Assembly: GCA_951406725.2 (NCBI GenBank)
Contig: OX597828.1
Span: 6,386,001-6,450,000 of the forward strand
Reading direction: 5' to 3'
Source: Octopus vulgaris
Lineage: Eukaryota
DNA length: 64,000 nt
A program made the position numbers and the translations under genes. Positions 1 to 64,000 of the stretch are shown here, in pieces. The stretch's first letter is position 1. Every line of letters begins with the position of its first letter. The notes under the pieces were generated by a model, which made no database searches, was not told the origin of the DNA, and worked only from the letters and a program-made list of their open reading frames with translations.

Positions 1-351
1 GGAGGAGGAACGAACGGTTCTGCGGTGGATGCTTTAAACGGTACCTGCAGACCATGGCTTTTGGGTTATTTCCCTCCATCGGCACAGGATAATCGTTGGC
101 TAGAAATGGCAGCACTAGGCCTTGTTCAAAATATAAGTACGCAGTTGTGCGTCGGTAGCCAGCTGGAAAAGATGTTTTCCTGGAGCTAAAAAAGGCAGTA
201 ACATCGTCCTAGTCAGGACTGCCACTTTACGTTGGCAAATAGATATTAATCTATATTCATATACATATACATATTTGTATGAGTGTGTGTGCGTGCGAGT
301 GTATGCGTGTGCGTGTATATGTATGTATGCATTTGTACATGCATTGGCAGC

Positions 352-499
352 GGCGTAGCTGTGTGACGGAGAGTTTGAATCCCAGGCACATTATTCCGGG
401 CTCATTCCCACTGCGTGGTACCTCGAGTCTTGGGTGAACCAAAGCCTTGTGAGAGGATCTGGTGCGCGGAAATTGAAACAAACCCGTCGTATCTATCTA

Positions 500-543
<44 letters not shown>

Positions 544-733
544 GGGGGAAGGGGGCGCTGTGTACGTGACAATCAGTCTTGAGGTTTTTGCTTCAAGCGA
601 TTCAGTAAATGTGACTGATAAAATTAGTATCAGGCTTAAAGAGAAAATAAGCAATGTGGTCGATATGTTCGAATAAAATTCCTCAAGGTGGTGCTCCAGT
701 ATGGCCTTAGTCTAATAACTGAAACAAATAAAA
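352..733 (+). mobile_element. SINE family A (tRNA-derived, CORE-like, octopus OR-type), diverged copy
   Basis: Head ggcgtagctgtgtg...cccactgcgtggtacc, body accaaagccttgtgag, internal (TA)n, tail ggtgctccagtatggcc...actgaaacaaataaaaga; aligns by eye with the better copies at 25371 and 43035. Confidence 0.75.
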
Positions 734-761
734 GATTATATAATTATATATGTATATATAT

Positions 762-866
<105 letters not shown>

Positions 867-1020
867 CATACATACACATATATATATATATATAGTGAGA
901 AAGAGAGAGAGAGAGAGAAAAAGAGACAGACAGACAGGCAGATATTAAGTAGGTGCGTCACTAATATTTTTGGGGTTGTTTAGTTGATTTCATTGACCTT
1001 AGAATATTACTAGTGAGTAC

Positions 1021-1053
<33 letters not shown>

Positions 1054-1064
1054 ATATATATATG

Positions 1065-1131
<67 letters not shown>

Positions 1132-1710
1132 ATCCTTCTAAAGATGAAAGAGCAATATTGACCATGTTTGGATTTCTATGCAGAATGCTGAAAGCGAAAA
1201 ATGAATACTTTAACGCTTTCAGCTTTATGCTTCACAGAGCTTACCGTTTCCGCCAACATTATCGCTGCTATTTTCGAAATATAGTTTTTTTTTATATAAA
1301 TTTATTAAATGCTTTATATGCATATGTTGTATCGCGTTAAAGGAATATAATAAATGGAAGTTTGGTTTATTGCTTTATTCCTTCACAGATTAATATTCAT
1401 TTATTTATCATAATTTCAGAGAGTATGAAGATTGGATCTGCGATATATACATCGTTCCGCAATATTGACAGTTCAAATGAAGTAAAGTAGCCTGTAGCCA
1501 AAGAATATTGAAACCACGCAGTGAGAACACGCAAGGAGATTCCTGCTTCTCACAACAAATAATATTAGACAGGCAATGAGTCAACATCGTTACTACTGCT
1601 TACGCTGTTATAAGTAACAAGCAAGTTCCTTAGTTGGGAAAGGAAAGGACACCTAGGCCTATGGAGGTTAACATACCACAATAACGTCGATGCGTTTATG
1701 GACTGCATGC

Positions 1711-1918
1711 TTTTACTCTTTTACTTGTTTCAGTCATTTGACTGCGGCCATGCCGGAGCACTGCCTTTAGTCGAGCAAATCGACCCCAGGACTTATTCTT
1801 TGTAAGCCTAGTACTTTTTCTATCGGTCTGTTTTGCCGAACCGCTAAGTTGTAGGGACGTAAACACACCAGCTTCGGTTGTCAAGCGATGTTGGGAGGAC
1901 AAACAGACACACAAACAT

Positions 1919-2001
<83 letters not shown>

Positions 2002-2164
2002 CCACGGGCTTCTATCAATTTCCGTCTGACAAATCCACTCACAAGACTTTGGTCAGCCTGAAGCTATAGTAGAAGACACTTGCCCAAAGTGCCACAAAGT
2101 GAGACTGAACCCGGAGCCGTGTGGCTGGTAAGCAAGCTACTTACCACAAAGCCACTCATGCGCC
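1711..2164 (-). mobile_element. SINE family A, full length
   Basis: Reverse complement of the family consensus from ggcgcatgagtggct (box A-like) through the internal (TA)/(TG) tract to the (gtaaaaga)n tail. Confidence 0.9.
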
Positions 2165-2679
2165 TTTTGATCATAGATTATATTTTAAATGTTACACTGA
2201 TGCTAAATAATAATAGCAGTTAACAATATAGCATGTACTGACAAATGTATCGATACTGATTTCTGAGTTCGCAATTTCCTTCAGATCTCTTATAAACCTC
2301 CTTAACAACGTTTACACTTCGGGATGAAAGAGATGGGTCGGAGAACTTACATAAAAAGTTATAATATAAGCACCCAACCATCAATTTTGTGAGGAAGTAG
2401 AGACTAATCAATAAACCCAAAGTTTCGTTACTATAGTGTTCCCAGTTCTTAGTCCGGAACTTTCTTTATCAATTTTAATTTACCGAATCAGTATTTGAGT
2501 AAAATTTTAATTCTATCGATCCAAAATGGCTGGCAGTGGACATTGGCATAATTTGAATTCAGCTTGTCAAGATACATAATGATATACCGCAAGACTCCTT
2601 CTATCTTGCACTTTTTTGAATATCCATCTCTTTTGTTGTTGAACTATGTTCTCAGTGTTGATAGAATAAAATGCACATC

Positions 2680-3150
2680 ATAAAGCGCTATGACTCTACT
2701 CTCTAGTGCGAAGACGGGAGTAGTATTCGTAGATGATGCTGGTAGGGTTGGCACCAAATTTTGGCATCGGTAGCCATACCAGTCCCCGTACTGGACGTCA
2801 CTGCAGTGTGCCAGTGGTCCCAGTTGCCCTGTCTAGAATGTGGACCATGTACTGAAAAAAATTCGTATTTAAGGTCTCGTAGCTATCTAATAACTTGCCA
2901 AAACATCCGAAGAAACTTCATGGAGTAGGTGTAGATGTTTTCAAGAAATAATAAACCTCACGTTGTCCAAGGTCTCACATGAACCTATATCACGACAAAA
3001 ACTCAAAAGAGGGCAGCAGTATCGAACTCCTTTTTCCGTTAAAACCCAGTCGCGTAACCATGACAACGGAAAAGCGGATTACACTGGCTGTGCTGCAGCA
3101 TGGCCGCAACATTTGGACTGAAACATAAAAAGGAATAAAAGAAAATAGAA
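2680..3150 (+). mobile_element. CR1-type LINE 3' fragment, decayed
   Basis: Colinear with 62680-63155 (gggttggcaccaaa, ggaccatgtac, actcaaaagag.gcagca.t.tcga, gattacactggc...ctgaaacat). Confidence 0.8.
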
Positions 3151-4129
3151 TATACTTTCAGGTACTAAATTAATACACTCTGATGTTGAGTTCCAATTTC
3201 GCCGAGGTGAATTGGCTTTTCGTCATTCCAGACTTAACATGCCTCTGCACAGACATTGATATTAACACCTACTACAAACATACCCGCGTACACACAAGCA
3301 TATGTTGATATGCGAAAAGAGTCCATGCTGTTTCTGTCTAACAAATCTCCAAAGTTTCGGTCGATCCGAGGCTACAGCAGATGATACATGCCCAGTCAGC
3401 GCTATGCGGGTTTGAATCCGGATCGACGGTGATTGGAAAGCGAATTTTTAAAATTGCAGTGCAATGCTTAAAAACAAAAATATCCTATTCATTTCTGGTT
3501 CTGTTCAGTTTCACAGTACTTGCAAAATAATGAACCGTTAATGGTTAATTCTACAGAGCTATTTGGAGTGATGTGAAACATTGACAATGGACTGTTAAGT
3601 GCAAGCATAGAATGAAAATCATCTCTACTCGGCCACCCTCACTCATCACTCCATAGTGCTAATAATTGATTACTCTACAAACTGGGTTCATTTAGTAATG
3701 ATTTAGTAATCGTTCTTCATAGATTAACTTGTACTGAAGTCGATGCAATTAAATATTACATCACCACCTCTCTTGCAAGTGTTGTCATTGTGTTTTTTCA
3801 AAAGAGCTCCTTACTGAAAAAACTGCTCAGCTATCGATCATCAGGCCTTTTAAGTACAATGAGAATAAGAGAAATCTGCAAAGAACAATGTTAAATTTAC
3901 TAAAGAAAAAAAAGAACGGTGGAGTGAAAAACGAGTGAATGTTTAATGCAATACACATCTCACTGGAATGTCGATTGAACAGCTACAAACAGCAGCTAAA
4001 ATCTCTTTCAAATGACACCAAATTGTTTTATAAGATACATCGAGTAAAGAGGACCAGTATATATCCTGTTTCAAAAGTTTAAGGATGGACACTGCATAAA
4101 TGCGAAACACACACACACATACATGTCTG

Positions 4130-4223
<94 letters not shown>

Positions 4224-4410
4224 TGTGTATGTGTTTGTTTCCCCACCCACCCAACATCGCTTGACAACCGATGCTGGTGTGTTTACGTCCCTGTAACTTA
4301 GCGGTTCGGCAAAAGAGACCGATAGAATACGTACTAGGCTTACAAAGAATAAGTCTTGGGGTCGATTTGCTCGACTAAAGGCGGTGCTCCATCATGGCCA
4401 CAGTCAAATG
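4130..4410 (+). mobile_element. SINE family A, 3' half
   Basis: (TA)(TG) tract then caacatcgcttgacaaccgatgctggtgtgtttacgtcc...gactgaagcaagtaaaagag. Confidence 0.85.
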
Positions 4411-5399
4411 ACTGAAGCAAGTAAAAGAGTTCACTCATGGGACTCCAGGGCAACTCCTTCAACGTTTTAGTCCAATAAATCTACACAAATGCTTTCTTTT
4501 AAGTGTAGTACTATTCTGCCAGTCTCTTGTCACGAACCTTTAAGTTATATGGACATAAACAGATCACTGCTGGTAGTCTAGCGGTAATAGGAACGAACTC
4601 AATGATGAGAATATTCATGTGCACATGAACAAACACGAGCTCGTGCACGCACACACACACAGTATTTCTAATCGAGTTTCATCCACCAAATTTTCTCACG
4701 ATGCTGCCGTGAATTGGGTCTGAATCCAGAGTCACGTTGTAGGGAAGTAAGTCTCTTAACTGCACAGTCCTTCTTCCACACCTGTATATGTATAATATAC
4801 GTATATGTGTGCGTAGATGTGCGCACCTGTGCATGTGTGTGTGAGTTCGTGTATGTTTGTTATATGTGTGTGTGTATGTGCGTGTGTTTGTTTGCATGTG
4901 CATGTATGTTGTACTCAAGGATGCTCTGTAGCAAAGTAATTAAGTTGTATATAAAAGTATATGTAACCACTCACGTTTAATGTAGGGCATTTCTCGCAAC
5001 TTTTTTCTGCTGCAACGCATTTACGCTACATTCTTTCAATACTTTACTAACTTATGTGTGGTACCTATTTGCCTCTTATAACATTTATATTTTTCCTTCC
5101 TATATTTTCATATGAATTTTATTTTTTCATTTATGTCTTATTCCTTCTATCTTTCTAAAATTCTGAAACAATTCGTGATAGTAATTTTTCCTTTCCAGTA
5201 AATATCATACCTATTTCCCTTTCTCAATGGTCGTCGGTATTCGAAAATGCACAACAAACTTAGAGGTCATTCGGTTCAGGAAACGGTGATGAAAGTGAGA
5301 ATGTTACTTTCGTTTCTCGATACTTTCACAACACCATTGAAGTGGAAGATTTTAGAACCATCCTATTCGTTCGTATGGATTTCAACTCGCTGAAAAGCT

Positions 5400-5510
5400 C
5401 TCGAGCTGGCAGAAACGTTAGCATGCCGGCTGAAATGCTTAGAGGTATTTCGTCTGTCTTTACGTTCTGAGTTCGAATTCCGCCGAGGTTGACTTTGCCT
5501 TTCATTCTTT
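5400..5510 (+). mobile_element. SINE family B, 3'-truncated
   Basis: gagctggcagaaacgttagc...ttctgagttcgaattccgccgaggttgactttgcctttcat; ends just before the inverted duplication. Confidence 0.8.
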
Positions 5511-5521
5511 AGTATATAGAT

Positions 5522-5823
5522 TTCTTGCCAATAGAGAAAGAACCGGTTTCTAACCTAGATCCAAGGCTCCTTCACTGGAATTTCAACATCAACAACAGGG
5601 TTTTGTTGTTTGTATGTATGCACGTATATTCTTTTATTTTTTACTTGTTTCAGTCATTTGGCTGCGGCCACGCTCGAGTACCACCTATACTCGAACAAAT
5701 CGGCCTAGGATGTATTTTTTGTAAGGCTAGTCCGTATTTTATGGGTCTCTTTTGCCGAACCGCTATGTTACAGGGATATAAAAACTCAACATCGGTGAGG
5801 GGCCAAACGCAGACAAATAACAA

Positions 5824-5855
<32 letters not shown>

Positions 5856-6267
5856 TTATATATGACGGGCTTCTTTCCGTTTCCGCTTACCAAATCCACT
5901 CACAAGGCTTTGGTCGGCCGGAGGTTATAGTAGAAGACACCTAACCAAGGTACTACGCAGTGGGGCTTAGCCCGGAACCATGTGGTTGGGAAGCAAGCTA
6001 CTTACCACACACCCACTCCTGCGCCTGAAAACTAGTACTAATATATCGACTATATATCGACTATATATTAGTACTAGTTTTCAGGCGCAGGAGTGGGTGT
6101 GTGGTAAGTAGCTTGCTTCCCAACCACATGGTTCCGGGCTAAGCCCCACTGCGTAACACCTTGGTTAGGTGTCTTCTACTATAACCTCCGGCCGACCAAA
6201 GCCTTGTGAGTGGATTTGGTAAGCGGAAACGGAAAGAAGCCCGTCGTATATAAATATATATATATGT

Positions 6268-6322
<55 letters not shown>

Positions 6323-6626
6323 TGTGTTTGTTATTTGTCTGCGTTTGGCCCCTCACCGATGTTTTTATATATCCCTGTAACTTAGCGGTTCGGCAAAAGA
6401 GACCCATAAAATACGCACTAGCCTTACAAAAAATACATCCTAGGTCGATTTGTTCGACTATAGGTGGTACTCGAGCGTGGCAGCAGCCAAATGACTGAAA
6501 CAAGTAAAGAATAAAAGAATATACGTGCATACATACAAACGACAAAACCCTGTTGTTGATGTTGAAATTCCAATGAAGGAGCCTTGGATCTAGGTTAGAA
6601 ACCGGTTCTTTCTCTATTAGCAAGAA
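5522..6626. repeat. Large inverted (fold-back) duplication: arms 5522-6046 and 6063-6626, 16-bp spacer; each arm is an RLE-LINE 3'UTR piece plus a SINE A copy
   Basis: Arms are reverse complements with few differences (cctgaaaactagtactaatatat / atatattagtactagttttcagg); ORF-track peptides 5525..5944 and 6165..6659 are near-identical on opposite strands. Confidence 0.95.
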
Positions 6627-6704
6627 CTCTTGAAATAAACTGAAGAATGACATACACATTTCCAGTAAATATCGGTACTTAGTTGTACCATTTATTTACT
6701 AATT

Positions 6705-6748
<44 letters not shown>

Positions 6749-6933
6749 GGTATGAAATCACAGGTGATACAAGTCTATATTTTTAAATGTCTTACTTTGA
6801 AAAATTGCATTCGGTGGGATTAGTAAAATGTTTTGGTAGAAATGACTAATTTTGTCCCTCTTAGCGTGTGGCATGTATGTATAATAATGCCCTCTATATA
6901 TAAACTTATATATATATATAGTAAGAGAAAGAG

Positions 6934-7310
6934 AGGCACAGGCGTGACTGTGTGGTAAGACGCTTGCTTCCCAACCAAATACTTTCAGGTACACTCCAAC
7001 AGCGTGGCAGCTCGAGCAAGTATCTTCTACTGTAGGGTCGAGCCGACCAAATTCTTGTCAGTAGATTTGGTATATGGAAACTGATAGAAGCACGTCGTAT
7101 ATATACATATATGTAAATATCTTTGCGTGGGTGTGTCTGTTTCTGTATTTGTCCTCCAATACCACTTAACAACCGGTGTCGGTGCGTTTACGTCCCCGTA
7201 AATTAGCAGTTCTGCAAAGAAGCCAAACGGATAAGTACTAGGCTTAAGAAATAAGTCCTGGGGTCGATTTGTTCGACGCCAGGTACGCCATCATGCCACA
7301 AGTTAAATAA
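6934..7310 (+). mobile_element. SINE family A, diverged
   Basis: ggcacaggcgtgactgtgtggtaag head, ggaaactgatagaagcacgtcg, ataagtcctggggtcgatttg. Confidence 0.8.
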
Positions 7311-7356
7311 TATATATATATAGATATGTATGTATTATATATGCGTGTGTGTATGC

Positions 7357-7630
7357 TCTTTACTTTTATTCTGTTTTACTCTTTTACTTGTTTCAGTTAT
7401 TTGACTGTGGCCATTATGGAGCACCGCCTTTCGTAGAGCAAATCGACACAAGGACTAATTCTTTCTAAGCCTTGTACTTGTTCTATCGGTTTTTTTTGCC
7501 GAACTGCTAAGTTACGGGGACTTAAACACACCAGCATCGGTTGTCACGCGATGTTGGGGGACCAGCACAGACACACAAGCATATACAGACACACATACAT
7601 ACACACACAGACATACGCACACACACACAC

Positions 7631-7667
<37 letters not shown>

Positions 7668-7853
7668 ATATATATATACATATATACGACGGGCTTCTTT
7701 CAGTTGACTATGTCTACCAAATCAACTCGCAAGGCTTTGGTCGGCCATAGGCTATAGTAGAAGACACTTGCTCAAGGTGTCACGCAGTAGGACTGAACCC
7801 GGAACCATGTGGTTGGCAAGCAAGCTAATTACCACACAGCCACTCCTACGCCT
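7357..7853 (-). mobile_element. SINE family A, full length
   Basis: Reverse complement of consensus with internal (CA)n and repeated gtaaaaga tail. Confidence 0.9.
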
Positions 7854-8336
7854 ATGATTGTACATGTATGTTTGTATGTGTTGAGCAAGCAAATATTCGG
7901 CAGTCCCATGAGTATGCGAAGACATATAGCTCCTTTAGAACTAAATATGAGTCTTGCTGCTTATAACTCTTTGGGGTAATCTGCATGTCCCCAAAACTGT
8001 GTGTGTGCCTTGTGAAAATCATTGGTGCTCAGAACATTTCAATGTAGCCTGAGTTATCAGCTCAGACGCGAAACTATCAGGAACGATGCGTTAACTCACT
8101 CAAAATAATACATTAATCAACACTCGTATTGAGTACAATATTTGTCCATGGAAATTCACTTAGGTTGACACATATATACACCCACACAAACACGTGTACA
8201 CACGCTTGCCATCCTCCAACACATATATATGTGAGTCTCTGTGTCTGTGTGCATGTGCATGTGTGTTTGTGTATGTGTACATATATATATGTATATGTAT
8301 ATGTATACATATATATATGTATATATATATATATGG

Positions 8337-8370
<34 letters not shown>

Positions 8371-9276
8371 CACATACATACATGCATACATACATATATT
8401 CTTACATGCATGGATTCATACATGAATGTGCGAATGTGTCTGTGTTTATGTTTGTATGCATTTGCATGTGTGTATTTCTCATCTAATGCAGATGTCTGTT
8501 TTTCTTCACTTTTCCACTTTACATATAAATATTTTTTTTGTTCCTATGATTTGCAGTTCTAGTTGATTTTTTATCCGTGCCTGATTTTGTTTCTAAGTCA
8601 TATTTATTCATTTTTTTAATGTTCTTTTTAGTCTTTGTTTTTGTAAATTTATTTATTTGTATATTTGTTATGTTAATGCAATGTCGCGTAAATCTAATTG
8701 AATCAAAATATGCCGTTTCAAGCGACCAGACCGTATAAAATGCTTAGTTCTTCTACAGCCTCACCCAACGCCCAACCTACATAACATAACACAACCCACC
8801 CACAACGTCACCGCACAGCTCTTACCACAATATCAGAACGTCAGTAGATTCAGTTCCTCCAAATATTTACCAACGGAAATTTGCTAGAAAATCTATTTTA
8901 GTGAGGAACAAGAACACACACATCACTAGGATTTGCTCTTAGTTTTGTTATTTTTATTGGTATAACTGTTAGTACTGTTATTGTTATTAGGAAGAAATCA
9001 TTATTAATAATAAAGAAATCGTTATTAATATTATTAGTATTTTTTTTTTTTCATTATTTGTTTTTAGTACATTCTGCTTTCATTTTCTTTTTCTCCCGTT
9101 GGCGATATTGTTCCTTTTATTCTGTAATGCGTTCTAGAAACAAAATCGTCTGGATTTTTGCTATTGATGCAATGGCTGACATGTCTAGTCGATATACGAT
9201 TTTAAGTAACTATTTATATATACTCACACCCGCATATGTAGTGGACACGACACGACCAACTGTTATCAGAGACAGG

Positions 9277-9312
<36 letters not shown>

Positions 9313-10012
9313 AACGCGCACACACCTTTACACACTTATACATGTATGTGTGTGTACATATGTTACGTGCACACACACACACACATATATTTATACATAT
9401 ATTATATATGTATTTATATACGTATATTATACATACATATATATGTACTTATATAAGTATATTTATATATTTATACATACATACTATATAAACACAAATT
9501 AGACGTAGAAACATATGCGTAAGTATAAACACATACCTAGAAATGTATGCTATTGTGTATAATTTTGCATTCTCTGTCTGACTACATGTACTTTTTAGTA
9601 AGTAATATAGCAAATAAGTACCAGCAAACTATTTTAGAATTGTGACATAATTATACGGAATTATTATTGGTGTGTAGAAAAATGTTACGCCCTCGCATTA
9701 TAATTCAGCGAAATTGTCATCATGCTCATAAGAATATTATTAAATGCATATGTATAAATGTCTATGTATGTAGGCTTTATTCGTCCCCTAAAATTTGGGA
9801 GCATAATGTCGTGCCACCGATGGAGTTTTCCTTGCGGCATGCAAAATCTGAGAAGCATTCATGTTATATTGTATGATGTATGTGTAATATCATGAATATA
9901 TAAAAAAACTTTTTACTTGGGGGTGGGTCGTTTTTTGTGAATTATACACACACTATTTATTTGATCTTCACTTTATTTCGATTATTATTATTATTATTAT
10001 TAATTTTTATGA

Positions 10013-10410
10013 CTGCGTGCTGGCAGAATCGTTAGCACGCCGGGCGAAATGTTAAGTGGTATTTCATCTCCCGCTACATTCTGAGTTCAAATTTCGCCGA
10101 GGTCCACTTTGCCTTTCATCCTTCCGGGTTCGATTAAATAAGAACCAGTTACGCACTGGGGTCGATATAATCGACTTAATCCGTTTGTCCATCCATGTTT
10201 GTCTCTTCTGTGCGTAGCCCCCTGTGGGTAGTAAAGAAAAAGAAATAGGTATTTCGCCCATCGCTACGATTTGATTTCAAATTCCGCCGAGGTCGACTTT
10301 GTCTTTCATCTTTTCGAGGTCGATAAATTAAGTACCTGCGAAACACCGGGGTCGAAGTAATCGACTCTCCCCTCCCCCAAAATGGTTGCCCTTGGGGCAA
10401 ATTTTGAAGA
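10013..10410 (+). mobile_element. SINE family B, dimeric form
   Basis: ctggcagaatcgttagcacgccgggcg head; body gaggtcgactttgcctttcatc..tcgataaattaagtacc repeated after the junction aaagaaataggtatttcg; preceded by (TTA)n. Confidence 0.85.
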
Positions 10411-11842
10411 GAAATTTTAATTCATTTATCTCTCAAAATTTTTTGGTCATACATCCTGTGACCTCTTTAACGACACACTGTCCTGTGTGTTTCCTCTTGC
10501 TCTGCCTATTCCATTTTGTCCTTCCGTGATATGAATATGTATCTGTATAAACATTTACGTCTCTATCTGTGCGTGTAAAAATCCGTATCAGTGAGTGAAA
10601 ATCATTTTAACAACTTTTTAAAAGTTTACCTTAAGTTTGGCCTGGTTAATTTAAACATATTTGTTCTTTCAGTCTAACATTCATCCACATAGTAAAAATT
10701 TTGAGGATTTGGTTATCTATTTACACTTGATACTTTATAGTTACATAGGTTTGTTAAATTATTGATTTAAGTGGAATCTATTTATCATGAACTATTCCCA
10801 TGAGGTCTTCCGCTAGAAAAAGTTGCCCCTATCACTGATTTCACTTGCCTGACTCGACTTATCTGGCAAAAATCTTTGCGTTCATTCTTGCTATTTTAAA
10901 AAGTAAAATGCATATTGGATTGGTCAGTCTGGGACAGAATCAAACGTAGAACGAAGCGAATAGGTCATGGGTAGAATATCATCAATCACAGCTCTATTCG
11001 GTTGATCACAGTAAATCCATGATATAAACAACAATGACACGAATGTTTACTTTCTAACTGCTCGTGAATACCAGTCCATAGGAAATAAGCTCGGAGTGAG
11101 TCTAATAATTGATTCTAACACACCTTCCATTTAAATTAATATTGCTTCACACACTCCTCTATTCTCTTTGGTATGTGTAATGAATATCACAGATTCTTTC
11201 CAAGAGGTCCTTAGAATGTTATGCTTGTATGCCGAAACGTATAGGTTCCGTACCACAAAACCTACTTATCATAGACTTTTATTAAACTGCTACCTTTACG
11301 CTGTTGATGCACAGCGTAATAAATTCGATTTCATGTTTATATTTAGGGAAGAACATAGAGAAATACGATTAACTGTTTCACTGGAACATTTCTGTCAATG
11401 TATAATTATTCCTAAAAGTATTTGTATACATAAAACTATAAATCTCTCATTGGTTCAGGGACTGTATCCTATCACAAGGTGATACGATAGTTGTATTTGC
11501 TCTCAGTTCAATGAACTATTATTGGACGATACTCTTGAATAGTTTCCTATCATTTATTCATGGCCTGTAGGTGAATTTAAATTCAGTATTCCAAGAGAAG
11601 AGAGCTACTTATTAATGGTGTGTTTCTTCTCTATTCAGTAGAATGTAGTATGGAGTCATGGTTCCTTTTACGACAAGCATATGTGCATTGTGTTAGAAGA
11701 ACATTGTGATTGTCAGCTTAGCATAGTAGCTTTGGATTTTGACCTTAGCTTAGACCATAATATAAATGTTGGTGTACGAACTCTTAACACCAAATCAAAT
11801 CAACAAATCTAGACTAGGGTATTTAGAAAACACACGACTGCG

Positions 11843-11886
<44 letters not shown>

Positions 11887-12278
11887 TTGAAATTATTTAT
11901 CTTCTCACTAAAAACCAATAAAAACAATAATATAGTAGGATTCTTCGAAGAAGAAGAAACATCTGTAGTTGACGAGTTAGAATATCTTCGAATATCTTTT
12001 AAAGATGGCTGACTGAAAATTACAATTCTTTCATCGTCACATTTTCATTCGTCTGATCCACTTTACACTAATGTCTATCTCATATTTCCCCTCTAGTTAA
12101 TGATATCATTTCGAGAAGAGATTTTTACAGAGATACTCAAAGCTAACACCAGATTTGAATTCACAGAGGTGAGGAAGATTGCTGACGAAACCGATGTATG
12201 TTTTTATATATATACATAGATATACACATATAAATACATGCATACAAACATACATACATACATACATACATACATACA

Positions 12279-12314
<36 letters not shown>

Positions 12315-12372
12315 TATATATGTATATTTTATATATATACATATAGATATATACATATATATGTACACACAC

Positions 12373-12403
<31 letters not shown>

Positions 12404-13552
12404 TGTATGTATGTATGTATGTATGTATATATATATATATGCATATTTAAATATACATACATTTGTTATATGTGCCTATATACGTTTTAATGGATGTATG
12501 GATGGGTGTGAATATGTCTGTATGTAAGTATGCAAGTATAATATATATAGGTGTTGCTTTGTGTTATATCGTTACCGCGTTACGATCTTCGTCGAATGCT
12601 GGAATTGCTCAGAGGAAGATAAAAGATTCATCGATAGATATTTAGTGGTGTTCCGTTGCATCTAACAAGATAAATAAGATTTTACCTTTGATAATTTACC
12701 AGTGTCAGAAGTGTTGGTATAATATATGCAAGGATATGTATGATTCTGTGTGTGTATAGGTGTGCTTTGCACTGTATTTGGATATAGAAAAGGATATATA
12801 CAAATTTAACTACATATATTTGTGAGATTTTATGAGTTTTTATGCGTATGTGTGTACAAGTGTATATCAGAAAAACAGTGTTGCTCTAGAGCTTGAAAAT
12901 GTATAAAAATTTGTGAATTGGAGTTCATACATATATATGTGATACCATGACTATAATTTACATGATTACATATTTATTTTCTGCCTTTTTTCTTGTTTTT
13001 TTTTATTCTGAACATATTTGTTTCACGAAACTTATATTTCATATCAGCCACCAGCACAAGTATTTGCCATACAGATCTTCATTTGAATCTAAGTGGCACT
13101 TTTCTTCCTATAGATGGAAAGAAATCTTAATATTTGTTAAGAAACATTAATATTTGTTGGTGTTTTACTGAGGCCTTCCAAGCAGGAACAAATTCAGTAC
13201 AAGCACACGAAGCAGTAGGGTTCGATATAAACATGTGTATATTCATTTTTAAAACGCTATTTCTCAACAGAACATGACAGCCATTCACTTCAGGTTTTGT
13301 TTCGGAGAAAATATTCTTGCAATAGATGTAAAAGCAAATCGAAGGGAACTCTACATAACGTCTGCAGACTACTAACGACGGCGTATCGGCATGTTTGTGC
13401 CTCTTTAGTGGCAGATACTATCACGGCAATTTGAATCTAAACAGCGGAGAGATAAAAGTAAATATAAATATATCCACAGTACATGCACGTGTCTAGTGTA
13501 CATAATGTTTATTTTAATATATGTATGGTAAGTGCGTCTAAATTAAGACACA

Positions 13553-13606
13553 AGAAAGATAAATAAAAGATACTTGAACAGAAAGATAAATAAAAGATAC
13601 TTGAAC
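13553..13606. repeat. Perfect 27-bp tandem duplication
   Basis: agaaagataaataaaagatacttgaac x2. Confidence 0.9.
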
Positions 13607-13749
13607 AGAACTAAGCTATAATCACTAAAGCAACATACAACGTAGGTGCTGAGATGAAAATATTTTCATGAGGTATCGGTGAATCCAAATGCCACTTGCA
13701 CGTAGATAATTTAGGCAATATGCGTTATCAAATTAATGATAAACCCATG

Positions 13750-13782
<33 letters not shown>

Positions 13783-13861
13783 GTGTGTGTGCAGAGAGAG
13801 AGAGAGAAACAGAGAGAGAGAGAGGGAAAGTGAGATACATACATGCATGCATACATACACT

Positions 13862-13921
<60 letters not shown>

Positions 13922-13949
13922 TGTGTGTCTACTATTGCCATTGTTGTAG

Positions 13950-15140
13950 GTGTTATATTTTTCGTTTGATTTCCCTTTTAGTTCATCTGTCGGTCTGGTC
14001 TCAACCACTGACCAAAGCACATATCTATTAGATGGACAAGGACTTCCTGAGAAGATGAGCAGTCGATGTCAACAGAATTTTTTGAACCGCGTACATTGTT
14101 GTTTTCCCTGGGATTTGAGCAAACAAATCTGTGGGTACCATCCTTAAACATTCTCATGGCACCCACAACTGCAAGACTAAATAAAATATCACGTTCTAGA
14201 TATCTCAATCCAAACGTCCTTCTATTTTGTTAGTTTTTCAAATTCTTTTGTTGGGATGTTTCTCTCAATCGGTACCGTCATATCAATGAACATGCATGTT
14301 TTTCTCTCTTATGTCTTTGATGATGATGTTATCCATTTGCCTGCCTGCATGGTAAAAGGAGGGTAACAGTCTCGTCCTCAATGACTGGCTGTAGATGGTG
14401 TTCATATTATTTCTTAGATTACAGGGTATCATAGTGACGACAAATAATTCTCTAGTGAAAGTATCGACTAACTCAATCATACTTGGTTTATATTCTGTAG
14501 CAGCGAGGACTAAGCAACGGACAACTGAGATGTCAATGCTCTCAAGTGTGTTATAACAGAATCAACATTTTGTGTCTGCCTCATTGTGCAAGACATTAGC
14601 CTGATAGTTCCGGGCGAGGAGAGTCTGATATTGAGCCGCTCGTATAAATCCTTCTGTTTCAGCTTTCAAATCAGTGCTCTGCAGCCACTGATGGGTTCTC
14701 TTCATATCAGCTTCCTCAACTCATTTGAGGTATTGCCCATGCAATGGCATTTCATGCCACAGTCTGGACATTTCTTTCAAGCTTTCCTGTTTGGCTTTAC
14801 TCTTACACATTTTGCTTCCTTAGCGGGTGGTGTGTCATCAATATTATCATCATCATCAGGGAAGTTAATCTCTCCTATGTATTCAAACGCTTCCTTTCTG
14901 ACTGAGTGCAGTTCCTTATCTTGTTTGTGTTTTTTTTTTCCTTTACCTGGTCTTATCATCCAGTCCCTGTTACTTTGGATGTACACTTAGTTCTATCTTG
15001 GTCATTTTATACGATGTTTAAAGTTTGATTAGGCCTCTACGGTCCGATTTTCATGGGTGATAGAGCTTGTTGGCGTCATTTTTCTGGTGATGCATTTTGT
15101 TCAATGTAAGAAATTTCCTTGTCTTTATATCCATACTTCT
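13950..15140 (-). mobile_element. R4/Dong-like (RLE-clade) non-LTR retrotransposon, 5'-truncated, decayed
   Basis: Minus-strand translation across stops and frameshifts: MDIKTRKFLTLNKMHH..KLYHP..RRGLIKL, WHEMPLHGQY, HQWLQSTDLKAETEGFIRAAQ, CxxC, and C-terminal VQKILLTSTAHLLRKSLSI*. Confidence 0.85.
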
Positions 15141-15334
15141 GAGTTCACTCAAATTTTGCTGTGAAAATCAGAGTAAAGCAATCCCCTAAAAAAACAAAAA
15201 CGAACAAACATCAATCACTGGAGATGAAACAAGCACAGCCCAATTTCTGTTGTGCCTGTTACATTTCCAATGATTGGTGTTTCTTTTTTTAGAGAATTTT
15301 TCGACTCTGATTTTCACAGCAATGCTGACACCTC
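15141..15334. repeat. About 190-bp palindromic fold-back element (MITE-like hairpin)
   Basis: ttgctgtgaaaatcagagt / actctgattttcacagcaa and aaacatcaatcactggagatgaaacaagcacagc / gttgtgcctgttacatttccaatgattggtgttt around a 9-nt loop. Confidence 0.8.
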
Positions 15335-15339
15335 TTGTG

Positions 15340-15426
<87 letters not shown>

Positions 15427-15974
15427 AATATATACATATATATATATATAACATCGTATTCTTTCTCTCCTCATTCTCATAATGTGTTTACCTGTCCCTT
15501 ATTTTCTCTGCTTCCACTTCCAACACAAGAACCTGTACTTTCACACACGGGTTCAATATTTCGCTGCATTCCAGGTTTTGTTTGAGACAAAGTGTATTTT
15601 TTTCATTTTTTTCTGCCATAGCACAAATTTATTTTTGTTCCCAGTGCAAAAAAAAATATTTATTATCATGTCATTCCTCCATTGCTGTTTGTCTGTTTTA
15701 TGCCTCTAGGTTTTGAGCCTGATGTCGTAAAACAAGACTTCGTTTTATTCTGTATTGAACCTGTCTCATTCCAGGTAAGCGACCCCATTGTTGCAGGCGA
15801 TGAAACCGTTTATCCATGAGTGTTTCATTGTGTTTCCCGTTAAATTGCGCACGTATCTTTTCTACTTACACACGTACAGACGCAGCCACGCATGTTATAT
15901 GCATAAAAATATATGTGCATGTGTGTATATGAATACGTATCTATGCATGTCAATATACGCATGCATGCAAGCTG

Positions 15975-16012
<38 letters not shown>

Positions 16013-16887
16013 GTGTGTTTCTGCGTTTCTGCGTTTCTGAGTATCTGTGGGTAATTATACGTATATATACACATATATACATACATATACATATACATGT
16101 ATATGATGCACAAATATATAATACATAAATCCAATATGAATATTTTATTAAATATAACACAAAGTGAATTTCTGAAGCCTAGTCATCAGTTTAATATATC
16201 ACTATATAATCTATTCCAACCGGTTCATCAATATGCTGAATGATAAGTGATATGGTTAGTATAATCATGAAATAGGTTAGTGATATTAAATTTCGATATT
16301 CCTATTCTCGTGTAGGGTGAATTAACTCTCAGCGTTTCCAGCTATCTTCAATTCGGAAAGTGTTTAAAGTACATTCTGCTAATTGCTTTGCTCTCTGTTC
16401 TTTCCCATCACAACTGGCTGATAATTTATCTGAGATACGATTCCTACCATTCCACCTACACATTGTTCTACTGTCGGTATCGCCATGTGAACACAGTAAT
16501 CTTAATCGCAGATAAAAACAAGATGATTGCTCAGTTATTCTGGCGTATTGACACCAATGGATGATAGAACTAAACTTATTTAAATAGCTTTAGTATATGT
16601 TTGGAAAATTTTTAAAGGAATATATTGTTCATATCACGCTGCAGTACTATCAACCCGTTCCTTGATTCCTATTGTAGTTTCTCATTAACTATGTTGTTCT
16701 CCTACACTACGACGTTCACAAATGTATATAAATATTGCTTCCAAATGATACACCCCCCCACACACACAACTACATGCATATATATCTATGCATGTTTTTG
16801 TATTATAGTGTGTGTATGTATTTCATGAATGTATTCATATCTATTAATATGCACACATGTGTACATATACACATACATATACATGTG

Positions 16888-16928
<41 letters not shown>

Positions 16929-17082
16929 TACATACATGCATATAAATATATTAATATACACATATATATGAACATATATATATATATATATAAATGTACA
17001 TGCGTATACATATACTTACATATATATATATATGTATGTATTTATATATATATATATATGGATATATATATATACATATATA

Positions 17083-17198
<116 letters not shown>

Positions 17199-17462
17199 CT
17201 ATATATATATATGTATACGCGTATCTTTGTAACATAAAATTCAGACAGATAAAAATGTCAAAACAAATTAGTGATTGACATCTAACCCGTTTTCCTTAAT
17301 TTTCATTCTCGTTTCTCTACAGACATAAAATTATATATACAGGATACTGCATGGATTTACACACGCAAACGCATAAACGCATACGCTCTAACACAAACTT
17401 GAATACGTATATGCAGGCGTAGATCAGAACATACATACATACACACGTACACGGACGCCCGA

Positions 17463-17534
<72 letters not shown>

Positions 17535-17546
17535 GTATATACATAC

Positions 17547-17579
<33 letters not shown>

Positions 17580-17585
17580 CATATG

Positions 17586-17632
<47 letters not shown>

Positions 17633-17815
17633 GCCCATATATGTATATATATATGTATATACATATCCACACACATTTATATGGGCATGTGTGTATTATG
17701 CCTGTGCCATTTTCTATATGATGTTCTGCGTTGAATATTTATGCAATATACGAATCTACAAAATTAGCATATAGATCTCTTTCAGCGTCTCTTTGTTCTC
17801 CCTATATACATACAT

Positions 17816-17938
<123 letters not shown>

Positions 17939-19518
17939 AACGTATGTATGTATATCCTCTATACGCGCAATCATCCACAGTTATTGGAAAATTCATTTCA
18001 TGTGCAGTTAGTTACAACACCTATGTTATAGCTGAATGACTCATGCATGTTTTACACATACATGCTTAATGTATTTTCACGCTGAATATATTTAGCGTTG
18101 TTTCCATATACCCAACTACCATTACATATAGTACGTCCAGAATATACTCTCGTTTATCAACTATAGTTCTTGGACAGCTTATACAGAACGTATCGTGGAA
18201 ATTAAATTACATTATACAATCGAATGAGACTTGCATCTATTTTCGGTTCCAACGCTCTGTTCAATCTATGAGTTCTGACATATTCATAAAGCTGAAACTG
18301 GAAGTTGCGACTTCAAAGTAATTTCTAAATGTTTTTGCCAAAGACCAATGCTAACTGTGGAACTATATCACACCAGATCAAGGTCGTTGTTAATCCACAC
18401 CTACGATGCACTTTTCGTAGGATGTAGGTATTGTATTTTGAATATGATGGTAAGTTATAGATGATACTAATCGAATCAGTGGGAAAGTAGAAGATTTCAA
18501 ACAATAATACTCAGTTTTTTTCAATCCGTGTGGTTGTTGCCTTATGAGGAATAGAAACCAAATTCATTCATAGTGGAAATAACTGAATCGACCTGAATAT
18601 ATTTACCTTTAGATAATTCATCCTATGTAGGATATGTAATGTCAATTTTAGTAAGGTTTGAAAACAGATCGGAGAAATAAAATCGAAACCCTTTGAAGTA
18701 TGAAGTCTTTTCTCTGTATACCGTAAGTTCGAATTCTGCAAAGAGACTAAATAAATCTTTTGTCTTTCTGAGAGCGAATAAAACAGAACGCGGGGCATAT
18801 GTCGGTGTACTTCTTCCCCTATAGTTTGTGCAATTATAACAATGTATATAAAATTATTCACCGAAACATATACGGGACTTCTAGACCTACTTGAAATAGC
18901 CGGAGAAAATTCCAAGTTTGGTTACGTCAGCCAAACAATAAAGTAGTGGATTCTCTGAAGCCAACTTGTCTTCATATTTTCTTGTTGGTTTACCAAAAGC
19001 GTTGAAGAAATGACGGGGTTTTCGCTCAAATCACCTAGTTTTGTTTTTATCTTTTCGCCAGTTTGAGCGCTTCGTCCATATCACTTTCAAGTATTGCTTC
19101 TATATTCTTATCGGACAATTTTTTTGTTCTTAATTTTATCGGCTACGAATATCGGTTCCAACAATTCTATTAGTGTTAGGAAAGTGAGATTCCATGGCGA
19201 TTTATGTGTTTCTCAAATACAATACTGTGATATACAAGAGATAATTGAATTGTGAATCAAATCGAGTGATCTCTGATTAAGTTTATTTAACCAATCTCTA
19301 CAGGTAAATGAAGGGATTCCTAAATGGTCACATGACTTGGAGGAACAGCAGCACTCTAATTGCTCTTACATTACATCCTTACCATCTTAAGAAAGGGATG
19401 AAAACACTGAATAATATAGTCGTAATGAATAAATGAGAGAAAAAATAGACGGGATAGTATCAGTAAGTATGATTTTCCTTCTAAGTCTTCGAAATCAGAG
19501 TTGATTGAAAGACAATAA

Positions 19519-19860
19519 CTGCTACAGAACGGCTGCACAGAAACAAACTAAACAGTAGAGTTCATACGACATTCAATTGTCAGACAATACCGAATATTAC
19601 CAACCACTGCGTGTCGTCGTGTCCAGCATGGATCTCAACTAGACATCTTTGGTATGCGATACCATTACTCTCTGCACAGAATAGCATCCACTATGGCCGT
19701 ACGATAGGCGATTATATGGTCGATCTAAAAAGGAAGCTCGTGTGAACTTATCTTGTAGTTGGTCACGGCGCTAAACTGGAAATAAAGAGTAGCAAATACA
19801 TCAATAGCAGCTGCAGCAATGCACCAACAGCTCGTAGACACGACTGGTAGCGGATCTTTT
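19519..19860 (+). pseudogene. Possible heavily decayed ankyrin-repeat coding remnant
   Basis: Peptide pieces LLQNGC, VQHGSQLDIF and YLVVGHGAKLEIK; the first two conserved Gly codons are exactly 99 nt (33 codons) apart; stops and frameshifts present. Confidence 0.3.
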
Positions 19861-20539
19861 GTTCTGTCTAATCTCCTGTTGATCTTAATATTGAATTATC
19901 GTGGATTCAATGACGTCACTTGTGGGGTGAACCATGAAATGTTTCATGATTTTCCTAAGAATATATTTGATTGAGAATTTACGATAAAAATACCAATTCA
20001 TAACAGCTCATAGAGTCGTTAGTTTTCAGACACGAATCGGCAATTAGAATTACTTGTATTAAAACTAGATATGTTATTCACATATTTGCTGGCAATTCAC
20101 AACATATAACAGAGAGATACGGTACCAGAGATTAAGGGATGGCGGGGAGGTAAAGGAACTAGCTGAGTGAGGTAGATATATGAACAGAATGGATATCAAC
20201 AGATAACTAAGCTTATACACATATGGATAGGAATAAATATCGAAATTGAGAAGTGATACAGATAGAAAGATCGACTGATGAATAACGAATTGGCAGATTC
20301 AATATATCGTAGCAAATTATTCACTGCGTTTCTACGCCTCTCTCAAACTCTCTCTCGCGCGCGTACTTTTGTTTCTCTGGCTTAGAAACAATATGCTAAG
20401 AACCATGGGGTCCACTCACCACTTCCTTTCTCTTGAGAAATACAGGTGTAGGGACTGACATCAGTCCCTTCTTTTCGAAAAAAATATCTGATATCCTTTT
20501 GAAACTGTAAAAAGTCAGAATGATGTGCAGCACACCACG

Positions 20540-20610
<71 letters not shown>

Positions 20611-21131
20611 CGTGGGAGGTTTGTTTATCTGTACGTTTATAAGCGCATTTAAAACAGTGGCTTTGCTGAAACAGTGAAAGTGCATAGTAACAATACTCTG
20701 CCACCATTTAAGTAGATCATTCAAATGACGAAAGCAGGTACGAATCTATACTATAATTGTTATGAAGCTTCAGTTAGACATTGAAATTCACAATAGTTTG
20801 TTTGGAAAGATCCACTCGCATTTCTATAATCATAGGATATTTGTACAAATGATAGAGGAACATACAATCAGATAAATATACACGGTTACATGTATGTGTG
20901 TGTGTGTGATTGTGTGCGTTGGTGTGACTGGAGCTGTTTGTCTATATATATATATATATATAATATAAATGTATGTATATAGTTTGTTAGTTAGTAGTTA
21001 GTAAATCTTGCATTACTACGTACGTTTCACTGTTGGTGCAAGTCTTAAAAATGGCAAACTTTTGCGATGTCACCGTCAACAACATTACGTCCTCGCAGCC
21101 CACAACACACACACTGACACACACAAACACT

Positions 21132-21174
<43 letters not shown>

Positions 21175-22399
21175 ACAGACTCACTGATATGCGTCTATGT
21201 ATTTTTACATGATAGTTCTTACTCAGCAGATTTACAAAGAAATCTTTATTATGCTCAGTGTTCGTAGGGTAATTAATTAAATGAGGGAGACAGATGATGG
21301 AAGATACGAGAATCTTTATAAGATTACTGCTATGGTTTCTCCCAATTTGCCATCGATCCATCGCAGATGGTGTACAGCATAACTATTTTAGGTGTATTGC
21401 TCGGTGTAAAATTAACTCCGTTTCGCACAACTTATTCCTTCATATCTTCATATCTTGTTCTTCGTAGATACAAATGGCAAATTGACGGATGCAGTTTCAT
21501 TCTTATAGAAGCTCAATAGCAAAAACCAGATACAAAAGTAAACAAATACGTAATAAAGCGAAAAAAATATTATATAGCCGTTAGTAGATAGGGATGTACA
21601 AGCGTCCACACATTCGTGGTCTGGTGCACTTACACACACTCGCACACAGACTTAAGTAAGCATTAATAAAGTCGGTGTCGATGGCTAGGGATACGATACT
21701 GCTTGGTGAGGGGTCACACATTCTGCGCTGCGCTCCACTGGGTCTTCATCACGTATATTTTTGGCACACGTACACTAATAATTACGAACATAAGTATCGA
21801 AATATACTCATACCTACTCACACACACATTGTCACACACTCCAGTATAGTATATTGCTATATGTTTACTTACGAAAACGTACATATCTACAGAGTTCTAT
21901 GTATATATATATAAATGTATGCATAGTCACGTTAACATACATACATAGACGCATCTTCGTGGATTTATATTTTCACACATTTAACACATTTCTGTACAAA
22001 GATACTTCCATATCTATACAAGTGTATACGAATAGGTACATAAATGTATAAAACTGTGGATAGGTAACCATATAAGTACCCACAGATGAATCAGACACAC
22101 GGCCACGAGTACGTTTTGAGAAGACGAGGCAAGTGTGATTACCCAATAAAATAAACAACAAAATGGCGTAAGTCGACATCACACAACGAAATCCATACAT
22201 ATAATGTAGTCCCTGATTGTATATTCTATCTAGACATATTGGTTGTACTTGCATGCATATGTAGTCTACGATGGAGTGTAGAGTAGAAAGAATACACCTA
22301 AGCAGTTGTAGAGTAACCTGCCCGCGAGGGATCGACGCTAGATGAGTCGAAACATTTGTAGTAATCAATATTTTCCTAACTCCTAACTTCCGTCTGTCC

Positions 22400-22506
22400 C
22401 ACTGCGTAGCACCTTGGGCGAGTGTCTTCTACTATAGTCTCGGGCCGACCAAAGACTTGTGAGTGGATTTGGTAGACGGAAATGCAAGAATCCCGTCGTA
22501 TATATG

Positions 22507-22558
<52 letters not shown>

Positions 22559-22799
22559 AGTGTGTGTGTGTGTGTGTATTGTGTATCTGGGTTTGTCACC
22601 TCCAACATCGCTTGACAACCGATGTTGGTGAGTTTACGTCTCCGTCACTTAGCAGTTCGGCAAAAGAGACCAATAGCATAAGTACTAGGCTTACAAAGAA
22701 TAAGTCCTAGGGTCGACATGCTCGACTAAAGGCGGTGCTCCAGCAAGGCCACAGTCAAATGGCTGAAACAAGTAAAAGAGTAGAAGAGAGAGTAAAGAG

Positions 22800-22866
<67 letters not shown>

Positions 22867-23095
22867 GTATTATGTATGTATGTATGTATGTATGTATGTA
22901 TGCATGTATGTGTGTGTATATGTTTTACAATGGCTCTGGTGTGTTTACGTTCCTGTAACTTACCCGTTCGGCCAAAGAGAACCATAGAATAAGTACTAGT
23001 CTTACAAAGAGTAAGTCCTGGGGTCGAATTGCTCGACTAAAGGCGGTGCTCCAGCACATCCGCACTCAAATGACTGAAACAAGTAAAATAAAAGA
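22400..23095 (+). mobile_element. SINE family A (5'-truncated) followed by a second 3' half
   Basis: cccactgcgtagcaccttgggcgagtgtcttctac...gtaaaagag (to about 22800), then microsatellite and a repeat of the 3' module 22935-23095. Confidence 0.85.
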
Positions 23096-23101
23096 ATATG
23101 T

Positions 23102-23140
<39 letters not shown>

Positions 23141-23239
23141 AACAAAAGGTCTCCAAAGAGTGTGGTGTTGGTGTGTATCAACTTGACTTGTATTATTTAA
23201 TAAAATCAATAGAGAGAAGACAGTAAATTTTCTGTGTAG

Positions 23240-23432
23240 AGCGGGAAACGCAAGGTTTCGGAAAGAGTTTTTCTTCCGGGAAACTTTGACAAGAGGGAAA
23301 TTAATGGATCAATGGGAGACAGTGCAATTATACATCCTCTGAGGTATACAATTCTACTGCCTGTAATTAATCTATCTCCCATCAACTTTTCCCTGACAAT
23401 GGACATTGTCCGAACTGTTTCGTTTCTCCCAA
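23240..23432. repeat. Imperfect fold-back (old MITE-like) element
   Basis: gggaaacg..gtttcgga / tccgaac..cgtttctccc and gggaaa..atgggaga / tctcccat..tttccc arms. Confidence 0.4.
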
Positions 23433-23562
23433 TACATGGCAAGCTTGCTTTCCTCTATTTCTACCATTTTCACTATTTGTGTTGTGACGGGTTGCGTACG
23501 TATGTAGATATATGTGTGTGTCTATATAGATATATGTATGTATGTGTGTCTATATATATGTA

Positions 23563-23617
<55 letters not shown>

Positions 23618-23703
23618 GTGTATGTGTGTGTATATGTATATATATTTTTCTTTACTTACTCCATTGGAGTAAGTGGGGCAAGAATACACACGGAAACGAA
23701 AAG

Positions 23704-23748
23704 TGTCGCTGAAGAGGTCACAGATGTGTGACGAAAGATTTCCGGACA
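23704..23748 (+). ncRNA. Minimal type I hammerhead ribozyme candidate
   Basis: tgtcg-CTGAAGA-g-gtcaca(gatg)tgtgac-GAAA-gatt-TC-cggaca: complete core, 6-bp stem II, stem I with one bulge, UUC site at 23742. Confidence 0.7.
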
Positions 23749-23905
23749 ATGGACATGAGTTAAAACAATAAAATACGAACAGTAATAAATGAGCGAAGAA
23801 AAAATATATAGTGCGTGCGTTTATTTGGCCGAAAAAAAATGGTCATCCCGAAATAGAACAATATCGGTTTCGGCACACGTTTTCACATCAGCTCTCATCA
23901 ATAAT

Positions 23906-24779
23906 TATGCGTGGTTTCATCAATAAGTATCCGGACTTTTACCATACTGTTGAACCTAAAGCACGCAGAATAAAGCCGCTTGGCACAGTTTGACCTTCAA
24001 CACTGCTGTGCATGCAATCTATGTTTTAATGTTCTAGCTCACTTCCACTGTTTACAGAAGTGCTTGGAAGGAAGGTGTGTAGCGTGTGGGCGTTGCATTG
24101 AACATGACAGAAAAAGTTGAGTAGAGAATTTGCATCAAATTTTGTCTAAAGCTTGGCGAAACCTGCTGAGAGGCCTACGCAAGGTTTTCGAAATCGTTTC
24201 CTCGTTCTCGACACAATGAAGGATGTCATGTGCAACTAAGACCCGAGTGTCTTTCTGGTTCGCTGAAAGCAGTTTTGACACAAACTTGGCTGACACCTGT
24301 CTCGTACCTAAATCTCGAGTGATAATGGATTGAACTGAACCGTAACTAATCTGCACATCCTCTGATATCTCACGGATGTTCATTCGACGATCTCCGCTCA
24401 CAGTTGCGTGCACATCTGCGATGTTTTTCTCAGTTCTGCTGGTTACAGGTCTCCCAGAACATTCGTCGATATCGTCATTCTTTCGACCAGCTTGAAATAG
24501 TCTGAACCACCCGTGCACTAGTGTGCGGCTCATACACATCCTTCCATATGCTTTCTGCAACTTTGCGTAGGCCTTTGAGCAGGTATAGCCATGACAACTT
24601 TCCCTGTGACGGTCAATGCGACGTTCACTCACTACACACGTTCCTTCCATGTACTGCTGTAAACAACGGAAGTGAGCTCGAAAGTTAAAATTTCAAGTCA
24701 ATCTTTGCCAAGCGGCCTTACTCTGCGTGCTTTAGCTTCGTTACTAAGGCAATAGTCCAGATACTTATTGACCAGATCT

Positions 24780-24783
<4 letters not shown>
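23906..24783. mobile_element. Mariner-derived non-autonomous element made of two inward-facing 5' ends
   Basis: Plus arm encodes MTEKVE*RICIKFCLKLGETC*EAYA; minus arm encodes AYAKLQKAYG..VHGWFRLF..SGRPVTS..DRRMNIREI..VSAKFVSKLL (mariner HTH region); both start with tcaataagtatc.ggact; TA flanks; no DDD domain. Confidence 0.85.
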
Positions 24784-24822
<39 letters not shown>

Positions 24823-25370
24823 ATATATATATGTCTGTGCGTGTGTGTATGTGTGCGTGTGCGTGTGTGTGTTTATATATATATATTTATATACATGCAG
24901 GCACATTCTCATACGTGCGCATGCATGTGTACGTGCGTGAAAAGGCAATGACAGTTTTATGACTTTTTGCTGCCCTAAGGATCGCCCTCTTTTATTTCCT
25001 GGTTTTAATGACCTAAGGATATCCCTTGGCTGCAACGTGTCTGTGCTTCTTGTATTAATGATTACGCTATAATGTAATTAATCCATGAATAAATCGATAA
25101 AATTCCACCGAAAAAGCCGTCGTAAATTTTAAATCCTTTGGTGCTCTTTTCTTGAGTTACGCCTCTCTTATAACCGTCCCTGAATCGGGACTACAGATTA
25201 AATTGCATTCGGTACTTCCTTATTTACAGTTTTCTACCAATAAATGATACATTCAGAGTTCTCTTACGTCACTGTGAACACCCGTCGTATTCTACCTAGC
25301 CATTTCTGGTGTCCTGTCTGTTGATGTGCGTAGATTCTAACGAATCTTATATTTAATCTATATGCATATA

Positions 25371-25536
25371 TAGGCGTAGGAGTGGCTGTATGGTAAGTAG
25401 CTTACTACGAACCACATGGATTCGGGTTTAGTCCCACTGCGTGGCACCTTGGGCAAGTGTCTTCTACTATAGCCTCGGGCCGACCAAAATCTTGTGAGTG
25501 GATTTGGTAGACGGAAACTAAAAGAAACCCGTCGTA

Positions 25537-25580
<44 letters not shown>

Positions 25581-25795
25581 CGTGTGTATATGTTTGTGTG
25601 TCTATTTTTGCCCCCCCTCCCAACATCGCTTGACAACCGATGCTGGTGTGTTTACGTCCCCGTAACTTAGTGGTTCGGCAAAAGAGACTGATAGAATAAG
25701 TACTAGGCTTACAAAGAATACGTCCTGGAGTCGATTTGTTCGACTAAAGATGGTGCTCCAGCATGAAACAAGTAAAAGAGTAAAGAGTGAAGAGA
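25371..25795 (+). mobile_element. SINE family A, full length
   Basis: aggcgtaggagtggctgtatggtaag; CORE-like gtggcaccttgggcaagtgtctt; internal (TA)n; gtaaaagag tail. Confidence 0.9.
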
Positions 25796-26296
25796 GTACA
25801 TATGTGTATGGGTGTGTGTGTGTACGTTTGAGTGTGCTCATGTGTGTGTAAATATGTGTGTGTTTGTGTGTGTGTGTGTGCGCGCGTGTATAAATAAATA
25901 CATGCATATATTTGTAAATACGTTCATATAAAGAAATCCACACACGCTTTTCATACTATAAAAATATTTATCAAAGAAAGTATCGTTCAAAATCCTATTA
26001 AGGAAAACAAGCAGAAAAAAAATCAGTATGTGAATTTTCTGCATCTTCCCGGTAATTCCTTAATTTCAAAATTAAATATCTAATCTCGTCTTACGGCAGA
26101 TGATGGTTATCTCCCTTATATTAACGCCTATCATTACACATACACACTGACACACACACATGAGCATATATGCATATATGTATACTTGTTTGTGTTCGCG
26201 CGTATGTGTGCGTGTGTGTACATGTGTTTGTGCATGTATATATGCATAAACATATATATATATATATACACATACACACATACATACACACAGACG

Positions 26297-26332
<36 letters not shown>

Positions 26333-26485
26333 CATACATATATATATGTGTGTGTGTATGTGTGTGTGTGTGTGCGTGTACGAGTGTGTGTATGTATGTG
26401 CGTGTATATATATACACACAGAAATACATACGTTCATACACATATACATATATAGAGACAGAGAGACGGACAGACAGACAGACAA

Positions 26486-26552
<67 letters not shown>
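26486..26552. repeat. (TAGA)n microsatellite within a large compound (CA)/(TA)/(TG) field
   Basis: Direct reading. Confidence 0.9.
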
Positions 26553-26553
<1 letters not shown>

Positions 26554-26973
26554 GATCGTCTGTGCGGAGGTGAGGTACACATAAATCAACACTAATATAC
26601 GAATGTCTACGTTCCCGTATGCTTTCATATGCATACGTATTGATCATACATTATCTGAGAGAAATTGCACGTGTATTATTATATTTTTTTCTTTTTCTAC
26701 GACTTGCATTATGCACTCAAACATCCATGCGTTCAGTATCGATGAAAGTAAGTCAGCTTTGCATGGGCAAACAGATGTTTTTGTGTTTTGTATTTGTACA
26801 ACTATTCGCTGATATTGTGAAGCGCCTTAGTTCTACAAACTTGTTATTCTCACTTTAACCTGAAGTAAGCAGCAAGATGGCCGGTCTATTTTACTAGCTT
26901 CAGCTATATACAAACAAGAACCTAACTTGTCTATACACGGGACTCGAACGCAGAGGGGAAAATAAGTACACGC

Positions 26974-27010
<37 letters not shown>

Positions 27011-28709
27011 TGCGCTTTCAGTGGTATACTTGCCATAACACTTACATATGAATTGAAATGTGGCGTATGGCTACATTCAGAAAAAGGGGAAAAAATGGGT
27101 GAAACAAATACGCACACAAACAGACACATATATACAGACACAGACACACACACACACACATATATATATACATATATATGCATATAGAAATAAATACATA
27201 TGCATATATAAATTTCCATATATGTGCGCAAACATACATGTATTACACTTTTCACGATACACATTACCATATAAACGTGTGTGTATGTTTGCGCGATTGC
27301 GTGTATATATGTGTGTGTGTGTGTTCGCGCTCGCGCGCGTATCTGTGTACGCGCGTGCTCCTGTGTGTGTGTGCGTGATCGGCGATGACACGCATGTGTT
27401 TTGAGATGGAGTAGCAGCACAACCACTCGCCGACCGACACAATGTAGGGTAAAATGGCAATACACGCTAACACGTATGCGTTTGCACTCGCACACATGCA
27501 TTCAAACGTGCACATACACTGCATACACACAAAAGTATATGTCAGCACAATTGCCGACGCTCACGCACATACACACACATATACAGTAATAAGTGTACGC
27601 ACATATACGCGCAGTCGAACACTAGCTGTGCACGCGAAGACACACAAAGGAATAAAGAAGTATACAGCAAAGCTCATCCAAAGGACACGTAATTGTCACA
27701 TGCAGATAATAGAGCCGAAAGGGCGTGGCTGTTTCCTGAGTTATTTTGTTGTGTAGTTGCAACAGTCTTATTGTCAAGGGACACATTGGTGAGAATTTCC
27801 AGATACAGAATTTCGTTGAGTTCAATAAATAAAAAATAAATAAATAAAGTGTTTGTCTTTTTCCTTTGTTTGCCGACTTCTTTGTTGCTTTAGAGGTTTG
27901 CAGTTGATGTCTTGTTATTGTTGTTGTTGGTTTCTGTTGTTCCATTTTTTTTTTCTGTTGAGATTAGAACAGTTTGACATTGGAGAAATTAAAAATAATA
28001 ATAAAAGTTGACAGCAGATATAGCATAGACAGAAAATACGTCTTCCAAGAACCAACACTTTGACAGCGTTTAGGTCCCAATGGAAGCCATTCCATTTTAC
28101 TTAAAGCCCAGTATTTTTCTTTCTTTCTTTCTTTTTTTTTACTTTTTGGTTTCGTTACTTCAAGCATGCGAGACTAAACCTACGTGGTCGTTCAATCTCC
28201 TAAAAAAAAGCAGTTAGTTCTATTTGATCACGATAAATTTACGATAATGTAATGCTATTTCCAGAGTGGAAAAAAAAAACTAGTTAGTTATGCCTGGCTG
28301 CCTATCATCAGAGATTTGTTGAATAAGCAGATGTAAAAGCAACAACAGCAACTTTCCGTGACTATGCTTTTTGTAAGGTATGGACTTACCTAAGATTCCT
28401 TTGAAAATACGAAGAATAAGAACCATTCTATAAAAATACATAGACGCATATTAATGTGTGTGTGTGTGTTTGTGTGTTGCGGTGTGTGTGTGAGTGCGTA
28501 ATGTTATTGTGATAGTGACTTCACAAAATTTTGCCATGTATAAGACTTATTCCAACAGTGAAGCGTGTGTAATAATGCATGCTCACATAGACTCAGCTAC
28601 GGTTTTACATATTCTTTCATAATATTTAAATTCATTGCAGGCCTTAATGTTGTACTATTTGAAAAGGCCGTACAACCGGTGAATCTTCGATGTCATTGAC
28701 AATAAAGAT

Positions 28710-29082
28710 TTTTGTTCGTGGGAGGGGGACGACTCGATTATATTGATCCCAGTGCTTAGCTGGTAATTATTATATCGACCCCGAAACGATGAAAGATAAA
28801 GTAAACCTCGGCGGAATTTGAACTCAGAACGTACTGATGGACGAAATACCTATTTCTTTACTACCCACAAGGGGCTAAACACAGAGAGGACGAACAAAGA
28901 CAGATAAACGGGTTAAGTCGATTATATCGACCCCAGTGCGTAACTGGTACTTATTTAATCGACCCCGAAAGGATGAAAGGCAAAGTCGACCTCGGCGGAA
29001 TTTGAACTCAGAACGTAACGGCAGACGAAATTCCGCTAAGCATTTTTCCCGGTCTGCAAACGATTCTACCAGCTTGCCGCTT
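28710..29082 (-). mobile_element. SINE family B, dimeric form
   Basis: Reverse complement with two bodies separated by cgaaatacctatttctttactacccac. Confidence 0.85.
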
Positions 29083-29149
29083 TATTGCCAATAAAAATAT
29101 TACTTGAAAACATTTGACTCTACATTTGTAGCGAATTATGATGTGTGCA

Positions 29150-29233
<84 letters not shown>

Positions 29234-30126
29234 TGAGAGAAGGAGATATACGCGAGTTTTATATTTTTTTGTCCGTATATTTATCATTAGAAAACTTTAT
29301 CAGAAACAGATTTCTCCGCGGGATTGTAAATTTTGATTATACCCACAAGCAATCGACTGTATTGAAGAACCTATTTCTAAAGAATGAATATAATCGTAGT
29401 TTATATTCGTATTTCTATTTTCGCATATTCTTTTTAATATATCCGGAGATTTTATAATATCATTGTTATTATATATTGAAACATATTAAGGAGTATAATG
29501 TATCATTGCATTCCATTCCATCTGGCTGAGCCCATGAAGTATGTACAGTCTTAGAATCAAGTTAATCGATGTTTCTCATTGACTTCTTAGCTGTTGTACT
29601 CTAGTAAAGAGTATCGATGTACATACATTCTACGCTGCATGTAACCCCATATTAACTTATTGCTCAATCTCGATCTAAGCTCATTCTTGTTTCTCGAGAT
29701 AAATGTGCTCAGAATATTTACCATAGAAACGGATATCTTCCATTCTCAGGACCATGTCGATGGATGTTCCGTTGAAAATTTTTTTTTTCCATAACTAGTT
29801 TCTTTAGGATGACAATCTCCCTCACCTAGACTGCGCATGTGCAATCTCAGTTGTCTTATCCAGAATGCATTTTGGTTAGTTTTGTATATTTTGTTTATAT
29901 ATTCTTTGTGCTGTAGCGTTCATGATCCTCTCCCGTCCGCACAGAGTTTTTCGATAAATGCACTTGACTTGGACTGGACTAACAAGTGCTTGTATTTATA
30001 ACATAAATAGATCTCTCTGTCTATCTGCAAATCTCGCCCCACTCCCGCTCATTCTCTCTCTGTCTATCTGCCAATCTCACCCCGCCATTCATTGTCTGTC
30101 TGTCTGTCTCTGCCTGTCTGTCTGTC

Positions 30127-30161
<35 letters not shown>

Positions 30162-30856
30162 GTCTCTGTCTCTCTCTCTCTCTCTCCCTCTCTCTCTCTT
30201 TTTGAAACTTCTCAATAATGAACTGCAATCTAAGTCATTCTTGAGATTATCATTATTGTTCATTTCATTACAGAAACAGTAAAATAACTTGCTTTTTTCC
30301 AGTTCCTACTCTCTAATAAATATGGCCCAAGTTATGCTATTGGAAATTAACAGTCGATAAGTAATGACATTATCAATATTCACCACCTCATCTCTAAATG
30401 CGTAATGCCATTCTTGATTTCATTCTTCATTATGTTTAACACTCTCTTCCTTAAAATCTGATCATGAAATGAGAATGATAATTTATAGTCAACCTGACGA
30501 CCTTTTTTGTATTGTATGATGTATTTTCATTATTACAGTATTTTGCTGAAAATGATACGGCAGTTTTGGTATGGATGCTCATATTGAGTGAAATAAGGAA
30601 AGGGTCGAAAGAAGGAACTTAAACAATCACCTCAGGAGAAGAATTTCACTCCTTCGATGGATAATAGTGACTACGCAGAATTTCATCAATGTACGACAGG
30701 TGTATAAAGGTAATAAAACAATTAAATCATATTAATTACAGAATGAAGCTCCTTCAATTTTCTGTCATTCCCTATTTATATAATTTCCATGGATACTATG
30801 GAATTATTGATGCGTATCTAAAGGCTGGAGCATATCAACTGTATGTATGTATGTAT

Positions 30857-31053
30857 ATGTGACCACGTGTGTATCGTTGGCGATTTTCTTTCTCCGTCTT
30901 CCCTTCCTTGGACCTTTCCTTTTCCTATGTCTCTGACGAAGAGCTGCGCTCGAAAAGTTAAATCCCCCTTCTTTCTTTCCTTTCCTGAACATCCAATAAC
31001 ACTATACTTGTTCCACGTCCTCGCGTTTTTGTGTTTTCATGTTTGGATTAACT
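30857..31053 (+). mobile_element. Short Penelope-pLTR-like repeat carrying a minimal hammerhead motif (30927-30966)
   Basis: CTGACGA-a-gagc(tgc)gctc-GAAA-agtta; the whole repeat recurs at 63704-63906; ends in (TA)n. Confidence 0.7.
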
Positions 31054-31054
31054 G

Positions 31055-31158
<104 letters not shown>

Positions 31159-31475
31159 TGTATTCGAAGATGTTGTTCTTCTAATCTTCGTCGCCCTAAA
31201 AGCTAAGCAAATATGAAGTACATATAACTTCTACAGAAAATACTTAGTAATCATTTAATTAAATGCAAAATTGTTATTCATTTCATTTAAATTATTTTAA
31301 TTAGAATTAAATGTATTACATTTATGTAATTATAAATTTAATGATATTATTATAATGGGACAGCTATTAAAAACACTTAAATCATGAATTATATGCAACA
31401 TTTATGCTTGTCTTTTATTCTAAATATATCTTTCATATATGCATATACAGATAAAAAAAGTCATACAGGCATGTC

Positions 31476-31514
<39 letters not shown>

Positions 31515-31518
<4 letters not shown>

Positions 31519-31839
31519 TATCTATAAAAGGGAGGATGTGTGTGCGTGTGTGTGTATTTGTGTGTATGTGTGTGTACGTGATTGTAATTTATGCACATCC
31601 ACAAATTAGCACGCATGTCACTCAAATTTTAGAACATTTGTCAACTCCCTATATGGGTTTTGTTAACTTATTTTTTTCCCGAGGCACCCGCGGATAGGAT
31701 AAAAATCTATTTTCAACCATTTTCAACCAAAGCTTTTAACGATAACAAATATCAGCCATTGCTTTTTGATGGCGTCTAACAAAAAAAAAAGATAAAGAAA
31801 AGTGGTAGAAGGAGGCAGAGAGTTTCACGGGAAAGACAA

Positions 31840-31875
<36 letters not shown>

Positions 31876-32340
31876 AGTGACTACGTTCATAAAAAATAAA
31901 ATGTAAAATGTTTTGTTTTTTGTTTTTGAAAGGAACACTATATTTTATAATCATAGTATATATACTTTCTCACACAACAATTACAATATATTTTATTTTA
32001 AATCATTTATTTATTTTAAATCGTTCATCTTTTCCGCCCTCTCTCACTCACACACATTACTTGGGTGCGAAAGAGTTTGGTTTTTATTTTACGCTGAGTA
32101 AAAAAGTGCTTTGTTGACAATCCATTTATTTAACAACAAAGAAACAAAGAGGTGAGTAACAATTTGTCAGTGAATTACACAATATAAATGGATACAATTT
32201 GCGAGGCTTCCACCACACTCCACTCCGTTTCACAGACCACAAAAAGGGATTTGAGACCGAAGTAGTTGATTCCATGCCAAAAACCGATTTTTTTTTCTTA
32301 GTGAAAATTGTGCGAGTGCTAATCTACAAATTTAACAACA
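31515..32340 (+). mobile_element. Probable non-autonomous Helitron 5' portion
   Basis: Begins A|TCatatctataaaa followed by (TG)-rich sequence, as typical for such elements; no 3' CTAG seen, so the right boundary is uncertain. Confidence 0.35.
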
Positions 32341-32456
32341 TTTTTTCCATTCATTTCTGTTTATGAACATGTATGCGTGCACAAAACATGCAATAGGTGT
32401 ACGTACGTGTGTATATGTGTGTTCGTGACTGTTGCCCATATATATTTATATTATAT

Positions 32457-32522
<66 letters not shown>

Positions 32523-32527
<5 letters not shown>

Positions 32528-32855
32528 ATGGCTCAGTAGTTAGAGCGTCGAGCTTACAATCGTGAGGTTGTGAGCTCGAATCCCGGACCGGGCTGCGTGT
32601 TGTGTTCTTGAGCAAGACACTTTATTTCACGTTGCTCCAGTTCACTCAGCTGTAGAAATGAGTTGCGACGTCACTGGTGCCAAGCTGTATCGACCTTTGT
32701 CTTTCCCTTGGATAACACTGGTGGCGTGGAGAGGGGAGGCTGGTATGCATGGGCGACTGCTGGTCTTCCATAAACAACCTTGCCCGGACTTGTGTCTAGG
32801 AGGGTAACTTTCTAGGGGCAATCCCATGGTCATTCATGACCGAAGGGGGTCTTTT
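32523..32855 (+). mobile_element. SINE family C (tRNA-derived, single copy here)
   Basis: Box A tggctcagtagttag, box B-like gctcgaatcc, central gtgttcttgagcaagacactt...cagttcactcagctgtagaaatgagt, distinct tail. Confidence 0.8.
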
Positions 32856-32934
32856 ATAGGTACTGTAAATTTAGGGTGAATACTTGATAAGTGTAAGCAC
32901 CTGTATATGCCAGATAGTGGCAGAAGTGAAAGAG

Positions 32935-33390
32935 AATATATAAAATAAAATTAAAAACAGAACACCAAGGCTATAGCGGTACACGTGTTTCAAGCTTTAT
33001 AAATAATCCGTTCTTACATCAGTGTAAAATTGATATAAAAGATGGTTTAAAGCTCTCTTCAGAGTAACTCTATGTTGAATGGTGATACAGTATGGGTAGA
33101 TTTTCGAAATCCAATGAATCTTTATACATTTATACAGTTAGGAGGTGTTACCAATACACTTTCTCAGGGAGATATGATATACCTATTATAATGGGTAATA
33201 CTACATGTACTTTTCATATTTTTTATAGTGTGATGTAACTCTTTGGAATAACAATGTTTGCGGTTCAAGAGAGCTTTAAGCTATCTTTTATATCAATTAT
33301 ACACTGATGTAAGAACGAATTATTTATAAAGCTTGAAACACATGTAACGCGACATCCTTTGTGTTCTGTTTTTAATTTTATTTGATATAT
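32935..33390. repeat. Inverted repeat (about 130-bp arms), each arm a partly decayed long-stem-II hammerhead
   Basis: Arms 32935-33066 and 33260-33390 are reverse complements; composite gcgg-CTGAAGA-gagcttta...taaagctt-GAAA-cacgtg-TA-ccgc. Confidence 0.75.
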
Positions 33391-33409
33391 ATATATATAT
33401 ATCAAATAT

Positions 33410-34277
33410 AGAGAAAAGAAGTTTTTGGTAGGATAGAATTATTTAATATTTAATTCTTATGCTTTCCTAAAAACTTGATTTCGAAACGTACGTCCGTAGA
33501 TAACTTAAAATTGTATGATAGATTGCCGTCAATTCATTCTCTCTTACCTGTTTGTGTCTGCCTTCCAATTGCTGTTTTTACTGAGATCTCCCTTTTTAGT
33601 AGAAGAAATAGCTATACCTCTTTGACTGCTATTTCTAAATTCGGTATGTGGTAAGGCAATTCGTTGCTAAACCCTTTATTGCTTAGTATTACTTAAATTT
33701 TCCTCGAATGAGGCTTTTACATGCCGAAGACTACTTGGTGTAATTGATAATTATTCCAAATTAATTAATTTCACCCTTCATTATTACGGATAACCATATT
33801 TTATCTCAGTAGATGACCACAGCATCTTGTTTTGGCTACACGCGGGTGGGAAGGGGCTGGTGACACAATCTTTTCATTCACACATTGAATTTGGTGATAC
33901 TAGTTGCGGATTCTAGCTCGCTCTGATACTGAGTTGAGTTGATGCCTTCTTGTATCTCAAAATTCAATATATAATCATTTATGATTATAGTATTCTACGC
34001 TGAAGAGAAAAGAAGTTTTTGGTAGGATAGAATTATTTAATATTTAATTCTTATGCTTTCCTAAAAACTTGATTTCGAAACGTACGTCCGTAGATAACTT
34101 AAAATTGTATGATAGATTGCCGTCAATTCATTCTCTCTTACCTGTTTGTGTCTGCCTTCCAATTGCTGTTTTTACTGAGATCTCCTTTTAGTAGAAGAAA
34201 TAGCTATAACTCTTTGACTGCTATTTCTAAATTCGGTATGTGGTAAGGCAATTCGTTGCTAAACCCTTTATTGCTTA

Positions 34278-34281
<4 letters not shown>
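33410..34281 (+). mobile_element. Partial tandem (1.47 units, 594-bp period) non-coding retrozyme/pLTR-like element
   Basis: Direct repeats 33410-33689 and 34004-34281 differ at only three positions seen; flanked by (TA)n on both sides; no ORF. Confidence 0.8.
33995..34093 (+). ncRNA. Type I hammerhead ribozyme, canonical core, 70-nt stem II
   Basis: Stem I ctacg/cgtag; CTGAAGA 34000-34006; stem II G34007..C34076 (gaaa/tttc, aagtttttgg/cctaaaaactt, gaatta/taattc); GAAA 34077-34080; palindromic stem III cgtacg; GUC site at C34088. Confidence 0.88.
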
Positions 34282-34326
<45 letters not shown>

Positions 34327-34779
34327 TGGAATTTACAAAAAAGCAAATATATATATATATATATATATTTATACACGCACACACACACTCACACACAAAC
34401 TCACACACACACAACACGCGCACACGAACAAACAATCACGCACGCACACATATGCATACACGTGCACAGGCTCACATAAGCACGTGCGCGCGCATTCACG
34501 CACACACTACATGAAATTGTGGACAAATACGCAAAAGTCAGAAAAACACAGCCACTCAAAGAGTGGCCATTTTATTTATAAAATATTATAAATTTAATCT
34601 CATACCAACCGGCTCATGTTATTGGACTGTTTCATCGTTCGGAATGTCCCGAGTAAGGAAAAGTATATTAACAGTTGTTGTAGATGTCTTTTACTGGGTG
34701 TTTGAAAACACGATATCTGTGTGTGTGTATGTGTGTGTATGTGTGTGTGTGTGTGTATGTGTGTATGTACGCATGTATG

Positions 34780-35135
34780 AATGTATGTCATTATTTAATT
34801 TATTTCATGATTTCTTACCAACAGAGAAAGAAACGGTTTCTAACCCAGATCCAAGGCTCCGTCACTGAAATTTCAACATCAACAACAGAGTATTTTTGTA
34901 TGTATGTATGTATGTATGTATGTATGTACAGATTTGTATGTTTTATGTATGTATTATCATGGATATAGTCGCATATCTAGACATACTCATATATATTTAA
35001 AGGATAAATTTCTGGAAAGTTATACAGATTTTTACAGTTCAAGTGATGGATTCAATCTATAGTCTTCGAATTACCGTTCACTTTTCTGGTTTTGAGAAGC
35101 CTAATTTCTCAAGATTGGTATTTAGGAGTGTGTTA
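34780..35135 (-). mobile_element. 3' end of an RLE-clade LINE embedded in (CATA)n
   Basis: Minus translation LNTNLEKLGFSKPEK*TVIRRL*IESIT*TVKICITFQKF, then a 3'UTR identical in type to 6540-6660, ending aatgacatac. Confidence 0.6.
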
Positions 35136-35357
35136 CATATCCCTATGTATGTATGTACGTATGTATGTATGTATGTATGTATGTATGTATGTATGTATGT
35201 ATGTATGTATGCATGTATGTATGTATGTATACATGTACGTATGTATGTATGTATGTACGTATGTATGTATGTATGTATGTGTGTGTATGGGGTATGTGGT
35301 GTGTGTATGTTTGTATGGTGTGTGGTGTGTGTGTGAGTGTGTGAGTGTGTGTGTGTG

Positions 35358-35540
35358 TATGTCTTCTGTTTTTAATCATTTAATTTTTCCTCTGAAGAAA
35401 GTAGTGGCTCCTAACAAAGAGACAAAGCTCCATCATTGGAATGTAGATAATAAAAACAATGTCATAAGTCTTAGAAAGTTTTGTTGTTCAGCTTTCAGAT
35501 TGTATCTATAACGTTCAAGTCAGTTGGTTGGTTTATTCTT
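35358..35540 (-). mobile_element. Related RLE-LINE 3' end (diverged subfamily)
   Basis: Shares ctaac..aga..caa.gctcc.tca.tggaat with 5550-5582 and 34840-34872; ends gacatac in a CA/CATA tract. Confidence 0.45.
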
Positions 35541-35582
35541 TTCTCTTGTTTTGAAAACGAAATCTTATCTAGACATGCATTT

Positions 35583-35865
35583 ATGTATGTATGTATGTAT
35601 GTATGTATGTATGTATGTATGTATTAGGTAGGTAGGTAGGTAGGTAGGTAGGTAGGTAGGTAGGAAGGTTAGTAGGTAGGTATGTAGGTTGGTAGTTAGG
35701 TAGGTAGGTAGGTAGGTAGGTAGGTAGGTAGGTAGGTAGGTAGGTAGGTAGGTAGGTAGGTAGGTAGGTAGGTAGGTAGGTAGGTAGGTAGGTAGGTAGG
35801 TAGGTAGGTAGGTAGGTAGGTAGGTAGGTAGGTAGGTAGGTAGGTAGGTAGGTAGGTAGGTAGGT
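35583..35865. repeat. (TATG)n followed by about 240 bp of (TAGG)n
   Basis: Direct reading. Confidence 0.95.
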
Positions 35866-35887
35866 GAGTATGACTGAATGAATGTAA

Positions 35888-36110
35888 GGCGGCGAGCTGG
35901 TAAAAACGTTAGCACGTCCGGCTTAGCGGTATTTCGTCTGTAGCTACGTTCTGAATTCACATTCCGCCGAGGTCGACTTTGCCTTTCATTCTTTCGGGGT
36001 CGATAAATTAAGTACCAGTTACGCACTGGGGTGGATGTAATCGACTTAATCCCTCTGTCTGTCCTGGTGTGTCCTTTCTATGTTTAGCCTCTTGTGGACA
36101 ATAAAGAAAT
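35888..36110 (+). mobile_element. SINE family B, monomer
   Basis: ggcggcgagctggtaaaaacgttagc...gaggtcgactttgcctttcat...gtggacaataaagaaata. Confidence 0.85.
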
Positions 36111-36196
36111 ATGAATGAATGACTGTACGGATCGATGGATCGATGGATTCATAAATGAATGGATGGTTGGATGTATTTATGCAAGCATCTATGTAG

Positions 36197-36563
36197 TGAA
36201 AGCAACCATACTCTGGGATATGCCAATACACACAGATAGAGAAATTAAGGCCAACATACCAGATATAAGTGTCAGAGACCATGAAGAAAAAAATTGCTTT
36301 CTAATTGATGTATCAATTCCAGCAGATGACAACGTGTCTCTAAAAGAAATGGAAAAACTTTCAAAATACAAAAACCTGGAAATAGAGGTAACTAGAATGT
36401 GGAATCTAAAAACAGAAGCAATTCCTATATCATAGTAGGCATGATAAAAAAATATTCAGAAAAATACATAAGAAAAACACCAGGACTTACAAACACATAT
36501 AACATACAGAAAATTGCACTACTAGGCACTGCACACATCCTACGCAGAACACTTTCAATACAG
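36197..36563 (+). mobile_element. R4/Dong-like LINE restriction-like endonuclease (RLE) fragment
   Basis: ATILWDMPIHTDREIKANIPDI..CFLIDVSIP..KEMEKLSKYKNLEIE..MW, then after a frameshift IQKIALLGTAHILRRTLSI (PD-D/E-K RLE motif). Confidence 0.9.
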
Positions 36564-36569
36564 TGTTCT

Positions 36570-36600
36570 GTATTATTATTAATAAGTATTATTATTAATT

Positions 36601-36675
<75 letters not shown>

Positions 36676-36820
36676 GTTGTTGTTGTTGTTGTTATTATTA
36701 TTATTATTATTCATGTTGTTTTTGTTGTTGCTTTTATTATTATTAATATTATTATTATTATTACTAATAATAGTAGCATTAGTAGTAGTAGTAGCAGTAG
36801 TGGCAGTAGCAGCAGCAGTA
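36570..36820. repeat. Compound trinucleotide array (TTA)/(TTG)/(TAG)/(CAG)
   Basis: Direct reading. Confidence 0.9.
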
Positions 36821-37284
36821 GAGTCTCAGTTGCATTCGTAAAATACAAAGATGTGTGTTAGTGGGTGGTGGAACAATAAATATTAGTCGATATACCAGAC
36901 ATTAAAAGAACGAAAACTAATACAAAGAAAAAGAAAAATAACGAAGAAGAAAGAGAAAAAAAAAACGGCAACTACAACATTATTAGCTGCGGCCAGAAGA
37001 TGGGTCATATTCACCACCGTATGCCCACCTCTGCCGTCGACATTGTTTTCAACATTGTGTCAGTTGTATCAGCAATATCAACAACAACAATATCAAACGC
37101 ATTTGGTGCAAATCCACTTGTTATGTCTGTCAGACATGAAACATTAAAGACAGCTGTGCTCGTGGCATTTATTCACTGTCCTCTTCCTCAACATTATCAG
37201 CATCATCACCACCACCACCAACAACAACAACAAAAACAGCAACAACAATCAACAGTATATTAGTAATAACAATATCAATAATAA

Positions 37285-37355
37285 TATTGATGATGATGGT
37301 GATGATAAGGAGGAGGAGGAGGAGGAGGAAGATGATGATGATGATGAAGAGGATG

Positions 37356-37391
<36 letters not shown>

Positions 37392-37395
37392 GTGA

Positions 37396-37444
<49 letters not shown>

Positions 37445-37445
37445 A
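37285..37445. repeat. (GAT)n/(GGA)n trinucleotide array
   Basis: Direct reading. Confidence 0.9.
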
Positions 37446-37679
37446 AAAGGTTAGAAAACAAACTAAAATATAAGGAGTCTGAAAGAAAATGTTTTGATAA
37501 GGAGACAACAGAAGAAAAAATATATTGAAAGTAGAGAAAAAAGAAACAAAAAGAAAACAAAATGAAAGCGGGAACTCTAAAAAAAAATACGGAAGCCAAA
37601 ATAGAGCGAAAAACCTCTCAATATTCAGTATTCTGCAAGACTGGACAGATAGGAAGTGAGCCGGTATGAAAATAAACAA

Positions 37680-37820
37680 TAGCTCAAAGCTCTGGACTAA
37701 AGGCTGAAGCAGAAGTTTTGATTTTTTTTACTGCAAAAGATCAATGCCTAACCACCAAAGCTACCAAATTAATATCATAAAACAAAAAGCTAACGTCAAT
37801 GGTTGACTATGCAATTATAG
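37680..37820 (+). mobile_element. R4/Dong-like LINE internal fragment, old
   Basis: QSSGLKAEAEVLIF..AKDQCLTT..YQINII, homologous to QSTDLKAETEGFIRAAQ at 14.6 kb. Confidence 0.65.
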
Positions 37821-38023
37821 ACGAATGGTTAAGTTCGCTTCGGAATAGTGAGGACTTGCGCTCAACGTTCTGCGACGCGTCTTGAATATGCGTTTGCTGT
37901 TATTTCTAGCATACCCGTGTTGTCAAAAATGCCGACAGTTATATTAATGAAACGAAAAGGCTTATGAAAACGATGACAGACACGATTAGTAAATGCCATC
38001 AATCGAGTTAATATATACATAGA

Positions 38024-38421
38024 CTAGCAGTATAGCCCAGCGTTGCTCGGGTTTATTTTCTTTTCGAACCTTTAGAATTGGAATTTTTGAAAAGTAAAAA
38101 AATTGCATTATGTAGCTTGTTATTCTCTTTAAGTGAACATTTTTCTGGTTGAAATACACCGAAAAATGTCGACACCGCAGTCAAGAAAATAGTAAAAAAC
38201 TAGGGATTTTCATAGTAAAAAACCACCTTTTTGATGTAAATAATTTTTGGTCTTAACATGGTCGGATTTGAATATTTTCGGAATGAAGAGCAAGCCTTCT
38301 TCTATTATGCTCTCAATTTTGGTCAATTTGCGCCGCAGGGTCTCGGAGGAGATAGTGTTAGTTGAAGGATACCAAACCTGCCACACACATAGACAACTTC
38401 AGTTTCGTATATATATAGAGA
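38024..38421 (-). mobile_element. Non-autonomous Helitron, complete termini
   Basis: Minus strand A|TCtctatatatata...cccgagcaacgctggg (subterminal hairpin)...CTAG|T; no TSD. Confidence 0.8.
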
Positions 38422-38513
38422 TTTGAAGTACTAGAAGAATCAGCTAAGGTTGTAACGTCTCGGTCGAAAACAACGACAACAATAAGTGCGAGTGTGTATT
38501 CATTGTGTGGACG

Positions 38514-38583
<70 letters not shown>

Positions 38584-38611
38584 CTATATATATGAAGCAA
38601 CATTTCCATAC

Positions 38612-38885
38612 TAGCATCGGTTGTGAAGTGATGTTGGTGGGGACAAACACAGGCACACAGACACATTCACACAGACACGCCACACACACACACACATATA
38701 CGTATATATATATAAACATATATACGATGGGCTTTCAGTTTCCGTCTACCAAATCCACTCACAAGGCTTTATTCGGCCCGAGGCTATAGTAGAAGACATT
38801 TGCCCATGGTGCCACGTAGTGGTACTGAACCCGGAACCATGTGGTTCGTAAGCAAGGTATTTACCACACAGCCACTCCTACGCCT
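38612..38885 (-). mobile_element. SINE family A, 3'-truncated
   Basis: Reverse complement of head and body. Confidence 0.85.
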
Positions 38886-39227
38886 GTGTACGTGTATGAA
38901 ACAACGACATTTCCATACTAGCATATTAGTATGATTGAGACAGATTTTGTATGACTTGATACCATTCCTGTGAACAAACCTCACCTATTTTCAGGTAGCA
39001 TACCACCATTTCTACACTTGTTTGAAACTGATAAACTTTGCAACGCTTTCGGATAATAAACATTTGCAGTTTTATTTAAATGAAAATAAAAGCGGCTTCA
39101 GCGCAAAACCGTTCACAACACTTCGCCTGCATTTAGCTCTCCTGATTATTACTCACTCCCACTCCGTTCGTTCTTATTAGCCTCTCTATACCAATGTGAC
39201 CGACAGGGCACACATTGCGTTTCGTCA

Positions 39228-39234
39228 TCATCAT

Positions 39235-39312
<78 letters not shown>

Positions 39313-39335
39313 CACCACCACCACCACCACCACTG

Positions 39336-39379
<44 letters not shown>

Positions 39380-39380
39380 G

Positions 39381-39460
<80 letters not shown>

Positions 39461-39475
39461 TATGATAATAATAAT
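39228..39475. repeat. Compound (ACT)/(ACC)/(AAT) array
   Basis: Direct reading. Confidence 0.95.
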
Positions 39476-39935
39476 CTTTTTCTAATATAGGCACAGACCC
39501 TGAAGTTTTGGTGGAGGGGACTAGTCGATTTCATCAACTCCAGTGTTTCACAGGTACTTAATTTATCGACCCGAAAGGATGGAAGGCAAAGTCAAACTCG
39601 GCGGAATTTGAGCTCAGAACGTAGCGGCAGATGAAATACTTCTAAGCATTTCGCCAGGCGTGCTAGCGATTCTGCCAGCTCGCCGCCAAAATAATAACAA
39701 CAACAACAACAACAACAATAAATAATAATAGTAATTCTTTTTCCTACAGACACAAGACCTAAATTTTAGGGGAACGGCATGGTTGATCACATCGACCACA
39801 GTGTTTCGCTGGTACTTCGAAAGGATGGTAAGCAAAGTCGATCTAGGCGGGATTTTAACTCAGAACGTAGCTACGAACGCAATGGCACTAAGCATTCTGT
39901 CCGGCGTGTAAATGATTCTGCCAGCTTGCCGCCTT
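39476..39935 (-). mobile_element. Two tandem SINE family B copies within (AAT)/(AAC) arrays
   Basis: gattctgccagctcgccgcc at about 39687 and gattctgccagcttgccgcc at about 39933, each with body and tail. Confidence 0.8.
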
Positions 39936-39959
39936 AACAACAACAACAACAACAACAAC

Positions 39960-40039
<80 letters not shown>

Positions 40040-40364
40040 CATAGCCTCGAGTTGACTCAATCCTTGTGACTCAAATTAAATAGACGGAAATACTGTGGAT
40101 ACCATTTGCATGGACCGAAGCTCTAAAATATTGATTCTGTCTGAAATCTACTTCAAGTTTACCTGTTTTGGGAATATTTAATTAACAACTCATTTATTAA
40201 ACAAGCAGATATCTCAGTCGCTTGAATAATCGAATGTTCATAATCGAAACTGCCGGATAACATGTTATACAATCTGTATAAGCATTCGGCAACATTAATT
40301 TGGAGTCATGTTTGTCTCACAGAGACTCGATCCGAAGAATTACCTGGTGGAAGAGCCAAACTCT

Positions 40365-40740
40365 TTGACTCTTTTACTTGTTTCAGTCATTTGTTTTAGT
40401 CAAGCAAATCAACCCCAGGACTTATTCTTTGTAAGTCTAGTACTTATTCTCACGGGCTGTTTTGCCGAACCGCTAGGTAACGGGGACGTAAACACACCAG
40501 CATCGGTTGTCAAGTGATGTTGGGAGGGGGGGGGCAAACACAGACACACAATCATGTGCACACACATGCTTATATATACATATATACGACGGGCTTCTTT
40601 CAGTTTCCTCTACCAAATACACTCGCAAGGCTTTGGTCGGCCCGATGCTATAGTAGAAGACACTTGCCTAAGGTGACATGTAGTGGAACTGTACCCGGAA
40701 CCATGTGGCTGGGAAGCAAGCTACTTACCACACAGCCACC
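40365..40740 (-). mobile_element. SINE family A
   Basis: Reverse complement of consensus with a small tail deletion. Confidence 0.85.
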
Positions 40741-41038
40741 CGTAAAAGAAAATATATAATATATTGTTTCAAATTTTGGCACAATGCCAGCAGTATCGTG
40801 GGAGTGGTTTAGTCGAATTCATCGACATCATAACGTCGATTTCAGCGTAATTTGAACTCAGAACATAAAAGCGGACGAAGTGCCGCTAAGATTTTTGCCT
40901 GGGGAGTAAACGATTGTGCCACCTCACTGCCCTAATAATATAAAGAATATAATAAAAACTACTTTAGATTTATTTCCCGAAATGTTGAAATTCTTGTCGC
41001 GCAATTGTATAACGCTGTCGATTTAATCAATTGTGTTT

Positions 41039-41126
<88 letters not shown>

Positions 41127-42946
41127 GAATTTAGATTGTTAAATTGGTTCCACGACACATTTGCTTTACTATGTCACTTCTCCTTATTCAGTCCATTCGA
41201 GGACAGAATATATCCATAGACACGACTAGGTAATTAGCACCCTGTGAATTATTTAACGTGCTTTTAAAATTAACATGTGTTTATAGCATATTATCCCAAT
41301 TTTTATCACGAAATAAATACTGAGAATATGTAGAATAAGTACACATTAAATCCGATATTGGACAATGAAATGGTCATCGTAATACGCTGGGAACTGACTC
41401 TCCAGATGGACAAAATGATTGTATTGAACTATCCAGGTAGTAAAATTACCTTACACACTCTGTTAGCCATAATTCGTATGGAAGACAAGCAAGTAGCTAT
41501 TAAAATATTATTATGAGGCAGGATGGCGGATATGGATACAATATTCTATGCCTTATACTTTCAATTCAGTAATACGGCTCACACAGCCTGACATATATTG
41601 CACAATCATTTGTCAAAGTTATAAATGCACTGAACAATGACACTGCAAAAACGCAAGCAGCAACGAAACAAACGCAATAACAAGATATAACACGAATTTC
41701 ATCACACTCACTCTAAAATTATTATATTGAACACACCTGGTGGGTTAAGGATTGAAAAAAATCGTATGTAATTGCTCAAAATCTATAATGTTGTTGGAAG
41801 CCGGAGGGTAGTTTATTGAGTATATCATAATGGTGTGAGAAAAGGAGGAAGTTATACTCAAACCAAAGTGCCGCTCTGAATAAATCATTCAGCAACAATT
41901 CACTGGGAAATATCAATAAACTTGGTCATATGTCAATATAATCAGAGATGCTCTGAAACCAGGTTACCACCACCACCACGAACAGCAACAACAACAACAC
42001 CACCACCACCATTAATACAACAATAACAACAGTTATACAACAAAGTTCTTCAAAAAATCTAACAATATTAAACCATTATATATAACATCTTTTACAAATA
42101 GTGATTTCACATTGACTGACGCAACCACTTCCTAGTAGTAGTAGTAGTAGTTAGAAATCGGAAACAGCAAGATTCCTGCTTTTCAAAGAACATTTACTGC
42201 CTGGGTGAACTTGCATTAACTGACACTGGAAATTGTATGAAACTCGCCGGTAGTCGGCCATTTTTTCTGCTGCAGTTTCTGCTCAATATTAGCAACAGAA
42301 ATGCACCAATGACAACCTACAATAATGTTGCCATAATTACAACAATATCAGCAACAACAACAATTTGTACCAATCCAGTATTCATTTCAGTTAACATTTT
42401 ATATCAACCAACATCAACTCAACGACAAATAAATTGTCACAAAAAGCGTTTTTCGACATAATACTATGTACCTGAACATCAAAATAACATTGAGAACGTA
42501 GTTGATATGTATCACTGTATATTAATATCATCCTCGATGTTAACAATAGCGGCAATGCCATATATTACAACATCTGTATTTACAACCATGGACGGAGAAT
42601 CCATTACAAAGCCATGGAGTTGCCATGCACATAAAAAAAAGCATACATTTATTTTGGTGACTTTATGTCAGTGTATTTCATGACACATTGAGATAGTATC
42701 TATCAACGCTTTATGTAGTACCAGCACTTACACTCCACAATATCGGAGAACATTTTTCATAAATATAAATGTCCAGATTCTGTTATTGGTTGAACAGTGC
42801 ATAGCAATATGTAAGTTTATTACAGAAAATGTAGGGTTAAGTATTAACGTTCTCGATAGCACGCTCAGTTTAATTTGTTTGGCGTGTGCCTTCTGTAAGA
42901 GCGAATATATAATGGTAAATGTCATATATATGTAAGCATTTCTCTG

Positions 42947-43034
<88 letters not shown>

Positions 43035-43037
<3 letters not shown>

Positions 43038-43208
43038 CGAAGGAGTGGCTGTGTGGTAAGTAGCTTGCTAACCAACCACATAGTTCCGGGTTCAGTCCCA
43101 CTGCATGGCATGTTGGGCAAGTGTCTTCTACTATAGCCTCGGGCCGACCAAAGCCTTGTGAGTGGATTTGGTAGACGGAAACTGAAAGAAGACCGTCGTA
43201 TATATGTA

Positions 43209-43275
<67 letters not shown>

Positions 43276-43482
43276 AGTGTGTGTGTGTGTGTGTTTGTCC
43301 ACCTAGCATTGCTTGACAACCGATGCTGGTGTATTTACGTCGCCTTCACTTAGCGGTTCGGCAAAAGAGACCAATAGAATAAGTACTGGGCTTACAAAGA
43401 ATAAGTCCTGGGGTCGATTTGCTCGACTATAGGCGGTAATCCAGCATGGCCGCATTCAAATGACTGAAACAAGTAAAAGAGT
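43035..43482 (+). mobile_element. SINE family A, full length, near consensus
   Basis: Box A tggctgtgtggt, box B gttcagtcc, CORE-like segment, internal (TA)(TG), tail cagcatggccgcattcaaatgactgaaacaagtaaaagag. Confidence 0.92.
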
Positions 43483-43514
43483 ATATGTATGTATATAATA
43501 TATGTATATATACT

Positions 43515-43970
43515 GGTTTTAAATCTTGGTACAATCCAGCAATTTGGGGGAAGAAGTTCAATCGATTATATCATCCCCAGTGTTCAACTGGTACTTATTT
43601 TATCGACCCCGAAAGGATCAAAGGCAAATTCGACCTCGGTAGAATTTAAACTCAGAACATACAGACGGACTAAATGCTGCTAGCCATTTTGTTCGGCATC
43701 ATAACGATTCTGCCAGCTTGCCGGCTTAAAATATTGATTTTAAATTTGGTACAAAGCCAGTAATTCCATGAGATGGTTTAAGGCGATTTCCTGGACCCGA
43801 AAGAATGAAAGGCAAAGTAAACCTTATCGGAATTTCTACTCAGAAAATAAAGACGGACGAAACGTCGCTATTCATATTAACCGGCATGCTAGCAATTCTA
43901 CCAATTCGCTGCCTTAAGAATATAAATACGAACGAAAGGCTACTGAGCATTTTGTCCGGCGTGCTGCCGC
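43515..43970 (-). mobile_element. Two diverged SINE family B copies
   Basis: atcgaccccgaaagga..aaggcaaa.tcgacctcgg bodies in reverse orientation. Confidence 0.7.
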
Positions 43971-45959
43971 CTATATATATGAATGCATGTTAATGTTTGT
44001 TTTTATGTTTAGTTATAAGAAAAACAATTTTACGATTTGATACGATAATTCTTCAGCAAAAATATTTTTGACTGTGACTTCGTAGTTTCAGGCAGTTAGG
44101 CTATTGTTGAACTTCAATGCGTTGAAATTAACCTTGAGTTAAAATCTTCCTTGGGTATGTGGATTCGAGTGGGATGATAATTAGGTTGTAGGGTCGGTTG
44201 TGATAGAGAGGTGTTTTGGAGAAGTTTTTGTTGATAAAATTTGGTTTTTGTGTTATTGTTTAGATTTTATTCATGAAATTTGTAAGGGGTTGTTTTTCAG
44301 TGGTTTAGAAAAAGAACGTAAATAGTATGTGCCTGTTGTTTTAAGTGTTTTTGGTGTAATATGATTTAATATTTTGCTTTAATATAAACATCAACAGTTC
44401 TATATTTTAGTCCAGTATTTAACGACCTAGTATTTGGGAGTGTCAAATTTTTCTAATGGAAGTTTTAAGGGTTCGTAAATGAATACAAGTGGTATGTTTT
44501 GGTCAGACTTTAATTATCATTTGTTGTAGCTATTTACGGTTTTTCCCGTTTGTGTTTAGAAGGTGGGGATTATTCTGGCATGTCATGGTATTGTTAGTAT
44601 AGAAATGTGTTTATCATGTGCTTTGAAGTGCACAAGATGATGTGGGTAGGTGTATAGGTTCCACTTGGTATGTTCCTCTTTAGAGGTTCACTGTTCCATA
44701 AGGGATTCGATTAATATGTAGAAATTTTAACCTTTATCTGTTATGGAGGCAGAAATTGCGCGCCATATGTTTATGAATATTTATTTCTTCAATTCTTTTT
44801 TAAACCTCGGTATTTTATGATTTGAAAATGTCGCATTTATATTAAGTGTGTATATACTGATGTGTAAAAATACTGATAAAAATTGACTCAGAAGTTTTTT
44901 TAAAAAAGGAGACTTATAAAAGAGTCATCAACTAGTTAACATAGAAATATATATTTATGTGTCTACATATAGGTTTGTGGGCTTAGGTTAGAAAATCTTT
45001 TGTGTGCAGTTTGCTTGGAGAGAGAGAACCTTTTTAATAATTTCCCCAGGACTTGTTTAGTAGTGTGAAACCGTGAAAATGTGGCTTTTAATGTAAACTC
45101 TGAAACCATACTAGAAACAAAAGATGTTTAAATGAGAATAAGAGATTTTGTGTCTGTGAATGGCTAACTCGTGTCTTCTCTGCTGTCATCGTATATATAT
45201 CCCAGGCACGTCTGGGTAATTGAGATGTTCTATTCGCTACAGCGTGGTTCCAGTTTCGATACCAATGTGGTGCACTTCAAGTGTCTTCCACTACGTTGCG
45301 ACTCGAATTCCATAGTCAGGCATCGTGCACATTCAGTTAATTGCACAAGCAGTGGGGAGGCGTGTCCGTTTTCTCCGACTGTTAGTGGGGAAAACGATGA
45401 CATTGACCAATATTTTCTGCGTTAGTGAAACTATATGCGCCCTGCGCTGATCGTAATACAAAGTAGCAAATATAAGAAAATTCTGTAAACGCCATATCAC
45501 TTTTGTGTTGTGAGATAAGGTCTTACGCAATTTACCCCACAAACCTGATGATGTTTAACTGCTGTTTATTTTTCCATTAACATCATCAAATCGTATGTAA
45601 AGTATCCTCTTTATCACATATATTGCAAGCTCAATATATTTATGCATATCTTCCTATAAAATTAGTGCACCGGTATGGTCTGAGTTCGAATCCAGCTGAC
45701 GTTGATTTTTGTTCTTATTATTCGATGGACCATATTCTCAAGAGCTACACTCTATCTATAGAATCATGTTACATTCTAGAGTTGTATTAATCTTAATATA
45801 AATCGTAAAGTCCCATGTGTGCTTTCCGATTTGAAACCCCAAATTTCTTCTCGTGCAAGAGCTTGTAAAGGAACATATACAGGCACGTGATACAATCCCT
45901 GTTTCGTGTAACTATTTTAGGACACCAGCCATTATTCTGTAAGGGTATTTAAAGACTCA

Positions 45960-46440
45960 AAGCTTTTTATTACCGCCTTACAAACACTGTATATTTCTGG
46001 ACAATCCATCCTTTTCGAGTAAGGGAAAGAGAGGATATAGACAATTTCGGTATCCCCGTATCCCTTCTCTCTTCCCACTTCTTTTCCTTTATCTCGGGTT
46101 AAAATTCGTGAGACAGCAAACATTTAGAATTGTGTACACCGATTTCACCTGCGTGGCGTCCACCAGAGTGATGGTGACAGGTCGTCTGCATAAACCGAGT
46201 CCCAATTTGAAAAGGATGCTCCTCACCCGTTCCAGTCTCCTATGCTCGAGGGCCAGAAGAAGTGAAAGAGGATGCCATAACTGACCTAATGTATATTGCA
46301 CAACGTTTCCGTGAGGTGACCGTTTACTTTGATCACCAGACAAACGCTACTGAGCATTGCAGCGATACAGGCAACGCGAAACTAGTTCGAACCTGGCCGT
46401 ATTCAGGACGGCTTCCAAGTAAACTCTTCTGCTCGTTCAA
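45960..46440 (-). mobile_element. Tx1/L1-like LINE RT remnant
   Basis: Across frameshifts: YLEAVLNTARF..IAAM..VIKVNGHLTE, GQLWHPLSLLLALEHRRLE (RQGCPLSPLL..LALEP-like), SVYADD. Confidence 0.7.
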
Positions 46441-46460
46441 ATTGATTATGTCCAATAGCG

Positions 46461-46895
46461 GGACCTTTTCGGTTTGAATGGCAGTTTTTTCTAGCGGTGT
46501 CATATGAAATTGTCACCCATAATTATGACCTTAGTATTGATCTATTGCATTTCAATCTGTTTTATGTTTAGGGATAGAGCTAGGGTTAGTTAGGGTGGGG
46601 GGGAAGGGTATCTTTTTTCTTCAGAAATGTAACTAAACCCAATCTGTTTCTTAAACGAGGGGCATATTCATACGGCACAGAATGCTTCCACCTCAATAGA
46701 CGTCATTGATTGGTTGAAATTGCAGAAATTGAAGAAGAAAAAACAACAAATATCTTTACAAACTATAGAATTTTCTCAATAAAGCCAAGAGAAAAAAGAT
46801 GTTTTATAAACACATTCTACCAGTATACGAAGTTTAAAAGAGTTTAGTTACGTGGAAATTATTAAAAAAAACTGCCGTTCAAACCGAAAAGATCC
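46461..46895. mobile_element. 435-bp MITE with about 29-bp TIRs and 8-bp TSD (Merlin-like)
   Basis: TIRs ggaccttttcggtttgaatggcagttttt / aaaaactgccgttcaaaccgaaaagatcc; TSD caatagcg at 46453-46460 and 46896-46903. Confidence 0.9.
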
Positions 46896-48370
46896 CAATA
46901 GCGTAACGTTACACTAAAACGTAGTGTAACATTGCTGTGTAGCTTCGTTAGATGACGTTATTGTGTAGTATAGCGTCGTTCTGAGACATTATATTTCAAT
47001 GTTGTAAGTTCTAGTGAATACGTTACACTGTGCTGTTGTAGCCTAGCGATTAATGAAGTTCAACTAATTTCACCCTTCAAATGCTGTAATATCTAATGTC
47101 CAAATATTTTCGATACATCTTAATAGTCGCAGCAGTATTCCATCTGATACTGCCTGTAGGAAAGCTGATTTAGAAGTCTGATGTAGTTATCGTCGTTTAT
47201 GGAAGGCAGTGGATGGAAGAATCAATAGAGCAGCGAATAAAATGCTGTGCGGAGTATAGTTACGCTGAGCAGAAGTCGATAAAGTAACCACCAGTTAAGT
47301 ACTAGGGTGGAGACATTCTACTATCTCCGGCCGCCAGTTTGTTAGCATTATGTCTACATTGTATATATTTATTATCGTTGTTTCTTTTATTGTCCTCCAT
47401 ATTACCGCTCGTTCTACTGCTGTTATGCGTGTTATTTTCTTCATAATTCATCTGGTGCTGATGTTGTCTTGTAAATTATGTTGGACAACATTTGCGTTTG
47501 TGTGCATGTGTGTGATTTATGTTCACGTCTACGTGTGGTAGAAAAAGCGATAGACTGAAAGAGAGAGAGGTGGTGTTGAAAGAATATATTCTCTTCTTTA
47601 TTGGAGATCGCTCTTTTCAATTCATTCTCCATTAGTACTGCACACGCCATTAACAACTCTAAGAACGTGGGTGACCTGCTAGAAATATAAGCTAAATCTA
47701 CTGCAAATCGTATCCTGCTGTCTCAAAACTTGAAAGACACTTTAGATAATCTAACCCTCCATACATTACTTGAGAATAAAACACAGTATGTTCATGAGAA
47801 GAAATAATTTTATCATATTCATCTCGATTCGGTATGACAGTGTGTGAAACAACATAAACCACTATATCAACAAATCCTTTTTGTGTAGCTATAGTGCAAT
47901 TATCGTCACGTGTTCGTTGTAGTACAAACATACAACATAATTTTTTGCGCACAAATAGATGTTTAGATATGCATAAATACATACATATGTATGCATTCCT
48001 CAGGCTTTGTGCACATGTGAATACTATGCTTACAGCTCAATCAAATATTAATACTTGGCAGTTGTTACCAATTCTATTTAAGAATTTGTTTACCATTTTA
48101 TAAAATGCATTCATTAACCCCTCTAAAATGTTAAAATAGTTGTAATATGGCTGTTTCAATGGAAATCCCATACGTATGTAGATATATAAACAGGCACACA
48201 AAAGCATTTTATATCCATGACAGGCTTGTTCACTCTATCCTACCAAAATTCCCTCACAAGTCACTTGTGAAACTGAAGCCAGAATATGAGGCAATCAACT
48301 CAATGTGCCGTGCAATGGGATCGAGCAAGGAAACACATAGTTGAAAGGCAATTCATATATATATATATCT

Positions 48371-48560
48371 GACGCCATGATAGATTGTTAGCCACAACAC
48401 ATTTTTTTCTCTCCTTGTTTTCTGTGTCCCTTTCTGTAGAAAGGCGTAGGCTCGAAACGTAAAAGACTTTTTCTATTCCTGAGCGTAATACTAATACATC
48501 TGTTTGTTTTGTACACCACCTGTCTTCGTCTTTTGTTGTTTTTTTTCGTGAACTCTCCCT
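48371..48560 (+). mobile_element. Short pLTR-like repeat with variant hammerhead motif (48426-48467)
   Basis: cttt-CTGTAGA-aaggc(gtag)gctc-GAAA-cgta-aaag; same layout as the 30.9/63.8-kb repeat; (TA)n on both sides. Confidence 0.55.
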
Positions 48561-49105
48561 ATATATATATATATACACACATATATATATACATATACAC
48601 ACATAAATATATATATACATATACATGTATAAATATTTATTCACACACACATACACACACAGATATATATATATATATATATATATGTTACGATAACATT
48701 TTGCATATACGTACTTCGGACCTGAAATGGTTTCACGTCATACATTTTATAGACTACTTCTTGTACTTAATTTTTTTCCAGGAGCGATTTCACTATATGG
48801 CACCTTGCCCTACCTTCTTCAAGTGTTTACAAACAATTATCGTACAACTTTTGAAATCTGAACCATTACTTTTAAAAGAAGATATAAACGTCTACGCTAT
48901 AAATTTTTATAACAATTGTCTATCAAACTCGGAGTATTTAAGCATATTATATCATGAGTATCTCGGACTTTCAACTTGTAATGTATATATTGTATCCTTA
49001 GGCTAGCTGAATTTCCAGTCTTTCCTTGCCTACGTTGGAATTTATTCTCAAGTGTTATTAGATTTCCCCCCTATGTCTGTGTTCTGCGTGTGTGTATATG
49101 TGTTT

Positions 49106-49152
<47 letters not shown>

Positions 49153-49939
49153 TAACCTAACACACACACACACACTTTCTCTCTCTCTCTCTCTTTCGTA
49201 TTTCTGACTTCCAAGTTACTTCTCTGATTATAAACTTTATTTGTGTTCTAGGTTTTTATGCAGTTGTTTTCATTCTTTTTTTGTTGTTGTTTTTCTTTTA
49301 TTTTTCCTATTCTCTTTCTTCTACAAATGTACAAATGAAATTATTTGATTTGTCTGATATTTGGTTAGGTTCTCCTCTGCTGAGAAATTTGCGAAATGCC
49401 GTGTAAACTCCGGAACCAGAGTTTTCATTTTCTATTGTCTATGCATCTTTTCCATCTCCTCATTGAAATACCTGTAGCAAGTCAAGCGCAGTGTAGATTT
49501 TTGCTTTGTCATTTATTTTACGTTTATCAATATCCATTTATCAATGGAAATTTTCCCCTCAGAAATGTGTTCTTTAGGTGGCAGGGTCTGTATTTATTTA
49601 TTTATTCATTTATTTATTCATTCGCACGTCACTTCATTTAGGGAGATATTTATTCGCCACGCTGTTTTCAGCTTAGCATTGTGAGGGTGATGACATCTAA
49701 ATATTTAGTGAAGCACAATCAGAGTTCGCCTTTTATATTCCGAGATATTTTTTTTTACATAACTTTGCCTTCGTGCTGATTGTGCGTCATAGAAGGGTAT
49801 ACGTATGTGTGTATATATTTATTTCCCTTTCCCACTATCAACCAATCAACCTGTCGATCTATCTACCCATCTTTCTCCCCCCACCTTCTCCCTATCTCTC
49901 TATCTATCTAGCTATCTCCACATTCACACAAGAGTACTC

Positions 49940-50104
49940 AGAGGAAGAAGAGCAACTCTCGTGAAATTTTGTATTGGTTCTGATGCGGGTGACGGAAATT
50001 AATCGCATGCCCAATACATAGCCCGAAACATTGCGGCAGAATGATTTCCACCAGAGGCACTGACAAGCTAAATAGTGAAGTTAACTTGAAGACCATTCTT
50101 CGTA
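49940..50104 (+). mobile_element. Possible mariner 3' remnant
   Basis: YSPDLAP-like trace (catagcccg), F..RG.DKL-like trace and TIR-like end ..ttcttcgTA. Confidence 0.3.
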
Positions 50105-50361
50105 AAAGTCCGCTGCTTACTGCGTATTTTTTTTTACTTCGTACGAGCCAATATATTGAAGATACGTATCTTCTTGATGCAGCCAGCGTTTTCCAAACTA
50201 TAAGATCTTTCTTTTCTCTCCATATCTGTTGTCAAGCTTCATTATTCTTTTGAAAATTACGGATAAAATTTCAGCAGTGTAAAACCAATAAAATTCTTTA
50301 TGTTTTGGGAGAGTTTGACCTTTATGTTTTCCGATTTCAAACACAGACTACACATATATGG

Positions 50362-50495
50362 GCAGGCGTGTCTGTCAGGTAAGAAGTTCAGACCCACGGC
50401 ATGGCCCCCTTGGGTAGGTCCCTTCTTCTATAGCCCCGGACCCACCAAATCCTTGTGAATGGATTTGGTAAACGAAAACTGAAAGAAGCCCGTCG

Positions 50496-50534
<39 letters not shown>

Positions 50535-51040
50535 CGCATCTGTGTTTGTCCCCATCTACCTTTGAGAACCAGTGCTGATGTGTTTATTTCCCCGTAAACT
50601 ATCGGTTTGCCAAAAAAACGAACTGATAGAATAAGTACCTGGCTTCAAAAAGACAAAAAAATATAACAAGACGCAGGAGTGGCTGTGAGATAAATAGCTT
50701 GCTTACTAACCACGTGGTTTCGGGTTCAGTTCTGCTGCGTGGCACCTTGGGTAAGTGTCTTCTACTATAGCTTCGGGCCGACCAAATCCTTGTAAGTGGA
50801 TTTGGTAGACGGAAACTGAAATGAACCCGTCGTATATGTATATATATTTGTGTGTTTGTGTTTGTCCCCCACCATCGCTTGTCAACCGATGTTAATCTGT
50901 TTACGTCCCCGTAACTTAGCGGTGCGGCAAAAGAGACCAATAGAATAAGTAATAGGCTTACAAAAGAATAAGTACTGGGGTCGAGTCATTCGACTAAAAA
51001 TTCTTCATGCTGTGCCCCAACATGGTCACAGAATAACGAT
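50362..51040 (+). mobile_element. Two consecutive SINE family A copies (50362-50655, 50670-51040)
   Basis: Two heads and two ggaaactgaa..gaa.cccgtcgtata bodies. Confidence 0.85.
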
Positions 51041-51599
51041 GGTAATATGTACAGGAGTACAGGGTAAAAGATATAACAGAATAACGAAAATTTGGGGGTG
51101 TACTTGTAAATAAAATACATAAAAATTTTGGTAACATGAATATGATGGACAGAAAAGGGGATGACTATGTAGTAGATCCCAATTAAAGCTTAATCTGTCG
51201 TTATTCTGAGTTCTAAGTCACTTCATTCCCCAGTAGATCTATCATAACAGAGATCCCATCTCTGCTCATTAATGCCTAACTTATTTCTAGAAAATGAGTC
51301 ATCCCGTGCAATACATCGTATAATGAGATGATTGATTATAATTTAGCTGTTATCGAGACAAATTTGAACGACTGAATGCCTTCTTTAAAACTTGTGCTAA
51401 TATATATGATTCGGCTTTTAGCTGCTCTTTTTAAGGCTGTTAGCGGGTCATTTAACCCGTTTTACTTTTTAATTTTCACCCATTTCCAACTTTTTGGTTT
51501 CATTTTTTTTTTTACTTCCAAAGGAAAAAACGACATCTGGACTTCCAGGATTTGAATGTTTCTGTGTTAGAAGATGAAACAAAAGAAACAAAAAGTTTT

Positions 51600-52350
51600 A
51601 CTCTATCTTTCAATCATTAGATTGTGCTCATTCTGGGGCGCCACCTTGAATAATATTAGTCGAACGGATCGACCCAAGTATTTATTATTATTTTTTAAGC
51701 CTTTTTCTTTTGCCGAACTGCTTAGTAACGAGGACGTAAAAACACAATTACTGGTTGTCAACAGGAAAGGCGGTGAGCTGGTACAAGCGTTAGGACGCCG
51801 GCCGAAATGCTTAGCAGTATTTCGTTTGCCGCTACGTTCTGAGTTCAAATTACACCGAGGTCGACTTTGCCTTTTATCCTTTCGGGGTCGATTAAATAAG
51901 TACCATTTACGCACTGGGGCCAATATAATCGACTTAATCCGTTTGTCTGTCCTTGTTTGTTCTCTCTGTGTTTAGCCCCTTGTGGGTAGTAAAGAAGTAG
52001 GTATTTCGTTTGCTGCTACGTTCTGAGTTCAAAATTCGCCAAGTTTGACTCTGCCTTTAATCCTTTTCCGGGTCGATTAAATAAGCACCAGTTACGTACT
52101 GGGGTCGATGTAATCGACTTAATCCCTTTGTATGTCCTGTCTATGTTAATCCCCCTGTGGGTAATAAAGAAATAAATGCACACACACAAATATAAAAATA
52201 TGTCAGATTTCTCTCAATTTTCATCTGCCAATTCCACTCACAAGATTTCGGTCTACTCGAGTCTAATGAAGAAGTCATTGACCCAAGGTGTCAAGCAGTG
52301 AGACAGAACTTAGAACCATGTGGTTGGGAGCAGTCTTCTTACTACGCAGT
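51600..52350. mobile_element. Nested SINEs: old minus-strand SINE A split by a plus-strand dimeric SINE B (51768-52175)
   Basis: SINE A tail half at 51600-51765 and head half at 52177-52350 flank an intact family B dimer. Confidence 0.75.
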
Positions 52351-52844
52351 CACTCTAACTTCACTTGTTCACTTTTGAAATTAGAATGTGATTCAAGACG
52401 GAGGATTTACAGCCACAATACTTTTATTTAATAAAAATATATTTTATTTTCATTCTAACAGCATAAATATATTTGTCTACATTTGGAAACACTACTCATT
52501 TCTTTTTCTGAAAAGTTCAGATACTGCTGTTTCAATTTCAATTATTAAGAACGAAAATATCATTAAAATACAAAATATAATTAGAATCTTCAAAAGTAAA
52601 CACATTATATTCATAGATAAAAAAAAAAAGAAACACTAAATCTGTAAACATTTTAACCGTCTCGTTTATTTATTTACTTATCTATTTTTCATAGGCACAG
52701 GCGTGGCTGTGTGGTAAAAAGTTTGCTTCCCAACCACAGGGTTCCAGGTTCAGCCCTTTGTGTGGCACCTTGAGCAAGGGTCTTCTACTATAGTCGCGGG
52801 CCAAAAAATGCCTTGAAACTGGAAGCCCGTCGTATATACATATA

Positions 52845-53480
52845 ATATGATAGTGTATAAGAATTTATACACGGAGAGGAGACCACCATGTGGGCTCCTT
52901 ACATGCCACAAAGGGCAGTCAAAACCCAAATCACGAAATAAAATATGTTTACTTGCTGCAAGTTTCGAAGCGAGAAGGACACTTGAATGAACAAAAAATC
53001 TCAGTTAACTCTATACCCATGAGTTTCACCATTAATGATCAAATAAATCAATTAATTACTAAATTAATTGATAAATTAACCACCTGTGGCTCGTCAATAG
53101 AATCGTTGGAGAATGCTTGATTATGAAACTACAATACGTACCGAAAGTATAAAGCGCACACATAAAGCATTTAGTGCCATCTTTGTGTATCAAGAATTCA
53201 AATCGAATGCCTTCAATAAGCGCTCAGTGTAGTACAGTAGTAAATGAATTCAACCGTGTATTATCTGCCGAAGTATTTAAATATCTAACTATATAAATAC
53301 AGGGTAAAACTTATTAAATAAATAATTTATACTAGTGGTTAGCATGCGTAATAAAAGTCAAAAGACATAAATATATTTATAATAGCGTATAAGAATTATA
53401 CATGTAAGGATACCACTATGTGGATTCCTTACATGCTAGAGAGGGCAATCAAGGCCCAAACCCCGAAAAAAAATACGCAC
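52845..53480. repeat. Diverged direct repeat (about 100-bp units, about 530-bp period), pLTR-like
   Basis: atag.gtataagaatt.atac...ccac.atgtgg..tccttacatgc....agggca.tcaa..cccaaa at about 52850 and about 53382. Confidence 0.6.
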
Positions 53481-53913
53481 TGCTAACCACTGGTATAAAT
53501 TATTTATTTAATAATTTTTACTCTTTATTTATATACATTGATGAAACGGAAAAGATGCTGTCTCTAAAAGGTCATTTGGATTTACTAAACGGGGATAATA
53601 ACCGAGTTCAGTAAATTTTCACTAACTTGAGTATCACCAGCATTGAGAACCGATTTAAGAGTTAACACGGTAATCACCAGGATTATATATCTCTCGAAAG
53701 TATTTTAGGATATATATATGTATATATATATATATTTTACAAATTTGAGATTTTGCCAATGGAACCGCAACTCCTATTTCAGGATAACCTAATTGTATGG
53801 AATACACATAGAAGGTTATATCCAATAAAATAATATAGGCATTTAAAAACCTACTATAAAATGCAATAAAATTATTTGAAAAAATATTTGAAAATATCTA
53901 TATAACTTACACG

Positions 53914-53954
<41 letters not shown>

Positions 53955-54229
53955 GCGTTTGTGTGTTTTTCACTGCTTGACAATCGGTGCTGGTCTTTTG
54001 ACGTCCTCGTGAATTACCGTTTCGGCAAAAATGACCGATCGAATAAATACCAGGCGTTAAAAAAAAACATAAATCCTGATGTCAATTCGTTCGACTAAAA
54101 ATTCTTCCAGGCGATGCCCGAGCATGGCCGCTGGCTAATGACTGAAACATGTAAAAGATGCAATATAAAATGAACCGTAACTTCTAAGTCTCTACAAAAT
54201 GGATTTAACTGTTTATTCTTGCCCCTCTA

Positions 54230-54670
54230 AATAATGGTTTCAAAATTTGTCACAAGGCCAGCAGTTTTAGGGGGATGGGTGAGGCACAGACGCCAGTTAG
54301 CCACGTACTTATTAAATGAAGTCCGAAAGGATGAACGGCAGAGACTACCTTTAAAGAATTTGAACTCAGAACGGTAAGTGAGTAAGAGATACCATTCAGC
54401 ATTTTGTTGGGTGTGGTAACGATTCTGCGGCCTTACACCCCCTTTAAATAATGATTTCAAATTTCAGCACAAAGCTTGCAGTTTCAGAGGAGGATTAAAT
54501 GAATTACATTGACCCAGTGTTCAACTGGTACCTTATATTATCGACCCAGGAAAGATTTAAAGCAAAGATCAACTTGACGGAATTTGAACTCAGACCGTAA
54601 AGATGGACGAAATCCCACTAAGCATTTCGCTAGCCACGTTAACGATTCTACCAGTTCACCGCCTTAACCC
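54230..54670 (-). mobile_element. Two diverged SINE family B copies
   Basis: gaatttgaactcagaac and acgattct motifs twice. Confidence 0.7.
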
Positions 54671-57028
54671 CTCAAAATGATGATTTGTCTACTTGGCTAA
54701 TTAAGGAATTTTTCCTGTTTACCCATTCAATTCTAAAACAAACAATAGGAACTTCAGTGGTCGCAATGTCTTTTTAGTTCACGTAATTAAAAAAGAAATG
54801 CAGAAAGATAAATATAAATAAAAGTAACGATAACCGCAAATAAAAATAGTGATATACCTAATGAGTGTAAGCTCTATCTTTGAGCTATTTTCAAGTCCTA
54901 TCTTTAAGAGTGAGCAAACATCGCTGCAAGAAAGGGGTCGAGGTCTTCCCTATAATCAAGAACCACCAGCAGTTGTATGCTTCTTATCGATTTGTTAAGG
55001 CAACTATATCCAAACAAATAACGAAATAAAACAAAAGAGATGTATTTTAACGACTCTCTGTAGACATTCATTTGTTCATCCCGGACGTTGACAAATATTT
55101 ACTGCAAATCTGCGACTGTTTTTTTACATAGTATTCGCATCCTTTTGACAACAGAATGTCTACTGTTCATATATTTACAGCGGATAAAACGGTGACATAT
55201 AATCAATGAAGGCTTTTTTTAGGTTCCACCGTGTGTATGTGTGTGTGTATATACACTCACATAAAACAGAGAGGAAGGAGGTAAAGGAGTGGGGAGTATG
55301 TATTTGCATGTGTGTGTGTGTACGAGATAGAGAAGCGGTGGAAGATCGAGAAGAAATCGCAGAGTTCTTATAATATTTCGTTCATATCAATATTTAGGCA
55401 GAAATGAATTCGTACACTAAAAGAACAATCCTATATTTCTATGTATATGTGTGTTATATATGTGTGTTTTTATGTATGTATATATGTATGCATGTGCGTA
55501 TATGTGTGTATGCATATATGTAGGTTGGTATGTGTAAAGATAGATATATGTGTGTATATTTTATGTATGTATATATGTAAAAATTATAGTTGTGTATGTA
55601 TATGCGTCTATATGTGCATGTTTTTTCATGCTTGTATAATCATATGTGTGTATACATAGATATGCATACACACAAGCGCGCACAAAAACACATACGCTTA
55701 CAAACACAATCCCGCACGAACATACTTCTGCTTATTTACCTACAAACAGGAACATTTAGTGCACGAAAAGGTAAATTAGATTTTAAGATGTTTTTCTAAA
55801 CAAGAAAACCCACTCCTAGTTCATGTTTAGCTTCACTTGTGCTTCAGAGTAGGTTCATCTTTAGCTACTGTTGTCGAATTTTATTTATTACCTGACTACA
55901 CGTATTATTCTCAATCCATTTCATGAATCTCTTCATTTATTTTACTTTTTCCATTTAAACACTCAATTTCCAGTTTTATATGGTTAGCAGTTTCTTTTTT
56001 ATTCTATTTTATTTTTATGGTATTCAATCAATTCTGAAGAAGTCTCTTTCATCCAGAATACAAAGATGTTATCAACAGGGATCACGCACATTTTGGTAGA
56101 TACAAAAATTACTTTTCGCAAATAAATATGAATTGTGACTAAAATATATACAAAAGCCAATTACACTTCACTTCCAGCCCGTGATTAACTTCAGTTTGTA
56201 ACAAGTGAAACAGAAATATCAACTTAGACTGCAAAGCAGTAAATTGCAGATCGCAGGTTCCTTGTATATGGTGGGTGCAGGAAATGAGTCCTCGTGGAAT
56301 GTAGTTTTAATGTAGTTTTGTGTTTAGAAATATAATGAACGCCTTTACTGGGTTCAAATTCCCTATCCATAATGAAGACCATCAAATATATTATTCCCTT
56401 TGAGAGTATTTCATTATATAATTTATTTAGTGGATATATCTTTGCTTCAGTAATACAGCCAAAACGCAAAATAGTGGCTGATAATGAATAGCCGTCTGAA
56501 AGACTGTATGATTGGCAACGATGAGATGGTCACAGATACATTGTATTTTATAATGGAGGTTTCCAAAAAGGTCATATATATATACGTATATATATATATA
56601 CATAAACAAAGCTGTGCCAAGCTATGGTGTAAATAACGAAGTTGAGTTTCGTGAATTAATATCACGAAACCCGCTCAGAATTCGTTAGTGCCTGCTAGGA
56701 ATTTATTTCATAGATGAAATTCGGTTTTTCATTCAGCCAAATCCTAAGAAAGTGAGTGATGTTCTTGAAAGCACAGAAAATTGTCTTTGATCTTTAAGGA
56801 TTATGAGAAGCTAATATTTAACTTGTTCTATATATAAGGAGTGTCTTATTTTCAAATTGCAGAATTTGGTATAAATACGAGTACTTTTCAACTTTGTTTT
56901 ATCTTATGTAAACATATGTGTGTGTGCGTGTGTGTGTGTGTTTGTGTGTATGTGTCTACATATGCTTGTATGTATATTTATATATATATGCATATATATA
57001 TGTTTGTATATATATATATATATACATA

Positions 57029-57111
<83 letters not shown>

Positions 57112-57535
57112 GAAATTGTACATATATCTCAAATGTGGTAACAGTAAGCAATTTTCAGTGAAATTCAAAACACGTTTCAATTACATCTAATTATGATAAT
57201 CCGAACCACAAATAGATATTCAATGACATCTTAATTATACTATTTACACATCAGCCTCTTTCTTGTAAAGAAAATCAGAATTCTGCGGTTGTATTTTTGA
57301 ACAAAGCAAAACACCTCGCATACGTGTAGCAACTATATACTGTAATAATTGTACATTTCTGTCGTTATGTGCCTTTGTTTTCTTGTCTTTTTTCTCCCTC
57401 TACTCATCTCACCCTTCCCAATTCAACACATTTTCTGGCAATCTTTCTGCGAAAATATATCTGCTAATATGTATGCGTGAAGGTTTGTATGCTTGTGTAC
57501 AGACTAACACTCATGTATACATATACATATACATA

Positions 57536-57641
<106 letters not shown>

Positions 57642-57660
57642 CATACAATATATATATACA

Positions 57661-57691
<31 letters not shown>

Positions 57692-57712
57692 CAATATGTG
57701 TGTGTATCTATG

Positions 57713-57755
<43 letters not shown>

Positions 57756-57957
57756 GTATATATATGCATGTATGTATGTGCGTATGTATACATCTTATCT
57801 AAATAGCTATCAATCAAACTCTATCTACTTTCACAAGTTTCGACGAAAAATAAGGTAAATATTAATCCGTATATTTTTGTAGTCTCTACAGCGTTATATA
57901 TTTACACTTATAAATCCACACACATATATATACACACGTACACACGCATAAAGATAG

Positions 57958-58043
57958 CTAGATAGGTAGATAGACAGATAGAATGACAGACAGATAGATT
58001 GACAGACAGACAGACAGACAGATAGACAGATAGAGAGATAGAG

Positions 58044-58116
<73 letters not shown>

Positions 58117-58136
58117 CATACATACATACATACATG
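57958..58136. repeat. (GACA)/(GATA)/(CATA) tetranucleotide array
   Basis: Direct reading. Confidence 0.9.
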
Positions 58137-58539
58137 TATGTAAGCTCGCTTAAGTTCTTCATGCTGGATACGTGCTCTCTCAAAAGTGTCGATCTCTTCC
58201 TTAACCTGCTTCCTCCATCATTGGCGATGACAGGCATTGTTCTCCCAGTCAGTGTCCTGTATGTCAAAAGCCTTTAACGAGGACTTGACACAGTTATTAA
58301 ATCGTAACCTTGGTTTCTGCCGGAGTCTCCTTCCATTCACAAGTTCTCCATAGAGCATCTGCTTAGGAATCCTTCTATCCCCCATTCTAATAAGGTGTCC
58401 AGTCCAACGCAACCGGCGCTTGTGTACCATCGCCTCAATACTCAAGATATCAGCTGTCCTCAGGATCTGTGTGTCTGGAATTTTTGAGGTCCAGCCAACA
58501 TTGAGAATGTGTCTGAGACATCTCTGATGAAAAGGACCC

Positions 58540-59880
58540 TTACCTGACGTTTGTACAGAGTCCATGTCTCACACGAGTAGAGAAGCGATGTCAGTACACA
58601 AGCACGGTACACAGAAACTTTTGTTCTCCTTGCGATGCCATGTTGGGACCAGACACGAGACTGAAGAGACCGGAAGGAATTAGTTGCTCTCTGCAACCTG
58701 AAAGATATTTCCTCATCCAGGGAGCAAGAACGGCTGAGTGTGCTGCCCAGGTAGACAAACTTGTCTACTACCTTCAGAATTGTTCCTTCAACCAAGATAG
58801 CTGGTTCTATATATGGATTTCCTGGTGCAGGCTGGAACATTACAACAGTCTTGTCCAGGCTAATGCTGAGGCCAAATGCCCAGCAAGAAGCAGAAATGCA
58901 ATTCATGAGTATTTGCATGTCATCCACTGTATGAGTGACTAAGTCACAGTCATCTGCATAAAGGAGGTCACGAATAATAGACTGGGAAACCTTTGAATTG
59001 GCAGCAAATCGGCGAAGATTAAAGAGGCGGCCAGAAGATCGATATCTGACATATATTCCCAGAGAGCTAACCTTAGCAAAAGCATGAGTAAAGGCAGCAG
59101 CAAAGTACAAAGAAAAGAGAGTTGGGGCAAGGATGTCACCCTGCTTGACACCATTCTCTACAGGAATGGGTCCCGCCATGACACCACCAACATTGACCCA
59201 AGCCTCCATCCCATCAAGAAATGATTTAATTATAGATACAAAATGATCCGGACATCCAAGTTTGCCAAGTATTTTCCATAGAAAGGCCCTATTTACAGTA
59301 TCAAAGACCTTAGTTAAATCAATGAATACCTGGACAAGATCCATTTTCTGCTCATAGCACTTTTCCTGCATCTGTCTTGCTGTGAAAATCATATCCATTG
59401 TCCCTCTACCAGATCGGAAGCCACATTGAGATTCAGATAGGACATCATTTACGAGACACCCATTCAGACGGGTAAGAAGAATATTTGCCAGAACCTTGCC
59501 AGCAGCTGATAGCAGAGCAATACCTCTGTAGTTACCACACATTGTTCTGGCTCCTTTTCCTTTATATAGAGGAAGAATAATTGCATCCTTCCAGTCCCTA
59601 GGGATTGCACCATCCCTCCAGACTGCACTAATAAGTTCATGAAGGGACTGTGTGATGCAATTACCACCAAATCGCAAAACCTCGGCACAAATTCCATCCT
59701 TTCCAGGTGCCCTACCAAGATTCAATTTACTTATTGATGTCATTACTTCATGTATTGATGGCGAGGAGTCTAAGGAGTCAATGATAGGTCTTTGTTTCAT
59801 AGTATCAATCACTGTTTCATCCACAAATGACTCATGGTTTAGGAGTTCAGAGAAGTGTTCGATCCAGCGACCTGTGATTT
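58540..59880 (-). CDS. Uninterrupted RTE reverse transcriptase reading frame (no native start; frameshift near 58535)
   Basis: ORF track 58460..59905; continuation in 58218..58565. Confidence 0.85.
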
Positions 59881-60324
59881 CTGTTGAGCAACAAGTGCAG
59901 TGCATCTTTCAGGCCTGCAATCATTCCTGTTGTCCAACAAAGTACGCACATTCCAACATGAAATGTTTAAGTTCCGTCCAGATTTTATCGATAAAAGACT
60001 CTTTATTTTTCGAGCGCAGGGTGGACATCCGTCAGTCGCGCTAAACTGACTAGATATGGAACGACAGGCAATTTTTGGTTCACCTTTTCTAGAACCTCCC
60101 CGGTCTCCAGGTGAGCAATGCCCTCTCCAAATGGAGCTGCTCAGACACCCATGCAGCAACCGAATCCTACCGCTGTCTTGGGCGACAAGGAGACGACTTT
60201 ATATCTAGCATGGGCCGCCTACGTGCAGGTCGCTGACTACATGCTTCCAACCCGTCAGGTCTGCATGCTTCACCACCTTCCCATCGCTGCAGGACTTCCG
60301 AATAAAAAAAAATAAAAAAATGAA

Positions 60325-60364
<40 letters not shown>

Positions 60365-60806
60365 AGGTCGGCAATGCCTGTGCAGAGTTTTAGGTCCAGT
60401 AAGGCTTGCACAACACCTCACAGACCCTCTCCACTCTATTGACATTATCCAGAGACAAGATGTCTGGTGCCAATATGAGTCGCAGGCTCAGGGATGTGGG
60501 AGCGCCGTGATCTCTAGCACAAACCAAAGATCCCCAAAATGTTCAATGCCATTCCCTGCATATCTGGTTTTATATAAGAGTGACCTTCTCCTAGAGACGT
60601 GCTTTAACAAAAGCTGAGGGGCGCCTCACTCCCAGTGGTCTTTCAGCACGCCGGACACCACCCCGGAATTTCTACGTACCCGTGCTAACATTTTATTGGA
60701 TGGCCGTTGACTCTCAAGAGGTCCTCCGCCCTTTGACGGATTTTGTTTTTCATCCCGCAGGGTGTCCAATAAACACCCTCCTCACCAAGCAAGCTTGGTG
60801 GGGTTG

Positions 60807-60886
60807 CCGGTTTAGTCGCCGACGAACCGACCATGCAACAGGTTGTACTGGGTTACATGTTACCAGTGGCACTCGAAGGTGACCTG
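60807..60886 (-). ncRNA. HDV-like ribozyme candidate (5' strand of P1 missing)
   Basis: caggt(P2)-cac(P3)-cttcga(L3)-gtg-ccact(P1 3')-gg-taa-catgtaac..gttgcatg(P4)..ctaa(J4/2)-accgg(P2') at the extreme 5' end of the RTE. Confidence 0.55.
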
Positions 60887-61199
60887 ACATATATACATAT
60901 ATATACATATATATATATATATACACACACAATATATTATTTCGGTGTATATGCCTGTGTTTTGACGAAATGCTCAACCACATGCTCTCAGAAAGCAACA
61001 GTGTTTTGAAACCGTTTCTATTTCTTTGTCGAAATATATACATAAAGAACCAAGTAGAAGTAATATACGTTTATCGTTTTATACAAAGAATCTTACACTT
61101 CTTGCGAACTCTTCACGTATGCATTCATCAAATAGATATGTATACATAATTTACATACAAACAAAAATTTGAAACCGTCTAAATGCGATACGAAAGCAT

Positions 61200-63155
61200 A
61201 ACAAAGGATCATATCTCAAAAAATGAAAATGGACTCAAGCTCTCTTTTGAAAAAGGAGAGAGCAGAAAAAGAGATTAAGACTGTCAAAAATTTGAAGACA
61301 AACCCTAAAGCCTTTTATAGATATGGAAAAGCGTCTGCTTCAGTACGATACAAGATAAAGCCACTGTTCGAAGAAAATGCCTCGCCGGCTGTAGATACCC
61401 AGATAATCAGTGAAAGACGGAATGTACAATACAAGTGTTTTCACCTCTCCACTGGGGCACTTGCATGTAGCTACGCCAGATAATTTCTTTGGTACCGCAT
61501 GTCTATACAATGAAATGGCAATTATTGATAACACCAACATAGAGAAAGCAGATGTAAACTAAGCCACAGGCCCTGATGGATTCCTAGGAATCTTCCTAAA
61601 GAAATGCAAAGAGGCACTAGCAAGACCACTTCAGATTCTCTTCCAGAGCTTAAAGTTTAAGGAAGGCATAATATATCCCATCCATAAGGGAGGTAACAGA
61701 GCACATGCTAAAATTATAGACCTGTCTCACTAATCTCCAACGTTAGCAAAGTCATGGAACGCATTGTCAGGAAGAAACTAATTGCGTCTCTGGAAGATAG
61801 TTACTTGCTCCCTGACACACAAGATGCGGTCGCTCACGAAGCGGCCTTACACAACTTTTACTGCATTACGATTGCGTGTTGACACAATTAATGGATCGCT
61901 CAAACGTGGATGTGATATATCTCGATTTTGTAAAGGCCTTTCGTGAGGTGCTCCTAGGATGTATCATAAAGCTATGGAGACTTGGTATAGCCAGGAGACT
62001 TTCAAAGGGGTTGTATGACTTCTTAAAAGACAGAAGCCAGGCTGTGACAGCCAATGCAGCCCTCTCTAAAAAGACAGTAATAGAGAGTGGAATGTCTCAG
62101 GAAAATGTCTTGATGCTGCTTCTGTTCATATTGGATCTCTCGGACACGCCATCAGTTACACAGACAGCCACACTTACTAGCTATGTCAAAGACACAAGAG
62201 TAGTACAAGCAGTCTGGCGCTAATCTTCTACAGAAAGACCTAGATGCCAAATATAAATGGGCCGAAGAAAACAACATGCAATTTGAAGTTGGTAAATTCC
62301 AAGCAATCCGCTACCAGCTAATCGGAGCTCAGAAGTCACAACTTCGATACTTTGGACCAAAAGGGTCGGAATTCCTAGAATCACATCCAATGCGTGATCT
62401 CGGGATTGATATGGGCAATGATACCTTCTTTTACTTGCATATAATCAAGTTGGTGGCAGTTTGCAGGCGAATGTCCGAAAGCCTTCTGATCAAAGGACCA
62501 GGAAAACATACTGGTTCCATGGAGGTTTTGTGCTCAGCCGTCTGGACTACTGCTCTCACCTGTGTCACCATACAGTTTCAGATTAATAGCGAAACTTGAG
62601 GAAGTTTAGCGATGTTACACCAGGAAGATTGCATTAATGAAACGGCTGAGCTACTGGGAGAAATTGAAAGAGATACGACGCCACTCCCTGGAACGAAAAC
62701 TGGAGAGGTTTGCAGTAATATATGTATGGAAGACCATGGTGGGGTTGGCACCAAACTTTGGAATCGAGAGCTATACAAAACCCCGAACTATACCTCACTG
62801 CACTGTTCCAAAGGTCCCTGGTATCCCTTCTAGAGCGAGGACCATGTACTACAACAGCTTGAGATTCAAGGGCTCACAGCTATTTAACGCCTTACAGAAA
62901 TACCCCAACTCCATGAAGTGGAGTAGTGGTAGATATTTTCAACTAACAACTTGACCTCCTGCTATCGAATGTCCCACATCAACCAATATCAAAACAAGAG
63001 AAGAGACTCAAAAGAGAACAGCAATGTCGAGCTCCCTCCTTCGCCAAAAGCCAATAACATAGAATTAGCAATTAAAAGGATGATTACACTGGCGCTGCTC
63101 TAGTATTGCTACAGGCTTTGGGCTGAAACATGTAGAAAAGTAAAAGAATAAAAAA
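61200..63155 (+). mobile_element. CR1-type LINE, 5'-truncated, decayed RT with intact 3' tail
   Basis: KTNPKAFYRY, KATGPDG, PIHKGG..KNYRPVSL, DVIYLDFVKAF, YVKDT (decayed YADD), MRDLGI, SYWEKLKE..SLER; many frameshifts. Confidence 0.9.
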
Positions 63156-63189
63156 ATATATATCTCCTGCGAAAATATCATACATCTAG

Positions 63190-63595
63190 GCGCATGCACG
63201 GGTGTGTGTTGAGAAGCTTGATTCCTCAACACATAGTTTCGGGTTCAATCCCACTGCATGGTACATTCGGCTGGTGTCTCCTACTATAGCCTCAGGCTGA
63301 CCAAAGTCTTCTGAGTGCATTCGGTAGTTGAAAACTGAAAGAAGCCCTTTGTATGTATGTATATGTATATATATGTATATACACACACATTTGTATGTCT
63401 GCGTATCCCCACCATCCTTTGACAACCGATGTTGGACTGTTTACGTACCTTTAACATAGCGGTTCGACCAAAAGATCGATAGAATAAGTACTAGACTTAC
63501 AAATAATAATGCTTCTGCTCGATTTCTTTGATTAAAGGCGGTATTCTAGCATGGCCACACTCAAATAACTGAAACAAGTAAAAGAGAAAAGAGTA
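63190..63595 (+). mobile_element. SINE family A, diverged
   Basis: Head, body and tail recognisable. Confidence 0.8.
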
Positions 63596-63646
63596 TGTAT
63601 GTGTTTACAAGCATATATATATATGTATGCGTGTGTTCGTGTATTT

Positions 63647-63702
<56 letters not shown>

Positions 63703-63703
63703 A

Positions 63704-63905
63704 ATGTGACCGCGTGTGTACCGTTGGCGATTTCTTTCCCTCTCTCTTCCCTTCTCTGGATCTTTCCTTCTCCTATGTTTCCGACGAAGAGCTCCGCTCG
63801 AAACGTTAAATCTCCTTCTTTCCTTCTTTCCTGAGCGTCCAATAATACTATATTTGTTCCACGTCCTCGCGTTGTGTTTTTTTGTGCTTTCATGTTTGGA
63901 TTAAC

Positions 63906-63906
<1 letters not shown>
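63704..63906 (+). mobile_element. Short pLTR-like repeat with minimal hammerhead motif (63776-63812)
   Basis: gttt-CCGACGA-a-gagc(tcc)gctc-GAAA-cgtt-aaa; homolog of 30857-31053. Confidence 0.7.
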
Positions 63907-63972
<66 letters not shown>

Positions 63973-64000
63973 TTTCATAAACTTTAAGCTTATAGAGATC

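Follow-up and report, generated by a model that had tools for sequence, protein, structure and literature searches.

The genome of Octopus vulgaris harbours a young, dispersed and non-coding 594-bp tandem repeat in which each unit carries one predicted type I hammerhead ribozyme, and the reading that we favour, with a probability of roughly 0.7, is that of a non-LTR retrozyme for which a Penelope-like element (PLE) supplies the reverse transcriptase and GIY-YIG nuclease that copy it from circular RNA into (TA)n tracts. The copy from which the family was defined lies in a window of 64,000 nt on contig OX597828.1 (positions 6,386,001 to 6,450,000), and the initial annotation of that window, made from the letters alone, had proposed a candidate retrozyme recently inserted after about 1.5 rounds of copying around a 594-nt circle. 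Much of that proposal has stood up, including the retrozyme reading itself, which agrees with dispersed tandems lacking an ORF, with one hammerhead per unit and with covariation of the hammerhead helices. The insertion (Table 1) holds 1.47 units and consists of two direct repeats (33410-33689 and 34004-34281) that are 594 bp apart and are distinguished by one substitution and one 2-nt indel. It is also, as had been described, flanked by (TA)n and devoid of an ORF, the longest stop-to-stop frame within the element being at most 66 aa. The first repeat begins at the fifth letter of the CUGAAGA box, in keeping with the truncation that had been placed there; of the two hammerheads in the window copy, one is complete and the other truncated. 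The first cut site of this copy would probably be cleavable only in a double-hammerhead pairing, and, with a single complete hammerhead, the locus may be a dead end. The unit has a GC content of 34.5 % and folds strongly, with a z-score of -6.6 against shuffles as a linear molecule and, for the predicted circular fold, a minimum free energy of -155 kcal/mol and a z-score of -8.3 (against 20 shuffles).

Table 1. Features of the insertion in the window, with positions counted from the first letter of the window
Feature	Positions	Strand	Remarks
(TA)n target, left	33386..33402	.	7 unrelated bases between tract and element
Whole insertion	33410..34281	+	1.47 units; begins, by 5' truncation, at unit position 510; 3' end is the family's fixed end (unit position 193-195)
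5'-truncated hammerhead	33410..33500	+	Stem II, GAAA, stem III, predicted cut after C33494 and 3' strand of stem I present; CUGA and 5' strand of stem I absent
Full 594-nt unit between two predicted cut sites; putative circular RNA	33495..34088	+	
Terminal domain common to five related families; putative binding and priming element for the reverse transcriptase	33598..33792	+	
Second fixed end (unit position 290-305); putative second start site of reverse transcription, ~100-nt tail	33784..33799	+	Used elsewhere by one arm of inverted insertions
Complete type I hammerhead	33994..34095	+	
70-nt stem II: 4-bp basal helix, 2x2 internal loop, AU-rich extension (predicted)	34007..34076	+	Final A of the loop invariant across five families
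First fixed end; putative start site 1 of reverse transcription	34270..34281	+	Last letters overlap the (TA)n target by 2-3 nt
(TA)n target, right	34279..34323	.	

The complete hammerhead displays the features of type I, namely the core CUGANGA, GAAA and UH, three helices and an open stem I, and thus conforms to what the initial annotation had described. Stem I pairs 33994-33999 with 34089-34094 (6 bp); the CUGAAGA box (34000-34006) is followed by stem II (25 predicted pairs), GAAA (34077-34080), CGUACG (34081-34086) and UC (34087-34088), with stem III and its loop at 34080-34087, an unpaired U1.7 at 34095 and the predicted cut after C34088. The short palindromic stem III of the annotation holds as far as the 8-nt palindrome is concerned, but as a monomer this stem is predicted to have only 2 bp closed by a GUAC loop, full pairing of the palindrome being expected only in a dimer. 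The dimer duplex has a predicted energy of -9.8 kcal/mol, and the predicted ensemble contains the monomeric stem III at a very low probability (p about 0.04). Since the folding z-score of the hammerhead by itself is modest (-2.0 and -2.7 in two computations), the case for the ribozyme rests on the covariation of its stems, which the annotation had proposed as a check. In 13 sequences that represent five families, pairing holds in 93.5 % of cells, and two-sided changes occur at 8 of 13 pairs, including five of the six pairs in stem I, two of the four at the base of stem II and the core pair C3-G8, which is U3-A8 in family C; slid controls yield 1-3 such pairs. A shuffle control gave 0/500, which overstates the significance and is not a probability, since the 13 sequences are related. 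The U3-A8 core variant is known in hammerheads of Schistosoma PLEs (PMC4209133). Within the focal family, conservation is not significantly higher in the hammerhead than in the rest of the unit (1/30 versus 62/564 positions; p=0.15), and a strict tandem-motif pattern, which misses the GUGC loop variant, detects two tandem hammerheads in 25 of the 40 insertions that were sampled.

The length of stem II varies greatly among the families, being 27-28 nt in C and I, 52 nt in G, 59-60 nt in B and 70 nt in the focal family. Hence, the atypical, giant stem II of the initial annotation is confirmed in its size but is best read as an elaboration of something ordinary. In all sequences except one decayed G copy, the predicted fold of stem II opens with a helix of 3-4 bp followed by an internal loop, and both U1.7 and the last A of that loop are invariant (13/13 sequences); because this arrangement recurs, the giant stem II is likely a canonical 4-bp basal helix and internal loop to which a hairpin has been added. 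The same two bases form a minimal tertiary contact between stems I and II in a published account, although there the contact was not essential in the authors' own assay (PMC11875169). At the base of stem II, unusually, an A stands opposite an A in families C and I. Rfam hammerhead models gave no match at the window locus (E≤5) and none in nine related or PLE loci (at the gathering score). Standard models thus overlook such hammerheads, much as the annotation had expected of motif searches, and the miss is probably caused by the long stem II. Additionally, four unrelated type I hammerhead candidates, with a stem II of 57-97 nt and a palindromic stem III, were seen at L039:445-545, L068 (minus strand), L097:460-596 and L121:754-868; the L097 candidate is present twice, about 560 bp apart, and a hammerhead-shaped fold is predicted only for L097 and L121. 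Given at least four unrelated candidates with a long stem II in under 1 Mb of DNA, searches based on Rfam or on capped helix lengths likely undercount animal hammerheads.

A search of the octopus's own genomic DNA (2.8 Gb, 227 contigs), in which the best 40 of 2087 candidates were scored, returned 106 matches at 96-100 % identity, including tandem copies, and so the locus is not single-copy. The candidate numbers of these DNA searches (1600-2100) are not copy counts, and the 40 insertions, being the best matches, over-represent long, close copies whose end coincides with that of the query. They are separate insertions over more than 20 contigs, i.e., the family is dispersed and mobile, and they contain 1.41-9.09 units each, with up to 5.92 in one arm. 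Four sister families were reached through weaker matches: B (601 bp), C (555 bp) and I (562 bp), all of them tandems free of ORFs, and G, for which no full tandem unit was seen. Over unit positions 101-300, the focal family is identical to B, C and I at 174, 146 and 127 of 200 positions, respectively, and over positions 301-490 at 144, 76 and 86 of 190. The former stretch, which bears both fixed ends of the insertions, is the best conserved of the unit, and this domain of ~200 nt is for that reason a putative recognition element for the reverse transcriptase. At L132:355-480 there is an older, decayed unit related to the focal one, its hammerhead broken, and three matches to the family G terminal domain, spaced ~200 bp apart at G000:C26:37556455-37557017, perhaps represent a mini-unit lacking a hammerhead. 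A 511-bp spacing on C28 was considered as a unit length and rejected as a local duplication.

The insertions have a distinctive anatomy. In 39 of 40, (TA)4 or more is present on both sides, compared to 6 % of random window positions; target-site duplications are unreadable inside such tracts. Among the insertions with a single orientation, 17 of 18 end at unit position 191-195, an end that the query selected for. The other 22 contain two orientations, and in 18 of these an end at 189-204 is paired with one at 290-305, both facing outward and with a 5'-to-5' join between them, a pairing for which there was no selection; the exceptions are L008 (591), L128 (169), L137 (185) and L135 (two pieces 73 nt apart). 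In family B, for which the query was biased to the long end, 14 of 19 inverted loci have an opposite arm that stops at 187-197. The distance between the two outer fixed ends, or 'tail', is ~100 nt, and an ACCCT motif is located ~12-25 nt upstream of both ends. Published PLE insertions are likewise partial tandems with an inverted 5'-truncated copy, a tail of 30-40 bp at one end and (TA)n targets (PMC8557442), and the PLE tail has been traced to two internal start sites of reverse transcription on an RNA without homology to the cut DNA (PMC11167929). Outward-facing pairs of fixed internal ends on inverted arms have been called unique to PLEs (PMC11167929, PMC8557442). A coding PLE family in the same genome has a like anatomy, with a 40-nt tail (L064, L066). 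The focal family therefore has the features of a PLE-type non-autonomous element, i.e., a partial tandem with an inverted 5'-truncated arm and two fixed ends that presumably mark start sites of reverse transcription, with a tail of ~100 nt instead of 30-40, and it is from this anatomy that we infer a PLE driver.

The surroundings of the window copy contain other repeats. Adjoining its left side, at 32870-33390, is a separate, older multi-copy element (84-96 % identity to 39 other candidates) with inverted arms at 32936-33059 and 33267-33390; its outer ends are unequal, with an ACCCT motif close to the long one, and it may be another PLE-type non-coding insertion. Directly after a further (TA)n tract, positions 32524-32850 are occupied by what we take to be a tRNA-like SINE. 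Elsewhere in the window, labelled by eye, are a 482-aa LINE reverse-transcriptase-like frame (58460-59908, minus strand) and a 185-aa mariner-transposase-like frame (24135-24692, minus strand).

Evidence concerning the template comes from the haplotypes of the units. The substitution distance is 0.38 % within an insertion (332 unit pairs) versus 1.74 % between insertions (13,794 pairs), and, with a neutral rate of 0.0036 per Myr (PMC13282606), the former translates into at most about 0.5 Myr; together with the high identity of the genomic matches, this bears out the claim of a recent insertion. Private variants, meaning those absent from the other 39 sampled insertions, fall into three groups: 20, spread over 11 of the 40 insertions, are fixed in every covering unit (15 of them in both arms), seven are common to some units only, and 80 occur in single units, where errors of reverse transcription, later mutation and assembly error are indistinguishable. 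Variants fixed throughout an array imply either passage through a monomer with subsequent re-expansion or conversion. All 136 cut-site junctions are without indels, 102 being identical and 34 having a substitution, mainly the loop variant GUGC. Such joins would be more readily produced on a covalent circle than by jumping from end to end on cut linear RNA, and the sharing of haplotypes and the seamless junctions fit rolling-circle reverse transcription of one circular monomer. Only 2 of 64 5' ends are at the cut site, i.e., there is no pile-up (p=0.25). In L008, L002, L143 and L088, one arm stops 3 nt before the predicted cut, and three 5' ends lie 2-3 nt after it; these near-cut ends are a possible trace of cut linear templates, at a frequency that is not significant in family A, the focal family. 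The units of L138, an insertion of nine units, have different haplotypes, a mosaic that possibly reflects template switching between circles, and two adjacent units of L131 have variants in common.

Nevertheless, an uncut linear multimer would also give seamless joins, and an alternative that we judge unlikely is that the family is mobilised by a PLE from linear read-through transcripts of its arrays, with the hammerhead a passenger or active elsewhere and the units homogenised by gene conversion or local duplication. This account fits the seamless junctions and the absent 5' pile-up as well as a circle does, it accommodates both the L138 mosaic and the neighbouring units of L131, and uncleaved RNA was the dominant substrate of an anole PLE in vitro (PMC11167929). 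However, conversion that had fixed new variants array-wide in 11 of 40 insertions would have left 80 single-unit variants unconverted; recurrent 5' truncation would presumably shorten the arrays in each generation unless they were re-expanded from a monomer; and the covariation of the hammerhead across five families is at odds with its being a passenger.

As to the source of the enzyme, the focal element has no ORF for a telomerase-like reverse transcriptase with GIY-YIG and is thus not an autonomous EN+ PLE. The same genome contains young families encoding both domains, with intact frames of 781, 775, 784, 753 and 1008 aa. All four coding PLE families that were checked have the CX2-5CxxC linker, which is assigned to Neptune and Nematis (PMC8557442), and minimal hammerhead-like motifs are found near the 3' ends of coding PLEs, by pattern match in two of eight families, with further ones seen by eye. 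Very young PLE families are represented in L107-L116, L206 and L233; for the 775-aa family, every one of 76 scored copies has 100 % identity across the query, many copies score equally in the 753-aa and 1008-aa families, and the 781-aa family has a second ORF upstream. The unit has no sequence in common with the roughly ten coding PLE families sampled through GIY-YIG and protein searches (by blastn and profile; 0/35 and 0/13 loci in two of the comparisons), its terminal domain is absent from their 3' ends, and a search of public proteins for a partner yielded homologues from other organisms only. Likewise, a coding element carrying the 594-bp repeat was found neither among the best 40 of 2087 candidates nor in the sampled PLE loci. 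Matches in L038, L057, L076 and L112 were considered as signs of a PLE partner and rejected, since they are separate short insertions of sister families beside a PLE; three such apparent partner matches (four stretches), when followed, led to further non-coding families.

Given that no PLE sharing the terminal domain was found among about ten coding families sampled, the enzyme might stem instead from another (TA)n-targeting retroelement, e.g., a LINE of the Dong/R4 type, although we consider this very unlikely. Dong/R4 LINEs target microsatellites. They have also been recently active according to a survey of octopus repeats (PMC13282606). Against their involvement stand the twin outward ends on inverted arms, an arrangement ascribed to PLEs only (PMC11167929, PMC8557442) and present in a coding PLE of this very genome. 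It is highly improbable, too, that the unit is a mere pseudo-LTR of a coding PLE outside the sample; hammerheads do occur in PLE pseudo-LTRs (PMC4209133) and the matches scored were the best 40 of 2087 candidates, but up to 5.9 units run directly one into the next without coding sequence, nearby matches to PLE proteins fall outside the insertions, and families B, C and I consist of ORF-free tandems as well. Lastly, a satellite derived from the truncated end of a PLE and enlarged locally through unequal crossing-over, a scenario outlined in 10.64898/2026.07.22.740005, would explain head-to-tail arrays whose units are closer to each other than to those of other arrays, but is largely refuted, and scarcely credible, in view of short arrays scattered over more than 20 contigs, each in its own (TA)n tract, which share their ends and whose inverted arms agree in haplotype.

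For a retrozyme copied from circular RNA by a PLE enzyme, the following cycle may be envisaged. An array would be transcribed, its hammerheads, acting singly or as double hammerheads via the palindrome, would release 594-nt monomers, and a host ligase would close these into circles. A PLE protein would bind the conserved domain of ~200 nt and nick a (TA)n tract, whereupon cDNA synthesis would begin at one or both internal sites (+193-195, +290-305) with the aid of 2-4 nt of TA microhomology, and reverse transcription would circle up to ~6 times per arm before resolution through 5' truncation or a 5'-to-5' join of two arms. Concerning the ribozyme's part in this cycle, insertion by a PLE reconstituted in vitro did not require hammerhead cleavage (PMC11167929), and eight of nine predicted Xenopus retrozymes did not cleave (10.64898/2026.07.22.740005). 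The octopus unit is covered by assembled contigs from four runs (three tentatively taken as RNA, the fourth of unspecified kind), and two of them span the cut site; ends and circles are not visible in such contigs, which do not count as evidence of expression. A splice-donor-like GGTAAGA (GGTAGGA in the window copy, at 34021-34027) is located inside stem II in families A and B, a GGTAAGA-like donor is located upstream of the hammerhead in family C, and in all three families the cut site is followed, at a distance of ~104 nt, by a pyrimidine tract with AG (window 33575-33599). PLEs carry introns in their 5' UTRs. A spliced joint was not seen in the contigs examined, among which one from run X10 departs from the element at 34018.

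Going further, and with distinctly less than even confidence, we would suggest that these families form a clan bearing the scars of rolling-circle reverse transcription on single circular RNAs by a dimeric PLE enzyme that engages two sites ~100 nt apart on one circle. Recognition would occur via a structured element of ~200 nt whose sequence is missing from every coding PLE of the genome, which would make it a case of mimicry rather than descent, and stem II would have been extended beyond an internal loop that keeps the tertiary contact. If this is true, a large pool of animal ribozymes is invisible to current searches. The focal family would offer direct genomic footprints of PLE copying in the form of twin ends, inverted arms and arrays that are clonal at birth, as well as a candidate cis element whose exact start sites can be examined in the published in vitro PLE assay, and it indicates that, in a single clan, the length of stem II can increase from 27 to 70 nt.

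Judged by those features that can be assessed from sequence, the element appears to belong to the non-LTR retrozymes, a known class. The initial annotation's suggestion that the family may be undescribed is compatible with the literature consulted, which covers few subscription journals: neither this family nor a PLE tail on any retrozyme is described there, and no animal type I hammerhead is reported with a stem II of 70 nt. In the relevant part of PMC13725137, a 'long helix II' denotes 6-8 bp, and, for the giant squid, the pertinent section of PMC6962438 gives only counts of Rfam hammerhead matches. The octopus repeat survey has no ribozyme or retrozyme in its supplement or in the text parts examined (PMC13282606), and its library may contain the focal repeat under another label. 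Copying of animal retrozyme circles by PLE enzymes has been a hypothesis since 2014-2020 (PMC4209133, PMC7229834, PMC7761336), and the papers that propose PLE-driven copying of circular retrozyme RNA note the lack of any motif that would indicate the driver (PMC7229834, PMC7761336).

The animal non-LTR retrozymes described so far resemble the octopus family in being non-coding tandems with a GC content under 45 % and one type I hammerhead per unit, in having a 2-bp stem III with a tetraloop and a strongly self-paired unit, and in coexisting with PLEs (PMC7229834, PMC7761336). They differ in having units of about 150-450 nt versus 594 nt, and a stem II of about 4-5 bp versus 70 nt (PMC7229834); elsewhere, retrozyme units are given as 51-972 nt (10.64898/2026.07.22.740005). 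Furthermore, their circles have been demonstrated (PMC7229834), whereas the octopus family is known from genomic sequence, and in them no conserved motif is reported that points to a driver (PMC7761336), whereas here there is a conserved domain of ~200 nt and two fixed ends. With EN+ PLEs of the Neptune/Nematis type, the family has in common partial tandems, an inverted 5'-truncated arm, a tail at one end and the (TA)n target (PMC8557442, PMC11167929, PMC4209133), as well as a hammerhead upstream of the start sites of reverse transcription (PMC11167929, PMC4209133), and the U3-A8 core variant of sister family C is also known from PLEs (PMC4209133). Unlike those elements, it has no ORF, a tail of ~100 nt rather than 30-40 and a full rather than minimal hammerhead (PMC8557442, PMC4209133). 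The non-autonomous PLEs of Chlamys, such as MRC1, generally have 3' ends in common with autonomous families and mostly lack canonical hammerheads (PMC8557442), and on both counts the octopus family is different. Finally, Xenopus retrozymes have also been proposed to be non-autonomous derivatives of PLEs; in that case, the link is based on similarity to pseudo-LTRs and on co-occurrence, and the arrays are suggested to grow locally (10.64898/2026.07.22.740005), whereas in the octopus the link is based on the anatomy of the insertions, and the haplotypes argue for arrays that were made at the time of insertion.
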